This document shows positions 1-64,000 of a DNA stretch of 64,000 nt, in pieces. Location: contig JBNLAN010000016.1 in assembly GCA_050302175.1 (NCBI GenBank), positions 6,957 to 70,956 of the forward strand, read 5' to 3'. Below the pieces are notes generated by a model. That model was not told where the DNA came from and searched no databases. It saw nothing but the letters and a program-made list of their open reading frames with translations. How positions within the stretch are numbered: position 1 is the stretch's first letter; every line of letters starts with the position of its first letter. This stretch comes from Mariprofundaceae bacterium. GTDB lineage: Bacteria; Pseudomonadota; Zetaproteobacteria; Mariprofundales; Mariprofundaceae. The translations under genes were made by a program, and so were the position numbers.

Positions 1-429
1 GGCCGGGCCAGAACAGGCCTTGGTGCTAAAAACCTGGTGATCAGCAAGCTTAGCCTGAAGGAGAAAGTTCATACTATTCGTTATGGTCGCAGGGGAACCC
101 TGATGACTGAGAAGCGCCATCAGCTTACCAATGAAGATATCGCTGATATTGCCAATTATGTGCAGTCTCTGGCGCGTAACGGAAACCCCAAGACAGGGGC
201 AAAACTCTACAGCAAGCTTTGCAAGTCCTGCCATGCCACCCCTTCAGCCATCAAGCTGATCGGTAATGCTGCCAGCAAGAAAACCATCATGGATCTGGAT
301 GACCACATGCTTGATCTTCGTATCCGCCACGGTCGCCATATCACACGTGCCGGCAACGACTTGAGTCATCACCTGACCGACGACAACACTCAGGATATCA
401 TTGAGTATTTGAGGCAAGAAACGAAGTGA
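1..429 (+). CDS. c-type cytochrome, 5'-truncated by the window edge
   Basis: Frame 1 is open from nt 1. A CKSCH (CxxCH haem-binding) motif sits in the second half. The TGA stop at 427-429 overlaps the GTG start of hemN (GTGA). Confidence 0.6.
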   Translation, partial: GRARTGLGAKNLVISKLSLKEKVHTIRYGRRGTLMTEKRHQLTNEDIADIANYVQSLARNGNPKTGAKLYSKLCKSCHATPSAIKLIGNAASKKTIMDLDDHMLDLRIRHGRHITRAGNDLSHHLTDDNTQDIIEYLRQETK

Positions 430-1847
430 GTAACCCTTCCAACGACACCCCTCGCCCACAGGCGGGGGGTGTTCCTGTTTTTGACACCGAGTTAATCAAG
501 AAATACGACAAGGCAGGACCGCGCTACACCTCCTATCCGACCGCTCCGATGTTTCATGAAAACATCAATGCCGAAACTTATTCGGAGACTTTAAAGCGTG
601 CGGCGACCTCCGATGCCCCGCTTTCGCTGTATGTGCATATCCCGTTTTGCGACACGGTTTGCTACTACTGCGGCTGTTTCAAAATTGTCACCAAGAATCG
701 TGAATTCACCCCGCCCTATCTAGATCATCTCGAGAAAGAGATGGATATGGTGGCAGCCCTTGTTGGCAAAAAGCGCCAGGTTACCCAGCTTCACTGGGGA
801 GGTGGTACACCCACCTTCTTAAACGATGACGAAATTCGGCGCCTGTTTAGCGGACTACGCGAGCGCTTTAACTTCGCAGCAAACGACAAAGGCGAATACA
901 GCATCGAGATTGATCCGCGCGAGTGCGGCCCCGACACCATCAAAGTACTGCGCGAAGTCGGCTTCAACCGCCTCTCCATGGGCGTGCAGGATATCGATCC
1001 AGTCGTGCAAAAAGCCGTAAACCGTATTCAACCGATCGAGACCACCCGGCGTGTGATAGAAGATGCCCGCAAGGAGGGCTTCTACTCGGTCAGCATCGAT
1101 TTGATGTACGGCCTACCGCTACAGACCATGGAACGCTTCGATGCCACGCTGGACCTGGTGATCGAGCTCTCTCCGGACCGGATAGCCCTGTTTAACTACG
1201 CACATCTGCCGCACATGTTTATGCCACAGCGTCGTATCAACGAGGCCGATATCCCGGCGCCAGAAGTGAAACTGGCGATTCTGGAGCACAGCATCAAAAA
1301 GTTACTGGCTGCCGGGTATGTATTCATCGGCATGGATCATTTCGCCAAACCGGATGATGAAATGGCTGTGGCTTTGCGCGAAGGTAAGCTACAGCGCAAT
1401 TTCCAGGGCTACTCCACGCATGCGGATGCCGACATGATCGGCTTTGGTATCTCATCCATCGGCTTTATCGAGGGCTCTTACTTCCAGAATGAGAAGGATC
1501 AGCAGCTCTATTACCAGAAGCTGGAGGATGGGGAGTTTCCCATCCAGCGTGGCTATACCCTCACTGATGAAGATCACCTTCGCCGTTTCGTGATTATGCG
1601 TTTGATGTGCGATTTCGGTCTGGATTTCTCAATGGTAGAAAAAGCTTTTGGAATCGATTTCAAGGCACACTTTACCGGAGAGCTTTCCGACCTGATTCCA
1701 ATGCAGGAAGACGGCCTGTTAAAACTGACAGATCGCGGCTTCAGCGTACTTCCCGCAGGCCGCCTGCTGATCCGCAATATAGCCATGGTATTCGATGAAC
1801 ATCTGCGTAAAAAGCAGGAAGAGGTTCGCTTCTCGAAAGTAATCTAA
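426..1847 (+). CDS. hemN: oxygen-independent coproporphyrinogen III oxidase (radical SAM)
   Basis: 473-aa ORF with a radical-SAM CxxxCxxC motif (CDTVCYYCGC). HemN-like blocks are present (YVHIPFC, WGGGTPTFL, full-length C-terminal domain). Confidence 0.93.
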   Translation: MSNPSNDTPRPQAGGVPVFDTELIKKYDKAGPRYTSYPTAPMFHENINAETYSETLKRAATSDAPLSLYVHIPFCDTVCYYCGCFKIVTKNREFTPPYLDHLEKEMDMVAALVGKKRQVTQLHWGGGTPTFLNDDEIRRLFSGLRERFNFAANDKGEYSIEIDPRECGPDTIKVLREVGFNRLSMGVQDIDPVVQKAVNRIQPIETTRRVIEDARKEGFYSVSIDLMYGLPLQTMERFDATLDLVIELSPDRIALFNYAHLPHMFMPQRRINEADIPAPEVKLAILEHSIKKLLAAGYVFIGMDHFAKPDDEMAVALREGKLQRNFQGYSTHADADMIGFGISSIGFIEGSYFQNEKDQQLYYQKLEDGEFPIQRGYTLTDEDHLRRFVIMRLMCDFGLDFSMVEKAFGIDFKAHFTGELSDLIPMQEDGLLKLTDRGFSVLPAGRLLIRNIAMVFDEHLRKKQEEVRFSKVI

Positions 1848-1862
1848 TAAAAAGTGACCATT

Positions 1863-1890
1863 AAAAAAGGAGCCAGATGGCTCCTTTTTT
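1863..1890. terminator. bidirectional rho-independent terminator between convergent hemN and icd
   Basis: Perfect hairpin aaaaaaggagcc-agat-ggctcctttttt, with an A-run on one side and a T-run on the other. Confidence 0.7.
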
Positions 1891-1910
1891 ATGAATCCCC
1901 TTGTGCGACC

Positions 1911-3650
1911 CTAATAACTTTTCCTGAATTCGGTGGCATGGCACTTTGGACAAGGCGGAATTCTCCCGGTTTTTTTAAAGTGCATCACATTGCCGCACGC
2001 CTTGCAGGTCAGCGTGCCGGCGCTAGTGATCTCACCTGAGCGGAAGTTCAAGGCTTTGTCCGCCTTATTGGCAATCGTATTGATCGCTTGTCCGGCAACA
2101 TTGAGCAGAGTGGTAATCGAAGATAAAGCTCCGGCGCTCAAGCGACCTATATTCAGGCGCTTGCTCGCCTCTTCGCGCATGGCATTAGCCGCCTGGCTGA
2201 AGTCCCGCTCAAGAAACAGCTTAAGATTATTCCCCTGCTCCTCAGTGAACTTGCCCGCGGCAGTCAACTGCTCACGTGCTTTCTCCATAGCCATTTGCAT
2301 GACTTCGGCACCCTTCTCGGTGCTTGACTCGTAGAGCTGACGGAAGCGTTCGGCCAGTTCGTCGTATTGCTCCTCCGGCGTGGCATCAATGAGACCATCC
2401 ATATGTGCGATGATGGCATCTCCAAATTCCGAAGTGGAAAGTTTGGCCGCACGCTCCATCAAACGCTCAAAGTCGTAGGTGACGGTCTTGGCAGCAATCG
2501 CACCATTAATTCCCTTCAGGATGAGGTCGGCCGCCTCAGTCCAGCCCATATAGCGCAGCATCATTTCGCCGGAAAGAATAACCGATGAGGGATTCACGAC
2601 ATTTTTGCCTGCATACTTCGGTGCCGTGCCGTGGGTCGCTTCGAAGATAGCGTGGCCGGTGTCGTAATTGATGTTGGCACCGGGTGCTATGCCGATACCG
2701 CCCACCTGCGCTGCCAGTGCATCGGAGAGGTAGTCGCCGTTTAGATTCAGCGTGGCGATGACGTCAAACTCTGTGGCGCGGGTAAGAACCTGCTGCAGTG
2801 CGATATCGGCAATCGCATCCTTGATGACGATGCCGTTCGGCAGCTCACACCACGGGCCGCCGTCGATCTCCTTGGCGCCGAACTCCTTCTTCGCCAGTTC
2901 ATAACCCCAGTTACGGAAGCCGCCCTCGGTGAACTTCATGATATTGCCTTTATGCACCAACGTCACCGACTTGCGATTGGTATCGATCGCGTACTGGATG
3001 GCAGCGCGAACCAGGCGCTCGGTGCCCTCCTGCGATACCGGCTTGATGCCGATGCCGGAGCTCTCAGGAAACCGAATCTTGGTGACACCCATCTCCTTCT
3101 GCAGGAAATCGATCACCTTCTTCACTTCCTTGGAGCCCGCCGCCCACTCAATGCCGGCATAGATATCCTCGGAATTCTCGCGAAAAATAACCATATCGAC
3201 ATCTTCCGGCTTCTTGACCGGGCTTGGCACGCCGGTGAAATACTTGACCGGGCGCAGGCAAGTGTAGAGATCGAGCTTCTGGCGCAGGGCAACATTGAGC
3301 GAGGTGATACCACCACCAATCGGCGTAGTCAGTGGTCCTTTGATGCCGATCAGATATTCGCTGAAGGCATCCAGCGTCTCCTGAGGCAGCCAGGCATCGT
3401 CATTCTTGCCATACATATTCCAGGACTTCTCGCCTGCAAAGACTTCCATCCAGGCAATTTTTCGTTTGCCTCCATAGGCTTTTTCCACGGAAGCATCCAA
3501 AACGCGTTGTGAGGCGGCCCAGATATCGGGGCCTGTGCCATCACCCTCGATAAAGGTGACAATCGGCTGCGTGGGAACCTGCAGCTTGCCATCAGCCCCC
3601 ATGCTAATTTTTTCGCCGAACTCCGGCATCCTGATTTTGTCAAAGCTCAT
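1911..3650 (-). CDS. icd: NADP-dependent isocitrate dehydrogenase fused to a C-terminal zinc-ribbon (DUF1451-like) domain
   Basis: The first ~415 aa follow the E. coli-type Icd pattern end to end ([77 protein letters not shown]). ATG 3650 is preceded by GGGAG, whereas the ORF-track start 3662 is a TTG. The ORF then continues ~165 aa and ends in CKACG...[11 protein letters not shown]. Confidence 0.9.
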
Positions 3651-3683
3651 GGCTGCTCCCAACGATAAATAGTACTGTGGCGA

Positions 3684-3971
3684 TTACTTCGAATCGGAAA
3701 CCTGTTTCAGGTGTGCTGCTTTTTGCGCTTTCAGCTTGGCGCGAATGGCCAAAGCCCGGGCCTTCTCATATTGTTGCAATTCGATGGCTTCGGAAGCTTC
3801 CTGCAATGCCTGCTCTGCGCTCTTCAGCTCCCGGTCGGCAGGTACTGATGACTTGTCAATGGCCTGAGCGGTCTCAACCGCTGTGCGGGCCTCGGCCATC
3901 TCCTGCACTGGCGGCTTGGCGCCGCACGAAGCAAGAAACATCAGTACAGTTGCAAGAATCAGCGTTCTCAA
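3684..3971 (-). CDS. small lipoprotein, DUF4398-like
   Basis: TTG start preceded by GGAGG. Signal peptide plus lipobox (LMFLASC), followed by an Ala/Glu/Lys-rich helical body typical of DUF4398 as I recall it. Confidence 0.6.
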   Translation of the reverse strand: MRTLILATVLMFLASCGAKPPVQEMAEARTAVETAQAIDKSSVPADRELKSAEQALQEASEAIELQQYEKARALAIRAKLKAQKAAHLKQVSDSK

Positions 3972-4056
3972 TAGAGCCTCCGGCAGGCTTCATCTTTACC
4001 CAACTGAATCATTAGCCGTATCTTCTGTAAAGTCAAAGGATGATGTAATGCGTTTG

Positions 4057-5850
4057 CTACTCAGGCTTATCTACGGAAACCTGGCGGCGCTTACGCAGAC
4101 CCAGCTCCTTCAACTGTGTCTCACTTACTTCAGATGGCGATTCACACATCAGGTCGGATGCCTTCTGGGTTTTCGGAAATGCAATCACATCACGAATCGA
4201 ATCCGCACCAGTCATCAGAGCTAACACGCGATCCAAACCAAATGCCAAGCCTCCATGTGGTGGTGCGCCATACTGCAGCGCTTTGATCAGGAAACCAAAC
4301 TTCTGCTCGGCTTCTGCTTCGGAAATACCAAGCAACGAGAACACTTTCTGCTGCATGGCCGGATCATGAATACGGATCGAGCCGCCGCCAATCTCGGTGC
4401 CATTCCAGACCAGGTCATAGGCGACCGAACGTACATCCAGCGGATCAGAATCGAGCTTGAGCAGGTCTTCGGGGTTGGGTGAAGTGAACGGATGGTGCAA
4501 TGCCTCCAGACGCTTCTCATCAGCATTCCAGCCAAACATCGGGAAATCGACCACCCAGACAAAGCGGTTATCTCCCTTTTTGATCAAGCCAAGATCGTGC
4601 CCGATCTTCACGCGCAGATGACCAAGTGAGTCGTTGACCACCTTGGTATCTCCGGCCCCAAAAAACAGCAAGTCACCGTTTTCAGCCCCGGAACGCTCAA
4701 GAATTTCAGCCAGAATGTTTTCCGGTAAAAATTTCACGATGGGTGACTGCAGGCCATCCGGCAGGTTCGAATTATCGTTAACCTTGATCCATGCCAGCCC
4801 CTTGGCGCCAAAGATGGAAACATAGTTGGTGTAGTCGTCGATCTGTTTACGGGAGAGCTCGCCGCCATTCGGTACGCGCATTACTTTGATCAGCCCACCT
4901 TTGTCGGCAGGTTCGCGGAATACCTTGAATTCCACCTGCTTCATCAGGTCAGTGATGTTCAGATGTTCCAGTCCGAAGCGCACATCCGGACGGTCAAGGC
5001 CGTAGCGCTCCATAGCATCGTGCCAGGTGAGACGATTAAACGGGACAGAGAGCTTTTCTCCGGTTCCAGCCTCGAACATGGCGCAGATCAGCCCTTCCGC
5101 CAGCGCCATCACCTCTTCCTGGCCAACGAATGACATTTCGAGATCCACCTGAGTAAATTCCGGTTGGCGATCAGCACGCAGGTCTTCATCGCGGAAACAG
5201 CGAGCGATCTGATAGTAGCGCTCCATGCCGGAAACCATCAGCAGCTGTTTGAATATCTGCGGGCTCTGCGGTAATGCATAGAAGGAGCCGGGATACACAC
5301 GGGATGGCACCAGATAATCGCGGGCGCCTTCCGGGGTGGATTTGTTCAGGATCGGAGTCTCGACATCGAGAAACTCCTGCGAATCAAGAAAAGTCCGTGC
5401 CGCATGCGTCACCTTGTGGCGCAGAATCATGTTCTTCTGCATTTTCGGGCGACGCAGATCGAGATATCGATACTCAAGGCGCGCCTGCTCACCTACATCG
5501 CAATCATCCTCAATCATGAATGGCGGGGTCTCCGAGCGATTGAGCACGGTCAGGCAAGATGCCTTCACTTCGATTTCACCGGTGGGGAGTTTGGTGTTTA
5601 CGGTTTCCGCACTGCGTGCAATCACTTCGCCTTCAACGCTGATTACATCCTGCTGGCGCAGGCTGTGTGCAAGCTTATGTTCGGCGGCGGTATCGGGGTG
5701 CACCACAACCTGCACAACACCTGAGCGGTCACGGATATCAAGGAAAATCACGCCACCATGGTCACGATTGGTTTGTACCCAACCGGAAAGCATGGCTTTC
5801 TTGCCGATGTCGCTCTTACGAAATGCTCCGCAATTGGTGCGCTGGGACAT
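4057..5850 (-). CDS. aspS: aspartate--tRNA ligase
   Basis: 597 aa with an N-terminal OB fold ([22 protein letters not shown]). Class II catalytic core with the bacterial insertion domain, and GGGSIRIH / [12 protein letters not shown] motifs. Confidence 0.95.
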
Positions 5851-5945
5851 GCTGTTCAGACCTCCGTGCTTAAGCCCGGGCAGACTAGCGTCCGCGCCGT
5901 CAACTGCAAGGAATTTCCTTGTGTTTTTGGTCTATTCACAGTCCT

Positions 5946-7064
5946 TCAGGTAAGCTCCGAGATCATTTTCACGACCCTGCCCAGTTGCGACTCCGACAAA
6001 TAAAAGTGCGGTGAAAAGCGCACGCCGCCGAAGCGTTGCACACACAGCACCCCACGCTTCTGAAAATAACGGTGCAGGTCTGCCGCATCGAGATTGCGAT
6101 GGCGAAAGGTGACAATGCCAGCAAAGCGCCCTTCCGATTCAGGCGTAATGAGTTCCAGTACAGGTGACTCGCCAATCGCGCGCATCAAAACACGTACACA
6201 GGCAAGCACACGGGCTTCCACCTTTTCCATCCCCTCCTCCTCCAGCAGGGAGAGGCTGGCATTCAGGGCATGGATACCAAGCATGTTTGGGCTGCCGGGC
6301 TCAAAGCGGCTTGCATTTTTGGAAATTTCCCAGTCGGTGCGATCAAAATCACCTTTTCGCTCCACCATGTGCCAACCATACTGCGTCAGGCTGAGCTGTT
6401 CGCGCGCTTGCGATGATGAGTAGAAAACACCCAGTCCCTCCGGGGCCAGCATCCATTTGTGCCCATCTGCCACCACAAAGTCGGCATGGCAGGCCAGTGC
6501 ATCGAAGCAAATAGCGCCGAGCGACTGGATCGCATCCACACAAAACAGCACCCCACGCTCTCTACAAGCCTCACCAAGCCGCTGTAAGTCCAGGCGCAGG
6601 CCGGTGGCAAACTGTACGGATGAGATGGTTAGCAGACGAGTGTGCTCGTCGATGGCTGCGATGAGAGAGCTTTCCGGGTCGAGACCGGACACATCGACCT
6701 GCCTGAATTCAACCCCTTTTGCTGCCAGAGATTCCCAGACAATACGGTTGGAGGGGAACTCCTGATTACTGGAAACCACATTCTCTCCTGTCTGCCACTG
6801 CAGGCCGTAGGCAACAAAAGAGAGCCCCTCCGAGGTGTTTTTCACCAGGGCGATATCGTCCGCGCTCTCGGCATTTAGCAGGTGCTTCAGGCGCGTACGT
6901 AACTCGCGCTCCACGTTGAGCCACTGCATGAAATATTTTGAGCTATAGCGGATATTTTCTTCAGAGAATGCAGTGATCGCCTGCAAGGTGCGCCGGGGCC
7001 ATGGCGCCACCGCAGCGTTGTTCAAGTGGATCAGTTCTTCATCGAGATGAAATTCGGGATGCAT
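5946..7064 (-). CDS. class V aminotransferase-fold PLP enzyme (cysteine desulfurase/IscS-like superfamily)
   Basis: 372 aa with a class-V pattern and a probable PLP-lysine in ADGHKWMLAPEG. Substrate not assignable. Confidence 0.75.
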   Translation of the reverse strand: MHPEFHLDEELIHLNNAAVAPWPRRTLQAITAFSEENIRYSSKYFMQWLNVERELRTRLKHLLNAESADDIALVKNTSEGLSFVAYGLQWQTGENVVSSNQEFPSNRIVWESLAAKGVEFRQVDVSGLDPESSLIAAIDEHTRLLTISSVQFATGLRLDLQRLGEACRERGVLFCVDAIQSLGAICFDALACHADFVVADGHKWMLAPEGLGVFYSSSQAREQLSLTQYGWHMVERKGDFDRTDWEISKNASRFEPGSPNMLGIHALNASLSLLEEEGMEKVEARVLACVRVLMRAIGESPVLELITPESEGRFAGIVTFRHRNLDAADLHRYFQKRGVLCVQRFGGVRFSPHFYLSESQLGRVVKMISELT

Positions 7065-7121
7065 CGTGTTCCCCGTGACAAAAGCAAAGAGCCTGTTGCC
7101 AGGCTCTTTGCAGATTCTTAT

Positions 7122-7499
7122 CTATTCGTCCGTCTTCGGTTTCGCAGCGGCTTTTTTCGCGGCCGGTTTGCGGGCAGGAGCTGCTTTTTTGGCAGGGGTG
7201 CTTTCCGCAGGCGCGGAGTGCGCAGCCTCCGCCGGCCAGTCGGCAAACGGGAAAGGTTTGCTGTTGCTAACATAGGTCAGATACCGAACAATTTGATAGA
7301 CATAGTCGGATAACTGTCTGCCAAAATCGAGCAGGCGCGCATTGGCGCGTCCGGTAAACAGTGTGAGCAGGAACTGCAGTGCAACCAAAATAAACAGCAC
7401 GATCTCTGCCACGTAGAAGAACAGGCCGAACATCAGCATGTAGATCAGTCGCATCCAGATTTCGACGTCTTTCAGGTTTTCCTTTACATCATCTGACAT
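7122..7499 (-). CDS. DUF4389-like membrane protein with Lys/Ala-rich tail
   Basis: ATG 7499 is preceded by GAGGTG. Two TM helices, then RLLDFGRQLSDYVYQIVRYLTYVSNSKPFPFADWP (the DUF4389 pattern as I recall it). The tail is PAKKAAPARKPAAKKAAAKPK. Confidence 0.65.
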   Translation of the reverse strand: MSDDVKENLKDVEIWMRLIYMLMFGLFFYVAEIVLFILVALQFLLTLFTGRANARLLDFGRQLSDYVYQIVRYLTYVSNSKPFPFADWPAEAAHSAPAESTPAKKAAPARKPAAKKAAAKPKTDE

Positions 7500-7536
7500 T
7501 ATGTCACCTCGTATCATTGAATTTATATCCGGGATT

Positions 7537-9537
7537 CTAGCCCAGTAGCGGTGCAATCACCAGACTCACAATCGCCATCACATTGATCAGAATGTTCATG
7601 GAGGGGCCGGAAGTATCTTTGAAAGGGTCCCCCACCGTATCCCCCACAACCGCAGCCTTATGCACTTCCGAGCCTTTGCCGCCGTGGTTTCCGTGTTCGA
7701 CATACTTCTTGGCATTATCCCAGGCCCCCCCGGAATTTGCCATGGTGAGGGCGAGCAACACACAGCCTACGAGAGCCCCGCCCAGCATGCCACCCAGAGC
7801 AGCAGGGCCAATGCCGAAACCGACAACTACAGGCGCTGTCACAGCCAACACGCCCGGCAAAATCATGCGCTTAAGTGCCGCTGTGGTCGCAATATCGATA
7901 CAGCGTGCGTGGTCCGGTGTACCGGTGCCCTCCATCAAGCCGGGAATTTCGTGAAACTGACGACGAATCTCCTTAATCATATCGAAAGCGGCATCGCCGA
8001 CCGCGGTCATGGTCATGGCTGCCACCCAGAACGGAAACACGCCACCGACAAAAATGCCGATCAGTACCAGCGGATTATTCAGCTCCAGGCTGAAGCCACT
8101 GTTGTGCAACGAGACTGTCTGTACATAAGCGCTGATGATCGCCAGCGCAGCAAGTGCAGCAGCCCCGATGGCAAAGCCTTTACCGATAGCCGCAGTGGTG
8201 TTGCCGAGCTCATCCAGCGAATCGGTAATCTTGCGGGTTTCCGCGCCCATGCCGGCCATTTCGGCAATACCGCCAGCGTTGTCAGCCACCGGACCATAGG
8301 CATCGATGGCCATGGTAATACCCACCGTGGCAAGCATGCCGACCGCCGCGATACCAACGCCGTAGAGGCCACAAAGCGTTGTGGAAACATAGATAATGGC
8401 GCAAATAGTGAACATCGGGATCACTACCGACTGCATGCCGACTGCCAGGCCCGTAATCATCACAGTCGCAGGCCCGGTTTCGCCGGAGAGCGCGATACGG
8501 CGAACAGGTGGCCCACCCGTGTAGTACTCGGTAATCATGCCGATAACCACGCCACCACCGGCTCCCGATACAACAGCCCACCAGATATCGCTGGAGACGC
8601 CCACCCATGCATCTACAAACCAGGCCATAGTGATAAACAAAACCGATGCGCCGATCGTACCAATACGCAGCGCCGTTTGCGGTCTTTGCGTAGAGAAAAT
8701 GCGCACCAGCCCGATGCCTGCAATCGAACAGATCAATCCGGTTGCTGCCAGCGCCAGCGGCAGGAACATCAGCGCCTGCTGTGTACCCAAAGGATCAAGT
8801 GCATCCGCCGTCATGGTCGAGGCGATAGCGATAGTGGCGATCATGGCACCGCAATAGGACTCGAAGATGTCCGAGCCCATGCCGGCCACATCGCCGACAT
8901 TATCGCCGACGTTATCGGCAATCACACCTGGGTTGCGGGGATCATCTTCGGGAATTCCGGCTTCGACCTTACCGACCAGGTCAGCACCAACATCCGCGCT
9001 CTTGGTGAAAATACCGCCGCCCACACGCGAGAAGAGCGCTACCGACGAGGCTCCCATGCCGAAGCCGTGAATAGCATGGGCGGTTTCAGGATCGCCGCCG
9101 AAGAAAAGATAGAGCGTGCCAAGCCCCACTAACCCCAAAGAGGCCACAGTGAGCCCCATGATGGAGCCGCCGAAGAAGGCGATATCGAGTGCTGCCGCTG
9201 TACCTTCGTTTTGCGCAGCAATGGCTGTGCGTACATTGGCCTTGGTCGCTGAGAACATGCCGAAATACCCGGCCAGAGCCGAGCAGCCTGCACCGGCCAG
9301 AAATGCGATGGTGGTGTTTATGCCCAGATAGTAGGCGAGGAATGCAGCAACAACGACAACAAAAATACCAAGTATGGAATATTCGCGTTTGAGGAAAATC
9401 ATCGCGCCGAGATGAATCGCACCGGCAATTTCGGTGACTTTTCCCTCACCTGCCGGATATTTTTTTACGATCCAGTAAAGAAAAAATGCTGTGACCAAAC
9501 CAAACAGGCCGAGAATAACCGGAATTCCGTGCGCCAT
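7537..9537 (-). CDS. hppA: membrane-bound cation-translocating pyrophosphatase
   Basis: 666-aa polytopic protein with [23 protein letters not shown] and DTVGDPFKD signatures. ATG 9537 is preceded by GGGAGGA. Confidence 0.95.
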
Positions 9538-9566
9538 AAGTCCTCCCTTATATTGCGGTTATGCCC

Positions 9567-9594
9567 ACTTTAGGTCGGGCGCTTTTCACGTCAA
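9567..9594 (-). promoter_or_regulatory. sigma70-like promoter upstream of hppA (TTGACG-16 nt-TAAAGT)
   Basis: On the minus strand, -35 TTGACG (9594-9589) and -10 TAAAGT (9572-9567) lie ~30 nt upstream of the hppA ATG. A near-identical copy lies at 11718-11745. Confidence 0.45.
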
Positions 9595-9620
9595 GAGAAA
9601 GCTCCTATTTGCGCCTGAGC

Positions 9621-10364
9621 CTATTTCGCCACTTCGCGGTCGCGCTTTTCAATCGCAGCTTCTGCTTGCCGCTTGTACTCCACCAATTCGTTCATACGAG
9701 AACTGTCAGGAAAACGCTCTATCATCTCATTCACGGTTTCCAGATATTTGTCGTAATCTTTCTGTTCTACATAATTACCTAACAAAACCTCATAGGTTTG
9801 CCACTCATAGTCCGGATTATCGACTGGCTGCGACCCCGCATTGGCTATTTCAAGCTCTTTTTTCAGTGCGCGTTGTTTAATGTCTGGCGGTGACAGAACA
9901 TCATCAGCCATTGTCCCCAACATTTCACGTGTTAAATGAGCCGGAGCATCAGGGACTTCATCCAAATCAAGGGCTTTGCGCCGATTGGCCTGATATTCTT
10001 TGATTAACGCCTGATTCTCAGGAGCATCAAGATGATATGTTTTACCTTCTTTCACAAGATCAAACTGATACAGACCTCGTTTTAAACGCCCTAACTCTCC
10101 TAATACCCACCAAACAACAGGATCATTTCCATGTTGCGCAGTAAATGCATCGGCCTCGTTGCTACGTTTGATCAATAAGTTTCTCATCTCCGGAGTAACG
10201 GCTCGATATGCGTATGTTGTCGTTCCAGCTTCATCAATTGGAGTTTTTGACAATTCAGCCAAGGCTTCTCGCTTCCAAAGCAGATATGCATCATCAATTT
10301 GCGCCGCTATTTCCAATGGCCAAATCAACAATGATAAAATTAATATGCGTTTCAATATTTTCAT
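9621..10364 (-). CDS. hypothetical secreted protein
   Basis: 247-aa ORF with an N-terminal signal peptide (LILSLLIWPLEIAAQ). The gene is visibly AT-richer than its neighbours. No family recognised. Confidence 0.5.
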   Translation of the reverse strand: MKILKRILILSLLIWPLEIAAQIDDAYLLWKREALAELSKTPIDEAGTTTYAYRAVTPEMRNLLIKRSNEADAFTAQHGNDPVVWWVLGELGRLKRGLYQFDLVKEGKTYHLDAPENQALIKEYQANRRKALDLDEVPDAPAHLTREMLGTMADDVLSPPDIKQRALKKELEIANAGSQPVDNPDYEWQTYEVLLGNYVEQKDYDKYLETVNEMIERFPDSSRMNELVEYKRQAEAAIEKRDREVAK

Positions 10365-10389
10365 CTGTGATTCCCTATTGTCGAATCAG

Positions 10390-11664
10390 TTATTTCCGCC
10401 TGCGACGGATCGCATACCATGCATAGAGAAGTAAACCGATGATGCCTCCGAAGAACACCAGGCCAGGCAATGGACTCTTCCGTTCAGGTTCAAAAACAGG
10501 TGCCGACATGGGTGCTGGAGCCTTGGTAACGGGTTTGGGTTCAGTTTTAACCTGAGTATATTGGTCTTCGACAACTTTTTCGTCCGGAACATCCGAAAGT
10601 ACAATGCCTGTTTCTGCTGTATAGCGGTCTTTCTCGAAATACTCACTCCAGTTCGGCACTAACGGCGGTGGATATTTCGCGAACTTCACAGATGCTGGCT
10701 GATCCGGAGCATCGATCATTCCGGCTTCATGCATACGTAACTGCAGCAGTTCGGATTTATGCAACTTTGAAACATCAAAGTTAGGTACGATTGAGCGGTC
10801 TATTATACTCTGAACACCTGAATAAATTCGCGTTTTGCCAAAACACCCAATTGCACCTCGATCAAGCTCTGAATCAGGACATACCTCCATATTTGCCGGG
10901 AAAGTGTTGTACAGTTCATATGCGTACCGAATTCTCAACAGCGTCTCTTCTTCCGTCTCATTGGCTTCAGGCGTACTAAAAATATAGGAGGCCACATCGT
11001 AGCGAGAGAGTTCGCTACCCCCATCTTCCACAACACCTTTTGTAATCGCCGGGAGGTTGTTGATCTCCTCCTGAACCACAGGATTCTGAATCAGGTCAAT
11101 AATTCGTCTTTGACCAGCACAGTTCTTGAAAATATTCAGTTGGTTTTCGATAGAAACATCGCAGCGTTTCTTCAGTTCGGTTTCTATCTCTTTTTCTAGC
11201 GCAACTAAAGTTTCATAGTCACTTCGGTTGTTTGCATCAGGTTGCAAATTATATGAATTACATGTTCTAAATAAAGGGTATGAGGTGCTTAAAGGCTGCT
11301 GCCTGGCGACTCTTTTCGTATCACATTGCAAAGCCGTTATCCCCGCTTTGCATCCTGCAATTGCTGTCGCAATATCCAGCCGTTCAGGTTCATCCTTTAA
11401 TAAAACAGCAGAATGCGCCACTTTGTAGAGTGCTTCAATATCATCATCGCTACATGAATTCAGAACAGCAGGAAGAAATTGTTCCGACGTACGAACAATA
11501 TGACTTGTCGAAAGAGGTATCCCGTCATCTGTCAGATACATCCACGGTAACGATTTAGCTTCTGTCTTGAGCGCTTCCCAGGAAGTTATCTCCTCGGCAA
11601 TAGAGATATTTGGAGACAGAAGCACTCCGCTTAACATCAAGATCAATATTTGTTTGTATTTCAT
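10390..11664 (-). CDS. hypothetical exported Cys-containing protein with C-terminal TM/basic anchor
   Basis: 424 aa with a signal peptide (LILMLSGVLLSPNISIA). The extreme C-terminus is PGLVFFGGIIGLLLYAWYAIRRRRK. AT-rich. Confidence 0.55.
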   Translation of the reverse strand: MKYKQILILMLSGVLLSPNISIAEEITSWEALKTEAKSLPWMYLTDDGIPLSTSHIVRTSEQFLPAVLNSCSDDDIEALYKVAHSAVLLKDEPERLDIATAIAGCKAGITALQCDTKRVARQQPLSTSYPLFRTCNSYNLQPDANNRSDYETLVALEKEIETELKKRCDVSIENQLNIFKNCAGQRRIIDLIQNPVVQEEINNLPAITKGVVEDGGSELSRYDVASYIFSTPEANETEEETLLRIRYAYELYNTFPANMEVCPDSELDRGAIGCFGKTRIYSGVQSIIDRSIVPNFDVSKLHKSELLQLRMHEAGMIDAPDQPASVKFAKYPPPLVPNWSEYFEKDRYTAETGIVLSDVPDEKVVEDQYTQVKTEPKPVTKAPAPMSAPVFEPERKSPLPGLVFFGGIIGLLLYAWYAIRRRRK

Positions 11665-11717
11665 CGGCTTAATCCCACATCTGCTCCATCAGGGCGAGTG
11701 GCCCGAAAAGTCGCACT

Positions 11718-11745
11718 ACTTTAGGTTGGGTGATTTTCACGTCAA
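11718..11745 (-). promoter_or_regulatory. second copy of the TTGACG-16 nt-TAAAGT promoter-like element, upstream of the 2-gene cassette
   Basis: 36-bp element 11717-11752 matches 9566-9601 at 31 of 36 positions. Both hexamers are perfectly conserved. Confidence 0.4.
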
Positions 11746-11784
11746 TAGAAAGAGGTACGGGAACTCCCGCTCACCCAAAAAGGC

Positions 11785-12774
11785 TCAGCTCAGCATGCCG
11801 AGCAGCAGAGCGAATGCAGCAACAACTGATCGCGACTGAATTTCGCTGCGCGAACCATGGAAAAGAAACTGCTGGGAGCGGGTTGGATGCTTCGCCCCCG
11901 AAACTGCCATCCATACTGTGCCAACCGGTTTTTCCTCACTGCCACCACTCGGGCCTGCAATACCACTGATAGCCAAACAAATGGCCTCGTCATCCGAGCC
12001 TTTGATAGCCATCATTTCAACAACTTCACGACTCACAGCCCCCCGCTTATCGATCAGCCGCGCAGGCACTTTCAAAAGCTTCTGTTTGGCTTCATTGCTA
12101 TAAACCACCCAGGAGCAATCCAGCACTTCGGATGCCCCCGGAATACGCGCCATGCGGGCCGCAACTCCCCCGGCCGTACACGATTCGGCCAGTCGCAATT
12201 TCAGATTGCAGCGGCGAAGCGCCATCAGCACCTGCTCCTCCGGCAGCCATGCATTCTCATTCAAGATGGGGCCGGAAGGCATTCCCCGCCGATCAATGAT
12301 GGCGCACAGGCCTGGCTCAAGGCAGAGCCCATCATCCCCGACATAGATCTGAACCGGGTTCACCGCATTATCGCCGCGGATATGTGAAAGCCAGCTCTCC
12401 CGTTGGTAGGCGATATCGCCGAGTGGCAGCAGCAACACTTTGTGTCCGGATTTGCCCTCGTAGGCCCATGCCATGCGCTCCGGGTCCCCCAGCGGAATCT
12501 CCTTCGCACCGGCAAGGCTGCGGCGATTATCTTCACGCACAACGATGCGGGCATGATGCGAAAGCGCAGCTCGAATAAGCTCCGGCTCATCGGCATAAAA
12601 CACCTGCCAGCCTGCAGGAGCGGGTTTCCAGCCATCCTCCTCGTAGGAGAGGACTTCAACCTTGGCGGCTCCCGCCGTATACAGCCAGGCGGTGATCCAG
12701 CCGGTTGTAATACCTGCGGTGGCAAGGCTTGCGCGCCCCGATTCGCTAATGATGAGTTGTACGGTTTGATTCAT
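11785..12774 (-). CDS. CinA C-terminal domain / nicotinamide-nucleotide amidohydrolase (PncC-like) with an unassigned N-terminal domain
   Basis: The C-terminal ~160 aa match the CinA-C pattern (LRLAESCTAGGVAARMARIPGAS ... AISGIAGPSGGSEEKPVGTVW). ATG 12774 overlaps the pgpA stop (ATGA). Confidence 0.8.
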   Translation of the reverse strand: MNQTVQLIISESGRASLATAGITTGWITAWLYTAGAAKVEVLSYEEDGWKPAPAGWQVFYADEPELIRAALSHHARIVVREDNRRSLAGAKEIPLGDPERMAWAYEGKSGHKVLLLPLGDIAYQRESWLSHIRGDNAVNPVQIYVGDDGLCLEPGLCAIIDRRGMPSGPILNENAWLPEEQVLMALRRCNLKLRLAESCTAGGVAARMARIPGASEVLDCSWVVYSNEAKQKLLKVPARLIDKRGAVSREVVEMMAIKGSDDEAICLAISGIAGPSGGSEEKPVGTVWMAVSGAKHPTRSQQFLFHGSRSEIQSRSVVAAFALLLGMLS

Positions 12775-13259
12775 GCCGGCTCCCATAGCACACGTATGAC
12801 TGCCAAAGCACCACCGCCCAAAAACCCGGCCACCACATCATCCGCCATAATACTCCACCAGGCAGGGCCGGCGCGTTCGGCCCACGACACCGGCCATGGT
12901 TTAAGAATGTCGAAAAGCCGGAAGGCAACAAAGCCGAGCGCAAACCATAACCAATTGAAACTGTCGACGCCGAATACCAACGCCAGCGCTACCCACTGTC
13001 CGGCCCACTCGTCGATCACGATCCAGCCGGGATCCTTGTCGGCAAGTGTGGGCAGGAGCGCAAAGCAAACCGCGCAACCGACGATCGTGACCGCTGCAGC
13101 GGCAATCCACAGTGAAGTGACACTACAGAAATAGAGCATGGCCCAGGCGGGAATCAATGCGGCAATGCTTCCCCAGGTGCCAGGCGCTTTGGGTAGCCAA
13201 CCGCTGCCAAAGCCAGCCGCAATCCAGCGATAAATAGTGTGAGAAAGGGTGTCAGCCAA
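12771..13259 (-). CDS. pgpA: phosphatidylglycerophosphatase A
   Basis: PgpA pattern present (GFGSGWLPKAPGTWGS ... IVIDEWAGQW ... FRLFDILKPWP). Start uncertain: there is no in-frame ATG near the conserved N-terminus. I chose TTG 13259, which overlaps the thiL end by 8 nt. The ORF-track start 13367 would overlap thiL by 116 nt. Confidence 0.8.
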   Translation of the reverse strand: MADTLSHTIYRWIAAGFGSGWLPKAPGTWGSIAALIPAWAMLYFCSVTSLWIAAAAVTIVGCAVCFALLPTLADKDPGWIVIDEWAGQWVALALVFGVDSFNWLWFALGFVAFRLFDILKPWPVSWAERAGPAWWSIMADDVVAGFLGGGALAVIRVLWEPA

Positions 13260-14199
13260 AGTGGTCGTACCCCGGGATGGAGGGCAGCTCAATACTCTCG
13301 CCGTGCAACTGCACAGAGATACCCGGCTCTTCGGTGCAAATGCCGATGCAGATGGCAAAATCTTCAAGGAATTTCATATCTGCCCCTGTGGTGAACAGCA
13401 GCGCGTAGTCTTCTCCGCCTGCCAGTGCACATTCAATGGCCAGACGCTTCCCCAACTTATCAGACAGGCGCTCCCAGCCGGGGAAATCCCCAAGACGAAT
13501 CTGCATGCCGATATTCGATGCCTCGCAGATATGCCCGGCGTCCTGCAAAAAACCATCGCTGACATCGATACAACAATGCACGCCCAGCTCCCGCAAGCGC
13601 TTGCCTGCTTCGAGCTTTGGCGAAACTTTGGCAAAATAAGTGATGAAGGAACTCTCTCGCTTGCCGTTGAGCCATTTGCGCAAGCCAATCTCTGAAAAAC
13701 CCAGTTTGCCCACCAGCCAAACCAGATCACCTGGCTTGGCCTGATCCCGGCGCATGGCGCTGCCCTTCGGCAACTGCCCTGCTACAGTGACAGAGAGCGC
13801 ATCAACAGGCGAATGGGTGGTATCTCCTCCTGCCAGCTCGATACCAAAGCGCGAAAGCGCCGCGTTAACACCATCGCCCATCTCTGTGGCCGAGCCTGAA
13901 GATGATGCCATGGCAGCAATCCAGCACCAGAGAGGATCCGCGCCCATGGCAGCCAGATCGGAGAATGCGGCGCATACGGCACGATCGGCAGCGATTTTGA
14001 GTGGCAGATCGTGCGGCCAGTGCACGCCGGCAATGGAGGTATCGACGCTAACCACCAGCTCCATGCCTTTGTCGAGGCTATGGACGGAAGCATCATCACC
14101 ATTGGCGATCGTAGTTTGTTGTGAAATGGGTGGAGAGTTCTCGACGAAAGCCTGCCGGATCAGCTCAAACTCGGATGGCGCCTTGCGCTCTCCGCTCAT
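13252..14199 (-). CDS. thiL: thiamine-monophosphate kinase
   Basis: 315 aa of the AIR-synthase-like ThiL family (GDDASV..., GGDTT..., operon position after nusB). The start overlaps the nusB stop (ATGA). Confidence 0.9.
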   Translation of the reverse strand: MSGERKAPSEFELIRQAFVENSPPISQQTTIANGDDASVHSLDKGMELVVSVDTSIAGVHWPHDLPLKIAADRAVCAAFSDLAAMGADPLWCWIAAMASSSGSATEMGDGVNAALSRFGIELAGGDTTHSPVDALSVTVAGQLPKGSAMRRDQAKPGDLVWLVGKLGFSEIGLRKWLNGKRESSFITYFAKVSPKLEAGKRLRELGVHCCIDVSDGFLQDAGHICEASNIGMQIRLGDFPGWERLSDKLGKRLAIECALAGGEDYALLFTTGADMKFLEDFAICIGICTEEPGISVQLHGESIELPSIPGYDHFG

Positions 14200-14660
14200 C
14201 CTCGACCACTGGCTCCGATTTCCTGCGCACGCAGGGACCTGGACATCTTATCGAGCACGCCGTTAATAAAGCCCCGCGCCGGCTCATCGGCATAGGCGCG
14301 CGTCAATTCCAAAGCTTCATTAATGATTACGCGGTAAGGAATCTCCAGTCTGTTTTGCAGCTCCCATACGGCCAGACGCAACACATTACGCTCGATATGC
14401 GCAACGGTTTCCATGCTGCGCTTCTGCAGGAACTCAGAAATAACGCTATCGATCGCTTCGTGGGCGCTGGTAACGCCCATGACAGCCTCGCGCAGGTAGT
14501 CGACATCCTGATCCATGCGCTCCTCTTCCTGAATCCGATCCGCCAGGATCGCCGGAATCGCCGCATTATCGCAACCGCCGGAAGTCCAGGCATAAAGCGC
14601 TTCAAGGGCGGATTCGCGCGACTTGTGCCGATTCTTCCCCGATCTCTTTTTATCAGCCAT
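14196..14660 (-). CDS. nusB: transcription antitermination factor NusB
   Basis: 154 aa with the NusB pattern (SRESALEALYAW..., RLAVWEL..., INEALELTRAYADE...GFINGVLDK). Confidence 0.92.
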   Translation of the reverse strand: MADKKRSGKNRHKSRESALEALYAWTSGGCDNAAIPAILADRIQEEERMDQDVDYLREAVMGVTSAHEAIDSVISEFLQKRSMETVAHIERNVLRLAVWELQNRLEIPYRVIINEALELTRAYADEPARGFINGVLDKMSRSLRAQEIGASGRG

Positions 14661-15139
14661 TATCCCCCCAGCTCTGTCAGCAGGCGTGCGACCTCAACCG
14701 CCGTGAGCGCTGCTTCCGCACCCTTGTGACCATGCGTCCCGCCCACTCGCGCCCAAGCCTGCTCCTCAGTATCCACGGTCAGCACACCATTGCCAACACC
14801 AACGTCACCGCGCTGAGCAATTTTACCGATAGCATCCATGGCGCCCTGACATACATAATCGAAATGTGCAGTGTCACCGCGAATCACACAGCCCAGACAG
14901 ACAATCACATCGAAACGACCGGAGTCGGCCATACGCGCGGCAATCGTGCCGATTTCGAAGGCACCGGGCACATACATGGTGCGCACGCGATCCATATCGG
15001 CGCCATGCTCTTTCAGGGCTGTCAGCGCCCCGTCCAGCAAGGCTTCGGTAATGGCATTGTTAAATCGACTGACGATGATGCCAACCGACAGCTTAGAAGC
15101 ATCCACATTGCCCGCCAGATGCGGCGCGTCCATGCTCAT
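14660..15139 (-). CDS. ribH: 6,7-dimethyl-8-ribityllumazine synthase
   Basis: 159 aa with IVSRFNNAITEALLDGA and VPGAFEIG blocks. 1-nt overlap with nusB and an ATGA overlap with ribBA. Confidence 0.95.
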   Translation of the reverse strand: MSMDAPHLAGNVDASKLSVGIIVSRFNNAITEALLDGALTALKEHGADMDRVRTMYVPGAFEIGTIAARMADSGRFDVIVCLGCVIRGDTAHFDYVCQGAMDAIGKIAQRGDVGVGNGVLTVDTEEQAWARVGGTHGHKGAEAALTAVEVARLLTELGG

Positions 15140-16341
15140 GATTCCATATCCAGTAAATGCCCCATTTTGTCCCGCTTGGCTTTCAAATAGGTAATATTAT
15201 CCGCGTGCGGATCAATTTGCAGTTGCACACGCTCAACCACTTCCAGCCCGTAGCCATCCAGCGCAACGATCTTTTTCGGATTATTGGTGAGCAATCGAAG
15301 TTTTCGCAATCCCAGATCGCGCAGGATCTGTGCACCGATGCCGTAGTCGCGCAAGTCGGCCTTGAAACCAAGCTTCTTGTTAGCCTCGACCGTATCGTGC
15401 CCCTCGTCTTGCAAGCCGTAAGCTTTGAGCTTATTAATCAGGCCAATGCCGCGCCCCTCTTGCCGCAGGTAAAGCACCACACCCTCTCCTGCCTCGGCAA
15501 CCTGACGCATGGCAGCATGCAGTTGATGTCCGCAATCGCAACGGCGTGAGGTAAATACATCGCCAGTGAGGCACTCGGAGTGCACGCGCACCAGACAAGG
15601 CTTATCCGGCGATGGAGTGCCCATCACCAGCGCCACGTGTTCGGCCTGATCGACTGCATTGCTGTAACCCACCATGCGGAACTCGCCGAATTCGGTCGGT
15701 AGTCTTACTTCCACTTCGCGCTTCACCAGCGAATCGTTTTTCAACTGATAGCGAATCACATCGGCAATACAGCCAATTTTCAGGTGGTGTTTTTTGGCAA
15801 ACTTTTTCAGTTCGGGCATGCGCGCCATGGTGCCGTCTTCGTTCATGATCTCGCAGATCACACCGGCAGGCTTAAGCCCCGCCATGCGTGCCAGATCAAT
15901 GCTGGCCTCAGTGTGCCCTGCGCGCACCAGAAGCCCGCCATCACGCCCAACTAGTGGGAACACATGCCCTGGCGTATGAATGTCGGCAGGCTTCGCATCC
16001 TCGGCAATAGCAGTGCGAATCGTATGGGCACGATCGAATGCCGAAATACCGGTGGTAACGCCCTCCGCAGCCTCGATCGAGACCGTGAAATTGGTTTTAA
16101 ATTTGGTGTTGGAGTTGGTCACCATCAGGGGAAGGTTCAGTTTATCCGTTTGCTCCTGCGTCAGGGCAAGGCAAATCAGACCGCGCCCGTGCGTTGCCAT
16201 AAAATTAACAGCTTCGGGGGTAACCCACTCTGCCGCCATCACAAGGTCGCCCTCATTCTCTCGATCTTCATCATCAGCAAGGATAATCATGCGCCCGGAA
16301 CGCAACTCCTCGATCAACTCCTCGCAACTGGCCAAACTCAT
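15136..16341 (-). CDS. ribBA: bifunctional 3,4-dihydroxy-2-butanone-4-phosphate synthase / GTP cyclohydrolase II
   Basis: 401 aa. The N-terminal half is DHBP synthase ([17 protein letters not shown]). The C-terminal half is GCH II ([26 protein letters not shown]). Confidence 0.95.
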
Positions 16342-16381
16342 GTTTCCTCCGGAAATAATCCGCGATCTGTAATCGGAATAA

Positions 16382-16984
16382 TTATACTGCGCCCTTGAAT
16401 TCTAGCAGGCGCTCAACGTAACGCCCGATCATATCGGTTTCGATGTTCACAGCATCGCCTGCTGAAAGCACCCCCAGATTGGTATGCTCGAGCGTATGTG
16501 GAATCAGGTTCACCGTAAAGGTTGTTCCTTTCACTTCATTCACGGTCAGGCTTACGCCATTGATGGCAACCGAACCCTTTACCACGATGTATTTCGCAAG
16601 TTTTTCACTCACACTGAAACGAAAACAACGATGTTCGCCAATCTCGCTCACGCTCTCCACTTTGCCAATGCCATCGACATGCCCGGAGACCAGGTGCCCA
16701 CCGAGCGCATCGCCCATTTTCAATGCCGGTTCAAGATTCACTCGCTGTCCCTCTTTTGCAGAGCCGAGATGTGTCAGCGCAAGGGTTTCCCGCGACAATG
16801 TCGCAGAAAAAGCATCTTTTGACGGGAATGCGGTGATGGTCAGGCAACAGCCATCCACGGCCACTGAGTCTCCTAGGTTCCAGCCGGAGGTATCCAGGCT
16901 GGTAGAGAAAACCATATGTGACTGATCGGGTTCACTATCGATGGAACGAATTTGGCCCACATCCAGGATGATGCCTGTAAACAT
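16382..16984 (-). CDS. ribE: riboflavin synthase (alpha chain)
   Basis: 200 aa starting MFTGII, with the duplicated lumazine-binding repeat (GDSVAVDGCCLT / GSVAINGVSLT). Confidence 0.95.
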   Translation of the reverse strand: MFTGIILDVGQIRSIDSEPDQSHMVFSTSLDTSGWNLGDSVAVDGCCLTITAFPSKDAFSATLSRETLALTHLGSAKEGQRVNLEPALKMGDALGGHLVSGHVDGIGKVESVSEIGEHRCFRFSVSEKLAKYIVVKGSVAINGVSLTVNEVKGTTFTVNLIPHTLEHTNLGVLSAGDAVNIETDMIGRYVERLLEFKGAV

Positions 16985-17043
16985 GGGCGCATCGTACCGT
17001 CAAACGTCTTGCAATACACCGAAAAAATGCAAGCCTCGCCACC

Positions 17044-17454
17044 ATGTTCGAACTGCATCCGCAACTGGCAAAAGACTGTATCGTCATCGGCGATCTGCCG
17101 CTGTGCAGGGTACTGCTGATGAATAACAGCGCGCTTCCGTGGTTTATTCTGGTGCCATGCCGGGAAGCGTTGCGGGAGATATTCGAGCTGACCGACGCCG
17201 ATCAGCAACAGTTTTTGCGCGAATCCTCAGCATTTGCAAAAGCCATCGCTGAAGCATTTGCTGCCGACAAACTCAATATCGCTGCCATCGGTAATGTGGT
17301 GCCACAGCTCCATATTCATCATGTGGTGCGCTACAAGGGTGATCCGGCATGGCCGGCGCCGGTGTGGGGAAATCTGCCACCCTCTCCTTATACTGAGGAG
17401 GAACTGAGTTCAATGCAGGAGAAAAGTTCAGCTATTCTGAAGCGCTGCGCTTAG
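17044..17454 (+). CDS. HIT-family hydrolase
   Basis: 136 aa with a histidine triad in VPQLHIHHVVRY. Confidence 0.85.
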   Translation: MFELHPQLAKDCIVIGDLPLCRVLLMNNSALPWFILVPCREALREIFELTDADQQQFLRESSAFAKAIAEAFAADKLNIAAIGNVVPQLHIHHVVRYKGDPAWPAPVWGNLPPSPYTEEELSSMQEKSSAILKRCA

Positions 17455-18941
17455 TTCAGCGTAACGCCCTCAAGGCCAAGCAGGCTCCCGGTCGCCGAAG
17501 GCCGGTATCCACTCACACGAGGGCCTGACACCGCAATCACAGGCTCATACCACAATGGAATATAGACCTGATCGGCCTGCATCTTCTGCTCAATCTTTGC
17601 ATACAGCGCCTTTCGCGCAGCCTGATCGGAAGCCTCACCGGCAGCATCGAGCCAGTGATCCATCTCTGCATCGGCATAACGTCCGCGATTTGCGCCTTTC
17701 GGCGGCCACATGCTGCTATGCAGCGCCAGCCGGTAGATATCCGGATCGACGATACCCACCCAGGAGAGCGAGAAAACCTGAAAATCACCGCGCTTGATAC
17801 GCGCATAAAAACCGCCCCACTCCAGTGATTCGATGCTGACGTTGACGCCGATTTTTTGCCACATATCGGCGATGGCAGTAGCCATGCCCAAGCGAGCCGG
17901 ATCGGTGCTGGTACGGTAGTTCAGGGTAAAGCGGATACCCGCCTCATTGCGCGGGTACCCCGCCTTATCCAGCAATGATTCGGCTTCCGCCGCATCGAAA
18001 GGGGTGGCAGGCAGATCCGTGTATGCCCAATGACCGGGAGTAAGGATGGTCTCGGCAAGGACCGGCAGGTTGGAGAACAGTGCTTTTTTCAGTCGATTCC
18101 TGTCGATAGCAAGCGCCAAGGCCCGCCGCACATCGTTTTGTTTAAGGCGCTCGTCCTGCAGATTGAGTCCAATATAACTAAAAATGGTCGATGGCCTGCT
18201 CTGAATGCTCAATGCTTCCTGCTTTTTCAAATAGGGCAAGAGGTGCGGCGGCAAATCATTTTGAGTGAAATCAATCTCGCCGCGCGCCATTTTCAAACTG
18301 CGTGTTACCGAATCCTTAACGGTAAGGAAAACGAGCTTGTTGGCCTTGCTTGCTTCGGCGGTGATGCGCTGCAACCAGAGCCCTGAAGCATCCCATTTCA
18401 TCAATCTGAACTGCCCGCATCCCACAATATTCCTGGCCTGCTGAGGCAGTGCAGCCAGCTTCTCAGGCAGGATACCCATGCTCAGGCGCGTTAGCAGCGA
18501 GGCATCTGGGTGTTTCAAACGAATCGATACTTCCCGATCCGAGATCGCTGCGACCTTCTCAATTGCCTCAAAGCCGGAGCGGTGTGGGCTTCGCGTATCG
18601 GGATTCAAAATACTTTGCAAAGTGGCAACAACGTCCTGCGCTGTAACAGGGTTACCATCATGAAACCTTGCGCCCTCTTTCAGGGTGAAAAGCCAGAGCA
18701 GTGGCTCGGGGCGTTGCCAGTCGGCAAGGTCAGGCTCAGGCAGAAAGCGTGCGTCCATGCGTACCAGCCCACGGTGTAAAAACTCCTGAATACGTTGCGA
18801 GGCCGCATCCGTGGCAAAGCGCGGGTCAAGCGTCATCACCTCCTGCGACAACCCCACGCGCAGGGTATCCGCAGGCGATCCCGCCTGCTGACAGGCGGTC
18901 AACAGCAACAAGGTGCAGACGATTATCAGATGCGTTTTCAT
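17451..18941 (-). CDS. ABC transporter substrate-binding lipoprotein, family 5 (peptide/nickel type)
   Basis: Lipobox LLLLTAC and a family-5 SBP length and pattern. ATG 18941 overlaps the stop of the upstream methyltransferase (ATGA). Confidence 0.85.
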   Translation of the reverse strand: MKTHLIIVCTLLLLTACQQAGSPADTLRVGLSQEVMTLDPRFATDAASQRIQEFLHRGLVRMDARFLPEPDLADWQRPEPLLWLFTLKEGARFHDGNPVTAQDVVATLQSILNPDTRSPHRSGFEAIEKVAAISDREVSIRLKHPDASLLTRLSMGILPEKLAALPQQARNIVGCGQFRLMKWDASGLWLQRITAEASKANKLVFLTVKDSVTRSLKMARGEIDFTQNDLPPHLLPYLKKQEALSIQSRPSTIFSYIGLNLQDERLKQNDVRRALALAIDRNRLKKALFSNLPVLAETILTPGHWAYTDLPATPFDAAEAESLLDKAGYPRNEAGIRFTLNYRTSTDPARLGMATAIADMWQKIGVNVSIESLEWGGFYARIKRGDFQVFSLSWVGIVDPDIYRLALHSSMWPPKGANRGRYADAEMDHWLDAAGEASDQAARKALYAKIEQKMQADQVYIPLWYEPVIAVSGPRVSGYRPSATGSLLGLEGVTLN

Positions 18942-20236
18942 CGGCTCCACAGACTCATGGCTTCAACGTGACCAGTAAAGGGAAAGAGATCAAGTGCTCG
19001 CAACTGACGCAGAGAATAACCCTGCCGCATCAGCTCTTCCGCATCCCGCGCACCTGAAGCAATGTCACACGAAATCATGATGATGCAAGCAGGAAGCAGG
19101 CGGTTCATCGAAACACAAACCTTTCGCGCACCCTTACGCGGCGGATCGAGAATCAGTACATCAGCGGCAGTAAAGGGTTCCAGATCGAATTTTCCAAACA
19201 GATCCGCTTCGTAGTAGCGGGCATCGAGCTGCATCTCTTTCGCACTGGCATTGGCGCGCGAGACGCTCTGGGCACGCACTTCAGCGCCAATCACCTGCAT
19301 ACCAAGAGCCGCCAGCGGCAACGACAGATTTCCAACCCCCGAGAAGAGGTCGACAACACGATGTGCGCCCCGGCACCACTGTTGAACCTGTCGAACCAAC
19401 TCAATATTTCCCGCCTCCTGGCCTTGCACGAAATCATCTGGCCCGATGCGGAACGTGATCCATGACTCTCCGGCAGGCACCCGATCATGCAGGGTATGCA
19501 CGGGCTTCACCAATGGGCGTAAACTCTTGCGGTCTTGTACCCACCACTGGATCGGCAGCCCTGCGACCTCCATGATATCTGGTGCAACAAGCGATTCGGG
19601 AAGAGCGGTATCTTCACTCGCCTCCAGCACCGCATGCAGTCCATCGTCTAAAACCGTGACTTGCACGGATGCGACCTCTGGAGGAATGGATGCCTGAATC
19701 GACTCCTTCAATGCAAAGGCAGCCGGGTGCACCACCCCGCAGCGATTCTGGCGAACAGGTTGATGGCTGCTACGGGCACGGAAACCAAGAAACCCTCCCT
19801 GAACATCTTCGCCCCGCCACCAGCGAATACGACGCCGGGTTGCGCCACTCAGTTGCTCCACAGGTTGAAATACCGTCGTTTCATTCACACAGGGATGAAA
19901 TGCCTGTCTGACCCACTCCGATTTCAAAGCTATTTGCGAGGGTTCAGAGATGGGCTGCAAGGCACAACCACCACATAACTCTGCAACATCGCAGGGTGGC
20001 TTGATTCGCTTGGGTGAGGCTTTCTCGATGCTCAACAGACGGCCACGCTGGCTGCCACGGCGTTTATCGAGCGGTTGAAAGGTAATGTGATCGCCGGGAA
20101 CCGTATTCGGAATCAGGAAAACACCCTCATCACTATCCACCAGGCCTTCCCCTCCGGGGAGGAGGTCTCTGACAAACCCTTTGATGATGTTATTTTGAGA
20201 GGTGGCTAAACTCACCCTGTCATTGAATGAGTTCAA
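18938..20236 (-). CDS. RNA (uracil-5-)-methyltransferase, RlmD/TrmA family
   Basis: Fe-S Cys cluster CDVAELCGGCALQ, SAM-binding VVDLFSGVGNLSLPLA and ILDPPRKGA motifs, and a C-terminal catalytic Cys region. Start uncertain (TTG 20236 or GTG 20215). Confidence 0.8.
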   Translation of the reverse strand: MNSFNDRVSLATSQNNIIKGFVRDLLPGGEGLVDSDEGVFLIPNTVPGDHITFQPLDKRRGSQRGRLLSIEKASPKRIKPPCDVAELCGGCALQPISEPSQIALKSEWVRQAFHPCVNETTVFQPVEQLSGATRRRIRWWRGEDVQGGFLGFRARSSHQPVRQNRCGVVHPAAFALKESIQASIPPEVASVQVTVLDDGLHAVLEASEDTALPESLVAPDIMEVAGLPIQWWVQDRKSLRPLVKPVHTLHDRVPAGESWITFRIGPDDFVQGQEAGNIELVRQVQQWCRGAHRVVDLFSGVGNLSLPLAALGMQVIGAEVRAQSVSRANASAKEMQLDARYYEADLFGKFDLEPFTAADVLILDPPRKGARKVCVSMNRLLPACIIMISCDIASGARDAEELMRQGYSLRQLRALDLFPFTGHVEAMSLWSR

Positions 20237-22094
20237 TCGGCCCGATGGTGATCGGTGATGTGGTTGTAAAGCTCAGACGAACGGCAATCACACTCCTCAG
20301 AGCTTTTGCCGGACGGCGGAATGTCAGGCGCACATCAACATCGTCATCACGGCGCAGCATCAGATTGTGCCAGCGGCCTCCGCCATCCTGTACTTCCAGC
20401 TGGATCATGCCGCCCTTGAAGCTATTGTCTCCCACACTCGCCTTGTAGAGACGAATCATGGAAAGCTTGGTCGGCCTGTTCAGATCAAGCTGGGTCCAGC
20501 CGGTTTTTTTACTGCGATTCCAACGCGACAGATCGCTGAAAAACTCGTAGCTACCGCCTTTAAACTCATGCGAACCGGAAGCATCCACAGAAGATTTATC
20601 GCTGCGCTTCACCTGATACTCAGCGCTGAATGTCAGCGACCTGGAAGATGGCTTTTTAGGCGCCGGTGTCGATGGCTTCTCTTCCTTGGCAGCCGCTTTT
20701 TCTATCGGTTTTTTCTCCTCAACTACTGTCGTGTCAGCCGCACTTCCCGCACGCTGGGTGCCCTGCTCTTCAGCATAATTCAGGAGGCTGATCAGTACCC
20801 AGCCAACCGTGGCAAGTACGATCAACACTCCTGCCCAGACGACTGGGGCATGCCACGCCTTCGGAAGCTGCTCCCATGCTGTGCCTACTTTTATGCGTAG
20901 CTGCTCCAGCAATTGCTTCAAACCAAGCCTGAGCTTTTCAAAGCCCTTTTTCGCCTGCTCACTGATGCGCTTAGCGACTGCCGAAAATCCACCTGCAGTA
21001 GCCTCTTGACTGCTGTTGGAAACCTTTTTCCAGGCATTGATCAGCAATCGACGAGTGCGCAACACAAGCGCCCGGATCAGCCCCTTGGCAATCTGAAGAT
21101 TGTCGGGCTTCTCGCCCGGATCAGGGATACGAATAGCCGCCTTTTTACTACCCTCTGCATGCATGGAGATACGCAGCAAGGCCTGCTTGACCACATCGCA
21201 ATTCATTGGACGATCTGCAGGGGTTTTGGCAAGTAGTGTTAAAATCAGCTCGGACATGGCTGTAGGCAGTGCCGGATTCAGATCCAGCGGTGGCAAAGGC
21301 GGTTCGCGTATCTGCTTCTCCATGATTTCGAACTCGCCGCCCCCTGATGAAGAGACATCGAAGGGAAGTTTGCCCGTGCACATCTGATAAAGAAGAATAC
21401 CGAAAGCATAAAGATCGGTTCGAGCATCCACATCCTGATTCAGGATCTGTTCGGGCGCCATATAACGGAAGGAGCCAACCGTGGCTCCGCTTTGTGTCAG
21501 GTCTTCCTCGCCCTGCTCCGGCTTGGCCAAACCAAAATCCATCAACTTGACGGCTCCCTCAACCGAAAGCAGCACATTGGCAGGCTTGAGGTCCCGATGA
21601 ACCATGCCCTGCTTATGTGCCGCATCGAGTCCGGAAAGAATATCGCTACTGATGCGAATAATATCCTTCAGCTCCAGACCACCTTTTTCACGCATATACT
21701 GTTTGAGATTACGCCCGCGCACCATCTCCATAATCAGCGCCATATGCTCGCCATCCTCATACAGAGAAAGCAGGGTAACGATATTCGGATGAATAATCTT
21801 GGCATGCATACGCGCTTCCCGGCGGAAACGCTCTTTCAAATCATTGTGTCGCAACAGATGCGGATGCAAAACCTTGATGGCAACTTCGCGATTCAGCTTC
21901 TCGTCCATGGCATGATAAACAATACCCATGCCGCCTTCGCCAAGCTTGGAATCCATACGATAAGGCCCCAATCGAAGGGATTCATTATCTTTAAGAAAAA
22001 CCGCGCCGCAATTCGCGCAGGAGCTACGGGTTTCAGGATTATCTATTCCACAAGAGGGGCAGCGCATAGGGGATGGATTGTTCCAGTGGGCCAC
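20220..22094 (-). CDS. Hanks-type Ser/Thr protein kinase with N-terminal zinc ribbon, one TM and an extracytoplasmic beta-sandwich-like domain
   Basis: CPSCG...CANCG zinc ribbon. Kinase motifs are LGEGGMGIVY, VAIK, HRDLKPANVLL, DFGLAK and YMAPE. TM segment is VVWAGVLIVLATVGWVLISLL. Confidence 0.9.
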   Translation of the reverse strand: MAHWNNPSPMRCPSCGIDNPETRSSCANCGAVFLKDNESLRLGPYRMDSKLGEGGMGIVYHAMDEKLNREVAIKVLHPHLLRHNDLKERFRREARMHAKIIHPNIVTLLSLYEDGEHMALIMEMVRGRNLKQYMREKGGLELKDIIRISSDILSGLDAAHKQGMVHRDLKPANVLLSVEGAVKLMDFGLAKPEQGEEDLTQSGATVGSFRYMAPEQILNQDVDARTDLYAFGILLYQMCTGKLPFDVSSSGGGEFEIMEKQIREPPLPPLDLNPALPTAMSELILTLLAKTPADRPMNCDVVKQALLRISMHAEGSKKAAIRIPDPGEKPDNLQIAKGLIRALVLRTRRLLINAWKKVSNSSQEATAGGFSAVAKRISEQAKKGFEKLRLGLKQLLEQLRIKVGTAWEQLPKAWHAPVVWAGVLIVLATVGWVLISLLNYAEEQGTQRAGSAADTTVVEEKKPIEKAAAKEEKPSTPAPKKPSSRSLTFSAEYQVKRSDKSSVDASGSHEFKGGSYEFFSDLSRWNRSKKTGWTQLDLNRPTKLSMIRLYKASVGDNSFKGGMIQLEVQDGGGRWHNLMLRRDDDVDVRLTFRRPAKALRSVIAVRLSFTTTSPITIGPIELIQ

Positions 22095-22118
22095 TATATG
22101 TCAAGCGATGCGCATCAC

Positions 22119-23267
22119 TTAAAGTGAGTTAAATTTATTGGCGCTCGCAAGCTGCGCCAAATAGGGCGGCATCGCCTCCTCCACGCCTTTGGTCTGAATC
22201 AGAAGCTTGAATATCTCCCCCATACCAAACGGAAGCATCATGCGTTTGGCATGAGCCAGCATTTTGATGTCGTCTTCCTTGCCACCAAGGGCATACGCCT
22301 GCACCGCAGCCTGAACCGAAGGAGACTGAGCCAGCCACAACCCTTGCGGCATCAGGCAGGCAGACTTCAAACCACTTCTGTCGCCATGACGTGACAAGGC
22401 CGTAAAATCGACATGGGCGGTCAAGTCCATGCTGCCGGGATCGTTGAGTACGTCGGTTGTGGTCTGGTGACCAATATGGCCCAGCAGACTGCCTTCAATG
22501 CGTTGGGGGCGGTAATACTCCTGCCGGGTATAGCCATAGTCCACGCAGAAGAGATATCCCTTCTCCATGAAGGCTGCGACTTCTCTCTGCCATGCTTCCA
22601 GCCCGGGATTCCATTCACTGATATACCCACTAGGCCATTCCCTAGTTAAATCAGCGCCAATCTCCGGTCCATCTGTTAACGGCGTATCGGAATCGCACCA
22701 GATAAACCTTTCATCATCACAGGACACACCGCGCTCATATATGCTTCCGTCACGATAACAAAAACAGCGCACCGGAAACGCATCCGGCAATTCGTTGCAG
22801 ATCATCAGGCAGTTGGGAATAGCGGTAAGATCATCAAGCCCGGCATGGATGCTGACCTCGATCTCCGCATTTCGATATGCCTCTGCCTGACGCGCACGCA
22901 TATTGCTGCTGGCTTCAACAGCAACGAGTTCGGGGAATGGTAACGCTCCCTCCCGAAGATTCTTGGCGACTTCACACAGCAGCCGACCGCTACCTCCGCC
23001 CTGCTCAAGCAAAGTCCAGTGTTGCGGGCAACCCAGTTGCTGCCAGCCCCACTCGATCAAATCGGAAAAACCAAGCGCCAGCCACGGCCCCATGTCTCCG
23101 CCTGTCACAAAATCACCCGCCTCTCCGAAAACCTCTGCCTGCTCGTAGTAGCCCAGCCCAGGAGCATAAAGGGCTTGGCGCATAAACTCACTGAATGGAA
23201 TCCAGCCTCCATTTTCATTGATTTCATCGCGGATGATCCGCGCCAGCTCTTGTTGGCGGTCTGTCAT
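22119..23267 (-). CDS. SAM-dependent methyltransferase, DUF185 / MidA (NDUFAF7-like) family
   Basis: 382 aa starting at ATG 23267, with PFSEFMRQALYAPGLGYY, GDFVTGGDMGPWLA and LLEQGGGSGRL blocks typical of this family. The longer ORF-track start would run into the trxA promoter region. Confidence 0.8.
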   Translation of the reverse strand: MTDRQQELARIIRDEINENGGWIPFSEFMRQALYAPGLGYYEQAEVFGEAGDFVTGGDMGPWLALGFSDLIEWGWQQLGCPQHWTLLEQGGGSGRLLCEVAKNLREGALPFPELVAVEASSNMRARQAEAYRNAEIEVSIHAGLDDLTAIPNCLMICNELPDAFPVRCFCYRDGSIYERGVSCDDERFIWCDSDTPLTDGPEIGADLTREWPSGYISEWNPGLEAWQREVAAFMEKGYLFCVDYGYTRQEYYRPQRIEGSLLGHIGHQTTTDVLNDPGSMDLTAHVDFTALSRHGDRSGLKSACLMPQGLWLAQSPSVQAAVQAYALGGKEDDIKMLAHAKRMMLPFGMGEIFKLLIQTKGVEEAMPPYLAQLASANKFNSL

Positions 23268-23332
23268 GTTGACGCTACCCCTCCCTCGGTCTAACGTATG
23301 CGGCCTACCGACTACACAAATGAGGGTACCTG

Positions 23333-23665
23333 ATGTCATCCGACAAAATCATTCATGTAAGCGACGAAAGCTTCGATAACGATGTATTAAAAGCCCCGCA
23401 GGCTGTGCTTGTGGACTTCTGGGCGCCATGGTGCGGTCCCTGCAAGCAGATTGCGCCGATTCTGGACGAGGTTGCTGAAGAGATGCAAGCGCAGGTTACC
23501 GTCGCCAAAATTAACATCGACGATAATCCTAACACTCCTGGCAAATATGGCGTCCGTGGTATCCCTACCCTGATGCTTTTTGCCGGAGGCAATGTACAGG
23601 GAACCAAGGTTGGCGCAGTCAGCAAGTCCAAGCTGGTTGAATTCATCAACGAGCATCTGGATTAA
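23333..23665 (+). CDS. trxA: thioredoxin
   Basis: 110 aa with the WAPWCGPCK active site. GAGGG lies 6 nt upstream of the ATG. Confidence 0.96.
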
Positions 23666-23685
23666 GCGGTAATCATTCAATTACA

Positions 23686-23714
23686 GGGCAGGCCTTTGTG
23701 CCTGCCTCTTTTTT
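23686..23714 (+). terminator. rho-independent terminator after trxA
   Basis: Hairpin gggcaggc-ctttgt-gcctgcc followed by tctttttt. The trmL ATG follows immediately. Confidence 0.6.
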
Positions 23715-24203
23715 ATGTCAAAAACAACCCCGGCACCGCTGCATATCGTGCTATTCGAGCCGGAAATTCCGCCGAACACTGGCAATATTGCTCGTCTCTG
23801 CGCCTGCACTGGCTGCCAGCTTCACCTGGTGCATCCGCTGGGCTTCAAAATCGATGATAAGCAGCTCAGGCGAGCCGGTCTCGATTACTGGCCCTATCTC
23901 AATGTACAGGAGCACCGCGACTGGAGTGCGTTGCGCGAACAGTTGCATGATACTGATCCCGAACGCTGGTTTGCCCTCTCCACCAAAGGCAGACAGTCGC
24001 TCTGGAAAACATCATTCCAGCCAGGAGATGTGCTTGTGTTCGGCCCGGAAAGTCGCGGGCTTCCCGATGATGTCCGGGAAGCGATGCAACCGATCTTCAT
24101 CCCCATGCGCAGCGATGCACCAGTGCGCTCACTAAATCTGTCGACGGCATGTGGTGTGGTTGTCTATGAGGCCTTAAGGCAGGTTATATTGAACATTAAC
24201 TAG
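23715..24203 (+). CDS. trmL: tRNA (cytidine/uridine-34-2'-O)-methyltransferase, SpoU/TrmL type
   Basis: 162-aa SPOUT fold with LFEPEIPPNTGNIARLC, LVFGPESRGLP and NLSTACGVVVYEALRQ. Confidence 0.85.
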   Translation: MSKTTPAPLHIVLFEPEIPPNTGNIARLCACTGCQLHLVHPLGFKIDDKQLRRAGLDYWPYLNVQEHRDWSALREQLHDTDPERWFALSTKGRQSLWKTSFQPGDVLVFGPESRGLPDDVREAMQPIFIPMRSDAPVRSLNLSTACGVVVYEALRQVILNIN

Positions 24204-24263
24204 GCGATTTAACTATTTAATTTATATAAATATATTATCTATATGTAAATTAGAAAAATCCTG

Positions 24264-25025
24264 TCATGTTTCAGCAGGCGGCTCCTGAGAGGGTGCCGCA
24301 TTTGAGCCCTTACCGAGCCTGGCTAGCAGAATGCCGACCTCGTATAGCAGGAGCATCGGAACCGCGAGCAGAATCTGGGAGATAATGTCCGGGGGAGTTA
24401 AAATCGCGGCAACGATAACCGACCATACAATGATGTAGCGGCGCTTTGTGGCAAGCGTCTGTACCTCAACCAACCCCAGCCGCACCAGAATCATCACAAT
24501 TATCGGAATCTGGAAGCTGAGCCCGAATGCAAACAACAGCTTCAAACATAGCGAGAGATACTCCTTGATGGCGGGCATTGCCTGAATGGTCTCGGTAGAG
24601 AAGCCCAGAAAAAATTTAAAAATCAATGGAAAAACAATGTAGAAGGCAAAAGCGCCACCTGCAAACAGCAACAGCACACTGAGCAGGAAATAACCGAGAA
24701 ATACCCGGCGCTCATGCTGATAAAGCCCCGGTGCCACAAAAGCCCAGATATGGTAAAAGGTGAAGGGAGCTGTTGCAAACAGGCTTAACAGCAACGCAAC
24801 TTTCAGATAGGTGAAAAAGACATCGGGCGCATTCAGAAAAATCAACGGAGTTCCGTCCGGTAACGCCTCACGGATCGGCATCGACAAATAGAAAAACACA
24901 GTATCGGAAAAATTCATCAACACGGCGACACCGGCAATATATACCAGCAATACGACCTTCAACCTGAAGCTCAGCTCTTTAAGATGCGCCAGCACGGGCG
25001 ATGCCCCCGGGACCTGCCCGCTCAT
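24264..25025 (-). CDS. tatC: twin-arginine translocase subunit TatC
   Basis: 253 aa, 6-TM TatC pattern (HLKELSFRL..., PGLYQHERR). ATGA overlap with tatB. Confidence 0.95.
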   Translation of the reverse strand: MSGQVPGASPVLAHLKELSFRLKVVLLVYIAGVAVLMNFSDTVFFYLSMPIREALPDGTPLIFLNAPDVFFTYLKVALLLSLFATAPFTFYHIWAFVAPGLYQHERRVFLGYFLLSVLLLFAGGAFAFYIVFPLIFKFFLGFSTETIQAMPAIKEYLSLCLKLLFAFGLSFQIPIIVMILVRLGLVEVQTLATKRRYIIVWSVIVAAILTPPDIISQILLAVPMLLLYEVGILLARLGKGSNAAPSQEPPAET

Positions 25026-25294
25026 TTTTCCCTGGCTACCGGCGGTGATTTTTTATCGCCCTCTTTCAGTGCCTTTTTGACTTCCTGACCCACGATTTGC
25101 CCTGTCTCTTTGACCGGGGCACTCAGTTGATCAACCTCTTCCGCCCACTGGCTGCGCACCTCATCTATCCAGCCCCGGGCCTGTCGGACAAAACCCGAAA
25201 TCTGGCGAAAAAAATCGGGCAGGCGCTCTGGCCCAAGCACAACAAACGCCACCACGCCAATCAGAATCAGCTCAAACATACCGATATCAGGCAT
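25022..25294 (-). CDS. tatB: twin-arginine translocase subunit TatB
   Basis: MPDIGMFELILIGVVAFVVLGPERLP. ATG 25294 is preceded by GGAGG. Confidence 0.85.
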   Translation of the reverse strand: MPDIGMFELILIGVVAFVVLGPERLPDFFRQISGFVRQARGWIDEVRSQWAEEVDQLSAPVKETGQIVGQEVKKALKEGDKKSPPVAREK

Positions 25295-25329
25295 GCCCAA
25301 CCTCCGCGCAAAAGCGAAGTATCATCATA

Positions 25330-25527
25330 CTATTTTTTACTTTCGTCGCTGTTGGCCTTGGCATCGTCGGTCTGATTAGCATCAGCATCATTCTCCGAGA
25401 GGTTTTTGCGGAAATTCCTGATACCGCGAGCCAGCCCAGCCCCAACCTCGGGCAGTTTCTTGGCACCAAACAGCACCACTACAATCACCAGTATAAGCAG
25501 CAACTCCTGCACACCGAGTCCGAACAT
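25330..25527 (-). CDS. tatA: twin-arginine translocase subunit TatA/E
   Basis: 65 aa, [32 protein letters not shown] 25527 is preceded by GAAGGAG. The upstream extension in the ORF track is implausible. Confidence 0.9.
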
Positions 25528-25670
25528 ATTAGTAACTCCTTCGTCAAACGTTGGAACGCTTGCAGAATATGCGTTTTGCTGCCGGTGGCAACAACAAGGC
25601 GCGGCAAACATAGCATGAAGCAGCCAATGGGATAAGTGCAGGTTTGTCCGAAAGGCTTTCGGAAGCTATC

Positions 25671-27122
25671 ATGCAGCGCCGGCGAGACGGACAGGAGGCT
25701 TTTTTGTTCAAACGAATTTTGATTGCAAATCGTGGTGAGTGCGCAATCCGCATTATTCGCTCCTGCCGTGAACTCGGCATTGAAACGGTCGCGATCTATT
25801 CCGAAGCTGACAGCCGTGCCCTGCATGTAAAAAAGGCGGATAAGGCAATTCAGATCGGCCCTGACCCGGTTAAAAGCTATTTGAACATCCATCGTATTGT
25901 CGACATCGCCATCAAAACAGGTTGCGACGCCATTCATCCCGGCTACGGTTTTCTTTCGGAAAACGCGGACTTTGCTCGCACCATTCAGGAAGCAGGACTC
26001 TCTTATATTGGGCCTGGTCCGGATGCCATTAGTGATATGGGTAGCAAAACCAAGGCGCGCACCAGCATGATCGCAGCCGGGGTACCGGTAATCCCCGGCT
26101 CGGAGAGCTCCCTCTCCAGCGTAAAAGAGGCTGAAAAACTGGCCAAAGAGATGGGGTACCCAGTGATGCTGAAGGCAGCAGCCGGCGGCGGCGGACGCGG
26201 CATCCGGCGCTGTAATAATGCAGCAGAACTGCGTGCCAACTACACCATCACCCAACGAGAAGCTGCGGCGGCATTCGGTAATGACGAACTCTTCATGGAG
26301 AAGTGCATCGTCGAGCCGCATCACATCGAGTTCCAGATTCTGGCCGATTCTCATGGCAATGTAGTGCACCTGTTCGAGCGTGACTGCTCCATTCAGCGCC
26401 GAAATCAGAAGCTGATCGAAATCGCCCCATCCAACTATCTGGATGAAAAACTGCGCAAAAAGATGGGCGAAGTGGCGGTAAAAGCGGCAAAGGCTGTGAA
26501 TTACGTAAACGCAGGCACTGTCGAATTCTTGGTCGACATGGACAAAAACTTCTACTTCATGGAGATGAATACCCGCCTACAGGTGGAGCACCCGATCACC
26601 GAAGCGATTACCGGTGTTGATATCGTGGCACAGCAGATACGCATTGCCTCGGGTGAAAAACTGCCGTTTACGCAAAATGACCTACGCATCGATGGCCACT
26701 CCATTGAGTTCCGGGTTAATGCCGAAGATCCGCAAAACGATTTCTTGCCCAAGCCGGGCACTATCACCCGCTATTTTTCCCCGGGTGGCCCTGGCGTACG
26801 TGTCGATGGCTGTGTTTATCCTGGCTATGCCATCCCGCCCCACTATGACTCGATGTGCGCAAAACTCACCATCTGGGGCCCTAGCTGGGAAACAACAGTC
26901 GCCCGCGCCTTGCGCGCCTTAAGCGAATACGATATTCGGGGCGTCAAGACCACCCTGCCATTTTACCGGCAAATTGTTGCATCAGAGGGTTTTAAGTCTG
27001 GAGTCTTTCACACCGGTTTTCTGGAAGAGCACCCGGAGCTTTTACAATACACCCCATTTGAAGCCCGCGAAGATATCGCTGCTGCCGTGGCTGCGGTCAT
27101 CGCCGCCCATGCCGGCCTGTAA
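25671..27122 (+). CDS. pycA: biotin carboxylase subunit (two-subunit pyruvate carboxylase, subunit A; AccC-like)
   Basis: KRILIANRGECAIRIIRSC N-terminus, an ATP-grasp core (MLKAAAGGGGRGIR) and EMNTRLQVEHPITE. It is followed directly by a carboxyltransferase/biotinyl subunit. ATG 25671 chosen over TTG 25644. Confidence 0.88.
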   Translation: MQRRRDGQEAFLFKRILIANRGECAIRIIRSCRELGIETVAIYSEADSRALHVKKADKAIQIGPDPVKSYLNIHRIVDIAIKTGCDAIHPGYGFLSENADFARTIQEAGLSYIGPGPDAISDMGSKTKARTSMIAAGVPVIPGSESSLSSVKEAEKLAKEMGYPVMLKAAAGGGGRGIRRCNNAAELRANYTITQREAAAAFGNDELFMEKCIVEPHHIEFQILADSHGNVVHLFERDCSIQRRNQKLIEIAPSNYLDEKLRKKMGEVAVKAAKAVNYVNAGTVEFLVDMDKNFYFMEMNTRLQVEHPITEAITGVDIVAQQIRIASGEKLPFTQNDLRIDGHSIEFRVNAEDPQNDFLPKPGTITRYFSPGGPGVRVDGCVYPGYAIPPHYDSMCAKLTIWGPSWETTVARALRALSEYDIRGVKTTLPFYRQIVASEGFKSGVFHTGFLEEHPELLQYTPFEAREDIAAAVAAVIAAHAGL

Positions 27123-27139
27123 TTGAGAGAGGATAAAGA

Positions 27140-28987
27140 ATGACCAAAAAGCCCCATAAACTGGCAATTTCCGAGCTGGCCCTGCGTGATGGGCACCAGT
27201 CGCTGTTGGCAACCCGCATGCGCCTTGATGACATGCTGCCGATCTGCGAAAAGCTCGACCAAGTCGGCTTCTGGTCGATTGAGGCCTGGGGTGGTGCCAC
27301 CTTCGACACCTGCCTGCGTTACCTGAAGGAAGGGCCATGGCTGCGCTTGCGTGAGCTGGATAAGGCGCTACCCAACACACCGATCCAGATGCTCTTGAGG
27401 GGCCAGAATCTTCTGGGCTACCGTCATTATGCCGATGATGTCGTCAAAAAATTCGTCGATATGGCGGCCGCCAATGGTGTGGATGTATTCCGTATCTTCG
27501 ATGCCATGAATGATTTACGAAATGTTCGCGTTGCCATCAAGCAGGTCAAAGCCAACGACAAACATGCCGAAGGCTGTATCTGCTACACCACCAGTCCAGT
27601 ACACACCCTGCCCCACTTTATCGATCTCGCGAAAGGGCTTGAAGATATGGGCTGCGATACCATCGCCATCAAGGATATGGCGGGCCTGCTCACGCCCAAA
27701 TCAACCAAGGAGCTGATTACTGCGCTGAAAAATACTGTCGATATTCCGTTGCATTTGCACTGCCATGCAACTGCAGGCATGGCGGAACTGGTGCAGTGGG
27801 AAGCTGTGCATGCCGGTTGCGATATTATCGATACCGCTATCAGTCCGCTGGCGGGTGGCACCTCACATGCGCCGACCGAAGCGATGGTTGCAGCATTCTC
27901 CGGCACTGAATTCGACACAGGACTCGATCTCGACCTGCTTCAGGATATCGCCAGTTATTTCCGAAAAATTCGCAAGAAATATAAACGATTTGAATCTGAT
28001 TTCACTGGCGTGGATACGCGAGTACAAAGCAATCAGATCCCCGGAGGCATGATCTCGAACCTTGCCAATCAGTTGAAAGAGCAAGGCGCACTCGATCGCA
28101 TGGATGAGGTTTTGGAAGAGGTTCCGCGCGTTCGCAAGGACTTCGGCTATCCACCACTGGTCACACCGACCAGCCAGATTGTCGGCACACAGGCAGTGCT
28201 TAATGTCGTCTCCGGCAAAAAATACAAGGTGATCACCAACGAGACCAAGGCATATCTGGCCGGACAGTATGGCAAGGCACTGGGTGAGATTAACCCGGAC
28301 GTACAAAAGCTCGCACTGGGTGATGAAGAGCCGATCAATGTGCGTCCGGCAGACCTGCTGGAGAATGAACTCGACCAGCTCACCCGTGAAGTCGGCGACA
28401 AAGCAACCTCCGTGGAGGACGTGCTCTCCTATGCCATGTTCCCTACCATTGCACTCGAATACTTCGAGGAGCGTGAGTCGGGCAACTTCAAACCGGAACC
28501 ACTGGATGAACCGGAAGCAGCCCCTGCCACATCAGCAACACCTGGGCTGGCGCCGACTGAATTTAACGTCACTATTCACGGTGAACAGTATCATATCAAA
28601 ATCGAGGGGACCGGCCATCGCAGCGAAGAAAATCGCCCCTTCTACGTGAAGGTTGATAATGTGCTAGAGGAAGTGTTTATCGAGACACTGACCGAAGTAG
28701 TGCCGACTCTGGATGGGCGAGATATCGATGCTAACAAGGCTTCAAAAGGCTCCAAGCGCCCAAAGGCGCGTTCCGATAACGATGTGACCACGCCGATGCC
28801 GGGCCGTATTGTCTCCATCAACGTTAAAGCAGGTGATACTGTCAAGGCTGGTGACATGGTACTGGTGGTGGAAGCGATGAAAATGGAGAACCCGGTACAC
28901 GCGCCGGTCTCCGGTACTGTCGAGACTATCCATGTGCAGGTTGGCGACAACGTCAACCCGGACGAATGCCTGATGCAGATCGCCTGA
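27140..28987 (+). CDS. pycB: carboxyltransferase (5S) + biotin-carrier subunit (pyruvate carboxylase subunit B / oxaloacetate decarboxylase alpha-like)
   Basis: 615 aa with a TIM-barrel carboxyltransferase N-terminus (LRDGHQSLLATRM) and a C-terminal biotinyl domain with EAMKMEN. Confidence 0.88.
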   Translation: MTKKPHKLAISELALRDGHQSLLATRMRLDDMLPICEKLDQVGFWSIEAWGGATFDTCLRYLKEGPWLRLRELDKALPNTPIQMLLRGQNLLGYRHYADDVVKKFVDMAAANGVDVFRIFDAMNDLRNVRVAIKQVKANDKHAEGCICYTTSPVHTLPHFIDLAKGLEDMGCDTIAIKDMAGLLTPKSTKELITALKNTVDIPLHLHCHATAGMAELVQWEAVHAGCDIIDTAISPLAGGTSHAPTEAMVAAFSGTEFDTGLDLDLLQDIASYFRKIRKKYKRFESDFTGVDTRVQSNQIPGGMISNLANQLKEQGALDRMDEVLEEVPRVRKDFGYPPLVTPTSQIVGTQAVLNVVSGKKYKVITNETKAYLAGQYGKALGEINPDVQKLALGDEEPINVRPADLLENELDQLTREVGDKATSVEDVLSYAMFPTIALEYFEERESGNFKPEPLDEPEAAPATSATPGLAPTEFNVTIHGEQYHIKIEGTGHRSEENRPFYVKVDNVLEEVFIETLTEVVPTLDGRDIDANKASKGSKRPKARSDNDVTTPMPGRIVSINVKAGDTVKAGDMVLVVEAMKMENPVHAPVSGTVETIHVQVGDNVNPDECLMQIA

Positions 28988-29006
28988 TTGTAAATTAGCT
29001 TTCAAC

Positions 29007-29036
29007 AAGCCCTGCCAGTGGCGGGGCTTTGTCTTC
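29007..29036 (+). terminator. weak hairpin after pycB
   Basis: aagccctgc-cagtg-gcggggctt (one G.T pair) followed by tgtcttc. The T-tract is poor. Confidence 0.35.
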
Positions 29037-29233
29037 GATACCAAACACTTACTTTGCCACAACATGGAACGATCGGTGTGCTTGCCATCATGCAACATGC
29101 CACTTATAGTCATATCGCTTAAGGAGTAATATGAGATTCACCCGTAGACATCCCTTCGGGATTCTCTCCTGCACTGAAAATCTAATGCTCCTTTGGTAAA
29201 TCAATGGCAAACAGCGAGTAGGAGATTCGAGCC

Positions 29234-29587
29234 ATGAGAAAAGTATTTGCGATTGCAATATTATTGAACGTTTCCGCCTGCGTTACCATCGAAGCACCGG
29301 AACATTTGGTGGCTGATACCGTAGAGGCAGGCAAGAGTGCCTATCATTCTGTAAAGGAGAGCATGTCTGAGGATGATTCAGCAGAAGGCCGGACGTTTTC
29401 TCATCGCTATATGCTTCCTGGCAACGAATTGACGAGCACATCTCATTTCCAATGCATCAATAGTGCGCTGGAAACCGCCAAGAAAACCATGAATATTTAC
29501 AATGTTCAAATCACGAAGACAGCAACATCCTTAATCGTCGAAGATGGCAAATCTTTTCTGGAATGTAATGTAGTGGTTGCGAATTAG
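29234..29587 (+). CDS. small hypothetical lipoprotein
   Basis: 117 aa with a signal peptide plus lipobox (LLNVSAC). AGGAG lies upstream of the ATG. No family recognised. Confidence 0.5.
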   Translation: MRKVFAIAILLNVSACVTIEAPEHLVADTVEAGKSAYHSVKESMSEDDSAEGRTFSHRYMLPGNELTSTSHFQCINSALETAKKTMNIYNVQITKTATSLIVEDGKSFLECNVVVAN

Positions 29588-29637
29588 CATATTCGTCTGG
29601 CTGTGAGCATGGATTCATGCAAATTTCAGGCGGGCAC

Positions 29638-29667
29638 AAAAAAGAGGGGCTGCTTTCGCAGCCCCTC
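29638..29667 (-). terminator. rho-independent terminator downstream of tRNA-Arg(ACG)
   Basis: Perfect 10-bp stem gaggggctgc-tttc-gcagcccctc. On the minus strand it is followed by TTTTTT. Confidence 0.65.
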
Positions 29668-29675
29668 ACCTATAA

Positions 29676-29752
29676 TGGCGCTCCCTGAGCGATTCGAACG
29701 CCCGGCCTTCTGATTCGTAGTCAGATGCTCTATCCAGCTGAGCTAAGGGAGC
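29676..29752 (-). tRNA. tRNA-Arg (anticodon ACG)
   Basis: Hand-folded cloverleaf: acceptor GCTCCCT/AGGGAGC, anticodon loop CTACGAA, T-loop TTCGAAT, encoded CCA. Close to E. coli tRNA-Arg(ACG). Confidence 0.9.
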
Positions 29753-29756
29753 CTGA

Positions 29757-30260
29757 TTAACCTTTTTTTGCTTCCTTTGCAGAAAGCGGCTGGAAACTAA
29801 TGCTTTTCAGCCAAAGTTTCCAATCGGGAGAATCCGGCCCGAATAGTTCCGGGAACTCCTGATACAGCCATCCACGGTAGATTATCTCTTCGCCCTGAAC
29901 GACCTCAACAAACGCGGCGGGATTATGCACATTTTCATCCAGAATGTAAGACCCTGATTGCAGTCTTAATCCACTTGCCAACCCCAGCAGGTTGATCTGT
30001 ATATTCTGTGCGGGAACAGGAACAGGAGTACCGAGCTCTATCTCAATCTCCAGCAAATGCGTGGTTGCCTTATCAAGCAGCACCAGCGTTGCCCTACCCG
30101 GCTTCACAGCCCAGACGGGGACTTCGCCTTCAACACCGCCCTTATCGCTGCCATGCGCATCTTCCTGCGCCGTCAGCGGCAGCTGCCACTCAATATCGGC
30201 ACTCTCCTGCTCACCGCAACTGGCAAGCGAGAGCAACAGGCAGCAGATAACGATCCGCAA
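29757..30260 (-). CDS. lipoprotein, DUF2155-like
   Basis: The part of the ORF above 30263 overlaps tRNA-Ser. TTG 30260 gives M-RIVICCLLLSLASCGEQ, a classic lipobox. The C-terminal block YRGWLYQEFPELFGPDSPDWKLWL resembles DUF2155. No SD visible. Confidence 0.5.
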   Translation of the reverse strand: MRIVICCLLLSLASCGEQESADIEWQLPLTAQEDAHGSDKGGVEGEVPVWAVKPGRATLVLLDKATTHLLEIEIELGTPVPVPAQNIQINLLGLASGLRLQSGSYILDENVHNPAAFVEVVQGEEIIYRGWLYQEFPELFGPDSPDWKLWLKSISFQPLSAKEAKKG

Positions 30261-30262
30261 AG

Positions 30263-30355
30263 TGGCGGAGAGAGAGGGATTCGAACCCTCGATACCAGTA
30301 TAATTGGTATAACACCTTAGCAGGGTGCCGCTTTCGACCACTCAGCCATCTCTCC
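30263..30355 (-). tRNA. tRNA-Ser (anticodon GCT)
   Basis: GGAGAGA acceptor, anticodon loop CTGCTAA, long variable arm (ATACCA/TGGTAT), T-loop TTCGAAT, encoded CCA. Confidence 0.9.
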
Positions 30356-30440
30356 GTTGTTTTTCGATGCCAGAAAACCACAGACCGGCAAGTGAGATCA
30401 AATACTGTTTATTCACCATGCCTCCTGTTCCTTATTTTGC

Positions 30441-30528
30441 TGGCGGAAGGGGTGGGATTTGAACCCACGAATGGTTTCCCATTGCCGGTTTTCAAGACCG
30501 GTGCATTCAGCCGCTCTGCCACCCTTCC
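30441..30528 (-). tRNA. tRNA-Ser (anticodon TGA)
   Basis: GGAAGGG acceptor, anticodon loop CTTGAAA, long variable arm, T-loop TTCAAAT, encoded CCA. Confidence 0.9.
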
Positions 30529-30558
30529 AGATGCATCACTTTTTCAAGTCGCGACAAT

Positions 30559-31838
30559 CTAACGATTTGTGACCACCTGTAAACCGCCCATGTACGGTTG
30601 CAAAGCGCTAGGAATACATACGCTGCCATCGGTCTGCCAGCCATTTTCCAGGATTGCCACGAGCGTGCGTCCGATAGCAAGTCCGGAACCGTTCAGGGTA
30701 GCAACTGGTACCATTTTACCGTCGGCATCGCGCATGCGAATACCTGCCCTTCTGCCCTGAAACTGACCAACGGAGGAGCAGGATGAGATCTCGCGATACG
30801 CCTGCTGGCTCGGCAGCCACACTTCGAGGTCGTAGGTTTTTTCTGCTGCAAAGCCCATATCGCCAGCGCACAGCACTACTTTGCGGTACGGCAGCTCCAA
30901 GGCCTGCAGGACGGCTTCGGCATGCGAGGTGAGCTTCTCAAGCTGCTCCAGCGCTTTGTCAGCTTCACAGAGATGCACCAGCTCCACCTTGTCGAACTGA
31001 TGCTGGCGGATCATGCCGCGCACATCGCGCCCGGCTGAGCCCGCCTCACGGCGGAAACACGGTGTATAGGCGCAGTTCAGAATCGGCAACTGGGATGATT
31101 CCAGCGTCTGCTCACGGTACAGATTGGTCACCGACACCTCAGCGGTTGGAATGAGATAGGCATCCTCCCCTTCGAGCTTGTAGCTATCCTCTGCAAATTT
31201 CGGCAACTGGCCGGTACCGGTCATCGATTTACTATGCACAATCGCCGGAGTCCACACCTCTTCGTAGCCATGCTTGTCGACATGGGTATCCAGCATGAAC
31301 TGCATTAGCGCGCGTTCAAGGCGTGAGCCAAGCCCCCGCAGCACGGTAAAACGGCTACCGGAAATACGCGCCCCCGCCTCGAAATCGAGAATGCCGAGAT
31401 CGGTGCCAATATCCCAGTGCGCCGGCACTTCATCGGTTCGCGGCGTTCCCCAGCGCAGAATTTCGACATTCTCTTCTTCACTGGTGCCATCCGGCACAGA
31501 AGCATGCGGCAGATTCGGGATCTCCAGCAACGTACCGGCAAAAGCCTCTTCAGCCTCTTTTGTCTCCGTTTCAAGCTGCTTCACAAGGCGTGAAACCTCA
31601 CCCATGCGCGCCAATTCATCTGCAGCATCCTCGCCCTTGGCCTTTTTCTGGCCAATCAGTTTGGAGACGCTGTTGCGTTCCGATTGCAAGCGCTCCAGTT
31701 CGCTCTTAAGCGTCCGCTGGCGCACATCCAGCTCACGTGCCCTGCCCCACGGACTCTCCGGCCCTGTGACCTCAGCGCCACGACGCGCTAGCGCCGCCTG
31801 CATCGTTTCAAATTGTGTTCGAAAATCCTTGCGATCAA

Positions 31839-31842
<4 letters not shown>
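30559..31842 (-). CDS. serS: serine--tRNA ligase
   Basis: 427 aa with an N-terminal coiled-coil arm and a class II core ([40 protein letters not shown]). ATGA overlap with the gyrA stop. Confidence 0.95.
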
Positions 31843-34328
<2,486 letters not shown>

Positions 34329-34362
34329 CGGGAATCCTCCAAAGCGCGAAATGCCTAAATCA

Positions 34363-34439
<77 letters not shown>

Positions 34440-34513
34440 TGAAATTGGAGTCCAATCATACCTGCCGACGTCAACAAATAAACCTTTAAACGTCGAGAAA
34501 ACGGAAATAATTC

Positions 34514-35041
34514 CTAGTAATGAATCAGGCTGCGCACAAGGGTATCGTGAAGCCTTTCACTCCCCTTGAGGAAATCGAGCTCAATCACAAAAAGGCAGAT
34601 GGAAACTTCGGCTCCAAGCGCGCGAACCAGATCAACCGTCGCCCGGGCCGTACCCCCTGTAGCCAGCAGGTCGTCAACAATCGCCACTTTGTGCCCATGA
34701 TTGAGCGCATCGCGGTGAATCTCCAGCCTGTCCATGCCGTATTCAAGCTCATAATCGATTCCGTGCGTATCGGCAGGCAGCTTGCCGGGCTTGCGTACCG
34801 GCACAAACCCAAGCCCGACATGAGCCGCCAGTGCAGCACCAAACAGAAAGCCTCTGGACTCCATGCCGACAATCACTTCCACCTCTTCGGGTAGCTGCTC
34901 CGCCAGCGCATCAATCGACGCGCGAAACGCAGCGCCATCAGCTAAAAGAGGCGTAATATCCTTGAAAACGATACCCTCTTTCGGGAAATCCTTGATGTCG
35001 CGTATATAGTCGCGCAAATCCTGTGCTGTGTGAGTATTCAA
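34514..35041 (-). CDS. apt: adenine phosphoribosyltransferase
   Basis: IKDFPKEGIVFKDITPLL and the PRPP motif VAIVDDLLATGGT. TTG 35041 is preceded by GGGAGGAG, and the ORF-track start is further upstream. Confidence 0.9.
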   Translation of the reverse strand: MNTHTAQDLRDYIRDIKDFPKEGIVFKDITPLLADGAAFRASIDALAEQLPEEVEVIVGMESRGFLFGAALAAHVGLGFVPVRKPGKLPADTHGIDYELEYGMDRLEIHRDALNHGHKVAIVDDLLATGGTARATVDLVRALGAEVSICLFVIELDFLKGSERLHDTLVRSLIHY

Positions 35042-35123
35042 AAATCTCCTCCCGATCAAGCAAGTATCAGGGAAGCATACCGGGGCTTCGTGCAGAATCA
35101 ATTCTGCATCACTAATTTACGGG

Positions 35124-35969
35124 TTAAAGCATCTCTTCGAGACTAATGTTTTCAGATTCGACCAGCTTGCGAAGCTTCTGCATCGCCACCACCTGAATCT
35201 GGCGAATACGTTCACGAGTGACACCCATATGCTCGCCGATGGATTCGAGTGTCCATGGCTCATTCGTATCTTCCAGCCCAAACCGCAGGCGAACCACTTC
35301 CGACTCCTTATCGTTGAGCTGATCCAGCCAGCGATTGATCAGCTGATCACGCACCATCTCATCAAAGTGCCCGGATGGACTCTCAGCCTTTTCATCCTCA
35401 GTGATATCGTAGATGGTATAATCGCCATCGCTGTGCAACACCACATCAGCACTCTCCATTGGCAGGTTGATATGCTGCAAATCCTGAACCCGTTGTGCGC
35501 TCTTACCGGAGAGTTCTGCAATTTCAGATTCGGAAGGTTCGCGACCAAGGTCGGCGCGCAATCTCGAGGCGACCCGCATCATGGCATTAAACTCCTTACT
35601 CACATGTACGGGCAGACGAATAGTGCGAGATTGATTCATTATGGCGCGTTCGATCGACTGTCTGATCCACCAGGTTGCATAGGTTGAAAAGCGACAGCCG
35701 TAGCCATCATCAAACTTTTCAACCGCGCGCATCAACCCGAGGTTTCCCTCCTCGATCATATCCTGAAGCGCCAACCCGCGATTGATATACCTGCGTGCGA
35801 TCTTCACAACCAGACGCAGATTGGCATTGATCATCTTCTCACGCGCACTGTTTTCACCTTTTGCAATTGCACGAGAAAGTTCCACCTCCTCCTCAGCTGT
35901 GAGAAGATCATGCTGCGAAATCTCGCGCATATACAGAGTCATTGAATCCACACTGTGACGCTTCGCCAT
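35124..35969 (-). CDS. rpoS: RNA polymerase sigma factor, sigma-70 family group 2 (RpoS-like)
   Basis: Regions 2-4 present (NLRLVVKIARRY, EGNLGLMRAVEKFD, STYATWWIRQSI, C-terminal HTH TLESIGEHMGVTRERIRQIQ). It sits directly downstream of nlpD and pcm, as in gamma-proteobacteria. Confidence 0.78.
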   Translation of the reverse strand: MAKRHSVDSMTLYMREISQHDLLTAEEEVELSRAIAKGENSAREKMINANLRLVVKIARRYINRGLALQDMIEEGNLGLMRAVEKFDDGYGCRFSTYATWWIRQSIERAIMNQSRTIRLPVHVSKEFNAMMRVASRLRADLGREPSESEIAELSGKSAQRVQDLQHINLPMESADVVLHSDGDYTIYDITEDEKAESPSGHFDEMVRDQLINRWLDQLNDKESEVVRLRFGLEDTNEPWTLESIGEHMGVTRERIRQIQVVAMQKLRKLVESENISLEEML

Positions 35970-36011
35970 GCTTTCCCCCGAACACCAGGCTATACCCAAA
36001 ACGTATTTTCG

Positions 36012-36767
36012 TCATCTGGGCAAGTAAGCGGTCGGATCAACCGGTGTGGAACCGCGCCGCACTTCAAAGTGAAGGTGAGGCCCTGTTGCCCGGCCGGTCT
36101 GCCCAACCCTTGCGATGACATCACCTGCTTTCACCTTTGCTCCCTTGCTAACAAGGTTGCGCTGATTGTGGGCATATGCGGTAAACAGATCGTGACCGTG
36201 CCGAATAATGATTAACTTTCCATAACCGGCCAAACGATGATCCGAATACACCACCTCACCACTGCCAGCGGCTCGAACAGGCGTCCCCTCCGCTGCAGCA
36301 ATATCGATGCCATCATGCGCCCGACCATTGCGATTACCAAAATGACTGGTGACTTTTCCACTGAGCGGCCACAGCAATTTACGGCCATTGCTGGCTGGAG
36401 GCAGCGACACGGCTGTTGTCTGTTGTGGCTGGCTGCTCGGGTGTTTCTCCGCAGGCTTGCGGCTGTCCTGAGTAGACGGAATCGGCATATACTCGGCACG
36501 GGGTGCAGTGCGATGCAGAAACAGCTCCTGCCCGACGTAGATCGCATATGAGGAATCGATACGATTGCGGCGAGCCAGCAGCCTGTAATCAATCCCAAAG
36601 CGTTTACCGATGCTGTAAAGGGTATCCCCCCGGCGAACCTGATAGGTATGCTCGGATGTAAGCTTGCCGGTCGCATGGGGAAGACGGCCAGGAACCGTCG
36701 TCCTGTAGCAGCCTGCCAGACTCACCAATAACGCAAACAGCAAAAGAATTCTTATCGCATATACCAT
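36012..36767 (-). CDS. nlpD: LysM + M23 peptidase lipoprotein (NlpD-like)
   Basis: Lipobox LVSLAGC, LysM (YQVRRGDTLYSIGKRFG) and an M23 domain (HDGIDIAAAEGTPV ... GPHLHFEVR). Confidence 0.85.
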   Translation of the reverse strand: MVYAIRILLLFALLVSLAGCYRTTVPGRLPHATGKLTSEHTYQVRRGDTLYSIGKRFGIDYRLLARRNRIDSSYAIYVGQELFLHRTAPRAEYMPIPSTQDSRKPAEKHPSSQPQQTTAVSLPPASNGRKLLWPLSGKVTSHFGNRNGRAHDGIDIAAAEGTPVRAAGSGEVVYSDHRLAGYGKLIIIRHGHDLFTAYAHNQRNLVSKGAKVKAGDVIARVGQTGRATGPHLHFEVRRGSTPVDPTAYLPR

Positions 36768-37411
36768 AAACCTGCAAAGCCCATCGCAACCAGTATTACG
36801 ACCAGCACCGTAATCCATTCAAAGTACTTTTCAACCAGTTCGCGCATGTAATTTCCACCCCAGCGAAGCAATGCACCCTCCATACCAAAGCGTGCCGCCC
36901 GGGAGACCATGGCAGCCAAAATAAACGGCAAAAAGGCAAAATCGAATGCGCCTGCAGCAATCGTGATCACCTTAAACGGAATCGGTGAGAATCCGGCAAT
37001 CATGACAAACCAGACCCCCCATTCGGTAAAATAACCCTGCACGCTCGAAAACGTATCCATCGCGCCATAAAAGCTCAGAACAGGCTCCGCCACTGCCGCG
37101 AAAAGCAGCATACCGATCAGATAGCCAATAACGGCTCCAAAGGTGGAACCCGCGGTTGCAACCAGTGCCAGCCGGAGTCCAGACTCCGGCCGCGCCAGAG
37201 CCATGGCAATCAACAAGACATCGGGAGGAATAGGGAACACACTGGCTTCGATCATGGCAATGACAAACAGCGCGATGTGAGCATGTGGATGTGCAGCCCA
37301 CGACAGCGTCCAGTGATACCAGCGCCTCAATAATGGCAGACGAGGTACATGCCCGATCTCTTCATGTGAATCAGTGATTTTCAACTCCCTGCAACAACGG
37401 TACGAACACAC
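36752..37411 (-). CDS. YqaA/DedA-superfamily inner-membrane protein
   Basis: Polytopic protein with IEASVFPIPPDVLLIAM and SPIPFKVITIAAGAF blocks. Start uncertain: the ORF-track start overlaps pcm by 41 nt. Confidence 0.65.
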   Translation of the reverse strand: MCSYRCCRELKITDSHEEIGHVPRLPLLRRWYHWTLSWAAHPHAHIALFVIAMIEASVFPIPPDVLLIAMALARPESGLRLALVATAGSTFGAVIGYLIGMLLFAAVAEPVLSFYGAMDTFSSVQGYFTEWGVWFVMIAGFSPIPFKVITIAAGAFDFAFLPFILAAMVSRAARFGMEGALLRWGGNYMRELVEKYFEWITVLVVILVAMGFAGLWYMR

Positions 37412-38024
37412 AGGAATCGAATGTTTCCCGGATGATGTTGTCGCCCGATTTACTCAAACGAACCAGAATATGCTGCCCCGCATCGCCTTCCGGCATAACC
37501 AGCACGCCGCCATCCTTGAGTTGCTCAAGCCAGACATCCGGTGCCAGCCCTCCTGCAGCCACAAGAATCGCATCGAACGGCGCATAATCTTCCCAGCCCA
37601 GACGGCCATCACCGCACTTCAGCATCACATTGGCATGCCGCGCCTGTCTTAAATTTTTCCTAGCTCGTTCATGCAGCGCCTGGATACGTTCAATGCTGTA
37701 CACCCGCTTGCACAACCGGGACAACACGGCGGTCTGATAACCGCACCCCGTACCGATCTCCAGTACCCGCTCCTGCCCCTTCAGTTCTAGAAGCTGGCTC
37801 ATTTTGGCCACCATATAGGGCTGAGAAATCGTTTGGCCCGAGCCGATCGGCAGTGCAGAATCATGATAGGCGCGACTGGCTAGCGCAGGATCGACAAAAA
37901 GATGCCTCGGCACACTCCGCATGGCTTCCAGCACGCGAGGATCGGTAATGCCCCGTGGTTTGAGCTGTTCTTCCACCATGCGTCGACGCGGTCGCTCGTA
38001 GGTGACAAGGCTGTTTCCGAGCAT
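37371..38024 (-). CDS. pcm: protein-L-isoaspartate O-methyltransferase
   Basis: 217 aa with the QTISQPYMVA motif and SAM motif VLEIGTGCGYQTAVL. Confidence 0.92.
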   Translation of the reverse strand: MLGNSLVTYERPRRRMVEEQLKPRGITDPRVLEAMRSVPRHLFVDPALASRAYHDSALPIGSGQTISQPYMVAKMSQLLELKGQERVLEIGTGCGYQTAVLSRLCKRVYSIERIQALHERARKNLRQARHANVMLKCGDGRLGWEDYAPFDAILVAAGGLAPDVWLEQLKDGGVLVMPEGDAGQHILVRLSKSGDNIIRETFDSCVFVPLLQGVENH

Positions 38025-38068
38025 GGCGATAATTGCCGGGTTAGATGTGTATGGGGATTAGTAAAGAA

Positions 38069-38145
38069 TGGTCGGGACGAGAGGATTCGAACCTCCGACC
38101 ACCAGTCCCCCAGACTGGTGCGCTACCAGGCTGCGCTACGTCCCG
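38069..38145 (-). tRNA. tRNA-Pro (anticodon GGG)
   Basis: CGGGACG/CGTCCCG acceptor, anticodon loop CTGGGGG, T-loop TTCGAAT, encoded CCA. Confidence 0.9.
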
Positions 38146-38173
38146 ATTCTGTGCGAAACAAATGCCGGCAATG

Positions 38174-38551
38174 TTAGTCATTAAGAAGTTCGAGAATCGA
38201 AGCCAGCTCTTTCCTCAAGGCCTTCAGCGTATCCTGAGCATCGCTTTGTTCAACGATCTCCGAAATATCGCCATTCATCAAGCGCTTTTTGGCACCCCGT
38301 ATAGTGAAATTCAGATCATAGAGCAGGTGCTTGATTTGCAGCACAGCATGCACGTCACGATGGCGATAGAAACGACGATTACCGCTCTTCTTAACCGGTT
38401 TGATATGGCGGAACTCGGTTTCCCAATAGCGTAATACATGGGGCTCGACACCACAAAGGTCACTGACCTCACGAATCGAGAAAAACAGTTTATCGGGAAG
38501 CTCCGGAGCTTCGATACCAAGGTTAGGAAGCTGCTGCAGCTGTGTACTCAC
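38174..38551 (-). CDS. MerR-family transcriptional regulator (ihfA-linked type)
   Basis: [31 protein letters not shown]-type overlap with the ihfA stop. Confidence 0.8.
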
Positions 38552-38841
38552 TCAGCCTCCTCCACCAAACGTTTCTTCAGAACCTGACTGGCACGAAATG
38601 AGACGATCTGCCGGGAAGAGATGGTGATCTCACTGCCGGTTTTGGGGTTGCGACCCCGTCGGGCATTTTTACTTCTCACCATAAAGTGACCGAAGCCGGA
38701 AAGCTTGACGTCCTCACTCTTTTCAAGGGAGCCACGAATAACATCCAGAACCGCATCGACAATCTGGCCCGACTCCTTTTTGGAAAGGCCAACCCGTTCG
38801 TGAACTATTCTGGCAATTTCAGCTTTCGTCAAAGTATCCAC
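38548..38841 (-). CDS. ihfA: integration host factor subunit alpha
   Basis: 97-aa HU/IHF fold with LTKAEIA..., GFGHFMVRSKNARRGRNPKTGSEI. Confidence 0.9.
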   Translation of the reverse strand: MDTLTKAEIARIVHERVGLSKKESGQIVDAVLDVIRGSLEKSEDVKLSGFGHFMVRSKNARRGRNPKTGSEITISSRQIVSFRASQVLKKRLVEEAE

Positions 38842-38905
38842 CTTGCTCCGAAAATTTAGAAAGTACTTGCGGAGGTTAGCAGAACATGTTGATTTGTCAA
38901 AGCTT

Positions 38906-39577
38906 TTACCGAATCGACTCTTCGATGATTCCTGCTTTCAGCATCAGGCGCCGATCAGACAGCTGCGCCAACTTCTCACTATGGGTCACCATCGCCACAG
39001 CCGCCCCCTCTTCCGCACACAATTCGCGCATAGCACTGAAGACCTCAGCCGCGGTTTTTTCATCGAGATTTCCCGTCGGCTCATCAGCCAGTAAAAGCCT
39101 AGGGCGCCCCACCAGAGCTCTTGCAACAGCCACCCGCTGCGCCTCTCCGCCCGAAAGCCGGGAAGGCACATGCCGCAGACGCTCTTGCAAACCTAGCCTG
39201 TCAAGCAAGGCTTCGGCACGCTGGTACGCCTCTTGTTTTTCGCCACGAATCAGCAGGGGCAACGCCACGTTTTCAAGTGCCGTCAATTCGGGAATTAAAT
39301 GGTGCGCCTGATAGACAAAGCCGATTTTGCGATTGCGCACAGCCGCCTGTTGCTTTGCCTGCATATCCAGCAGGGACTCCCCATCAAGCTCCACACTTCC
39401 TGAATCGGCAACATCGAGCGTACCGACCACCTGCAACAGGGTGCTTTTCCCCGAGCCGGACTCACCGACAATCGCAACGAATTCGCCCTTCTGTATGGAG
39501 AAGTTGACGCCCTTTAATACCGGCACCTCCCCAGACGGAGCATGATAGCTCTTATGAATCTGATTAACTTCGAGCAC
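38906..39577 (-). CDS. lolD: lipoprotein-releasing system ATP-binding protein
   Basis: Walker A GESGSGKST, signature LSGGEAQR and Walker B LLLADEPTGNLD. The LolD-like FVYQAHHLIPELTALENVALP block is present. Confidence 0.88.
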   Translation of the reverse strand: MLEVNQIHKSYHAPSGEVPVLKGVNFSIQKGEFVAIVGESGSGKSTLLQVVGTLDVADSGSVELDGESLLDMQAKQQAAVRNRKIGFVYQAHHLIPELTALENVALPLLIRGEKQEAYQRAEALLDRLGLQERLRHVPSRLSGGEAQRVAVARALVGRPRLLLADEPTGNLDEKTAAEVFSAMRELCAEEGAAVAMVTHSEKLAQLSDRRLMLKAGIIEESIR

Positions 39578-39587
39578 GAATAAAACC

Positions 39588-40799
39588 CTAGCGACTCAAC
39601 AGTGCCTTGATGGTCTCCTGCACTCGCTGCTTCTGGTAGGCGTCAACAATTTTGCGCACGGTCGGATAGGTCGCAACAAGCTCATCGAAACTGGCGCGCT
39701 TAAGCTCCATCACCTCAACATCGGTCTCGGCTGCAACCGTAGCTGTACGGGGTCGGTCGGTCCGCAAGGCCACCTCACCGAAAAATCCACCCTCGCCCAT
39801 TTTTCCGAGGAACACCTCTTCGCCGGGCCGCTTCACATCGTGCGTATAAATATTCACGATACCCGAGCGAACCAGATAAAAGGTATCACCTGCTTCACCC
39901 TCGACGACAATCTTCTCTCCAGCGGCAAACGTGCGCAACTCGAAACGATCAGCCAGCGCAAGCCTGGCATCCTGCGGCACACCTTCGAACACAGGGGTTA
40001 TCGCCAAAACTCTCGCCAATACCCGACGGCGATAGAAATCCTCAACCGTATTCTGAATGCTTGGATATTTTGCAACCCATGCATCAAAGGTGTCACGGTC
40101 GATCATCAATACGCTGCATTCGGACTCGGCTATGGCTGCATCGGAGTGGTTCGTGCGCGACATAAAGGCATGTTCACCAAAAAAGTCGCCTTCGATCAGG
40201 TGTGAGAACATCCGCATATTACCGGAGGAGTCACGCGTCTCCAGACGAACACTCCCCATGCCGATAATATAGAGATAGCTGCCGTGATCGCCCTCCTTAT
40301 AGAGGTAGTCTCCGGCATCGACACTGCGTAACTGCAAAGAGTCCATGAAGGCTTCCAGCTCATCGCCCGACAAACCGGAAAGAAGCGGTGTGCGCTCAAA
40401 TGAGAGTTTGGCCTTATCGACATTGCTGATATTTGTAGTGTTAATCGAATCGACAGAAGAGATCGTGCTGATCGCCCAATCGTCGCCTCGTTCGTTGGAG
40501 AGCTCTTTCAGCTTATCCTTCACCTGGGTCTGGGTCGGATCAAGCCGCAAAATGATCTTGTTAATCGCAATCGCCTGAATGGCAAAGCCCTGTTCGGCAT
40601 AGATATTGGCGATTTTCAGGTAATCCTTGACGGCCCCGTCAGTATCCCCTGTTTTTTCACGCAGTTCGGCCAGCTTCACAAAAGTGCGCAGGTCTCCGGG
40701 CTCCTCTTTGTGCAGCTCGGCAAAATACTCCAGCGCCTTTTTGTATTTACCGTCGAGCAGCGCTTTCTTGGCGCTGTTTCTTAATTGTGCAACTGACAT
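39588..40799 (-). CDS. TPR-like N-terminal domain + two cyclic-nucleotide-binding domains
   Basis: 403 aa. The N-terminal helical repeats include KYKKALEYFAELHKEEPGD. Two cNMP-binding beta-barrels carry FFGEHAF...A and FFGEVALRTDRPRTATVAA (the PBC-like RTA motif). Confidence 0.8.
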   Translation of the reverse strand: MSVAQLRNSAKKALLDGKYKKALEYFAELHKEEPGDLRTFVKLAELREKTGDTDGAVKDYLKIANIYAEQGFAIQAIAINKIILRLDPTQTQVKDKLKELSNERGDDWAISTISSVDSINTTNISNVDKAKLSFERTPLLSGLSGDELEAFMDSLQLRSVDAGDYLYKEGDHGSYLYIIGMGSVRLETRDSSGNMRMFSHLIEGDFFGEHAFMSRTNHSDAAIAESECSVLMIDRDTFDAWVAKYPSIQNTVEDFYRRRVLARVLAITPVFEGVPQDARLALADRFELRTFAAGEKIVVEGEAGDTFYLVRSGIVNIYTHDVKRPGEEVFLGKMGEGGFFGEVALRTDRPRTATVAAETDVEVMELKRASFDELVATYPTVRKIVDAYQKQRVQETIKALLSR

Positions 40800-40805
40800 A
40801 CCCGT

Positions 40806-42053
40806 CTACTCGGAGCGCAATGCGTCAGCGGGCGGAATCCCCGCTGCCCGCCACGCAGGATAAAAAGTCGCCACAATGCCTACAGCCAGACTGGCCACAA
40901 TAATCACCCCCACAGAAAACGGATCCACACTGGATGGAACATGGTCGATATAGTAAACATCTCCCGACATAAATGTCACCCCTGTAACCTGCTCAATCCA
41001 TGCCACGATAACATCCAGCTTCCAAGCAACAAGCAAGCCAACGGCAGCTCCACAAAAGGTTCCCAGGCCAGTAAGTAAGCCCCCCATCAAAAGAAAAATT
41101 CGCATCACCGAAGCATGCGTGGCGCCAACCGTTTTCAGGATAGCTATCTCCTTACGGCGCTCCATAACCACCATAACCAGCGAAGCGACCATATTGAATA
41201 CGGCCACCAGCACGATCAGGGAGAGAATCACTCCCATGCCCACACGCTCCATCTGCAGAGCTTTAAAGAAAGAGCGATGCCTCCGCATCCAGTCGGAAAC
41301 CCATGCGTCCGCAGGCAGATTAACCCGGGCGATCTGTACCACCTCATGGGCCATATTGCGATCCTGCAAATGCACTTCAATTCCTGTGATGCGATCGCCC
41401 AGTCGATTCAGGCGCTGCACCCCTGCAAGCGTCGAGACAATAAGCCCGACATCATATTCGTAGAACCCGGAATCGAAGATACCGATCACCTCGAAACTGC
41501 GTGCACGCGGAGCCAGTCCGGATGGCGTGACCCCTCCCGACGGCGAAACAAGCTGAATGCGGTCTCCCACACCGACCCCGAGCTTTCGGGCCAGTTCCTT
41601 ACCGATCACTACCTGAAATATCGACCCGCCAACACCGGAGCTCTCCAGAAATTTACCTTGTACTATATGTCGGGGAATATTGATTTCGCGCCCGGGGTCC
41701 ACTCCCTTCAGAATCGCGCCAGTCGCTCTGGAGCCTGCCGAAGCCAGCACTTGCGAAGAGATATATGGCGTCACACTTTCCGCACCTGGAAGCCGCTCGG
41801 CAATATTTAACCATTCGCGCCAGTTCCCGATGGTGTCTCCGGAACCCTGAATATCGACATGTGAAGAAAATCCGAGAATGCGATCCTTGAGTTCGCGATC
41901 CACACCATACATCACCGACAGCACGATGATCAGGGCAGCCACACCGATCGCCACACCAATACCGGAACTCCAGCTAATCAGTGATACGAAACGCTCATCG
42001 GAACGGGAGCGAAGATAGCGCCGGGCCAGCATCCACTCATAGCTGTTCGACAT
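40806..42053 (-). CDS. lipoprotein-releasing system permease (LolC/LolE family)
   Basis: 415 aa starting ...ARRYLRSRSDERFVSLISW, with a MacB-like periplasmic domain and a C-terminal FtsX domain. Confidence 0.9.
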   Translation of the reverse strand: MSNSYEWMLARRYLRSRSDERFVSLISWSSGIGVAIGVAALIIVLSVMYGVDRELKDRILGFSSHVDIQGSGDTIGNWREWLNIAERLPGAESVTPYISSQVLASAGSRATGAILKGVDPGREINIPRHIVQGKFLESSGVGGSIFQVVIGKELARKLGVGVGDRIQLVSPSGGVTPSGLAPRARSFEVIGIFDSGFYEYDVGLIVSTLAGVQRLNRLGDRITGIEVHLQDRNMAHEVVQIARVNLPADAWVSDWMRRHRSFFKALQMERVGMGVILSLIVLVAVFNMVASLVMVVMERRKEIAILKTVGATHASVMRIFLLMGGLLTGLGTFCGAAVGLLVAWKLDVIVAWIEQVTGVTFMSGDVYYIDHVPSSVDPFSVGVIIVASLAVGIVATFYPAWRAAGIPPADALRSE

Positions 42054-42061
42054 ACCTTTCC

Positions 42062-43555
42062 TTATCTCCTTCCCGGCCTCTCTTTCGCCAGACTGAACTC
42101 AAAAAATCGCTCCAGCAAACGCGCATCGTCGAAATGCCGTCGCCCGATGAATGCCGTCGCATGATGCCCACGCTGCCGCATAATGCCAACACTGGGAATT
42201 CCAAAGCCAAAAAAAGGAATGCGCTCAGCTCGCTCACTGCCCGGAACAAGGCCATGCTGATCAAACAGTTTGCCTGCCTCCAGCGTCTTGTATGGCCTCA
42301 TACTGTATTGAAGTCTCCCAACAGAACCTTGCTGATTCCGGCGAGTGATGGCATCCAGTTTGATCGTGCGATGCCCCGCTGACTCATACCACACGACAAT
42401 ACGCTGCCGCGCCTTTTCTCCACTCAGCCAGTGCGGCACAAAAGCCGACTCGACCCCATTAACCACCTTTGCACTCTCAACCTTTCCCCCCACAGGAAAA
42501 AACATGTGGTAGCAGCCACAATTGTTCATCGTATCGAAAAAGAGAGGCTTTCCGTCATCATCCAGAGTTACCCTGAAGGTGAGCCCATCGAGTGCACCAG
42601 CAGTCATATCGATCCACGATTCCGGCATGCGCTGAGAAAACCAGACGACATAGTTAATCTGGAGTAATGCTCTATCTCCAACATAGGTATGGGAGAAATA
42701 TGTATAAACAACGGGCTCTTCACGAAATTCTCCCGCTCCTGCACCTGGAGTACCGAGCTTATCGTACGGTTCCCTGCTAACCGTTGCCCAAACAGGTGCA
42801 AAATAAGCTACCACTCCGCCTGTCTGTGAAGAGTCATCCGGCAACGGTATGTTCAATGCATTATTCGATATCCGTTTGAGCCAAAGCTGGACATCAGGCT
42901 CGGCCTGCACAGCAGGCGGCGTGAAGGCCATGCCGCCTTGCATCTCGAAAAGAGTGGGAAGGGTTTTCCCCATATCTCTAATCTCCTGCTGCCACCCATC
43001 GACACCAATCTGCACAGGAAAGTACAAAACCGGGTAAAGGCCAACCCAGGCTCGCCAAGTCTCATATTCATCGGGGATCATAATGTTTTGTCGTAATTGC
43101 TTAATCGCAGCATCATCCCATTGCATGGCAAGCTGTTTCGCATAGATGGAGGCCATCTGCTTAAGCTCTGCCCGGGATATGGCATTTGTGCCAGAAGAAA
43201 ATTCAGACACCGAATGATGCGGCAGACGCTCGATTTCCGCCTCAATACCTTCGAGCCCCATAGCGCGCACTTGAGAGAACCAGAGCCGCTGTTGCGCAGG
43301 TGTTTCTGCGAAATGCCCTGCTTCAACCCAGAAACGATCCATACGTAAGTAGGGATATCCGGGGATCTTCATGTTTGCGGCATTCGTAGCACCCGTTTTT
43401 TCGGCCTGAAGCTGCAACAGATCAAAAAAAGCTTTCGCCTCAATATGTGCCGGAGCAGTCAATTGAATCACCGGTTGTTTTGGCGCGCACCCAACCGTTA
43501 TTGCCACAATAAGCAAGAACGAAAGAATCATCGCGGGCCGCAAAAACCAGGTCAT
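42062..43555 (-). CDS. hypothetical lipoprotein
   Basis: 497 aa with a signal peptide plus lipobox (VAITVGC). No family recognised. Confidence 0.5.
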   Translation of the reverse strand: MTWFLRPAMILSFLLIVAITVGCAPKQPVIQLTAPAHIEAKAFFDLLQLQAEKTGATNAANMKIPGYPYLRMDRFWVEAGHFAETPAQQRLWFSQVRAMGLEGIEAEIERLPHHSVSEFSSGTNAISRAELKQMASIYAKQLAMQWDDAAIKQLRQNIMIPDEYETWRAWVGLYPVLYFPVQIGVDGWQQEIRDMGKTLPTLFEMQGGMAFTPPAVQAEPDVQLWLKRISNNALNIPLPDDSSQTGGVVAYFAPVWATVSREPYDKLGTPGAGAGEFREEPVVYTYFSHTYVGDRALLQINYVVWFSQRMPESWIDMTAGALDGLTFRVTLDDDGKPLFFDTMNNCGCYHMFFPVGGKVESAKVVNGVESAFVPHWLSGEKARQRIVVWYESAGHRTIKLDAITRRNQQGSVGRLQYSMRPYKTLEAGKLFDQHGLVPGSERAERIPFFGFGIPSVGIMRQRGHHATAFIGRRHFDDARLLERFFEFSLAKERPGRR

Positions 43556-43571
43556 GCGACTACTATAGTGC

Positions 43572-44921
43572 CTAATTCAGATATCGCACGTACAGGTAGA
43601 TGTGTGAGATCACGATGCTTATCAACATCAACAGGAAAGCGTGTTTCAGGAACTGAATAAAACCAATGGGGTGTCCGGCACGCTGGGCAAATCCGGCCAC
43701 AATCAGATTGGCCGAAGCACCGATCAGCGAACCATTACCGCCAAGGCAGGCCCCGAGCGCTAAAGCCCACCACAAAGGCTGAATCGCCGCCTCTCCGCCA
43801 AAAGTCGGCGCCATGTTTTCGATCAGTGGGATCATGGTGGCGACAAACGGAATATTATCGATTACGGCGGAAGCAATGGCAGAGACCCAAAGAATCGCTG
43901 CAGCCGTGGCGTTGAAATCCCCGCCGGTCAGCTGCAAGGTCTTTTCCGCCATCAACCCGATCACGCCAGTGTGCTCCACGCCGGTGACCACGATAAACAG
44001 GCCGACAAAGAAGAAGATCGTGGTCCACTCCACCTCGGCCATGATCTCTTCGTAGGCGTGATCTTTCTCCGGCAGCGACCGTCCCAGGGTCTGTAGCAAC
44101 AGCAACGCGGCTGCGCCGAACATGGCAATGCTCGCAGGTTCGAGGTGCAGCGCATGTGCAGCGGTAAAAGCGGCAATCACCAATCCCAGCACTGCGAGGC
44201 TCTTCTTGAGCAAAGGAACATCCTTGATCGCCTCGTTTTCGTTGAACTGCATCACAAGTTCCCTGGCCTCATCGGTCGCATGCAGTCCCTTGCCGAACAT
44301 GAACCAGATCACAACCAGAGTCAGCAGAAGGATCAACGGGATAATAGGAGCCAGATTGACCAGGAAATCGTAGAAACTAAGCCCCGCCTGCGAGCCGATC
44401 ATTATATTGGGCGGATCACCGATCAGCGTGGCAGTACCGCCGATATTCGATGCAAGTATCTGCGCAAAAAGATACGGATATGGCTTCACATTCAGCGCAT
44501 CGGTAATCAGCAAGGTCACCGGCGCAATCAGCAACACGGTGGTTACATTATCGAGAAAGGCTGAGAACACAGCCGTCACCACCGACAGCATCACCAGAAT
44601 ACCCCAGGGGTTCCCCTTCACCACCTTGGCGGATCTGATCGCAACATACTGGAACATGCCGGTTTTCTGACTGATTGCCACGATCACCATCATGCCGGTC
44701 AACAGGCCGATGGTATTGAAATCGATACCGGCCACGGCCTGCTGCTGGGTGACCACGCCACACAGAATCATCAGTCCGGCACCCAGCAGGGAGAGCACGG
44801 CACGGTTGAACTTCTCCATCATAATGATGGCGTAAACGAACAACAGAATGGTTACCGCAACCCATGCCGGATCGAGGCCGAAAATCACCTGTGCAAGATG
44901 CTCCGAGCCAGCGTTATGCAT
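43572..44921 (-). CDS. ArsB/NhaD-superfamily (CitMHS/SLC13-like) anion permease
   Basis: 449-aa polytopic protein with the duplicated-half pattern of this superfamily (GGTATLIGDPPNIMI / GNGSLIGASANLIV). Confidence 0.78.
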   Translation of the reverse strand: MHNAGSEHLAQVIFGLDPAWVAVTILLFVYAIIMMEKFNRAVLSLLGAGLMILCGVVTQQQAVAGIDFNTIGLLTGMMVIVAISQKTGMFQYVAIRSAKVVKGNPWGILVMLSVVTAVFSAFLDNVTTVLLIAPVTLLITDALNVKPYPYLFAQILASNIGGTATLIGDPPNIMIGSQAGLSFYDFLVNLAPIIPLILLLTLVVIWFMFGKGLHATDEARELVMQFNENEAIKDVPLLKKSLAVLGLVIAAFTAAHALHLEPASIAMFGAAALLLLQTLGRSLPEKDHAYEEIMAEVEWTTIFFFVGLFIVVTGVEHTGVIGLMAEKTLQLTGGDFNATAAAILWVSAIASAVIDNIPFVATMIPLIENMAPTFGGEAAIQPLWWALALGACLGGNGSLIGASANLIVAGFAQRAGHPIGFIQFLKHAFLLMLISIVISHIYLYVRYLN

Positions 44922-45387
44922 CGCATTCCTCGTCTTCAGCCAGCAATTTCAGTCGAAACAGGATATCGGAGGCGGAGATCACCCCGCACAGGCGGTTGTC
45001 GTCGTCGACCACGATCACACAGTCGTAGCGATCCTCCGTGAATAGTGCCGCAGCCACCGAAAGCAGCGAATCGTCAGGGTGCACCAATGTCGGGCTCGGC
45101 TCCATGACGTCGCGAACCTTGCATTCGCGCAGCTGGCAGAATTTCTGCTTGAATACCCCGATATCGGGTGCGTAGGAGACCCCGTCCAGATCGCCGCTGG
45201 CGATATATTTCGGCACGATCCGCCCGAGCAGCGACAGGCTGTTGATCATGCCCGCCACCTTACCATCGCTGTCGACAACCGGAATCATCCTGACTCCGCC
45301 CTCCTTCATCAGGGGAATCACCTTGGCGGCTTCGTCGTCAGGAAGTACCGTCAGCACCTCCGTGGTCATGATCTGTTCGGCTAACAT
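44914..45387 (-). CDS. CBS-domain pair protein
   Basis: Two CBS motifs. ATG 45387 is preceded by AAGGAG. It overlaps the start of the downstream permease by 8 nt. Confidence 0.8.
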   Translation of the reverse strand: MLAEQIMTTEVLTVLPDDEAAKVIPLMKEGGVRMIPVVDSDGKVAGMINSLSLLGRIVPKYIASGDLDGVSYAPDIGVFKQKFCQLRECKVRDVMEPSPTLVHPDDSLLSVAAALFTEDRYDCVIVVDDDNRLCGVISASDILFRLKLLAEDEECDA

Positions 45388-45437
45388 TGCGACTCCTTGA
45401 CGGCACATTGATTACTCAATGGCGATTGCTCAACGGC

Positions 45438-46961
45438 CTATTCCGGCCTCATATGCGGAAACAGTAGCACATCCCTGATCGAATGCTGGCCCGTCAGCAT
45501 CATTACCAGACGATCCACACCGATGCCAACACCCGCGGTCGGCGCCATGCCATATTCGAGCGCCCGCAGATAATCCTCATCCAGCGGCGGTGCTTCGAGA
45601 TCACCGGCCTGCTTGGCCTGCACCTGAGCCACAAAACGGCCGCGCTGATCGTCGGGGTCATTCAGCTCGGAAAAGCCATTCGCGATCTCCTTGCCTGCCA
45701 CAATCAGTTCGAAGCGGTCGGTCACGCTGGGCTCTTCCGGATTGCGACGCGCCAGCGGCGATACATCCACCGGATAGTGCGTAATAAAGGTTGGGTCAGT
45801 GATATGCTGCTCCACCAGATGCTCGAACAAGGCCACCAGATAGTGTCCTGCTTTCCAGGTGATTAAAGGTTTAAAGTCCGGCATCTCCTGCAGGCATACG
45901 GTCGCCAGCAGCGCCTTGTCGGTGGCATGCCCTTTAAGATCGGGGCGCTTCTCGAATACCGCCTCATCCAGCCGTACGCGCTTGAACGGCTTGGAGAGAT
46001 CGATCGACACGCCATCCCATTCGGTTTCTGTAATGCCCAATTCATCTGCTGCGCGGCGAATCAGCGATTCGGTAGTATCCATGGCCATGCGGTAATCGGC
46101 ATAGGCCTGATAAAACTCCACCATGGTAAATTCAGGGTTATGCGTCGCATCCAGCCCTTCATTACGGAAATTGCGGTTAATCTCGAACACCTTCTCAAAG
46201 CCACCGACAACCAGCCGCTTGAGATACAACTCCGGAGCGATGCGCAGGAAGAGCTCCATATCCAGCGCATTGTGGTGCGTGGTGAACGGGCGAGCCGCAG
46301 CGCCACCGGCTTGCGTTTGCAGCATCGGTGTCTCCACTTCCATAAAGCCCAGCTCTTCGAAATTACGACGCAGCGACGAAACAACCCTGGAGCGAACGCG
46401 GAAAACTTCGCGCGACTCCGGGCTCACCATCAGATCGACATAGCGCTGGCGATAGCGGGTCTCTTTATCGGAGAGCCCATGCCACTTCTCAGGTAACGGG
46501 CGCAGGCACTTGGTCACCAGCTCGACTGAAGAAGTTTTCACGGAAAGCTCGCCAGTCTTGGTGCGGAATAATACGCCCCTGGCGCCGACAATATCGCCAA
46601 GGTCCCACTTCTTGGTCGGGTTGTAGACCTCTTCACCCAAGGCATCACGATTAAGAAAGAGCTGAATACGCCCTTCGCCATCCTGAATCTGCACAAAGCT
46701 CGATTTGCCCATCACACGGTGCGCCATAACGCGCCCGGCCACGGCAACCGGCACCTGTTCCTGCTCCAGCCATTCGGCATCGCGCTCAAAATAGCGATCG
46801 GCGATCAGTGCACTGCTGGTATCGGGGCGGAATGTATTCGGATAGGCGAAGCCCTCCGCACGGAGGGCCTCCAGTTTACCTTTGCGAACGCGAACCTGTT
46901 CGCTCTCGTCCTGTTGAGGAGCCGGAGCTGCCTCAGGCTTTGCACTATTTTTTTCGCTCAT
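45438..46961 (-). CDS. lysS: lysine--tRNA ligase (class II)
   Basis: 507 aa with an OB anticodon-binding domain and a class II core (FRNEG, GIGVDRLVM). Confidence 0.95.
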   Translation of the reverse strand: MSEKNSAKPEAAPAPQQDESEQVRVRKGKLEALRAEGFAYPNTFRPDTSSALIADRYFERDAEWLEQEQVPVAVAGRVMAHRVMGKSSFVQIQDGEGRIQLFLNRDALGEEVYNPTKKWDLGDIVGARGVLFRTKTGELSVKTSSVELVTKCLRPLPEKWHGLSDKETRYRQRYVDLMVSPESREVFRVRSRVVSSLRRNFEELGFMEVETPMLQTQAGGAAARPFTTHHNALDMELFLRIAPELYLKRLVVGGFEKVFEINRNFRNEGLDATHNPEFTMVEFYQAYADYRMAMDTTESLIRRAADELGITETEWDGVSIDLSKPFKRVRLDEAVFEKRPDLKGHATDKALLATVCLQEMPDFKPLITWKAGHYLVALFEHLVEQHITDPTFITHYPVDVSPLARRNPEEPSVTDRFELIVAGKEIANGFSELNDPDDQRGRFVAQVQAKQAGDLEAPPLDEDYLRALEYGMAPTAGVGIGVDRLVMMLTGQHSIRDVLLFPHMRPE

Positions 46962-46977
46962 GCCTCGAATCTATAAA

Positions 46978-47406
46978 TCAGGCGCGGCTGTGCAAATCGA
47001 GATCGGCAAAGAAGAAGTTGATTTCGATCGCTGCATTTTCCGGTGAGTCGGAGCCGTGTACGGCGTTGGCATCGATGGAGTCGGCATGATCGGCACGGAT
47101 GGTGCCCGCTTCGGCTTCCTTCGGATTGGTGGCGCCCATCAGCTGGCGATTCAGGTTCACGGCGTTCATGCCTTCCAGCACCATCGCCAGGATCGGGCCG
47201 GAGCTCATGAACGAGCAGAGGTCGTTGTAGAACGGACGCTCCTTGTGAACCTCATAAAAACGTCCTGCTTCGGCAGCGGAAAGATGCGACATGCGAGTGG
47301 CGATAATCGAAAGGCCGTTCTCCTCGAAACGGCGAATGATGTCACCGATGACGTTTTTCTTTACTGCGTCCGGTTTGATAATTGAAAGCGTACGTTGAAC
47401 AGCCAT
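46978..47406 (-). CDS. ndk: nucleoside-diphosphate kinase
   Basis: 142 aa with [15 protein letters not shown] and NAVHGSDS (active-site His). Confidence 0.96.
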
Positions 47407-47428
47407 GAAAATCCCCTCTTAGCTTAAG

Positions 47429-47450
47429 AAAAAAGCGCATAAACTGCGCT
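47429..47450 (-). terminator. possible weak terminator/attenuator between mnmA and ndk
   Basis: On the minus strand, agcgca-gttta-tgcgct is followed by TTTTTT. The stem is only 6 bp and the element lies 23 nt from the ndk ATG, so it may be only a partial terminator. Confidence 0.35.
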
Positions 47451-47525
47451 GTGTTAAAATTGTCGCGGCACTATAGTCCAGCCCTACCGAACTTCCAAGC
47501 ACTTCGGGCAAAAAAGGAATCGAAC

Positions 47526-48647
47526 CTATGTTACCCCAACTTCCTCGGCCTGAAATACCCGCTCGATGATGCCGCCGCCGAGCAGTTCGTCTCCGGCATA
47601 AAAAGCCGCCACCTGCCCCGGCGCAGTGGGCGGTTGCGATTTACTAAAGCTCACACGCAGCCTGCCATCCTCCCGCGAAAATTCGCAGGCGGCAGGCTTC
47701 GAGGCATAACGCAGTTTGGCTTCCACAGGTTCGCCCGCGGCAGGCTCGCGTATCCAGCTCAGTTCGCCAACCGTCACCCCGGCAATCATCGCTTCGTCCG
47801 GGTGCGCCACCACCACCTCGGCTTTGTCGCCATTTAGCGCCACCACATTCCATGGCCCGCCGGAAAGCCCCAGCCCCTTTCGCTGCCCGAGCGTATAGTG
47901 CGCAATGCCTGCGTGCCGACCGAGGATGCGGCCTTCTCGATCCACGATATTGCCGGGCACGAAGCCCGCCTTCGCCCCTTCCCGTTGCAAAAAGGCGATG
48001 CGGTCGCCCGCCGGGATAAAGCAGATATCCTGGCTCTCGTGCTTGGCGGCAGTCGGCAAAGCGAACCTCTTCGCCAGTTCGCGGGTTTCATTTTTCTCCA
48101 GGTGCCCCACAGGAAAGATAATGCGTGCCGCCTGCTCGCGGTTGATGGTGGCAAGGAAATAGCTCTGGTCCTTCACCGGGTCGTTGCCTTTGAAGATATG
48201 CACACCGGATTCGTTGTCGCTGCGCTGCACGTAGTGGCCGGTCGCCACGTATTTGGCTCCCAGTTCGTCGGCGGCTTCGAGCAGTGCGCCGAATTTCACG
48301 AAACGATTGCAGCGCTCGCAGGGGTTGGGCGTGCGCCCGCTTTCGTAGTCGGCGATGAACGGGTCGATCACATCGCGCCGGAATGCTTCGCGCATGTCCA
48401 TGCTGTAAAATGGAATCCCAATGGTATCGGCCACGCGGCGGGCGTCGTAGGAGTCTTCCAGCGAGCAACAGCTGCCGTGGCCTTCCACATCATCGCGCGA
48501 GTAGTCCCATACGTTCAGGAACACGCCGACCACGTCCGCGCCCGCCTCTTTCAGCATCGCCGCCATCACCGAGGAGTCCACGCCGCCGCTCATGGCAGCA
48601 ATCACGCGCACACCCCTCAATGCCGATAAATCACCCTGCCTGATCAT
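47526..48647 (-). CDS. mnmA: tRNA 2-thiouridine(34) synthase
   Basis: 373 aa with the PP-loop AMSGGVDSSV and catalytic Cys blocks (NPCERCN, SQDICF). Confidence 0.95.
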   Translation of the reverse strand: MIRQGDLSALRGVRVIAAMSGGVDSSVMAAMLKEAGADVVGVFLNVWDYSRDDVEGHGSCCSLEDSYDARRVADTIGIPFYSMDMREAFRRDVIDPFIADYESGRTPNPCERCNRFVKFGALLEAADELGAKYVATGHYVQRSDNESGVHIFKGNDPVKDQSYFLATINREQAARIIFPVGHLEKNETRELAKRFALPTAAKHESQDICFIPAGDRIAFLQREGAKAGFVPGNIVDREGRILGRHAGIAHYTLGQRKGLGLSGGPWNVVALNGDKAEVVVAHPDEAMIAGVTVGELSWIREPAAGEPVEAKLRYASKPAACEFSREDGRLRVSFSKSQPPTAPGQVAAFYAGDELLGGGIIERVFQAEEVGVT

Positions 48648-48728
48648 GCGCCGGATTATGCATAGATGGATTCATGCATGCACCCGGCAATCACAAGAAA
48701 TAGTATACTGTCCCCGATTTTCCCTCAT

Positions 48729-48783
48729 CATTAAGTCAAACTACCAATACCGATTCAACATTCAAGACCTGACCCCTTCTACA
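48729..48783 (+). repeat. 55-bp repeat, copy 1
   Basis: cattaagtcaaactaccaataccgattcaacattcaagacctgaccccttctaca matches 50389-50443 at 54 of 55 positions, in the same orientation. Confidence 0.9.
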
Positions 48784-48788
48784 CTTAA

Positions 48789-49142
48789 TTACTTGTCTGA
48801 CACAGAACGTTCGGATGAAATGGCTTCATTACGCTTAATTTCATCCACAGAAAGAAGCGAAATACTTCTGTAGAGCGTGATCAAAAGAAGAATATATGAG
48901 ACAAAAAATGCCAGCACGCCAAGAAGGAATAATTGCAATATAGACTCGGCACTAGTGTAAAATCTAAAAAGTAATAAATTGACGTTCAAGCATAGAAAAA
49001 AAAATAATGCAAAGTCTCTTGTATTCATAGACCTAGAAATCACCCTGTTACATGACTTGCATAAAACTCCTTTATTACTGTAAAGCAGTGGAAGATAATC
49101 CCGAATAGTTATCTTTGAATCACAATTTGGACAGTTTTTCAT
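48789..49142 (-). CDS. small zinc-ribbon membrane protein (hypothetical)
   Basis: MKNCPNC...CKSC followed by two TM helices. ATG 49142 overlaps the stop of the upstream ORF (ATGA). Very AT-rich. Confidence 0.45.
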   Translation of the reverse strand: MKNCPNCDSKITIRDYLPLLYSNKGVLCKSCNRVISRSMNTRDFALFFFLCLNVNLLLFRFYTSAESILQLFLLGVLAFFVSYILLLITLYRSISLLSVDEIKRNEAISSERSVSDK

Positions 49143-49573
49143 TTCTTCCCCCAGCAAACCGTTGAGAGCTTTAATAGTTGGCTAAATAGAATTACCCAAA
49201 AAATAGCAAGAACCGCCGCAGCACATGCCATGGCAGCAACGTTTGGAAAAAACAATATAGGTATCAGGGCAGATAGGAACAACATTGGAAGTACCACGGT
49301 CAATACAATTTCAGGCCAGTTATCACAATTCATTGAGCTGAGAACATCACTGGAAAGGAGAATCACTGTTGCAATCATGGATAGAATTATGGCTAGTTCA
49401 AAATATATCGACGGTATTAATAATACGAATCCAATGAAAAAAAGGAGGCCTGCTATCCAACCGCAATTCTCACAACCTCCACCATTCAATCCACAGCTTC
49501 CTCCACCATTTAGTCCACCAACCAGCCGATATTGAATTATACTCATGGGGTCAGGTCTTGAATATTGAATCAT
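49139..49573 (-). CDS. small Gly-rich N-terminus / 4-TM membrane protein (hypothetical)
   Basis: ATG 49573 is preceded by GGGAGGGG and overlaps the transposase stop (ATGA). GLNGGG is repeated twice, followed by four hydrophobic helices. ATG 49546 is an alternative start. Confidence 0.45.
   Translation of the reverse strand: MIQYSRPDPMSIIQYRLVGGLNGGGSCGLNGGGCENCGWIAGLLFFIGFVLLIPSIYFELAIILSMIATVILLSSDVLSSMNCDNWPEIVLTVVLPMLFLSALIPILFFPNVAAMACAAAVLAIFWVILFSQLLKLSTVCWGKK
49547..49571 (-). repeat. inverted 25-bp copy of the repeat core
   Basis: ggggtcaggtcttgaatattgaatc is the reverse complement of 48752-48776 with one mismatch. Confidence 0.85.
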
Positions 49574-50391
49574 CGCCCCTCCCACGCCTTGATCACCTTA
49601 CTCACCAGAGAATAATGAACCCCTGCATAATCGGCTATCTCACGCATGCTATAACCCTGACCCCTGTACGCCTCGCTCATCCATGCTCCCCGCTCATGCT
49701 CCTCATTCACCAGGTCTTCAAGGCTCCGCCGTGCAATATGTTTCTGCATTCTCGGTACTTCAGACCCTGCCTTCACTTTCTTTTGCGCACCCTCACGAAA
49801 CTCATCGCTTCCCAGAACATTCGATCCCGCCGATCCCAGCAAAGGTGCATCCGTCAGCGGAGCATCAGCTACATACTCCCTATAACGTTTTCGACTGCCT
49901 CCAAACTGTTCCAACACCCAATCCACACTATCGAACTTGCGTGCCTTTTCCGTGCCAGCCGTAGCCCGATAGCTGCTCCAACGCCACGCCTCAACATCCT
50001 TGACCATGCCAGCCGCAACAGGGTTACGCACAATGTAACGGCAAAGCGACAACAGATGGGCATCTTTCTCCACCAAAATGGCCTTGTAGCGACCCTGAAA
50101 AACATGCCCGACCCTTGAGTACTTCCGGTTGAACCGCTGCGTATATACCCCATTCAACTGGCGCATTCCCTGACTCAAATTACCTTTGGGGGTTTCGATC
50201 ATCAGATGGTAATGGTTCGTCATCAGGCACCAGGCATGGCAAACCCAACCCAACCGATCTATCACAAGAGTCAGCACTTCAAGAAACATCTCCCTGTCTT
50301 CATCAGACACGTAAATGTCCTCTCTCCCATCCCCTCGGGCTGTCACATGATAAACAGCACCCGGATATTCAATTCGCAACGGTCTCGCCAT
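49570..50391 (-). CDS. IS200-like Y1 tyrosine transposase (REP-associated/RAYT-like) with C-terminal HTH
   Basis: 273 aa with the YHVTARG start block, HUH motif in NHYHLMIE and catalytic-Tyr block LCRYIVRNPV. The C-terminal HTH-like block is YSMREIADYAGVHYSLVSKVIK. Its GC content is higher than that of the surrounding island. Confidence 0.85.
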   Translation of the reverse strand: MARPLRIEYPGAVYHVTARGDGREDIYVSDEDREMFLEVLTLVIDRLGWVCHAWCLMTNHYHLMIETPKGNLSQGMRQLNGVYTQRFNRKYSRVGHVFQGRYKAILVEKDAHLLSLCRYIVRNPVAAGMVKDVEAWRWSSYRATAGTEKARKFDSVDWVLEQFGGSRKRYREYVADAPLTDAPLLGSAGSNVLGSDEFREGAQKKVKAGSEVPRMQKHIARRSLEDLVNEEHERGAWMSEAYRGQGYSMREIADYAGVHYSLVSKVIKAWEGR

Positions 50392-50443
50392 TAAGTCAAA
50401 CTACCAATACCGATTCAACATTCAAGACCTGACCCTTTCTACA
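50389..50443 (+). repeat. 55-bp repeat, copy 2 (includes the transposase start codon)
   Basis: See copy 1. It is followed by a 12-bp tandem duplication ctttctacatcg x2 (50435-50458) and a degenerate core copy ttcaacctgaccccttc (50474-50490). Confidence 0.9.
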
Positions 50444-50502
50444 TCGCTTTCTACATCGTTAAACCCGGGCTAGTTCAACCTGACCCCTTCCTTCTATGTT
50501 TA

Positions 50503-50856
50503 CTATTTCCGAGAATAGGCTGAAGCTATCAATTTATGGAGTGAGACATATGTGATAAAAACACCAGCTAAGAGCAATATATTCGAGATTTTATCACTAA
50601 CGACAATCGAAGCAGACACCAATACAACCCACAGGAAGAAAGAAGTATATAAACATTTATTCTTTTTATTAGTCTTCCTTGAAAAAATAAAAACTAACAA
50701 CCCTATTAAGACGAAACATATTGAGATAACCACAAGAATCGTAAGTTCAACCGTCCATAATAGGTTTTGAATTCTATAACCAACAAAGTTGAGAATAAAC
50801 GTAACAATAGATGCTAAAAAAAGAGAGATTGATAATGTCAAAGAATCCATTTTCAT
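50503..50856 (-). CDS. small 3-4-TM membrane protein (hypothetical)
   Basis: ATG 50856 overlaps the stop of the upstream ORF (ATGA). 117 aa, almost entirely hydrophobic helices. Very AT-rich. Confidence 0.45.
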   Translation of the reverse strand: MKMDSLTLSISLFLASIVTFILNFVGYRIQNLLWTVELTILVVISICFVLIGLLVFIFSRKTNKKNKCLYTSFFLWVVLVSASIVVSDKISNILLLAGVFITYVSLHKLIASAYSRK

Positions 50857-51488
50857 CTTTTCTGCCTCTGATTTTGCTGACAAGAATAAGCAACTAATGC
50901 GAATGCTGAAATCGCTAGAACTACTGCCAATAGTGCGACAATAAATGCGCCTCTCATTAATGCGATTTGCGCAAAAAGACCTAATATGAGGAGTAATGGG
51001 AAAATCAGTGAAATATTTACAAGCATACAATCTTCATAACTTTTATAAACCACCGTTAATTCGCCCGCATAAGCCGTGCCACTTATCATTTGGAATATTT
51101 GATTCAGCACTGATCCTATCCAGACAGATATATTATGGTCTGTTCTCCCCCCATTCATGCCATCACTAATACGGTATTGCCCATCGCCTGTTATCGGATC
51201 GACAATAGCATACCCCGCCCCTGTCCAGCCCCCTACTGTAAGGTTTGAAGCGTGTGCAGTGACTTCCTTGCCTGCCGCAACTGCGGCATTGATCTCTCCC
51301 ATTGCGAATGGAGAAAGGGCAAGTCTTGGAATGACTGTTGCAGCGTTCTGTTGATTGATCTGATAGACAGGCATCCCCTGACTGGCTGCCACGCTAAACA
51401 GCTTCATGGTTGAAACTGCCTGGATCGGCGCTGCCGATGTGCTGAACATCTGCTCCGGAATCTGATGCTCTAGGGAAGATGAAAGCAT
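50853..51488 (-). CDS. hypothetical protein: soluble domain resembling the C-terminal module of large transglutaminase-associated proteins, plus 2 TM helices
   Basis: 211 aa. The block GMPVYQINQQNAATVIPRLALSPFAMGEINAAVAAGKEVTAHASNLTVGGWTGAGYAIVDPITGDGQYRISDGMNGG resembles, from memory only, a conserved module near the C-terminus of very large bacterial proteins. No SD at ATG 51488. Confidence 0.45.
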   Translation of the reverse strand: MLSSSLEHQIPEQMFSTSAAPIQAVSTMKLFSVAASQGMPVYQINQQNAATVIPRLALSPFAMGEINAAVAAGKEVTAHASNLTVGGWTGAGYAIVDPITGDGQYRISDGMNGGRTDHNISVWIGSVLNQIFQMISGTAYAGELTVVYKSYEDCMLVNISLIFPLLLILGLFAQIALMRGAFIVALLAVVLAISAFALVAYSCQQNQRQKR

Positions 51489-51524
51489 ACCAACTGCACG
51501 GAGGAAAAAGGGGACGCTACCCTT

Positions 51525-52058
51525 TTATTCATTTGTGTCCCCCGAAATAACAATACGATCAAAGTGAATGAGCAGCTCTCTAAAATAGTCCTTCAACCTC
51601 GGAGTATTCGCTTTTTCCTGCAATTCTTCCTGAGAAACCTTTGGCATGTTTAATTGTTCATACTTGGCGAGTTTTGGATTAAGAAATATCTCCTCTGCTA
51701 GAGGGTTTATACCATAGTGATCAATCTTCTCTATTTTATCGTCATTTTTCTCTAATGACACTGATATCATGAGACCCCTAAACAATTCTAATTCTTCAAT
51801 GTTTACATGTGCAGTTTTTTGTTGATTTACCCAATTATATATTTTATCCAAATCTATTTTTTCTACTGAGTTGACCTTGCTATCATATCCCATTGATTTA
51901 ACGATTTGCTGAGTCTTCTCTATACTGCTAAAGGCATGAAGTTTGTCTTTAGGTAAAATGGGCAACAAATGATAATCTTGACCAGTAGATTCATCCATAC
52001 CATATATTATCGGCACATAATGCACTTTATTTCCACGCGTAATTTCAAATACATACAT
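51525..52058 (-). CDS. hypothetical cytoplasmic protein
   Basis: 177 aa from ATG 52058 (MYVFEITRG...). Very AT-rich, with no TM segment or signal peptide and no recognised family. Confidence 0.45.
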   Translation of the reverse strand: MYVFEITRGNKVHYVPIIYGMDESTGQDYHLLPILPKDKLHAFSSIEKTQQIVKSMGYDSKVNSVEKIDLDKIYNWVNQQKTAHVNIEELELFRGLMISVSLEKNDDKIEKIDHYGINPLAEEIFLNPKLAKYEQLNMPKVSQEELQEKANTPRLKDYFRELLIHFDRIVISGDTNE

Positions 52059-52315
52059 TAAGCATTCCTCATAGCTTAAAACGACACTCAGCAACATCCG
52101 GCGGGAAAGGATCACCAACGTTTCTTACAGCCGGACGTGAAATTAACCCGGGAGCACATGGAACAGGTTGAGGGCAACCCACTTCAAATGGAAGAAACCG
52201 TGGATGGAGTTGGGAATACCCCGAGCTTTTGCACTGGTAAATACATTGATTCCAACCTGCTGGAGCCCAAAATCAAAGGGATAAGGGGTCAGAGCCGTTA
52301 TTCGCCTATTAACCA

Positions 52316-53326
52316 TTATTTGCCGTCGACCTTTTGTTCCATACGCTTAATCGCATTGGCATATACAGGGCTTTTGTTCACCATATCGGCAACGCGATAT
52401 TCACGCAGCGCCTTACTCCACTGACCGGCCTCCTCATAAATCCTGCCGTTATTATAAGATGCACTTGCCCGAATAGCCGAAGCCGATTCCCCTGATGCCA
52501 ATCCGATTGCTTTGTTATTTGCCCAGATTGCATCCTCTATATGCCCGGCCTTTTGGTAGGCCAGGCCCAGGTTGCCAAATGCCTGAGCATAAGTTCCATC
52601 GAGCTCGACCGCTTCACGATACAGACGAATCGCCTCATCGTAATTGTGGGCACGATATGCTTTTTCGCCTTTTTTGTTCAATTCCCGCGCAGCTTCCGGA
52701 TCGTTTCGATAATATGAAATGACCTGCGGTGCCTTGCCATCCACGCCCCCCAAACTCAAATTACTCATATTGGAGGCCGGATCGAATGGCACGTCACCCA
52801 GCTTGTTAATGTCTTCGATTTCACCACTTTCGGTTATCGCGAAAACTCTCCAGAAATTGCCGGCTGCCATAAATTCCGGTTCCGGCCAGGGGCCGACCGG
52901 AGGCACGGCGTAGCTCTTGATAAGCTTATCCCCGACATAAACAAATACCTTAGCCTTGCTACTTATAAGCACGCGCCAATTTGACTCATACTTGCTCGCA
53001 TAATCATGCACGGCATAGATATAACGCTGACCATGACGCCTGCGATTAATCGTAATCGTTTCAGGCCCGTACCCATTGGTATCGTTCACATCCAGTGACG
53101 CGCCATCTCCTGTCATGGCATTGAAGTAAACGTGGTTACCCGGATAAAAAAGATGAGCATCAAGATTCCATGGCTTGTCACTCCAGGTCAGAACGATCCG
53201 CATACCGTCCAGATTGTTCTTCCCCTTCTCTGCGGCACTCGAAGCCTGAGCGTTGATTAGTGAAGCAACCGCACTTCCAGCGACGCACAGGAAAGCAAAG
53301 AATATGGCTTTTTTAAAATGAATCAT
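52316..53326 (-). CDS. secreted YfaP-like (DUF2135) domain + TPR-repeat protein
   Basis: Signal peptide from ATG 53326. The block LRIVLTWSDKPWNLDAHLFYPGNHVYFN...LDVNDTNGYGPETI matches the DUF2135 pattern as I recall it. The C-terminal TPRs include YDEAIRLYREAVELDGTYAQAFGNLGLAYQKAG. Confidence 0.65.
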   Translation of the reverse strand: MIHFKKAIFFAFLCVAGSAVASLINAQASSAAEKGKNNLDGMRIVLTWSDKPWNLDAHLFYPGNHVYFNAMTGDGASLDVNDTNGYGPETITINRRRHGQRYIYAVHDYASKYESNWRVLISSKAKVFVYVGDKLIKSYAVPPVGPWPEPEFMAAGNFWRVFAITESGEIEDINKLGDVPFDPASNMSNLSLGGVDGKAPQVISYYRNDPEAARELNKKGEKAYRAHNYDEAIRLYREAVELDGTYAQAFGNLGLAYQKAGHIEDAIWANNKAIGLASGESASAIRASASYNNGRIYEEAGQWSKALREYRVADMVNKSPVYANAIKRMEQKVDGK

Positions 53327-53374
53327 TATCCCCTCACATTGTTTTCCATTACAGAGCATCAATGGTCAATGGGA

Positions 53375-54424
53375 TCAGAGCCCTTTTCCACCAAACGAAA
53401 TCGACTGCACAAATTTCGTGAACAGAGCGCGATCCGGCTCGCTATAGTCCACCTTGGAGAGATGCAGATCCACCCAGACTCCATCCACGACATAGTGCGC
53501 ATTCATATTGCGCTGTTTCAGATCCATGCCCTTCACCTGCCCCAATGTATATTCAGACACAAACACATCGCCGACTTTGGAGCTCTGCCAGTCACTCCTG
53601 CCGGAGCCACCGGACTTCAGTCTGCCCAACAGAAAATCCCGGCACTCTTTGCTGTTGCGGCATTTACGCGCTGGTTCAAAGTTGAACGAAACATTTAACC
53701 CGCTCTTTTTATCGGTCAGGAAATAATACGGGCGGGCATTGTCTTCCATCTCCACATGGAGCCCGCCTTTCGGAAATTCAAGAAACGACTCTTTGGTGGG
53801 AAGAGTGATTCGATATCTGGATTTAATTTGCTTCAATGAAGAGATACCACCCTCAACATGAGTCGCAGCTTTGATCACCTTCAGGCCTGAATCCACGATA
53901 TCACTTTGTCCATCATTGGTGAGAATCGTGAAAGTGATAAGCAGCTTGCCGGTGCGAGCCATCCCCTGAGTCAGATATTTGTATTCCCCCGGTTTGGGGG
54001 CACGATCAGTTGCTGTGAAATAGTAGCCTCTTGCACTTTTGCTTTTGAGCTCTTTCACCCGGATATTTTTTTCAACTGCACTGGCCTCAGCCTCTTTGGC
54101 AGTTGCTGCCACCTGCGCCTGCATAAATTCCGCACCGGGTAACTCTTTTCCAGGCGGTGCCCACATCGGTGTTACAAGAATAGTGAAACCAGCCCCTGAT
54201 CTGGGCGAAAAGGTAATGGTCGGGTAAGGCGAGTCATCCGGTTGTTCGGATGCAGCCTTCCATGCCTTCGGCACCGCAAACTGGACTGTGCCATTTCCTT
54301 GTAGCTGGAACTCGCGATTCTCTGTGCCTTTGGCATACGCAGGCATAGAGGCCGCTGCAAACAGCGATAGCAACACCGCACCAAACAAGCATCGCATAGC
54401 GAGTGCAATATTCTTTTCTCTCAT
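53375..54424 (-). CDS. hypothetical secreted protein
   Basis: 349 aa from ATG 54424, which has AGGAG upstream. Signal peptide LLSLFAAASMPAYA. No family recognised. Confidence 0.5.
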   Translation of the reverse strand: MREKNIALAMRCLFGAVLLSLFAAASMPAYAKGTENREFQLQGNGTVQFAVPKAWKAASEQPDDSPYPTITFSPRSGAGFTILVTPMWAPPGKELPGAEFMQAQVAATAKEAEASAVEKNIRVKELKSKSARGYYFTATDRAPKPGEYKYLTQGMARTGKLLITFTILTNDGQSDIVDSGLKVIKAATHVEGGISSLKQIKSRYRITLPTKESFLEFPKGGLHVEMEDNARPYYFLTDKKSGLNVSFNFEPARKCRNSKECRDFLLGRLKSGGSGRSDWQSSKVGDVFVSEYTLGQVKGMDLKQRNMNAHYVVDGVWVDLHLSKVDYSEPDRALFTKFVQSISFGGKGL

Positions 54425-54552
54425 GATTGGCTCTCCTCTCCCATGGGCTCCCATCAACTCCAGTTGTCAATCGCCATTCCAGAGGTTTAACTGATTCCGG
54501 TCAAGAAATTTTCCCAGCCGCATATAGCAGAAACAATCCTTGCTGGACGCAT

Positions 54553-55563
54553 ATGACCGCATGTTTAAGATGGCGAGCTGTGAAGCAATATTTGGCCAAA
54601 CGATTACTCGGCATGCTGCCGCTCCTGCTCGGCATCACCATTATCTCCTTCGGCATGATGCATCTGGCGCCGGGTGAGCCAGCTGTGGTCGGCGCTGAAT
54701 TCAACCCCAAAATCTCGGCCAAGGATATCGAGCGCCTGCGTGCCTACTACGGGCTGGACAAGCCCATCATTGAGCAATACTGGATGTGGCTGAAGCGTCT
54801 GGCTGTGCTCGATTTCGGGAAATCATTCTCCTCCGACAATCGCCCTGTGCTCGATAAAATCACCGAGCGACTGCCGATCACTCTATGGATCAACATCCTC
54901 GCCATGGCACTGATCATGGCGATCGCCATTCCTATCGGTATTGCATCGAGTGTGCGGCAAAACTCATGGTTCGATCGAAGTATGACCGTGTTCGTATTTA
55001 TTGGCTTCGCTATCCCCTCATTCTGGCTCGGCCTGCTACTGATGCTCACCTTCGGCGTAAACCTCAACTGGCTGCCGGTATCGGGCATCCACGACTATAA
55101 CTGGAAGCAGATGGGCTTCATCGAACAACAACTCGATCTCATGCAACACCTGATCCTGCCGGTGTTCGTATCTGCAATTGGAGGGCTGGCCGGTATGAGT
55201 CGCTTCATGCGCACCGGCATGCTGGAGGTGATCCGCTCCGACTACATCACAACGGCACGTGCCATGGGCGTGCCGGAAACCTCGATCCGCTACCGGCTGG
55301 CGCTGAAAAACGCACTGCTGCCCATTATCACACTGCTTGGTCTCTCCATTCCGGGGCTCATCGGCGGCTCGGTAATTGTGGAGTATCTTTTCTCGATTCC
55401 GGGCATGGGGCGCCTGTTTTACGAAGCCGTGCTCTCCCGCGATTATACGGTGGTCATGGGTATCACGGTGATCGGTGCGGTACTGACGCTTTTGGGTAAC
55501 CTCATTGCCGATCTCTCCTACGCCTGGGCCGATCCGCGCATCCGGCATGGAGGGAAATCGTGA
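54553..55563 (+). CDS. ABC transporter permease, DppB/OppB type
   Basis: KQYLAKRLLGMLPLLLGITIISFGMMHLAPGEP N-terminus and an EAA-loop region (YITTARAMGVPE). Start is ATG 54553 or GTG 54580. Confidence 0.88.
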   Translation: MTACLRWRAVKQYLAKRLLGMLPLLLGITIISFGMMHLAPGEPAVVGAEFNPKISAKDIERLRAYYGLDKPIIEQYWMWLKRLAVLDFGKSFSSDNRPVLDKITERLPITLWINILAMALIMAIAIPIGIASSVRQNSWFDRSMTVFVFIGFAIPSFWLGLLLMLTFGVNLNWLPVSGIHDYNWKQMGFIEQQLDLMQHLILPVFVSAIGGLAGMSRFMRTGMLEVIRSDYITTARAMGVPETSIRYRLALKNALLPIITLLGLSIPGLIGGSVIVEYLFSIPGMGRLFYEAVLSRDYTVVMGITVIGAVLTLLGNLIADLSYAWADPRIRHGGKS

Positions 55564-56411
55564 ACCGCTCGGCACTAATGCAAAGCGCCAGGGCGCATCC
55601 TCTGCTGTGGGCTGGCGGTGCGATTGTTGGCACTGTGGCATTGCTGGCACTACTCGCCCCTTTTATTTCCCCCTACAACCCAACTGATCTCAATGTGAAG
55701 CACATCCTGCTGCCGCCTTCGCTCGAGCATCTCTGCGGCACCGACACACTGGGCCGCGATATCTTCTCACGCATGCTCTACGGCGCACGCGTATCGCTGG
55801 CGGTAGGTTTTGTGGCTGTAGGCATCGCCATCCTCATTGGTATTGCGCTGGGGGCGACAGCCGGCTTCTACGGCAACCGCATCGATACGCTCATTATGCG
55901 CACCACCGACATGGTGCTCTGCTTCCCCACCTTCTTCCTGATTCTGGCTGTGATTGCTTTTCTGGAACCCTCGATCTGGAACATCATGATCGTGATCGGG
56001 TTGACCTCGTGGATGGGTGTTGCGCGGCTGGTGCGCGCCGAATTCCTGAGCCTCAGGGAGCGTGAGTTCGTGCTGGCAGCGAAGAGCCTTGGGGTCTCCT
56101 CCATCTCCATCATGCTGCGCTACATGCTGCCCAACGCCATGGGGCCTATTCTGGTCTCCGCAGTGCTGGGCGTGGCAGGAGCCGTACTGGTTGAGTCTGG
56201 CCTGTCGTTTCTGGGGCTGGGCGTGCAGCCGCCCGACCCATCGTGGGGCAACATGCTAACCGAGGGCAAGGACAATCTTGATATCGCTTGGTGGATGTCG
56301 CTCTATCCCGGGCTCGCCATCCTGATCACGGTACTGGGATACAACCTGCTAGGCGAAGGTCTGCGCGATCTGCTCGATCCAAAAATGACCGCGAAATCGC
56401 GCACAAACTAA
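55560..56411 (+). CDS. ABC transporter permease, DppC/OppC type
   Basis: 283 aa with the LCGTDTLGRDIFSRMLYGARVSL block and an EAA loop (FVLAAKSLGVS). GTGA overlap with the upstream permease. Confidence 0.9.
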   Translation: MNRSALMQSARAHPLLWAGGAIVGTVALLALLAPFISPYNPTDLNVKHILLPPSLEHLCGTDTLGRDIFSRMLYGARVSLAVGFVAVGIAILIGIALGATAGFYGNRIDTLIMRTTDMVLCFPTFFLILAVIAFLEPSIWNIMIVIGLTSWMGVARLVRAEFLSLREREFVLAAKSLGVSSISIMLRYMLPNAMGPILVSAVLGVAGAVLVESGLSFLGLGVQPPDPSWGNMLTEGKDNLDIAWWMSLYPGLAILITVLGYNLLGEGLRDLLDPKMTAKSRTN

Positions 56412-56965
56412 AATTCCAGCGCATCTCCAGTTGCAAGATCGCTCTCTTCGGCCAGCAATATCTCCTGCAACAGCGCCATCACCAGCATACGATTATCTTC
56501 CTGCTTGCGCGCATCGACCGTAAAAATCGGTATATCACCTGAATCAAGTTCTGCAGCCAGCTTCTCCAGAGGCATGGCATTCGGTAAATCCTGCTTGGTA
56601 GCTCCGATCACAACCGGAAAGTCTGCAATATCCTTCCATACCTGAATCATCTCTTTGGCTTCGCTGACAGCCCTGTCGGCAACAGTATCGACAAGCAACA
56701 CGCCGCCCAAAGCCCCTTTGGAAAGTATCTTCCACATAAAGGCAAAACGGGACTGCCCCGGCGTACCGAACAGGTGTACGGATAGCTCGTCATCGACCTT
56801 CAGAATACCGAAATCCATTCCGACAGTGGTCATGGCCTTGAACTGGGACAGCTCGCCCGTGGTGGGCACATCCTTGCCCGAAAACTGCTCATCGCTGACA
56901 TGCTGAATCAGCGTTGTCTTACCTGAGCCGAATGGGCCGGAGATGATAATTTTTGCAATTGCCAT
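56408..56965 (-). CDS. small Ras-like GTPase of the MglA/CvnD (COG2229, ATP/GTP-binding protein) type
   Basis: 185 aa with G1 GPFGSGKT, switch I TTVGMDFG, G3 LFGTPGQ (Thr in place of Asp) and G4 ATKQD. GGGAG lies upstream of the ATG. The 3' end overlaps the convergent permease gene by 4 nt. Confidence 0.85.
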   Translation of the reverse strand: MAIAKIIISGPFGSGKTTLIQHVSDEQFSGKDVPTTGELSQFKAMTTVGMDFGILKVDDELSVHLFGTPGQSRFAFMWKILSKGALGGVLLVDTVADRAVSEAKEMIQVWKDIADFPVVIGATKQDLPNAMPLEKLAAELDSGDIPIFTVDARKQEDNRMLVMALLQEILLAEESDLATGDALEF

Positions 56966-57003
56966 GGACCTGCTCCCTAGTTCCTATCCCTGCAAAACCA
57001 CTA

Positions 57004-57618
57004 TCATGCAACAGCTCGCAGTCGTGCCAGAATGCGTGAGGCAAAACCGACAGGACGACTGACCCTGGCGACACTTCTCTGTGCAACCGGCAAAAAATAG
57101 CCTAGGCAGTAACATGTGATCACGATGCGCAGCTTGCGAAGCATCATGTCCGCATCCGTGATGTCAAGGTATGAACCCAGGTTGGCGCCACGCTCAGCAA
57201 GGCCCATCTGATACAGCACCTGGTATTCATGGAAATCTTTCGGGTTCAGGCGGAAAATTATCGCCGCCTTCAGGCGCACTGGTGGCAGCTTGGAGAAACA
57301 TTGTCGAAACACTGCCGCACGCACGTGATGCAGATGCAATCCCGCTAAAGCCCGGGTAAACACCATCTTGGCTTCCATTGGCACAACAATTTTCGGTTTC
57401 GATGGATTCCAGCGAAAACGTAACACCGGCTTCTCAATCACCTGCCTCAGCAACGCAACGGCTTCGCCCTCCCCTTCCAGCATACCGTGCTCAATGCGAA
57501 GGTGGGCATTCCAATCTTTACCTTCAAAATTTATTTCCCAACATTGTCCGCTAGCCAACAATTTACGCAACAAATCGAGGTGTTTCAGTTCATGACTCGC
57601 CTGTTCCTGCTTCGGCAT
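57004..57618 (-). CDS. hypothetical protein co-transcribed with the GTPase (possibly DUF4388-like N-terminus)
   Basis: 204 aa. ATG 57618 is preceded by GAGGAG. It lies 38 nt upstream of the GTPase gene. The block LDLLRKLLASGQCWEINFEGKDWNAHLRIEHGML loosely resembles DUF4388, but the assignment is weak. Confidence 0.55.
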   Translation of the reverse strand: MPKQEQASHELKHLDLLRKLLASGQCWEINFEGKDWNAHLRIEHGMLEGEGEAVALLRQVIEKPVLRFRWNPSKPKIVVPMEAKMVFTRALAGLHLHHVRAAVFRQCFSKLPPVRLKAAIIFRLNPKDFHEYQVLYQMGLAERGANLGSYLDITDADMMLRKLRIVITCYCLGYFLPVAQRSVARVSRPVGFASRILARLRAVA

Positions 57619-57874
57619 CTATAACTCCTCACCTGTTTCAAGGCCCATCACAACAACCCCCAGCCTGAATATGCCAGCCGCAAGCAAGCGACTGTTCGGA
57701 AGCGATTACGTACCCTAAGCACATGATAAGGCATTTGCCCCTCACCCGAATTTTCTCGGATATCGCAAGTCCGGCTCTTCAGAATACATAGCATTTTTCA
57801 CGCCAACACTAGACTGGAGATGATGGCACCCTCATGACATCGACAGGCACCGGCACATCCATTAACGTGCCGAA

Positions 57875-59449
57875 ATGGATGGGGATATCAGAATCATCGG
57901 CTCGATTTCCGGAAAACAGGAAGCGGCATCCTGTATTGCCGCACTACTTACTGCATCCGAGGAAAGCCTGACACATGGCGGAGATTTTACTGGCAAGCCG
58001 ATCACCAGCATCAAAGCCTCAGCCACCCACATTCTTAAACTGCATATGGGGGGAGGATTCTCTGACGAAAAGATTGCCACTTCGTGGGTAATGCACAATC
58101 TTGAAAAAAATCGCCAGAGCGGCCTTTACCATCCTGATAAAACATGGTTTCTCATCGAGCAGGATCAAACCTGGCATGCGGGCAACATTACCCCGCGCAT
58201 GCAACCGTTGCATGTACTAATCGAGCAGTGCGGGCCAGCGCAGGCCATGAGCTGGCTCATCAAAGTTTGCAAAATCTATATCTCACACGCAGCCAACTTT
58301 CAGGATCGTCTCGATGAAGGTCTCTCTAATTTCGGATTAGCCGATGATAACCGCCTCTATTATCTCGATGACGACTTCTATACATGGGATCACTTCCTCT
58401 CATTCACGCACATGCTTGCCGGCTGGTTCCGGCACTATTCCGGTAGCTGGCTCGATGAAACAAAGGCGCGGGAACTTGGCAGACAACTATCCTCCATAAT
58501 CCACGAGGCATTCGACAATACTCCCGGCATCGATTCGGTCCATGTTGTCTATGAACACCTCGGTTCACAATTCCTGCATAACCAAGCACAGGTATGTGCC
58601 GAGCATTGTCGCCAGGAACTTATGGAAGCAAGCCACAATGTGCAACCCGAATCGTCACATAAGTCGGACGCGCTGCATCCCCATACAACGGAAGTCAGCA
58701 CATGGCTGAACGAAGATGAGCCAATCGGTGTACTCGCTGATGTGCACGCGAATCTTCCAGCATTGCGTGCGGTGCTGGAAGAACTCGATCGACAAAATAT
58801 CCAAAGAATCATGGTTGCCGGCGATATTGTCGGTTACGGCCCTCATCCGGCCGAATGCATTGAGTTATTAAGCGAACGCGGCGCAGCTTGCCTGCGTGGC
58901 AATCACGACCATATTGTCGGCACGGGCGTGCCTGTAGCAAGTATGCAGGGAAGCAGGCTCATCGCCGCAGAATGGACCATCAACCATCTTGATGAACATT
59001 ATAAACGTTGGCTAACTGCGTTACCGCTTCAATGGCGTTTCCCACCATGGATTGCTATGCATGGGGCACCCATGGACCCGACCTTCTTCAATGCTTATAT
59101 CTACGACCGCACGGCCGAACGCAACCTGCAGTGGTTACAGGCCAACCAGTTCGACTTCTGCCTGCACGGGCACTCTCACTTGCAGGGTATCTACTGGCTT
59201 AAACAAGGTAACATTCGCTACGGCAAAGGGGCACATGACGCCATCCTGCATAAAACTTCACTCATTTGTCCCGGGTCTGTGGGGCAACCGCGAGGAGGCA
59301 TTCCGGGGGCGGAATTTGCAATTCTTCGCCCAACCTCCCACAAAATACAAATGAGAATCATCGATTATGATCTTGATGAAACCATCCGGGACATGCGACG
59401 GCATCGGCTCCCCGGACAACTTATGCAACGGTTGCGTAACGGCATATAA
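57875..59449 (+). CDS. two-domain protein: unassigned (kinase-fold-like?) N-terminal domain + metallophosphoesterase
   Basis: The C-terminal half carries all five calcineurin-like phosphoesterase motifs (DVHAN, GDIVGYG, GNHDH, MHGAP, GHSH). The N-terminal ~280 aa are unassigned. Confidence 0.8.
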   Translation: MDGDIRIIGSISGKQEAASCIAALLTASEESLTHGGDFTGKPITSIKASATHILKLHMGGGFSDEKIATSWVMHNLEKNRQSGLYHPDKTWFLIEQDQTWHAGNITPRMQPLHVLIEQCGPAQAMSWLIKVCKIYISHAANFQDRLDEGLSNFGLADDNRLYYLDDDFYTWDHFLSFTHMLAGWFRHYSGSWLDETKARELGRQLSSIIHEAFDNTPGIDSVHVVYEHLGSQFLHNQAQVCAEHCRQELMEASHNVQPESSHKSDALHPHTTEVSTWLNEDEPIGVLADVHANLPALRAVLEELDRQNIQRIMVAGDIVGYGPHPAECIELLSERGAACLRGNHDHIVGTGVPVASMQGSRLIAAEWTINHLDEHYKRWLTALPLQWRFPPWIAMHGAPMDPTFFNAYIYDRTAERNLQWLQANQFDFCLHGHSHLQGIYWLKQGNIRYGKGAHDAILHKTSLICPGSVGQPRGGIPGAEFAILRPTSHKIQMRIIDYDLDETIRDMRRHRLPGQLMQRLRNGI

Positions 59450-59460
59450 TCTCCCCTCAA

Positions 59461-59488
59461 AACGAAAAAGGCGGCCCAAGGCCGCCTT
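59461..59488 (-). terminator. rho-independent terminator (minus strand; hairpin shared with convergent plus-strand gene)
   Basis: aaggcggcc-caa-ggccgcctt. On the minus strand it is followed by TTTTTCGTTTT. Confidence 0.65.
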
Positions 59489-59511
59489 CCCCGCTATCAC
59501 ACCCCCTTTGC

Positions 59512-59919
59512 TCAGGGGCAAAATGGAACCACTTCAACCAGGGCGCGACGCATCGCGGTCCAGCCCATGCCAAGATTGGCCTTTCTGGAAGTGACCATCA
59601 CAACCAGCGCATTGGGCTTATCTTTTGCGATCGCCATAAAATGGTAGGTCGCCTCTGTCGACATCTGCACTTCCTGAATGCTGTTCTTTACTTCTACCCC
59701 TCGCTGGGCACTTAAAAGTTTCTCAACAGTTGATACGGTCTTGCCACGGAACATATCAACCGCTGCAGCTGCCACCGCATCAATGTAGGATTGTGTAAAA
59801 TATGGAACGGTGTGATACGCTCCCAGCATCAACCCTGAATCGAGATCAACGACCGAGCAGGCCAAGCCTCCATCCACATCATCAACCAACGTCTTTAATA
59901 CCTCATTTAGTGTGCTCAT
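59512..59919 (-). CDS. Roadblock/LC7-like protein (paralog 3)
   Basis: 135 aa. VDGGLACSVVDLDSGLMLGA ... ALVVMVTSRKANLGMG fits the Roadblock alpha-beta-alpha pattern. 17-nt overlap with the upstream paralog. Confidence 0.65.
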   Translation of the reverse strand: MSTLNEVLKTLVDDVDGGLACSVVDLDSGLMLGAYHTVPYFTQSYIDAVAAAAVDMFRGKTVSTVEKLLSAQRGVEVKNSIQEVQMSTEATYHFMAIAKDKPNALVVMVTSRKANLGMGWTAMRRALVEVVPFCP

Positions 59920-60403
59920 GCGCGCTCCTGTTCTTCATTTCGATCATTTCATTTTTGACTCGCTCTAACAATGCTTCCGGGTTATTCAGAATATCGAGAC
60001 CCCTGATCTCCTCCCCAAAGCGTTTGGTTGCCCTGTTAATCGAATTTGCAGTCCGGCGAGCCGCGGTTAATACCAGGCCAACGTTGATTTCCGCCTTACC
60101 GATCACAGTAAGAATTAGCCCTCCGGCATGTAGAAGTACAAGGGTGCTGGATTCAGCCTGACTGATCACATTGTCGACCAGCGCCTTGCCAGCCTGCCCG
60201 GCCAGTGCATCGGCAAGCGATAACAACGATGAACTCATGGCGGCAATAGAGTCCGGCTCGATACTTGCGTCGGTGGAAGCACTGGTAACCAGCAAGCCAT
60301 CCTGTGAGGACAGCACAGCCCCGGCAATCATATCCGACTCTGTTACCAAATTACTTAATTCTCGTTCGCAGATTGAAACATCCTGATCGGTGAGCTTAAT
60401 CAT
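59903..60403 (-). CDS. Roadblock/LC7 domain protein (paralog 2) with C-terminal helical extension
   Basis: 166 aa. IAGAVLSSQDGLLVTSAS...PDSIAAMSSSLLSLADAL...GGLILTVIGKAEINVGLV is a classic Roadblock/MglB-type pattern. Confidence 0.78.
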   Translation of the reverse strand: MIKLTDQDVSICERELSNLVTESDMIAGAVLSSQDGLLVTSASTDASIEPDSIAAMSSSLLSLADALAGQAGKALVDNVISQAESSTLVLLHAGGLILTVIGKAEINVGLVLTAARRTANSINRATKRFGEEIRGLDILNNPEALLERVKNEMIEMKNRSAHEHTK

Positions 60404-60473
60404 GTGCCATACCCCTCTGCACTTCCAGTTGATAAAGCTTCTTTAGCAAACCTTGTGCCGAACACGCATTGTC

Positions 60474-60836
60474 TCATATTAGCACGGCCAGTTTGCCACA
60501 CACATCACTAAGAAGCTGTGCGGCCTTTGAGGGCACTCTGACAGTAGCCACCAGCAAAATAAAGTGGCTTTCACCTGCATCGAACCCCCTGAGCAACAAG
60601 GCATGCGGCCCCCCTTTCGGAACAATGCACACGATTCCTAACCCGGCCTCCATTCCTGAGGCATTGGCTATCTGTTCGCCGCGACGAACCCATTCGGGCA
60701 ATAGCGCCGCCAGCTCAAACTGTTCGGCGGTACCGGATTGACACACAGCAAGGCCCTCCGTGTTAATAATGGACATCCAGACAAAGTCATTCGTCCGACG
60801 CGTCTCTTCCAGAAACTGCTCGACTTTCAACTCCAT
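60474..60836 (-). CDS. Roadblock/LC7-like protein (paralog 1)
   Basis: 120 aa. FVWMSIINTEGLAVCQSG...ELAALLPEW...HFILLVATVRVP matches the length and hydrophobic periodicity of the Roadblock fold. Confidence 0.6.
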   Translation of the reverse strand: MELKVEQFLEETRRTNDFVWMSIINTEGLAVCQSGTAEQFELAALLPEWVRRGEQIANASGMEAGLGIVCIVPKGGPHALLLRGFDAGESHFILLVATVRVPSKAAQLLSDVCGKLAVLI

Positions 60837-60964
60837 TGCTTACCCTCTCCCTCTTTACTACTATCGATACACAGAGGCTGTGAACATGGTTTATCGTCCG
60901 GCTTGCCGATCAAGTCAACCATTCTCAAAAAGATTTTGGGACAGCCCGTCAACAAGGAGCAAGA

Positions 60965-62053
60965 TTGGTACCGATGGAGCTTGAACAACTGAAAGAGATG
61001 GCCGAGCTTCATCCTGGCAATCCGCGTATCCTCAGAGAGTATGCCGATGCCTTGATGGGAGCAGGGCATATCATACACTCTCGTCGCATCATTCAGCGTT
61101 TGTTCCGCCGTCTGACCAACACCGCCCGTACGGAAGAGGCGCATGAACTCATGGAGACTTATGGCAAGTGGGTTTGCGGTGAGGAGGAGACGCTACGCAG
61201 CCTCGGCGATGGCCCTTTCCTGTTGTTAAATGATAAGCAGGCGCAAGATGGATTACTCAAACGCAGCCGGAGAAAAAGACTCAAGGAGGGTGAAGTTCTG
61301 TTCCGGGCCGGCGAGCCTTCAGATGCAATGTACCTGGTGCTTGAAGGTGAACTTGCCATTTTCCTGTCATCCGGACACCAGACATCGGGCCCCACTCTGC
61401 TCAATCTGGTCAGACGAGGGGACTTGGTTGGAATGAGTGTACTGATTAAGGATCGTGCCGTACGTACCGCCGATGTGTTTGCCAACAGCAATGCCCTGGT
61501 ACTTCAGTTCAATGCGCAACAGGCGCGCGAGGCATTGGCACGATACCCTGAACTGGAATCCCTGATTGAAGAAGAAGGCACCTTGCGAGAGAGAATCACG
61601 GGTCTGGGGCATAACCCGGCATTCCTTCGTATTCCGCTCTCGGAGCGAATTGTCATCGCCGAACAAACGACAGTGATGCGAATTCACACCCCCCAGATAC
61701 TTAAAGAGGAGAATCAGGTGTGTCCGTTTGCCGCGGTTATCCTCTCAGGTGAAGTCGAGTGTTACTTCCAGCTGGGAGGTAAGCAGCATTACTCCGGAAG
61801 CCTTTATTCCGGTTCCTTGATCGGGGCCGAAAAAGTACTTGGTAACCCCCCAACTCCCAACCAGCTCGTTGCCAAAACCGGCACATCATTGCTGACCATC
61901 CCCAGGGATGTGCTCGAAGATATCGCCGACGCATCACCGGAATTTTTACAGACAGCGAAAGAGATTGCCGAACAACAAGCCTTCCAGGACAACGAAACGG
62001 TTCGCGTCCTCCATAAGCAACAAGCCTCAAGGGATAGTAAAGATGACGGATGA
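60965..62053 (+). CDS. helical N-terminal domain + two cyclic-nucleotide-binding domains
   Basis: TTG 60965 lies 5 nt after AGGAG. The first cNMP barrel carries GEVLFRAGEPSDAMYLVLEGEL...GDLVGMSVLIKDRAVRTADV. The second barrel is more degenerate. Confidence 0.78.
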   Translation: MVPMELEQLKEMAELHPGNPRILREYADALMGAGHIIHSRRIIQRLFRRLTNTARTEEAHELMETYGKWVCGEEETLRSLGDGPFLLLNDKQAQDGLLKRSRRKRLKEGEVLFRAGEPSDAMYLVLEGELAIFLSSGHQTSGPTLLNLVRRGDLVGMSVLIKDRAVRTADVFANSNALVLQFNAQQAREALARYPELESLIEEEGTLRERITGLGHNPAFLRIPLSERIVIAEQTTVMRIHTPQILKEENQVCPFAAVILSGEVECYFQLGGKQHYSGSLYSGSLIGAEKVLGNPPTPNQLVAKTGTSLLTIPRDVLEDIADASPEFLQTAKEIAEQQAFQDNETVRVLHKQQASRDSKDDG

Positions 62054-62948
62054 AGAGTTGCATCAGCAGGGTAAACACCGGGAAATGGTCCGTGAGCATA
62101 TTGAAATGCTTATGCCAATGATGAGCTCGCTACATACCAAATTCTATACGCACCTTTTCCTGATCGATCCTGCGCAAGCGACGGTATTCAATGGTAGTGC
62201 CGTCGCTCTGAACAGAAAGTTCATCAATATGATGGCGACATTCAGAAGCATCCGGCATCTCGAAAAGATGCATACAACGATTGAACACCTGAGCCAAAGG
62301 CATGTGACATACGGACTCCAGCCAGAACACATCGAGCCCTTCGGAAAGGCTTTAATCGCAGCGCTTTCGGAACAACTCGGCGATCAATTCACCGACGAAC
62401 TTCGTACGGCATGGATTAGCACTTACGATCAGGTCACGTCCATTATGAAAAGTTCCATACGGCAACACCCTGAGTGGCTGGCAAGCCAACCGGAAAAAGA
62501 GACCATGCATCTCGATGCCGGACTGCTCGAGGCGATCGGAGATACGGAGATCGTGCGTAATGTACATACCCGTTTCTATAACGAGATTTTCGAGGACGAA
62601 TGGCTGGGGCAATTCTTCTACGGCAAAAGCAAAGAGGCCCTGATCAGCAAGCAAACCAATTTTATGGTAGCCTGTTTCGGCGGTCCGAACCACTATCGCG
62701 GTGAGCCGCCGGCGCTGGCGCATATGCATATGCTGATAACTGAAGAGATGGCCCTCGAGCGTGAAAAGATTCTTCGCAAAGCCATTCTTGCTGAAGGCCT
62801 GGATGAAGAAATCGCCAAGCGCTGGCTGAAGGTCGACCGTTCGTTCTGGCCTGCCATTAACAAACAGGGAATCAATGAATGCGTAACAAAATGTTTTGGT
62901 CAGGCGCCAGCCACGGCAAAAAAGCCGACGAACTATCGTCCGCGTTAA
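62043..62948 (+). CDS. tandem globin: N-terminal 3/3 single-domain globin fused to C-terminal 2/2 truncated haemoglobin (group I-like)
   Basis: ATG 62043 overlaps the upstream gene by 11 nt. Globin 1 carries FYTHLF...LSQRHVTYGLQPEHIEPFGKALIAAL. Globin 2 carries RFYNEIFEDEWLGQFF...FGGPNHYRG...AHMHMLIT. Confidence 0.8.
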   Translation: MTDEELHQQGKHREMVREHIEMLMPMMSSLHTKFYTHLFLIDPAQATVFNGSAVALNRKFINMMATFRSIRHLEKMHTTIEHLSQRHVTYGLQPEHIEPFGKALIAALSEQLGDQFTDELRTAWISTYDQVTSIMKSSIRQHPEWLASQPEKETMHLDAGLLEAIGDTEIVRNVHTRFYNEIFEDEWLGQFFYGKSKEALISKQTNFMVACFGGPNHYRGEPPALAHMHMLITEEMALEREKILRKAILAEGLDEEIAKRWLKVDRSFWPAINKQGINECVTKCFGQAPATAKKPTNYRPR

Positions 62949-62976
62949 ATCCCTTCCTGTGAATACCGATCTTACC

Positions 62977-63426
62977 ATGATGCAGAAAGCGCTGCGACAG
63001 GCAGAGCTCGCCGCTGAATCGGGCGAAGTTCCGGTCGGTGCCGTGCTGATACTGAACGACGGGCGTGAATTCGCTGCACATAATGCCCCGATCTCCCTGC
63101 ACGATGCATCGGCACACGCCGAAATGCGCGTCATCCGCGCTGCCTGTACGGCAGTCCAAAACTATCGCCTTACCGGTGCAACGCTTTATGTCACGCTGGA
63201 GCCCTGTACGATGTGCGCCGGGCTGATCGTGCACGCACGTATCCGGCGTGTCGTCTACGGTGCTGCAGACCCCAAAGCGGGAGCTGTGGAGTCGTTATCG
63301 CAAGTGCTCCACGATACTCGTTTGAATCACCAACCCGAGGTCTTGGGCGGTATCATGGCGGAAGAGTGCAGCAGTTTACTAAAATCTTTCTTTCGCAAAC
63401 GCAGACATGCTCCAGCACCGGAATGA
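62977..63426 (+). CDS. tadA: tRNA adenosine(34) deaminase
   Basis: CDA fold with HAEMRVIRAA and TLEPCTMCAG zinc motifs. GTG 62959 is an alternative start. Confidence 0.9.
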   Translation: MMQKALRQAELAAESGEVPVGAVLILNDGREFAAHNAPISLHDASAHAEMRVIRAACTAVQNYRLTGATLYVTLEPCTMCAGLIVHARIRRVVYGAADPKAGAVESLSQVLHDTRLNHQPEVLGGIMAEECSSLLKSFFRKRRHAPAPE

Positions 63427-63502
63427 TTTTACTTATCACTGCGTCTATGATCAGTGGTAGGCGCAGGCAGTAATATTAACGCACAAATTGGAAGGAGTGG
63501 GG

Positions 63503-64000
63503 ATGCTTTATCAGTCGGTCAAACAGTTCAGCACTAAGAAGGTGCTACAGGCCTCGCCGGACAAAGAGCTCTCCGCTGCCATTGCAATAATGAACAGCGA
63601 CAAGGTATCCAGCATCATTATTTGCGAAAATCATAAGCCGGTTGGAATCGTAACAACACGGGATATTCCCGGCATTCTGCTCAGAAACAGGGATGCCCTG
63701 CACCGCCCCATATCCGAAAGCATGACGCAGCCGCTTATCACAATCGATGCCGGTTACTCTCTGATGGAGGCACTGGACATAATGACCAGTAAAGGCATCC
63801 GTCATATTCCGATTGTTGATAAAAAGGGGAAACTCGAAGCATTAATTACCGAAACCGATATTATGGATGCTGTCGGCACGACCGACCTGATGCGCAACCA
63901 GAGTACCGCCGACATCATGATCACCGATGTCGTCACAATCATGCCCGATACGCAACTGCTCGCCGCAATCGAAACGATCGCCGATAAGAGAATTGGCAGC
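63503..64000 (+). CDS. CBS-domain protein, 3'-truncated by window edge
   Basis: ATG 63503 lies 5 nt after GAAGGAG. The frame is open to nt 64000 and absent from the ORF track because it has no stop. Repeated CBS pattern present (IGIVTTRDI, HIPIVDKKGKLEALITETDI). Confidence 0.75.
   Translation, partial: MLYQSVKQFSTKKVLQASPDKELSAAIAIMNSDKVSSIIICENHKPVGIVTTRDIPGILLRNRDALHRPISESMTQPLITIDAGYSLMEALDIMTSKGIRHIPIVDKKGKLEALITETDIMDAVGTTDLMRNQSTADIMITDVVTIMPDTQLLAAIETIADKRIGS

Follow-up and report, generated by a model that had tools for sequence, protein, structure and literature searches.

A probable TIRtron and a solo copy of its left end upstream of mnmA in a Mariprofundaceae genome

The window, a 64,000-nt stretch of contig JBNLAN010000016.1 from a Mariprofundaceae bacterium, contains a gene (tnpA; 49570–50391, minus strand) encoding a 273-aa Y1/HUH tyrosine transposase with an HTH-like helical tail at its C-terminus. 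In profile searches the protein matches Pfam Y1_Tnp (2.2e-13) and narrowly passes the NCBIfam model REP_Tyr_transpos (84.4 bits, cut-off 80). Matches to HTH_38 (E = 3.8e-4) and HTH_23 (E = 4e-3) are weak and lie below the Pfam cut-offs; homologues of the protein bear precomputed HTH_23 or HTH_38 matches. The sequence possesses the motifs NHYH (59–62), FQG (98–100) and RYIVRNP (118–124). In alignments of homologues H60, H62, F98, Q99, N123 and P124 are invariant and Y119 is nearly invariant, which bears out the HUH and Tyr motifs read from this ORF in the initial annotation. An AF2 model (pLDDT 79) contains a confident helical bundle at residues 224–272; its top PDB fold is E. coli TnpA-REP (RayT/YafM, 4ER8; E = 2e-8, TM 0.77 over the 165-aa chain), followed by the TnpA proteins of ISDra2, IS200 and IS608.

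The combination of NH[YF]H, FQ and Y..NP motifs with an HTH tail is given as the signature of TnpA-Y1 subclass 2.1, which equals TIRYT, in Table 1 of Quentin et al. 2018 (PMC6006769). The Y..NP motif, the REP_Tyr_transpos score and the 4ER8 fold all place the protein on the RAYT branch and not with IS200 TnpA, and these comparisons show that tnpA encodes an intact Y1/HUH transposase of subclass 2.1, which corresponds to group 1 of the RAYTs (Bertels et al. 2017, PMC5581495). The gene is single-copy: the genome has one match to the protein and one to PF01797. Beyond this genome, the number of homologues with E below 1e-20 exceeds 8000.

Two 25-bp terminal inverted repeats (TIRs) bracket the gene. 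The right-end TIR (RE; 49547–49571, GGGGTCAGGTCTTGAATATTGAATC) shares 2 nt with the stop codon of tnpA, and the left-end TIR (LE; 50412–50436, GATTCAACATTCAAGACCTGACCCT) is its inverted match with an outer end at 50436. A repeat search returned 49548–49571 and 50412–50435 as 96% complementary, and likewise 48752–48776 and 49547–49571, confirming the inverted cores reported earlier on both sides of tnpA. The outer 14 nt of the TIRs are conserved (GGGGTCAGGTCTTG; opposite-end form CAAGACCTGACCCC), and the inner 11 nt are lineage-specific yet alike at both ends. The outer motif of TIRYT elements is given as GGGGWSAS by Di Nocera, De Gregorio & Rocco 2013 (BMC Genomics 14:522, PMC3733652); the outer sequence of RE, GGGGTCAG, fits it, and LE terminates in CTGACCCT (AGGGTCAG) with one mismatch. 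The element reads GGGGTCAGGTCTTG, about 31 nt, ATG to stop, about 10 nt and CAAGACCTGACCCC. Such a layout surrounds homologues of 42–82% identity in at least ten genera and three metagenome contigs; for 13 of the 20 homologous elements compared, the 14-nt outer part precedes the ATG by 31 nt.

No direct target duplication was found at the local element, where the flanks TACTCAT and TTCTACA are unlike. None of the nine full-length elements compared had a direct flank repeat of at least 4 nt, nor did more than 2 of 148 gene-less TIR doublets (described below); inverted flank extensions of at least 4 nt accompany 19 of the 148 doublets. Lack of direct target duplication is the expectation for a Y1 enzyme.

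A single TIR and the 55-bp unit described below have no hairpin potential (MFE 0 to −3 kcal/mol, z = +0.5 to +1), and no GTAG/CGTC tag adjoins the core. With one mismatch at most, the 14-mer CAAGACCTGACCCC has 10 copies in the 2.2-Mb genome (reversed control 0), more than chance would give, and the 25-mer with up to four mismatches has 6, three of them local; these counts are lower bounds, since the assembly is 88% complete in 39 contigs and repeats may be under-assembled. Approximately seven solo copies are dispersed between genes. Of 61 family genomes, 45 show enrichment of the same 14-mer, with a maximum of 24 copies (reversed control 0–2). Lacking a fold of their own and a GTAG tag, and present in about ten genome copies, these repeats are TIRs rather than REPs. 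An Rfam search of the locus and nine doublet loci gave only sub-threshold miRNA-like hairpin noise, and a literature search with the TIR sequence retrieved only chance matches in unrelated papers.

Gene-less TIR doublets of 70 nt are spread over many phyla and were found on at least 120 contigs. They fold at −37 kcal/mol (z = −11), with a loop of 22 nt and correlated changes in the arms. Searches of the 88%-complete assembly with the 14-mer and 25-mer found no inverted doublets in the genome studied here.

The initial annotation had offered a RAYT with its cognate REP/REPIN family as one explanation, that is, a classical REPtron in which a domesticated RAYT upholds a genome-wide repeat set including the 25-bp cores. 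Several features recall such a system: the narrow pass of the RAYT model, HUH, Tyr and Y..NP motifs as in the E. coli REPtron, inverted repeats flanking a single-copy gene, the dispersed intergenic solo copies and, in relatives, doublets that resemble REPINs (Bertels & Rainey 2011, PMC3116915) in forming a long hairpin from an inverted pair. However, the core is not palindromic and the folding test largely refutes this reading; E. coli REPs fold into imperfect hairpins, bear a 5′ GTAG and number in the hundreds, and TnpA-REP requires both hairpin and GTAG, neither of which a single TIR provides. Ten copies of the 14-mer and no doublet fall short of the tens to hundreds expected for REP/REPIN, and the doublets of relatives differ from REPINs in having TIR halves as arms and copies in single or low double digits. 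The tnpA protein also bears an extra 110-aa tail with a putative HTH in comparison with E. coli TnpA-REP, subclass 2.1 is listed in PMC6006769 as the class in which no REP was found, and the gene in relatives often has several copies, is incomplete or lies at the end of a contig. We therefore consider the REP/REPIN identity of the repeat improbable.

The left end contains a putative promoter (50392–50425, minus strand) composed of a −35 element TTGAAT (50420–50425), a 16-nt spacer and a −10 element TAGTTT (50398–50403). The candidate −35 coincides in part with the conserved 14-mer, at its inner end. The pattern TAnnnT lies exactly at −12 to −7 in 14 of 20 left ends, whereas none of the other offsets tested between −16 and −7 has it in more than 1 of 20. 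The ATG keeps a fixed distance of 31 nt from the TIR. The ATG follows the candidate −10 by 6 nt, suggesting a leaderless mRNA. A generic sigma-70 scan called no minus-strand promoter at the left end; judged by positional conservation, the left end appears to bear the tnpA promoter.

A further copy of the left end (LE′; 48729–48783) lies on the other side of the element. The repeat search aligned 48724–48783 with 50384–50443 (60 nt at 95%), within which the 55-nt core 48729–48783 / 50389–50443 is identical at 54 positions (98.2%) and in the same orientation, exactly as first described. The second copy includes the tnpA ATG (50391–50389, minus strand) and a 20-nt leader, and LE′ correspondingly comprises an ATG, the leader/promoter, a TIR (48752–48776) and the flank TTCTACA (48777–48783). 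No tnpA remnant is detectable beside it. LE′ is situated 82 nt upstream of the mnmA start and is oriented to mnmA as the left end is to tnpA. Comparable left-end duplications were found in relatives: a 282-nt tandem (L003), a 104-nt copy 1.38 kb away (L007) and a 276-nt copy (contig C33 of genome G000). They surround different DNA, and their outer endpoints lie 7–12 nt beyond the TIR. N-terminal fragments of tnpA are also frequent in relatives. By sequence comparison, LE′, and with it the 55-bp direct repeat, represents a truncated left end standing alone with 7 nt of its flank.

The outer end of LE is followed by an exact tandem of CTTTCTACATCG (two units, 50435–50458), which consists of the last 2 TIR nt and 10 flank nt and has no rotational slack; the earlier report of a 12-bp duplication after the second copy was accurate. 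A degenerate third copy of TIR end and flank was likewise confirmed at approximately 50474–50500. It reads TTCAA, a gap of 2 nt, CCTGACCCC and then TTCCTTCTA, aligning as TTCAA--CCTGACCCCTTCCTTCTA to CATTCAAGACCTGACCCTTTCTACA at the left end, and belongs to the class of (T)GACCCC-plus-flank reiterations present at 50 of 402 TIR ends. Such "stutter" is found at 34 of 400 TIR ends as exact repeats and at 52 of 402 at 85% identity or more (8.5–13%), compared with 1.5% of random positions (P about 1e-15 for the excess). Its starts cluster directly 3′ of each GACC in AAGACC^TGACC^CC. The site at −7, which is the main stutter start (GACC^TGACCCC), has a C^T step, and E. coli TnpA-REP cleaves at this dinucleotide (PMC3479197). 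The local 12-bp stutter begins at −2, a C^C step and not C^T. Compared across TIR ends in this way, the 12-bp tandem and the degenerate core are local instances of an end stutter that runs through the family.

Between LE′ and RE lies AT-rich DNA (48784–49546, minus strand; GC about 0.35–0.43) with two predicted small hydrophobic ORFs on the minus strand, 48789–49157 and 49139–49546, the ATG of the latter abutting RE. These are the two small membrane-protein genes of the initial annotation, and both ORFs are present as predicted from sequence. The 122-aa ORF of the pair shows a weak match to the TIGR04104 zinc-ribbon family, below cut-off, and neither membrane ORF has a homologue in 60 family genomes. 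The AT-rich composition continues past the unit (50500–52300), which suggests that the element landed inside an existing island. The accessory island that houses the element is AT-rich and lies upstream of mnmA; 48784–49546 is adjoining DNA of that island, with no demonstrable place in the element. A comparison of the mnmA-side interval with eight relatives, as envisaged originally, revealed no upstream gene in common with the island and no definable empty site. In three of the eight, the mnmA-upstream neighbours are homologues of contig C35 of genome G000, marking the point upstream of mnmA as a rearrangement site.

The other explanation put forward initially, a composite mobile cassette with att-like repeats, would have tnpA, RE and the two membrane genes recombined as a 1.66-kb, possibly circular unit into a left-end site. 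The 55-bp direct repeats do bracket exactly such a unit, and HUH enzymes are capable of site-specific strand transfer (PMC3479197). Against this, the closest homologues (72–82%) have both TIRs but lack this cargo and are found in three unrelated contexts, the cargo ORFs are orphans in the family genomes, the AT-richness extends outside the unit and similar left-end duplications in relatives enclose different DNA. The sole other contig with the tnpA protein, of 1673 nt in Logan, was considered as a circle and rejected; it is identical in sequence and is a unitig ending where k-mers turn non-unique in the 55-bp repeats. We regard a cassette origin as quite unlikely.

An ordinary insertion sequence of the IS200/IS605 family is very improbable: the Pfam Y1_Tnp match, the catalytic fold shared with IS200, IS608 and ISDra2 TnpA, presumably single-strand chemistry and the lack of target-site duplication are in its favour, but the Tyr motif is Y..NP (class 2 in PMC6006769) and not Y...Q, the ends are inverted repeats in place of same-orientation subterminal hairpins, the 273-aa protein with its HTH tail is twice the length of the short IS200/IS605 TnpA (about 150 aa), and this element has one genome copy and no tnpB, unlike the multi-copy, identical elements of that family, in which tnpB is often present. 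Four other candidates were rejected. For a classical DDE-type IS or MITE, target-site duplications were found at 0 of 9 elements and 2 of 148 doublets; a Tn3-type IR, which likewise starts with GGGG, would come with a DDE transposase and target duplication, both absent here; integron attC is set aside by the lack of R″/R′ core sites; and the likeness of solo cores to conserved N-terminal peptides (M..RPDP) after an RBS is one of DNA-level TIR and tnpA 3′-end remnants.

We conclude that the locus at 49547–50436 (approximately 0.89 kb) is most probably a TIRtron, one TIRYT gene between two 25-bp TIRs. It is a new example of the element type named in 2013, which PMC3733652 and PMC6006769 keep apart from REPtrons, and not a new kind. 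The locus shares with the published elements a RAYT-like HUH/Tyr protein of about 240–280 aa, whose C-terminal HTH is here a putative one, non-palindromic TIRs at fixed distance with an outer GGGGWSAS, and a TIR family, low to moderate in copy number, that has both single and dimeric members; no defining feature sets it apart. The flanking-oligomer frequency of about 10 is also close to the mean of 12 for RAYT group 1 (PMC5581495). To the accounts in PMC3733652 and PMC6006769, as far as their available text extends, the present data add the full 14-nt TIR, the spread among phyla, the putative leaderless promoter, the solo left ends and a quantified stutter.

A search of the accessible literature found no biochemical work on any TIRYT, the term occurring in the two descriptive papers only. 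By analogy with TnpA-REP and IS608 TnpA, the TIRYT would act on single-stranded DNA, nicking it at the TIRs or close to them by way of a 5′-phosphotyrosine link, and then rejoin the strands. The excess of duplication junctions at TIR ends hints indirectly at such cleavage. The two TIRs may pair in single-stranded DNA into one long hairpin with the gene in its loop, and the gene-less 70-nt doublets of relatives would be the same hairpin with a 22-nt loop in place of the gene. Stutter and LE′ could be by-products of nicking, limited copying and rejoining at the element end, the 12-bp tandem and degenerate core representing a short form of the process that would have made LE′. The nick positions, the nick-extend-rejoin mechanism and any current activity are inferences.

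We tentatively go further and speculate, while holding it doubtful, that such TIR scars may be a first, purely genomic read-out of TIRYT action. A nick at the TIR end would be followed by limited strand-displacement copying and re-ligation of the 5′-tyrosyl strand, resulting in tandem or nearby one-ended copies. Two kinds of scar would be left: short stutters after either GACC, and longer duplications, including the 55-bp LE′, with an endpoint 6–12 nt outside the TIR. On the same tentative footing, the left end could serve as a portable promoter for leaderless mRNA, the solo LE′ might now drive or modulate the essential tRNA-modification gene mnmA, and the 14-nt TIR might be a pan-bacterial recognition site, whose doublets can persist in frame within genes.

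The locus itself is ordinary, a further TIRtron in a genome of the iron-oxidising, zetaproteobacterial Mariprofundaceae type. It carries a warning for annotation, as the label "REP element-mobilizing transposase RayT" on such genes does not mean that a REP population is present. What makes it useful is that it cleanly exemplifies a class that is very widespread, in which the use of unstructured inverted repeats by a single-strand HUH/Y1 enzyme poses a puzzle. The family-wide regularities described here, namely an identical 14-nt TIR, a 31-nt spacing with a −10 box, stutter after GACC, endpoints at 6–12 nt and a palindromic flank extension of doublets, define oligonucleotides that could serve as substrates when the biochemistry is first studied, and predict where nicks would fall.

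The tnpA gene (49570–50391, minus strand, 273 codons) encodes a protein matching Pfam Y1_Tnp (2e-13) and narrowly passing NCBIfam REP_Tyr_transpos (84.4 bits; cut-off 80), with weak HTH_38 and HTH_23 matches at residues 242–271. Across aligned homologues, 14 of them from related genomes and 20 from a protein collection, the HUH histidines (NHYH, 59–62), FQG (98–100) and N123-P124 are invariant, and Tyr119 (RYIVRNP) is nearly so. The closest fold to its AlphaFold model (pLDDT 79) is E. coli TnpA-REP (4ER8; E = 2e-8, TM 0.77 over the chain), followed by the TnpA proteins of ISDra2, IS200 and IS608; 4ER8 is also the sole PDB match by sequence (E = 0.006). Judged by motifs, length and putative HTH tail, the predicted protein carries the signature of TnpA-Y1 subclass 2.1, equivalent to RAYT Group 1 of Bertels et al. 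2017 (PMC5581495) according to Table 1 of Quentin et al. 2018 (PMC6006769). At E < 1e-20 its family numbers more than 8000 proteins, with source labels such as "transposase [Mariprofundaceae]", "Ghiorsea bivora" and "REP element-mobilizing transposase RayT". The gene is single-copy, and PF01797 matches nothing else in the assembly (2.2 Mb, 39 contigs, 88% complete). TIRYT homologues of relatives often lie at contig ends or on 1–3-kb metagenome contigs, which indicates that the repeats or whole elements break assemblies; copy numbers in draft genomes are therefore lower bounds.

All repeats described earlier around the gene were recovered. A repeat search returned a 60-nt direct repeat (48724–48783 and 50384–50443, same orientation, 95% identity), whose 55-nt core agrees at 54 of 55 positions, and inverted 25-nt matches (48752–48776 and 50412–50435 against 49547–49571, 96%). 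An exact 12-bp tandem duplication (CTTTCTACATCG twice) occupies 50435–50458, and a degenerate core with flank was read from the sequence at about 50474–50500. The ORF coordinates confirm that the tnpA ATG and its 20-nt leader lie within the second direct-repeat copy (50389–50443), at the left end of the element.

The architecture of the locus is that of a TIRtron sensu Di Nocera et al. 2013 (PMC3733652), who gave the name to a TIRYT gene flanked by terminal inverted repeats (TIRs) sharing GGGGWSAS; here the motif reads GGGGTCAG. The conserved part of the TIR is its outer 14 nt, CAAGACCTGACCCC. Homologous elements are laid out as GGGGTCAGGTCTTG, 31 nt, ATG ... stop, about 10 nt and CAAGACCTGACCCC, with the 31-nt spacing from GGGGTCAGGTCTTG to the ATG kept in 13 of 20 cases, and the inner 11 nt of the 25-nt arm vary between elements and match between both ends of one element. 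This architecture is common to homologues of 42–75% identity from other genera of the same family and recurs in three metagenome contigs with 72–82% homologues. In several homologues from relatives (L003, L005, L007 and L009) the ORF extends into the right TIR, where a TGA within the conserved 14-mer terminates it (..ARNKT and stop, from GCGCGAAACAAGACCTGA), so that the TIR supplies the stop codon.

The flanking repeat is a TIR and not a REP. The REP/REPIN identity suggested initially is contradicted by folding of both strands, in which the 25-bp cores and the 55-bp unit did no better than shuffled sequence, and by the missing GTAG tag. The 25-mer, far from occurring in tens to hundreds of copies, was found genome-wide at six sites, three of them local and three with 3 mismatches. 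At one mismatch or fewer, CAAGACCTGACCCC has 10 sites in the genome, compared with 0 for a reversed control, and none form inverted doublets there. Away from the locus, every site lies between genes or at a gene end, and often in a variable region, such as near toxin-antitoxin genes or a contig end. Most TIRYTs were placed by Quentin et al. (PMC6006769) in subclass 2.1, for which no REPs were reported. A literature search found TIRYTs mentioned only in Di Nocera 2013 and Quentin 2018, both without biochemistry, and the locus belongs to a known, biochemically unstudied class. What stands of the earlier interpretation is that a Y1 enzyme of the RAYT branch lies between inverted copies of a repeat that is dispersed in the genome; its REP and cassette-boundary parts do not stand.

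The latter reading, in which the 55-bp direct repeats would be att-like boundaries of a composite cassette of tnpA and two small membrane ORFs, is weak: the nearest homologues adjoin uvrB, an M48 peptidase gene and others without the membrane ORFs, a search of 60 family genomes gave no homologue of these ORFs, the AT-rich composition extends outside the unit to about 52300, and the sole other contig with the tnpA protein is identical DNA broken at the repeats. The element sits inside this AT-rich accessory island (about 48650–52300, GC 0.34–0.43; tnpA 0.53, genome 0.55); AT-rich accessory sequence spans 48650–54430, between mnmA and a dppB-like gene. In all 8 relatives compared, synteny upstream of mnmA was broken, and no empty site could be reconstructed. 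In 3 of the 8, the genes adjoining mnmA are homologues of those at 53–55 kb of contig C35 of genome G000, which marks the region upstream of mnmA as a point of rearrangement in this lineage. A 211-aa ORF at 50853–51488 combines a soluble N-terminal part (..GGWTGAGYAIVDPITGDGQYRISDGMNGG..) with membrane helices at the C-terminus; it had no match in Pfam and NCBIfam searches and resembles a piece of a larger secreted protein.

The first direct-repeat copy (48729–48783) comprises the ATG, leader, 25-nt TIR and 7 nt (TTCTACA) equal to the flank of the real left end. It lies 82 nt upstream of mnmA, oriented as the left end is to tnpA, and no tnpA remnant was found beside it. Comparable duplications of a TIR with the DNA on its inner side recur elsewhere: a 282-nt tandem (L003), a 104-nt copy 1.38 kb away (L007), 26–60-nt units (L005, L012, L037) and, on contig C33 of genome G000 (28446–28994, outside the window), a 276-nt tandem (97.8%) involving a solo TIR beside a HigA-like gene; the outer endpoint is 6–12 nt beyond the TIR in all of them. 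The C33 unit contains the 3′ part of the HigA-like antitoxin gene, the solo TIR (ATGCATGATTGCAAGACTTGACCCC) and a 12-nt flank, its novel junction lying 12 nt outside the TIR. Because such duplications recur with these endpoints, and N-terminal-only tnpA fragments are frequent in relatives, we read the copy upstream of mnmA as a probable one-ended, truncated left-end copy rather than an att site.

The left end may also act as a promoter. A TAnnnT hexamer stands exactly at −12..−7 from the ATG in 14 of 20 left ends; each of the other offsets tested between −16 and −7 has it in at most 1 of 20. The conserved 14-mer places its TTG at −34..−32, and no Shine-Dalgarno sequence is evident. By spacing geometry, the putative elements here are a −35 TTGAAT (50420–50425) and a −10 TAGTTT (50398–50403), which suggests a leaderless mRNA; a generic promoter scan made no call at the left end. 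The solo copy carries the same putative elements directed at mnmA, and an effect on that gene is speculation. Its ATG opens a 19-codon ORF (MMRENRGQYTISCDCRVHA and stop; 48672–48731, minus strand) ending 24 nt before the mnmA start, which would be translated if the copy were transcribed as leaderless mRNA but is probably meaningless.

The 12-bp tandem repeat and degenerate core belong to a general stutter of TIR ends. Among about 400 distinct ends from the loci collected, 52 repeat the last TIR nucleotides plus flank in tandem (at least 85% identity), 34 of them exactly, compared with 1.4–1.5% at random positions (P about 1e-15); at 50 of 402 ends (T)GACCCC occurs again, with the same flank behind it. 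Exact duplications start in two clusters, at about −7 (TGACCCC+X) and −2 (CC+X), both directly after a GACC of AAGACC^TGACC^CC; the local one begins at −2. E. coli TnpA-REP cleaves at C^T (PMC3479197), and the −7 site is likewise a C^T step. As a simple inference, the stutter could arise by a nick, strand-displacement synthesis of a few nucleotides and re-ligation of the 5′-tyrosyl strand. Alternatively, the nick might fall on the other strand, 6–12 nt beyond the TIR, and the polymerase might halt early within the TIR, which would also cover the long duplications. Direct target duplication is absent (0/9 full elements, 2/148 doublets), consistent with a Y1 mechanism, and flanks extend the palindrome by 4–12 nt in 19 of 148 doublets.

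The 14-mer was found in 45 of 61 family genomes, in up to 24 copies (0–2 for the control), and several relatives carry gene-less 70-nt doublets, GGGGTCAGGTCTTG-N42-CAAGACCTGACCCC, folding as near-perfect hairpins (−37 kcal/mol, z = −11). With one genome per species scanned, exact inverted pairs of GGGGTCAGGTCTTG...CAAGACCTGACCCC 35–60 nt apart were present on at least 120 contigs (L063–L182), the matches listed including Actinomycetota, Nitrospirota, Acidobacteriota, Planctomycetota, Chlorobi, Elusimicrobia and several proteobacterial classes; among these matches the inner arms covary 10–15 nt further and 'AT' often directly precedes GGGG. In three genomes (L198, G010:C6; L200, G035:C8; L199, G071:C118) a 70-nt doublet lies in frame inside a U32-peptidase-like gene (..SIVNK[RGQVLNGAPPDFSSDSYAIQDLTP]FIEVEYFAHG) that is uninterrupted in nine others, including congeners (L189–L197). 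The 6–8 nt immediately outside the TIRs are mutually complementary in the filled alleles (AATAAAC/GTTTATT versus AATAACC/GGTTAT), and since this complementarity is kept between them, the K→N change is accompanied by F→V. The value of the locus lies mainly in the mechanistic hints provided by family-wide scars.

Follow-up and report, generated by a model that had tools for sequence, protein, structure and literature searches.

The window analysed here, a stretch of 64,000 nucleotides, comes from a Mariprofundaceae (Zetaproteobacteria) MAG. The host is an iron-oxidising marine bacterium. Near the end of the window, each of the eight open reading frames that an initial annotation had described was found, with matching coordinates and strands (Table 1). 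Of the domain families proposed for them, Pfam upheld those of the GTPase, the phosphoesterase, R166, the cNMP receptor and the globin, and returned no match for R135, R120 or U204. The R135 and R166 genes overlap by 17 nt. For the globin gene, the longest open reading frame starts at 61908, and the public MAG calls the start at 62043 (301 aa); the latter gives the 11-nt overlap with the cNMP gene that had been reported. Scans for consensus promoters and terminators yielded counts no higher than those in shuffled sequence.

Table 1. Features of the cluster, with positions in the window and the basis of each assignment
Feature	Position	Strand	Assignment or evidence
MglA-family GTPase, 185 aa	56408..56965	(-)	Pfam, PDB profile, motifs
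U204, 204 aa	57004..57618	(-)	obligate GTPase partner by neighbourhood; no Pfam match
524-aa fusion protein (whole gene)	57875-59449	(+)	kinase-like N-domain and metallophosphoesterase C-domain
Fusion protein N-domain, residues 1-255, protein-kinase-like	57875..58639	(+)	motif spacing, AF2, Foldseek
Fusion protein C-domain, residues 283-524, metallophosphoesterase	58721..59449	(+)	Pfam, motifs, Foldseek
R135, 135 aa, MglC-like Roadblock paralogue	59512..59919	(-)	PDB profile, hhalign
R166, 166 aa, canonical Roadblock/LC7 (CvnB/MglB/LAMTOR2-like), C-terminal extension	59903..60403	(-)	Pfam, PDB profile
R120, 120 aa, divergent Roadblock-like paralogue	60474..60836	(-)	hhalign
cNMP receptor, 362 aa, accessory	60965..62053	(+)	Pfam cNMP_binding
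Tandem globin, 301 aa, accessory	62043..62948	(+)	Pfam Globin and Bac_globin, PDB
Start of CBS-PAS-HisKA-HATPase-REC hybrid kinase, possible peripheral component	63503..64000	(+)	homology

The GTPase carries the motifs G1 GPFGSGKT, G2 TTVGMDFG, G3 GTPGQ (in LFGTPGQ), G4 TKQD (in ATKQD) and G5 DAR, which are kept in 16 relatives. Its Pfam matches are ATP_bind_1, Arf and Ras, and a PDB profile search returned Arf-like, Sec4 and MglA matches. TPGQ in G3 and the MglA match (3t12, 6.7e-11) bear out the original assignment to the MglA/CvnD-type Ras-like GTPases. In the GTPase tree, the Zetaproteobacterial proteins form a clade of their own, sister to the Group 3 GTPases of beta- and gammaproteobacteria. 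All Group 1 MglA proteins have an arginine next to the G2 threonine (PMC4316618). When motifs were compared with those of relatives, this hallmark was absent from our GTPase, which has no intrinsic arginine finger and therefore does not belong to Group 1.

All three small proteins had been called Roadblock-like, and this assignment held, by Pfam for R166 (Robl_LC7, 3e-7, 30.4 bits, cut-off 23; also MAPKK1_Int) and by profile matches for the other two. The PDB profile matches of R166 are 7f8m (1e-13), CvnB5 (3leq, 3e-11), LAMTOR2 (4e-7) and MglB (7e-3). R135 matches MglC (7ct3) over its full length at E=8e-5, and hhalign aligns it with the R166 family at a probability of 83% (E 8.5e-6). The corresponding values for R120 are 94% and 1.4e-7, and this protein also matches dynein LC7 weakly (E 0.04). 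Pfam searches of R135 and R120 gave no match, and the predicted Roadblock-like nature of these two proteins is apparent at the profile level only. No protein of the module is more conserved than R135, which shares 55-62% identity with its gammaproteobacterial orthologues; these always adjoin the fusion protein. Like MglB/MglC and CvnB, homo- or heterodimers of the Roadblock proteins may serve as a GAP/GEF platform and so control whether the GTPase is in its GTP or GDP state.

In the N-domain of the fusion protein, G40, T44, K55, D147, N152 and D165 are invariant among 30 homologues, with the spacing DxxxxN-x12-D, and the order of secondary structure in the AF2 model fits a kinase fold. Among the top 50 Foldseek/BFVD matches, 11 are annotated protein kinases (E 2e-4 to 3e-3, probability 0.77-1.0), at low TM. 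HMM and HH sequence-profile searches of this domain found no kinase match. Given the low-TM Foldseek matches and the motif spacing, with K55, D147, N152 and D165 all invariant, we regard the N-domain as probably protein-kinase-like, in agreement with what had been suspected. The C-domain matches Metallophos (8e-16, residues 283-485) and Metallophos_2 in Pfam, and its metal-binding motifs DxH, GD, GNHD, H and GHxH are all intact and invariant. Foldseek places it nearest to 3rqz (8e-20) and SapH (2e-13), then to PP2A, PP1 and calcineurin (~1e-7). The C-domain is an intact PPP-related metallophosphoesterase, and the fusion protein as a whole is bifunctional-looking.

We compared the window with 48 other Zetaproteobacteria loci, making a set of 49. 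The core consists of six genes, encoding U204, the GTPase, R166, R135, R120 and the fusion protein. Of the 49 loci, 37 encode R166, 28 encode R120 (a single locus can have as many as three copies), 27 encode R135 and 25 encode the fusion protein, and several gene orders occur. Despite several rearrangements, the core genes remain together in the 48 other loci, and also in Gammaproteobacteria. All four of the fusion-protein homologues checked outside the Zetaproteobacteria adjoin Unc-GTPase-Roadblock-R135, and in the gammaproteobacterial loci with the kinase/phosphatase a Group 3 'Unc' protein occupies the place of U204. Chance juxtaposition had been named earlier as the alternative to a functional cluster. 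The neighbourhood comparison shows that GTPase, Roadblock and phosphoesterase genes co-occur in other genomes, and the association of the phosphoesterase with the other two is real in both Zeta- and Gammaproteobacteria. The gene arrangement is more than chance, and the module is real.

In 48 of 48 Zetaproteobacterial loci, the U204 gene immediately precedes that of the GTPase, in most of them with a gap of -4 to +3 nt. None of 44 family members has a Pfam match, a PDB sequence search with U204 found nothing, and its AF2 model (pLDDT 88, pTM 0.81) has no Foldseek match in the PDB at E<=0.001. Comparison with Unc, DUF742 and DUF4388 revealed no demonstrable homology. The family comprises only 74 representative clusters among 1.84 billion proteins. 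The protein ends in a basic helix preceded by a disordered linker. U204 could be an adaptor or effector of the GTPase, produced stoichiometrically with it, and might act through its terminal basic helix and a region that resembles a winged helix.

We consider it reasonably probable that the region is a Zetaproteobacterial MglA-family GTPase module, closest to 'Group 3', with a Roadblock GAP/GEF platform, an enzyme that writes and erases phosphate, and an input from an O2-binding protein. The mechanistic steps that we propose for it draw on protein families and gene neighbourhoods. The kinase-like/phosphatase enzyme would add phosphate to, and remove it from, a component of the module; R135 is the best candidate target, because it always neighbours the enzyme and is the most conserved protein. 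The substrate of the phosphoesterase may not be a protein, since nucleotide hydrolases (SapH) are among the structures nearest to it. The enzyme might then be a phosphodiesterase that cleaves cNMP, Ap4A or a similar nucleotide, joined to a small-molecule kinase or pseudokinase. Instead of protein phosphorylation, a nucleotide second messenger would wire the module, and in the window the cNMP-binding protein would detect it. In favour of this, SapH (an Ap4A hydrolase/phosphodiesterase) and YfcE-like enzymes rank next after 3rqz as structural neighbours, the sequence is GDIVGYG where PPP protein phosphatases have GDxxDRG, and a cNMP receptor adjoins in the window. Class III cNMP phosphodiesterases, moreover, are metallophosphoesterases. 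However, nearly all enzyme-bearing loci are without a cNMP receptor, no cyclase was found in the cluster, PPP protein phosphatases are likewise significant structural matches, and other phospho-signalling enzymes (an ABC1 kinase and a DSP-PTPase) co-occur in related loci. We therefore view a nucleotide messenger as rather unlikely.

The tandem globin consists of an N-terminal 3/3 HGbI-like domain and a 2/2 truncated-haemoglobin domain, matching Globin and Bac_globin in Pfam. Its PDB matches are HGbI (3s1i, 1e-14), HGbRL (3wfw, 2.6e-9) and trHbN (~1e-6), the first two being closest to the N-terminal domain. The initial annotation had proposed that haem sensing feeds into the GTPase switch. The globin is non-randomly linked to the cluster, in at least five arrangements, but it is accessory, present in 9 of the 49 loci. 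In one locus (L014) it is part of the Roadblock operon, separated by 6 nt from the preceding R120 and followed by R166, and in another (L005) the cNMP receptor, globin, U204, GTPase and fusion protein genes form a single co-directional string. In Mariprofundus, a five-gene cassette instead contains an ODP (PF19583, 3.7e-73), flanked by R120 and a Roadblock gene. ODP is a diiron O2-binding protein unrelated to globin; in Treponema, it is an O2 sensor (PMC7666581). Counting only loci of at least 11 kb, a globin or ODP is found in 14 of 18 with the fusion protein and 1 of 14 without (Fisher p = 8e-5, not corrected for phylogeny), counts that are inflated by the shared ancestry of the loci. In Gammaproteobacteria, one Unc protein carries fused Fe-S/CDGSH domains.

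These observations could be coincidental to the core: the GTPase, U204, Roadblock and kinase/phosphatase genes may alone be the system, and the cNMP-globin operon an unrelated neighbour, e.g., a globin for the detoxification or storage of NO/O2 that comes with a regulator of its own. Forty of the 49 loci have no globin and 47 have no cNMP gene, and the families that the globin domains resemble, flavohaemoglobins and truncated haemoglobins, are often enzymatic rather than sensory. In L004, the closest relative with enough flanking sequence (79-80% identity in the GTPase), the whole core is present and the surrounding 5-6 kb contain neither a globin or ODP gene nor a cNMP gene, so that the sensors are dispensable. 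Nevertheless, the globin recurs beside the cluster in varied positions and orientations, including the intra-operon and co-directional cases above, a non-homologous O2 binder takes an equivalent intra-cluster site in Mariprofundus, and a natural globin-Roadblock fusion is known (PMC4476040). An unrelated neighbour thus seems doubtful to us. Under the reading that we prefer, an O2/redox input to the GTPase module is plausible: in sub-lineages bearing the kinase/phosphatase, an O2-binding protein, the tandem haem globin here and the diiron ODP in Mariprofundus, would convey O2, NO or redox state to the Roadblock platform. Such an input fits the lifestyle of a microaerophilic Fe(II) oxidiser.

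A cNMP input, which had also been suggested, is weakly supported. The receptor has a TPR-like N-terminus, two cNMP-binding domains (cNMP_binding, 1e-24, in two stretches) and no output domain. Its linkage is weak, as it was found in just two arrangements, that of the window's species and that of L005, where the orthologue is directly upstream of the globin-U204-GTPase-fusion protein string. It may be a further input specific to the species group of the window. The earlier statement that the cluster has no CvnA-type kinase stands, but a CBS-PAS hybrid histidine kinase begins just beyond the globin, at 63503. The 913-aa protein runs off the window (the full gene is visible in L001) and is 38-48% identical to hybrid kinases flanking the cluster in L004, L005, L030 and L042.

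The initial annotation knew of no characterised system with this composition; nevertheless, close parallels had been published, namely the Group 3 MglA layout (PMC4316618) and HGbRL (PMC4476040). The eukaryotic Ragulator-Rag system, in which LAMTOR Roadblock heteromers act on small GTPases, likewise combines several Roadblock-fold paralogues with a small GTPase, and R166 matches LAMTOR2; this is an architectural analogy only, with no orthology and no lysosomal context, and our GTPase is without a C-terminal Roadblock domain. HGbRL is a Methylacidiphilum globin fused to a Roadblock/LC7 domain (PDB 3wfw), for which a relay from globin to Roadblock to MglA-like GTPase was proposed (PMC4476040). 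It shares with our locus the haem globin group and the pairing of globin with Roadblock signalling. Here, however, the globin gene is separate, linked to Roadblock by gene neighbourhood only, and the second domain is a truncated haemoglobin in place of a Roadblock domain.

The Streptomyces conservons (CvnA-CvnB-CvnC-CvnD) and the mycobacterial mfp conservon also pair an MglA-family GTPase with a Roadblock protein, and the gene just before that of the GTPase codes for an uncharacterised protein; in Myxococcus xanthus the Roadblock-fold proteins MglB, which has a C-terminal extension like that of R166, and MglC control a Ras-like GTPase. The cluster might therefore be a canonical actinobacterial-type conservon or a Myxococcus-type MglA/MglB polarity switch that was transferred into Zetaproteobacteria. 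A Roadblock gene beside a GTPase with Thr in G3 would suit either, as would the CvnB5 match of R166 for the former, and the MglC match of R135 and the NCBI name 'MglA' of one Mariprofundus orthologue for the latter. Yet the cluster has three Roadblock paralogues where conservons have one, as well as the added kinase/phosphatase fusion; the G4 motif reads TKQD where Group 2 has NxFD (PMC4316618); RomR/RomX are absent, and no link to motility or polarity was found. Pfam on the window's open reading frames and on U204 members confirmed that a DUF742 (CvnC) protein is absent. Because this protein and a CvnA-type sensor kinase are both missing, the cluster is not a conservon. With the G2-adjacent arginine lacking too, and the GTPases in their own clade sister to Group 3, we consider a transferred switch of either type very improbable, and refuted at the level of family membership.

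The closest kind is the uncharacterised 'Group 3 MglA systems' of beta- and gammaproteobacteria, which consist of a GTPase, an unknown protein and one to three MglB proteins (Wuichet & Sogaard-Andersen 2014, PMC4316618) and of which the Snodgrassella mgl locus is an example (PMC11112851). Our module differs in its lineage (Zetaproteobacteria), in retaining a canonical G4 (TKxD) and in U204, which is shorter than Unc and not demonstrably homologous to it. The 2014 survey makes no mention of a kinase-like/phosphoesterase fusion, ABC1 kinase, globin or ODP (PMC4316618). The two have in common an unknown protein whose gene directly precedes that of the GTPase, several Roadblock (MglB) paralogues in distinct clades, G3 GTPGQ and G5 DAR, a sister relationship in the GTPase tree, and a Group 3-type Unc in the gammaproteobacterial kinase/phosphatase loci.

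All eight ORFs that the initial annotation had placed in the cluster at 56408-62948 were found in the window sequence, at the positions and on the strands reported and with the motifs quoted. A contig of the Mariprofundaceae MAG GCA_050305755.1 codes for an identical GTPase; its gene calls agree, and its globin start corresponds to window position 62043, reproducing the 11-nt overlap with the cNMP gene. A promoter and terminator scan of the window gave results not above shuffled expectation.

Coordinates of the cluster genes, their counterparts in compared loci (L numbers) and neighbouring features
Feature	Locus	Position	Strand
GTPase, 185 aa	window	56408-56965	-
U204, 204-aa protein upstream of the GTPase	window	57004-57618	-
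U204 basic C-terminal tail	window	57004-57045	
Fusion protein, 524 aa	window	57875-59449	+
R135, Roadblock-like	window	59512-59919	-
R166, Roadblock-like	window	59903-60403	-
R120, Roadblock-like	window	60474-60836	-
cNMP protein, 362 aa	window	60965-62053	+
Tandem globin, 301 aa	window	62043-62948	+
Hybrid kinase, 913 aa	window	from 63503, past window end	+
Hybrid kinase	L001	722-3463	
OppB/OppC-like permeases	window	54427-56411	
Low-GC stretch	window	49570-52118	
IS200-like Y1 transposase ORF	window	49570-50391	-
R135	L084	9584-9994	
R135	L087	5964-6371	
R135	L088	8597-9007	
R135	L089	3975-4382	
U204-GTPase tandem duplication	L007	8002-10570	
GTPase with C-terminal extension	L052	3-1079	
GTPase with C-terminal extension	L058	2095-3189	
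DUF4388 protein	L060	8488-9435	
DUF4388 protein	L071	2463-3341	
DUF4388-HTH-GTPase polypeptide	L054	4630-5691	
DUF4388-HTH-GTPase polypeptide	L069	9431-10498	
Iron-sulfur-fused upstream protein	L088	10345-11751	-

To run the refuting check proposed in the initial annotation, we scanned a genome collection with an alignment of the GTPase, which yielded 48 loci in Zetaproteobacteria and 32 distant ones, and clustered and mapped their ORFs. U204 lies directly upstream of the GTPase gene in all of the other zetaproteobacterial loci (48/48), and the gap between the two genes, typically -4 to +3 nt, suggests that they are translationally coupled. The remaining genes are counted over 49 zetaproteobacterial loci, the window included: R166 occurs in 37, R120 in 28, R135 in 27, the kinase-like/phosphoesterase fusion in 25, the tandem globin in 9 and the cNMP protein in 2 (the window and L005). 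The six core genes are kept together though their order and orientation vary by lineage. In L004, the closest relative with adequate flanks, the full core is flanked by housekeeping genes on one side and by a hybrid kinase on the other, and both the globin and the cNMP gene are absent. Because the core persists through rearrangements and L004 lacks the cNMP-globin pair, we regard the six-gene core as a real unit and the pair as accessory. The initial annotation had suggested that the genes make up a gas- and/or cNMP-responsive GTPase switch, a reading that is partly supported: the GTPase, Roadblock and phosphoesterase unit stands, and the cNMP-globin pair has to be taken out of the core.

In Mariprofundus sensu stricto, R135, the fusion protein, R120, ODP (an O2-binding diiron protein) and a further Roadblock gene form a cassette between R166 and U204; other Mariprofundus species lack these five genes in loci whose synteny is otherwise kept. 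Its presence or absence as a unit is seen when L026, L029-L032, L036 and L044 are compared with L034, L035, L040-L042 and L051. On the other side of the GTPase gene, OppB/OppC-like permease genes abut its 3' end in the window, and in Mariprofundus (L026, L029-L044; ORF clusters c7/c8) genes for a LysM-SLT lytic transglycosylase and an SBP_bac_5 solute-binding protein come after that of the GTPase; synteny of the GTPase with a peptide or murein-peptide transporter may be conserved. Farther away, a low-GC stretch (0.415 at 50-52 kb vs about 0.53 elsewhere) carries an IS200-like Y1 transposase ORF and several ORFs without a family, and may be an acquired island.

The assignment of the GTPase to the MglA/CvnD type was borne out. 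It is a single G domain with all of the motifs G1 to G5 (GPFGSGKT, TTVGMDFG, FGTPGQ, TKQD and VDAR), which are conserved in 16 relatives, and it has Thr in place of the conserved Asp in G3 (xTPGQ). Pfam matches are to ATP_bind_1, Arf and Ras, and among PDB entries a profile of the 16 relatives matches MglA (3t12, 6.7e-11) as well as Sec4 and Arf-like proteins. The coupled Roadblock/LC7 (MglB) gene expected for this family is R166, clustered with the GTPase in 37 of 49 loci. Among the variants, L007 has a U204-GTPase-U204-GTPase tandem duplication with no kinase/phosphatase gene within 10 kb. The GTPases of Thiotrichales loci L052 and L058 carry a C-terminal extension of ~170 aa, whose match to the R120 Roadblock profile is marginal (E about 0.05); if truly Roadblock, the extension would make these proteins G domain-Roadblock fusions similar to Rag.

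U204 belongs to a small family, since only 74 clusters were returned when 1.84 billion representative proteins were searched with its profile. Among 44 family members there was no Pfam match, and neither DUF742 nor DUF4388 appeared at E<=1. In the confident U204 structural model (pLDDT 88, pTM 0.81), a disordered linker leads to a basic helix at the C-terminus (residues 192-203); the model had no fold match in the PDB by Foldseek, and the profile had no sequence match there. In position, U204 corresponds to CvnC of the conservons or to Unc, the upstream protein of the Group 3 GTPase loci of beta- and gammaproteobacteria. Comparisons by hhalign were negative with the single upstream proteins of L070 and L057 and with the full-length Unc alignment; the C-terminal halves of U204 and Unc gave a weak co-linear alignment (E 0.0075, probability 5%).

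By eye, upstream proteins from very different lineages (L072, L073, L075, L080, L084, L087, L088 and L060) end in a basic tail similar to that of U204, for example ...SRILARLRAVA, ...SLFSRIRSRLGI and ...LVRAIKRRLQQL. An HMM of the U204 tail scored other GTPase-upstream proteins not above background and did not reach significance. One metagenomic family member, P0140 (450 aa), carries a transglutaminase-like core domain at its C-terminus (PF01841, 2.7e-14). In several distant loci DUF4388 (PATAN) proteins accompany the GTPase: a clear one lies directly upstream of it in Chloroflexaceae L060, a bona fide one beside it, after a Roadblock gene, in actinobacterial locus L082, and in the cyanobacterium Stigonema (L071) another is set apart from it by about 450 nt on the upstream side. 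In WOR-3 (L054, L069), a single polypeptide combines the GTPase with an HTH and a weak DUF4388 match (E 0.0047, below the Pfam cut-off). An iterative search seeded with two DUF4388 proteins found no additional members in the distant loci.

All three proteins annotated as Roadblock-like kept that label, R166 by Pfam and the other two by profile comparison. R166 scores 30.4 bits against Robl_LC7 (Pfam cut-off 23), and its family profile matches CvnB5 (3e-11), LAMTOR2 (4e-7) and, more weakly, MglB in the PDB. R135 has no Pfam match; its family profile matches MglC (7ct3) over the full length at 8e-5, and hhalign relates it to the R166 family with a probability of 83%. The corresponding probability for R120 is 94%, and in the PDB its profile reaches dynein LC7 only marginally (E 0.04). 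On these comparisons, both R135 and R120 are predicted to be Roadblock/LC7 proteins, R120 being the weaker case. The three paralogues form separate sequence clusters, as in Group 3, whose one to three MglB paralogues belong to distinct clades.

The C-domain of the fusion protein is an intact calcineurin-like metallophosphoesterase, with the DxH, GD, GNH[DE], H and GHxH motifs all present; 30 homologues show no variation at the residues concerned (D289/H291, G316/D317, G342-N343-H344-D345, H396 and H431/H433/H435). The closest PDB structures among the Foldseek matches listed are 3rqz (8e-20), then SapH, then PPP protein phosphatases. Because SapH, a near structural neighbour, is an Ap4A hydrolase/phosphodiesterase, a nucleotide phosphodiesterase is an alternative to the protein phosphatase that the PPP matches would suggest and that we use in the model below.

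The N-domain had been called kinase-like, a label that we retain on the strength of invariant residues, the AlphaFold model and matches in BFVD. G40, T44, K55, D147, N152 and D165 are invariant across 30 full-length homologues; these include counterparts of the beta3 Lys, the catalytic-loop DxxxxN and the Mg-binding Asp looked for in a kinase fold, and a kinase catalytic loop and its DFG-type Asp show the same D-x4-N-x12-D spacing. In the AlphaFold model of the fusion protein (pLDDT 91.7, pTM 0.87), strands and helices follow the order of a kinase N-lobe and C-lobe. The best 50 Foldseek matches to this model in the PDB all concern the phosphoesterase domain; against BFVD, 11 of the best 50 are annotated protein kinases (E 2e-4 to 3e-3, probability 0.77-1.0), which must match the N-domain as the sole part of the fusion able to do so. 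No kinase support came from the PDB profile search of the N-domain, from Pfam on 19 members (one AceK_kinase match at 0.022) or from hhalign against ABC1 kinases. A protein-kinase-like fold is likely, and we grade it no higher because the TM-scores of the BFVD matches are low (0.19-0.24 on the query).

Full-length homologues of the fusion protein occur in Gammaproteobacteria, including Methylococcales (37-40% identity, 96-100% coverage; the family numbers more than 1,000 homologues), and all four of those looked up (4/4) adjoin a GTPase cluster. HMM searches of these four loci found the GTPase (E 1e-35 to 1e-40), an R166-type Roadblock and R135 (E 1e-55 to 1e-62). An Unc-type upstream protein is present in three of them (L084, L087 and L088), and the HMM search found none in L089. 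Other phospho-signalling enzymes also accompany the module: an ABC1 (UbiB-like) atypical kinase occurs together with a DUF2621-like protein in L010-L014 and L022 (Ghiorsea-type and relatives) and, in or beside the module, in the Methylococcales locus L089, and L087 has a DSP-PTPase fusion.

Between Zetaproteobacteria and Gammaproteobacteria, R135 is 55-62% identical, as against 33-39% for the GTPase and fusion protein, a gap that points to unusually strong constraint on R135. The R135 gene directly adjoins the fusion gene in the window, L084 and L088, and is one or two genes off in L087 and L089. We infer a direct functional relationship between R135 and the fusion enzyme, with R135 as the best candidate for its substrate or regulatory subunit.

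We also considered possible inputs to the module. The tandem globin consists of a 3/3 globin domain followed by a 2/2 truncated haemoglobin in one polypeptide. In the PDB, its N-terminal domain is closest to Hell's Gate globin I (HGbI, 3s1i; 1e-14) and HGbRL (3wfw; 2.6e-9). The same two-domain protein is found in eight other zetaproteobacterial loci, and no description of a fusion of an HGbI-like 3/3 globin with a 2/2 truncated haemoglobin was found. At least five arrangements exist: divergent from R120 (window); after a response regulator, in the co-directional order cNMP-globin-U204-GTPase-fusion protein (L005); convergent with R135 (L010-L013); within the Roadblock operon, following R120 after 6 nt and preceding R166 (L014); and several kb from the cluster (L022, L025). 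The ODP of the Mariprofundus cassette (PF19583, 3.7e-73) belongs to a kind of protein with which Treponema senses oxygen in chemotaxis (PMC7666581). When loci of at least 11 kb are counted, a globin or ODP is present in 14/18 that bear the fusion vs 1/14 that do not (p = 8e-5 in a Fisher test, which ignores shared ancestry). In the gammaproteobacterial L088, the Unc-type protein carries an N-terminal Fer4_19 domain plus zf-CDGSH iron-sulfur domains and may be a built-in redox sensor. Because two unrelated O2-binding folds lie amid Roadblock genes and a globin-Roadblock fusion, HGbRL, exists in nature, an optional O2/NO/redox input is plausible on genomic grounds.

The cNMP protein has two cNMP-binding stretches by Pfam. 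Anti-phage defence was considered and rejected: PADLOC gave generic cNMP-domain matches to Pycsar effectors and none for the other seven proteins. A hybrid kinase (CBS-PAS-HisKA-HATPase-receiver) follows the globin and a tadA-like deaminase gene, and relatives with 38-48% identity flank the cluster in L004, L005, L030 and L042, at different junctions.

Starting from the parts list, the family assignments and the conservation of the cluster as observed, we propose a mechanism. Roadblock dimers would set the nucleotide state of the GTPase, and the kinase-like/phosphatase enzyme would switch the phosphorylation state of one of the proteins of the module, with R135 the likeliest. U204 would serve as a stoichiometric adaptor or effector. 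A globin, ODP or Fe-S domain would bring redox or gas input, and the cNMP receptor a species-specific one. We offer only as a tentative and rather doubtful idea that this constitutes an undescribed class of pathway, in which an O2/redox sensor and a kinase/phosphatase control a multi-Roadblock GAP/GEF platform that switches a Ras-like GTPase in response to oxygen. Such a class would parallel the logic of Ragulator-Rag in prokaryotes and would be used by microaerophilic iron oxidisers and methanotroph-like Gammaproteobacteria.

GTPases of MglA-family Groups 2-5 are widespread and their inputs and outputs barely known. The analysis adds a conserved component, the kinase-like/phosphatase fusion, always paired with a highly conserved MglC-like Roadblock, and this pairing suggests phosphorylation control of the Roadblock platform. 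The repeated recruitment of chemically different O2-binding proteins (tandem globin, ODP, CDGSH Fe-S domain) supplies a concrete candidate ligand. Zetaproteobacteria live in opposing gradients of Fe(II) and O2, and the module is a candidate oxygen-response pathway in these organisms.

The MglA family has been divided into five groups, of which Groups 2-5 have GTPGQ in common and Groups 2 and 3 have DAR in G5 and a usually degenerate G4 (PMC4316618). The window GTPase has FGTPGQ and VDAR, and DAR is kept in most zetaproteobacterial relatives and the gammaproteobacterial loci. Group 1 (MglA sensu stricto, SofG) is defined by an intrinsic arginine finger adjoining the G2 Thr (PMC4316618); the window has K-A-M-T-T-V-G here, with no Arg in any zetaproteobacterial homologue, and we rejected Group 1 membership on this feature. 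In Group 3, G4 departs from [NT]KxD, often without the Lys (PMC4316618), as in the beta- and gammaproteobacterial relatives (GRxxT, TCSD or TGTD), whereas the window has a canonical TKQD. The zetaproteobacterial GTPases come out as monophyletic in a rough neighbour-joining tree, and as sister to Group 3 of beta- and gammaproteobacteria, including the fusion-linked ones.

Group 2 comprises the conservon CvnD proteins, with G4 NxFD, accompanied by CvnA, CvnB and CvnC (PMC4316618). Conservons have a CvnA-type sensor histidine kinase in the operon, whereas a Pfam scan of 56408-62948 found no kinase gene of this type, as initially claimed, and the nearby kinase that starts at 63503 is of the CBS-PAS hybrid type and has a receiver domain. 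Where conservons have the DUF742 protein CvnC, directly upstream of the GTPase, there is U204, and no DUF742 match at E<=1 appeared in any of 44 members of its family. We therefore rejected conservon membership. A different comparison is HGbRL, in which an HGbI-group globin is fused to Roadblock/LC7 and for which a relay from globin to Roadblock to MglA-like GTPase was proposed (PMC4476040). The globin group matches, but the window protein has a truncated haemoglobin as its C-terminal domain in place of the Roadblock transmitter, so we rejected a globin-coupled sensor of the HGbRL type; our loci lend independent genomic support to a globin-Roadblock relay.

Group 3 loci of beta- and gammaproteobacteria have a conserved neighbourhood in which the GTPase is joined by one or two MglB genes and by an unknown protein, receiver-like at its N-terminus and winged-helix-like at its C-terminus (PMC4316618); three MglB clades are found in Snodgrassella (PMC11112851). 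The 2014 survey of MglA proteins is silent on phosphoesterases, globins and Zetaproteobacteria (PMC4316618). Full-text searches of the literature brought up no paper that connects a metallophosphoesterase with Roadblock GTPase systems, and nothing relevant on Zetaproteobacteria and Roadblock. Taken together, GTPGQ and DAR, the missing arginine finger, the canonical G4 and the tree imply neither a conservon nor a Myxococcus-type MglAB system. Judged by its sequences, the cluster extends the Group 3-like systems to a new lineage, the Zetaproteobacteria, and belongs to a kind of system already known and experimentally almost untouched, with conserved components that were previously unreported.

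Follow-up and report, generated by a model that had tools for sequence, protein, structure and literature searches.

A 64,000-nucleotide stretch of contig JBNLAN010000016.1 (GCA_050302175.1, Mariprofundaceae bacterium), referred to here as the window, encodes at 62043-62948 a genuine, conserved and cytoplasmic di-globin, in which a 3/3 globin is followed on the same polypeptide by a 2/2 truncated haemoglobin. The protein belongs to a conserved and uncharacterised family of iron-oxidising and methane-oxidising bacteria. To our knowledge, 3/3 (M, S) and 2/2 (T) globins are classified as separate proteins, whose only fusion partners are non-globin modules or copies of themselves. In the PDB, no natural chain with both a 3/3 and a 2/2 fold was found. 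The full-text literature searched, which did not include the surveys of Hade et al. 2017 (IUBMB Life 69:479) and Vinogradov et al. 2013 (BBA 1834:1789), held no description of such a fusion, which is absence of evidence only. The initial annotation, to which no characterised 3/3-2/2 tandem was known, agrees with both the PDB and the searchable literature. A conserved fusion of the two folds would allow two haem chemistries, kept by selection on one chain, to be compared within a single protein.

Two globin folds on one chain

The di-globin frame was a single unbroken ORF on the + strand, both in the ORF list and in the raw sequence, which bears out the earlier statement that neither a stop nor a frameshift separates the halves. 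The start was assigned to the ATG at 62043, which is backed by homologues and carries AGGGA 8 nt on its 5' side, and the stop is TAA (62946-62948). Residues 33-134 matched Pfam Globin (PF00042; E = 1.5e-11, 45.2 bits, cut-off 22), and residues 161-260 matched Bac_globin (PF01152; E = 5.4e-15, 56.1 bits, cut-off 21). Both domains thus lie above their gathering thresholds on one chain, as had been claimed, and neither half failed to score in the HMM check that the initial annotation had proposed. The peptide strings quoted there were all recovered in the di-globin sequence. His87 (codon 62301-62303) and His227 (codon 62721-62723) are both encoded by CAT. The AF2 model of the whole di-globin had a pLDDT of 91.5 and a pTM of 0.76. 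Coordinates of all features are collected in the table.

Table. Features of the di-globin gene and of its neighbourhood (positions in the window)
Feature	Position	Strand	Description
Di-globin gene	62043..62948	+	301 aa + stop; 3/3 and 2/2 globin domains with linker and Cys tail
N-terminal 3/3 globin domain (M-family, HGbI/HGbRL-like)	62043..62465	+	residues 1-141; Pfam, PDB, Foldseek, conservation
Inter-domain linker	62466..62522	+	residues 142-160; low identity, indels, lower model confidence
C-terminal 2/2 domain (probable group I, HbN-like)	62523..62840	+	residues 161-266; Pfam, HbN alignment, Foldseek
C-terminal extension	62841..62945	+	residues 267-301; conserved, holds Cys motif
cNMP-binding gene	60974..62053	+	359 aa; helical/TPR-like N-terminus and two cNMP_binding domains, no output domain
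120-aa protein, possibly Roadblock-like	60474..60836	-	candidate partner; co-occurs in 10 loci
RB166, Roadblock/LC7	59903..60403	-	166 aa; candidate partner; near di-globin in 11 loci
RB135, Roadblock/LC7-fold	59512..59919	-	135 aa; candidate partner; near di-globin in 14 loci
Metallophos protein	57875..59449	+	524 aa; N-terminal ~280 aa without family, C-terminal calcineurin-like metallophosphoesterase
204-aa protein	57004..57618	-	orthologues beside GTPase in 9 di-globin loci
MglA-like small Ras-superfamily GTPase	56408..56965	-	185 aa; candidate partner; near di-globin in 14 loci

Key residues of the N-terminal half are F34 (B9), Y35 (B10), F49 (CD1), L56 (E7), K59 (E10) and F60 (E11), together with R86-H87 (F7-F8) and Y90 at the proximal side. 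R86-H87 was invariant in all 119 family members and F49 was present in 110 of them; F34, F49, K59, F60 and Y90 were each conserved in >90%. Position B10 was Tyr in 92 and Phe in 27 of the 119 members, with Tyr in the window protein, and E7 was Leu in 114 of 119 and is neither Gln nor His in the window protein. From these residues, the N-terminal half is predicted to retain what is needed for haem binding. In the PDB sequence search it matched HGbI (3s1i, E = 1.1e-14) and HGbRL (3wfw, E = 2.6e-9). The AF2 model, with helices A-C and E-H and no D helix, predicts a 3-on-3 helical fold; it was superposed by Foldseek on HGbI 3s1i with a TMt of 0.85 and an rmsd of 1.8 Å, and also matched neuroglobin and FHP globin domains. 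The HGbI/HGbRL subgroup is marked by the absence of helix D, Tyr B10 and Gln E7 (PMC4476040), of which the first two are present and the third is replaced by Leu, so that the N-terminal half is related to this subgroup and is not a strict member of it. K59 aligned with Lys52 (E10) of HGbRL (PDB sequence alignment), a haem ligand in the closed form of that protein (PMC4476040). Against the NCBIfam flavohaemoprotein model PRK13289, 58 bits were obtained (cut-off 432), covering positions 5-135 of 399. The initial assignment to Vitreoscilla/flavohaemoglobin-type globins, based on Tyr B10 and an R-H..Y-G motif, was thus upheld, with HGbI/HGbRL as the closest subgroup. A homologue search with the N-terminal half alone gave 8 word candidates and no matches.

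In the C-terminal half, the key residues are G166-D167, H175, F178-Y179 (B9-B10), F191-F192 (CD1), L200 (E7), Q204 (E11), F207, M208 (E15), G213-G214, H227 (F8) and H229. The half aligned without gaps to HbN of M. tuberculosis, Y179, L200, Q204, M208 and H227 corresponding to HbN residues 33, 54, 58, 62 and 81. F178-Y179, F192, Q204 and H227, equivalent to HbN residues 32-33, 46, 58 and 81, were invariant or almost so, and H227 was found in 119/119 members as part of a proximal His-Met-His-Met motif that is itself invariant in the family. The EF Gly-Gly is present in the window protein as G213-G214; the AB motif is G166-D167 there and G-G in 114 of the 119 members. Every significant match in the PDB sequence search was a group I protein. 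The AF2 model of this half (helices 161-165, 168-183, 188-192, 197-211, 223-226, 234-250 and 255-266) predicts a 2-on-2 fold in which helix A is short and helix F has a single turn, and was superposed by Foldseek on 1dlw (TMt 0.93, rmsd 1.2 Å) and on HbN (rmsd 1.1 Å). Residues and HbN alignment together support the earlier reading of a group I truncated-haemoglobin pattern with an F-Y pair and a proximal His, and the half would likewise keep the residues needed for haem binding.

Linker, cysteine tail and family

Mean pairwise identity within the family was 47% for the N domain, 17% for the linker, 62% for the C domain and 60% for the tail. The flexible linker is rich in indels across the family and was modelled with a confidence of 73-85. 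In the tail, the motif E279-C280-V-x-K-C284-x-G286-Q287-x-P289 is encoded at 62877-62909; C280, G286 and Q287 were invariant, and C284 and P289 were present in >90% of members. Stand-alone relatives of the 2/2 domain have kept the first tail Cys and not the second. The tail was modelled with a pLDDT of 84-93 and with beta-bridges from residues 273 and 290 to residues 230 and 232, beside the proximal His, and the Cys-x3-Cys tail is accordingly modelled as packing onto the proximal side of the 2/2 domain. The tail did not figure in the initial annotation.

The search of other genomes suggested by the initial annotation returned more than 115 homologue clusters of the same architecture (identity 39-76%), hosted only by Zetaproteobacteria/Mariprofundaceae and Methyloprofundus/Methylococcaceae MAGs. 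Both Pfam domains were present in 111 of the 120 homologue clusters listed (lengths 203-336 aa), and a precomputed Pfam Globin match was absent in 7 listed homologues. Family lengths cluster tightly at 289-312 aa. Among the neighbourhood ORFs matching the family domain profiles, 69 of 84 comprised both halves and the tail, the others being end-truncated fragments or extra single-domain globin genes. Pairwise identities of the N- and C-terminal halves were correlated (Mantel r = 0.85, a value reached in none of 999 permutations), and the two halves have co-evolved as one unit since a single fusion.

Since four contigs, among them those of two NCBI assemblies and of one Logan SRA assembly, encode the identical 301-aa protein, and orthologues share the two-domain architecture and its narrow length range, a sequencing or assembly error that joined two adjacent genes in the linker was rejected as practically negligible. 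No supporting evidence for such an artefact was found.

Gene neighbourhood

The cNMP-binding ORF directly upstream (Pfam cNMP_binding in two stretches, E = 1e-24) ends at 62053 and overlaps the start of the di-globin gene by 11 nt. The coupling of the two genes noted previously is clade-specific: orthologues of the cNMP gene immediately precede the di-globin at 6 loci, all of the Zetaproteobacteria-type clade (at least 56% identity). A terminator scan gave no terminator-like site on the + strand between the two genes. As the counts of the promoter and terminator scans were at or below the shuffled expectation, with no + strand terminator, an operon structure is only suggested. The upstream neighbour was co-directional with the di-globin in 53 of 58 cases. 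In six methanotroph-type loci, the gene directly upstream encodes a protein of 398-516 aa without a Pfam domain, which showed no relation to the cNMP protein, the Roadblock proteins and the 204-aa protein. Five tRNAs were detected with Rfam within the window, none of them near the di-globin gene.

Further upstream in the window, genes for a GTPase, a metallophosphoesterase and Roadblock-type proteins were identified. The 185-aa GTPase matched Pfam Arf, Ras, Roc and ATP_bind_1 and, as best PDB match, MglA (3t12, E = 2.1e-9). The 524-aa protein matched Pfam Metallophos and Metallophos_2 (PDB 3rqz, E = 3.6e-29). The AF2 model of RB135 (pLDDT 90.7) matched Roadblock 3kye, MglC 7ct3 and MglB, and its source names read 'Roadblock/LC7/MglB family'; RB166 matched Pfam Robl_LC7 with 30.4 bits (cut-off 23) and, weakly, NCBIfam MglB. 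The 120-aa protein had no Pfam match and was collinear with the RB166 family over 110 columns in a weak hhalign comparison (E = 3.5e-3, probability 9%). No family match was obtained for the 204-aa protein in Pfam and NCBIfam searches. A Ras-like GTPase and Roadblock/LC7-fold regulators are hence encoded together, as in an MglA/MglB-type pair.

Across ~80 non-redundant loci, the most frequent neighbours of the di-globin were Metallophos orthologues (within 10 kb in 19 loci, spanning di-globin identities of 39-76%), followed by the GTPase (14) and the Roadblock proteins (14, 11 and 10). The GTPase/Roadblock/metallophosphoesterase module was present, with shuffled gene order, in 14 of 36 long loci. 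About 60% of the long-flank loci lack a GTPase/Roadblock module, and several loci, L011, L016 and L030 among them, show no evident signalling gene nearby, so that the family has no one fixed partner. A Pfam census of the 118 immediately adjacent ORFs was led by HDOD (9), HD (8, being the HD domain of the HDOD proteins), cNMP_binding (6), AAA_16 (5) and Metallophos (4).

Proposed function and comparison with known systems

The di-globin is proposed, with moderate confidence, to be a stand-alone two-haem gas or redox sensor that signals to co-encoded proteins by protein-protein contact. The idea of a dual-affinity sensor had been raised in the initial annotation, and a sensor would be favoured over a detoxifier because the neighbourhood is rich in signalling genes. 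Judging from its residues, each chain would carry two haems of differing chemistry. The 2/2 haem (Tyr B10/Gln E11) would bind O2 or NO tightly, and the 3/3 haem would sit in an apolar pocket formed by Leu E7, Phe E11 and Tyr or Phe B10, with the conserved Lys E10. This Lys might ligate the iron in a closed state, in the manner of HGbRL, and so provide a ligand- or redox-driven conformational switch. Without an enzymatic output domain, the signal would be passed to co-encoded signalling proteins: in the clade of the window to the overlapping cNMP-binding protein, and family-wide probably to the MglA-like GTPase, the Roadblock/MglB-like proteins and the metallophosphoesterase. The behaviour of microaerophiles would thereby be tuned at oxic-anoxic interfaces. 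A pocket of the HbN type is, classically, that of an NO dioxygenase, which speaks against the sensor reading. A precedent exists in HGbRL, a putative sensor whose globin, of the same type, is covalently fused to Roadblock/LC7.

More speculatively, and with low confidence, the di-globin could be the gas-sensing input of an MglA-type GTPase switch. The two haems and a redox-active or metal-binding CxxxC motif would set a narrow O2 (or O2/NO) window, and polarity, motility or stalk behaviour would be controlled via the Roadblock/MglB-like proteins, the metallophosphoesterase and, in this clade, the cNMP-binding protein, so that Fe-oxidisers and methanotrophs could hold their place in opposing gradients. 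The repeated adjacency of an MglA-like GTPase and Roadblock proteins echoes the globin-Roadblock fusion of HGbRL and suggests a testable path by which the sensing of O2/NO would feed into small-GTPase signalling; the hosts concerned, microaerophilic Fe-oxidisers and marine methanotrophs, are ecologically important and genetically hard to study. If true, a haem-to-small-GTPase signalling route would be described in bacteria for the first time, and the di-globin would be the first heterotypic haemoglobin of two folds in nature to have a defined role. Because the protein is small and soluble, questions of haem and partner are open to direct test in E. coli.

Doubtful, in comparison with the sensor, is a role as NO dioxygenase or N-oxide detoxifier without a flavin domain, in which O2 bound to the HbN-like 2/2 haem would oxidise NO, and electrons of a cellular reductase would reach the ferric haem by way of the 3/3 haem (perhaps hexacoordinate through Lys and His), the CxxxC motif or both, in place of the FNR-like domain of flavohaemoglobin. 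The C-terminal half has the exact HbN set of Tyr B10, Leu E7, Gln E11 and His F8, but the tunnel-gating Phe E15 of HbN is replaced by Met. The N-terminal half scores on the globin part of an NO-inducible flavohaemoprotein model, but a reductase domain is absent and no recurrent reductase or N-oxide genes were found among the 118 adjacent ORFs. At individual loci, a Methyloprofundus gene with NarG, an MFS transporter, an HPP/CBS protein and CCP_MauG (MauG-type peroxidase) nearby and a Fer2-FAD-NAD-trHb fusion (ferredoxin-reductase-trHb) adjoining the di-globin (L072) favour redox or N-oxide chemistry; such a fusion also adjoins a stand-alone relative of the 2/2 domain (L090), and AhpC/Redoxin genes adjoin the di-globin in 2 loci. 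The adjacent genes are mostly of signalling type (HDOD, cNMP_binding, Metallophos/GTPase/Roadblock), however, and not of nor/nir/hmp type.

The confinement of the family to organisms of O2-limited gradients, the proposal that globins and hemerythrins serve as O2 stores in Fe-oxidisers (PMC3770913) and the loci without signalling neighbours would suit an O2 buffer, in which two haems of unequal affinity store O2 for terminal oxidases or, in methanotrophs, methane monooxygenase without any signalling. Such a buffer is rather improbable: at E7 and E11 the N domain offers no polar side chain to stabilise O2, and it carries Phe B10 in more than a fifth of the members, features that suit O2 storage poorly; the shuffled yet persistent GTPase/Roadblock linkage is unexpected for a storage protein; and no sign of the high expression that a buffer needs was seen.

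A single working haem half, with the 3/3 domain as a haem-free or permanently hexacoordinate scaffold (RsbR-type) that dimerises or docks the truncated haemoglobin, is very unlikely. The lower conservation of the N-terminal half, its unusually apolar distal pocket and the homologues in which the Pfam Globin match is missing point in this direction, but non-haem globins like RsbR no longer carry His F8 (PMC4476040), whereas the proximal R86-H87 is retained throughout the di-globin family, along with the other N-terminal pocket residues listed above.

Among known systems, flavohaemoglobin (Hmp/FHP) and the globin-coupled sensors share with the di-globin an N-terminal 3/3 globin followed by a second module. 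Both labels were rejected because the defining second modules are absent. Unlike flavohaemoglobin, the di-globin has only 301 aa and no FAD/NAD reductase domain (no FAD_binding or NAD_binding match in Pfam), and its PRK13289 score is far below the cut-off. Unlike the globin-coupled sensors, it has no MCP, GGDEF or kinase transmitter and no Protoglobin match, its globin falls outside the protoglobin-like S lineage, and its second module is a globin; the di-globin may nevertheless act in a sensor-like manner.

The C-terminal half has in common with HbN and further truncated haemoglobins of group I (1idr, 1dlw, 3aq5, 6bme) the 2/2 fold (rmsd 1.1-1.2 Å), Tyr B10, Phe CD1, Leu E7, Gln E11, His F8 and the EF Gly-Gly. 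It differs from them in the lack of a pre-A motif, in Met instead of Phe at E15, in the invariant His-Met-His-Met, in the conserved Cys extension of ~35 aa, in the covalently attached 3/3 globin and in an identity of only ~25-28%. HGbI (3s1i/3ubc) is the best sequence and structure match of the N-terminal half, and its Tyr29 (B10) and Lys53 (E10) have equivalents there; unlike the di-globin, HGbI is a single-domain protein with Gln50 (E7), where the di-globin has Leu56, Phe E11 and a second globin.

HGbRL of Methylacidiphilum infernorum (3wfw) is a 3/3 globin fused to Roadblock/LC7 and a putative sensor (PMC4476040). Tyr B10, the missing D helix, the R-H..Y-G motif and a Lys E10 at the position of Lys52 are common to HGbRL and the N-terminal half, as is an association with Roadblock/LC7, covalent in HGbRL and through neighbouring genes in the di-globin. 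The C-terminal partner of the di-globin is a second globin and not Roadblock, E7 is Leu and not Gln, and the model has separate E and F helices, whereas the HGbRL crystal dimer has a swapped, fused E-F helix.

Multi-unit globins, described as homotypic tandem repeats of 3/3 or 2/2 units (Hade et al. 2017, as cited in PMC7475203), likewise have several globin units per chain, and many such proteins were returned by the profile search. Among its best 150 representatives, the heterotypic M-T arrangement was restricted to the di-globin family, the sole addition being a fragmentary 752-aa T-M-M-M protein (P0255). Multi-unit globins repeat one fold (M-M... or T-T...), whereas the di-globin mixes two.

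Reading frame, homologues and authenticity of the di-globin

The initial annotation had described a 3/3 globin and a 2/2 truncated haemoglobin (trHb) on one polypeptide, here termed the di-globin, with no stop or frameshift between the halves. Both claims were borne out: in the ORF list and the raw sequence the frame was open from ATG 62043 to TAA 62946–62948 (plus strand, 301 aa), and Pfam scored PF00042 (Globin, residues 33–134, 45.2 bits, E = 1.5e-11) and PF01152 (Bac_globin, residues 161–260, 56.1 bits, E = 5.4e-15) on the single chain, each well over its curated cut-off. All peptide strings quoted earlier were found in the protein. The mechanical ORF list extended the frame upstream to 61908; a Met at the column of 62043 was the start in 99 of 119 aligned homologues, and AGGGA is located 8 nt upstream of this ATG. 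The NCBIfam model for NO-inducible flavohaemoprotein was matched in its globin part alone (58 bits, cut-off 432).

A homologue search over 5.8 billion proteins yielded 124 clusters, 120 of them listed. Among the listed clusters, nearly all homologues were 289–312 aa long with 39–76% identity to the window protein, and the architecture, sought in other genomes as had been proposed, was present with both Pfam domains in 111/120. Named sources were Zetaproteobacteria/Mariprofundaceae, Methyloprofundus, Methylococcaceae and other Gammaproteobacteria MAGs; in public annotation the entries bore generic names ("globin domain-containing protein" and "hypothetical protein") or carried both COG names. 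The protein was found 100% identical on four contigs, including GCA_050304675.1 and GCA_050305755.1 (NCBI) and the Logan assembly of SRR36185838. Given this identity in separate assemblies and an architecture common to the homologue clusters, an artefactual join of the halves has a practically negligible probability.

The two globin units and the cysteine tail

Mean identity across the family was 47% for the N-half (3/3 globin, residues 1–141), 17% for the linker (residues 142–160) and 62% for the C-half (2/2 globin, residues 161–266). The last 35 residues, with 60% mean identity, were conserved like the 2/2 domain and carry the motif E279-C280-V-x-K-C284-x-G286-Q287-x-P289, with C280, G286 and Q287 unchanged in all 119 homologues and C284 in 118 of them; this tail had been missing from the initial description.

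The AlphaFold2 model (117-sequence alignment; pLDDT 91.5, pTM 0.76) comprised an N-half with helices A–C and E–H, separate E and F helices and no D helix, and a C-half in which the A helix is short, the F helix makes a single turn and helices G and H complete the 2/2 fold. The tail was placed with pLDDT 84–93, with beta-bridges from 273 and 290 to 230 and 232, directly past the proximal His, and is predicted to pack on the 2/2 domain. With Foldseek, the N-half matched HGbI, Hell's Gate globin I (TMt 0.85, rmsd 1.8 Å), as well as neuroglobin and flavohaemoglobin globin domains, and the C-half matched Paramecium trHb (TMt 0.93, rmsd 1.2 Å) and HbN, the M. tuberculosis trHb (rmsd 1.1 Å). The only PDB chains covering both halves were engineered di-alpha haemoglobins at an rmsd of ~17 Å, and the PDB therefore holds no natural precedent.

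In PDB sequence searches, the N-half was nearest to HGbI (3s1i, E = 1.1e-14) and, second, to the globin part of HGbRL, a Methylacidiphilum infernorum protein with a Roadblock/LC7 domain (3wfw, E = 2.6e-9); neuroglobin, Vitreoscilla Hb and flavohaemoglobins came next. Among 119 homologues, F34 (B9), F49 (CD1), K59, F60, R86, H87 (F8) and Y90 were invariant or >90% conserved, B10 was Tyr in 92 and Phe in 27, and E7 was Leu in 114. In gapless parts of the alignments, Y35 falls on HGbI Tyr29 (B10), L56 on HGbI Gln50 (E7) and K59 on HGbRL Lys52 (E10), which is a haem ligand in the closed structure (PMC4476040). These alignments place the N-half, at the sequence level, in the D-helix-less bacterial group around HGbI/HGbRL; unlike the Tyr B10/Gln E7 signature of that subgroup, the window protein has Leu at E7, and its distal pocket (Leu E7, Phe E11) is predicted to be unusually apolar.

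Significant PDB sequence matches of the C-half were group I trHbs without exception. A gapless alignment over 93 residues with HbN set F178-Y179 on Phe32-Tyr33 (B9-B10), F192 on Phe46 (CD1), L200 on Leu54 (E7), Q204 on Gln58 (E11), M208 on Phe62 (E15) and H227 on His81 (F8). In the family these residues vary little or not at all, and the same holds for H175, G213-G214 and the H227-M-H229-M motif. One conserved chain carries both globin folds intact, each with its full haem-binding signature.

The family profile, run against 1.84 billion representatives, gave 137 matches at E ≤ 1e-30, and the best 147 representatives were split using separate HMMs for N-half, C-half and tail. About 21 of these had the order 3/3–2/2, with or without tail (190–333 aa), and many were homotypic multi-unit globins. 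Among the best ~150, the sole other heterotypic protein was the fragmentary, probably eukaryotic P0255 (752 aa; one 2/2 unit followed by three 3/3 units), with a truncated N-terminal 2/2 unit and a hydrophobic C-terminal end. Stand-alone 2/2 globins of 134–217 aa also bear the C-terminal extension, with the first Cys of the di-globin tail (..IVKxSxx[ED]C..), and lack its second Cys and G-Q-x-P; the shared features indicate that the C-half derives from this trHb subfamily. Its members (P0187, P0208, P0223–P0268; L093:9938-10498, L094:9950-10498) are group I-like, with an A-H-x-H-M proximal motif, a ~35-aa extension and a nearly universal single Cys, and no solved structure exceeded ~28% identity to them. 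Pairwise identities of the two halves were strongly correlated (Mantel r 0.85, reached in 0/999 permutations), which argues for a single fusion followed by joint evolution.

Gene neighbourhood in the window and across the family

Genes of the di-globin region and tRNA genes in the window
Feature	Position	Strand	Remark
MglA-like GTPase	56408-56965	-	MglA 3t12 closest, E 2.1e-9
204-aa unknown protein	57004-57618	-	between GTPase and metallophosphoesterase
524-aa protein, unknown N-domain + metallophosphoesterase	57875-59449	+	
Three small proteins (135, 166, 120 aa)	59512-60836	-	Roadblock or Roadblock-like (120-aa protein: possibly)
cNMP-binding protein	60974-62053	+	overlaps di-globin start
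Di-globin	62043-62948	+	between cNMP-binding gene and tadA
tadA	62977-63426	+	3' of di-globin
CBS/PAS hybrid histidine kinase	from 63503 (63503-64000 in window)	+	past tadA, same strand as di-globin; kinase/response regulator, CBS + multi-PAS, 913 aa, exceeds window end
Five tRNA genes (RF00005, Rfam)	29679-29752, 30266-30355, 30444-30528, 34366-34439, 38072-38145	-	

The 166-aa neighbour (RB166) matched Robl_LC7 in Pfam, and the model of the 135-aa neighbour (RB135; pLDDT 90.7) matched a Streptomyces Roadblock/LC7 protein, MglC and MglB. The cNMP-binding protein resembles a PKA-R-like tandem because it has no output domain. In its first domain, judged by eye, the phosphate-binding cassette retains R-T-A and has G-M at the place of the conserved G-E; both are missing from the second. 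As judged from these motifs, the protein may be non-canonical in cAMP or cGMP binding.

Ninety-four loci were compared (88 once six duplicate contigs were removed), 80 of which had a di-globin-family ORF; 69 of 84 neighbourhood ORFs matching the domain profiles contained N-half, C-half and tail together, and the remainder were contig-end fragments or extra single-domain globin genes. Unbiased ORF clustering ranked metallophosphoesterase first (19 loci), followed by GTPase (14), RB135 (14), RB166 (11), the 120-aa protein (10) and the 204-aa protein (9). These neighbours spanned the whole 39–76% di-globin identity range in an order shuffled from locus to locus, and the GTPase/Roadblock module was present in 14 of the 36 loci whose flanks reach 8 kb or more. 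The RB135 family by itself has >730 clusters, including Marinobacter and Isoalcanivorax; the GTPase module therefore reaches far beyond the di-globin, an optional addition to it, and the compact set of genes at 56408-60836 has the look of a GTPase signalling cassette that is widespread and uncharacterised.

The coupling to a cNMP-binding protein claimed earlier is matched in the window by an overlap of the two genes (60974-62053 against 62043) and does not extend to the family, since this gene was directly upstream in only six loci, of the ≥56%-identity clade. Its position is taken in a methanotroph-type clade by a co-directional HDOD/HD-domain protein (293 aa; nine loci: L029 (178-1056), L036, L042, L043, L047, L048, L051, L056, L060). 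A Pfam census of 118 ORFs ≤600 bp from di-globins was headed by HDOD, HD (the HD domain of the same HDOD proteins), cNMP_binding, AAA_16 and Metallophos, and the upstream neighbour was co-directional in 53/58 cases.

In six methanotroph-type loci (including L010:6423-7973, L014:6792-7988, L035 and L037), a 398–516-aa family lies between metallophosphoesterase gene and di-globin; it showed no Pfam domain and, by hhalign, no relation to the cNMP protein or Roadblock families. Fusions of 536–554 aa that combine a 2Fe-2S ferredoxin, an FAD/NAD reductase and a trHb (Fer2, FAD_binding_6, NAD_binding_1 and Bac_globin), by domain content putative "flavo-ferredoxin-trHbs", adjoin the di-globin at L072:1370-2977 and, at L090:728-2389, a stand-alone close relative of the di-globin's 2/2 domain (L090:207-650). 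Downstream of the Methyloprofundus di-globin (L010, 8902-16879), an HPP/CBS membrane protein, a MauG-type di-haem peroxidase, an MFS transporter and NarG are encoded, an N-oxide/peroxide context absent from the window.

Proposed function and relation to known globins

Domain analysis found no catalytic or transmitter domain in the di-globin, and its gene was persistently linked to signalling genes in the compared loci. We give roughly even credence to a gas or redox sensor. The HbN-like haem would bind O2 or NO, stabilised by Tyr B10/Gln E11, and the HGbRL-like haem, in its apolar pocket with the invariant Lys E10, could be a switch of coordination or redox state. The conformational change would be sensed by the overlapping cNMP-binding protein in the window's clade and by the Roadblock/MglA-like/phosphoesterase module in the wider family. 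A Rosetta-stone-type argument for the latter link comes from HGbRL, whose globin, of the N-half's kind, is fused to a Roadblock domain.

An NO dioxygenase without reductase, with electrons relayed by the 3/3 haem or the Cys pair, is unlikely. The HbN-type pocket of the C-half, the N-oxide genes close to the Methyloprofundus copy and the adjoining ferredoxin-reductase-trHb fusions speak for it; neither reductases nor N-oxide enzymes recurred among the 118 ORFs up to 600 bp from di-globins. Somewhat less probable again is an O2 buffer, and a haem-less N-half serving as scaffold is very improbable.

The label flavohaemoglobin was ruled out, as the reductase module is absent, and so was globin-coupled sensor, there being no S-type globin and no transmitter. 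The reviews consulted cover chimeric globins and homotypic multi-unit globins and describe no 3/3–2/2 fusion; an earlier survey-table entry may exist. The di-globin would be unexpected to a globin specialist, yet is not paradigm-breaking, and its possible tie to small-GTPase signalling in microaerophiles is the more interesting prospect. Among known systems, its N-half is a relative of HGbI/HGbRL and its C-half a relative of group I trHbs.
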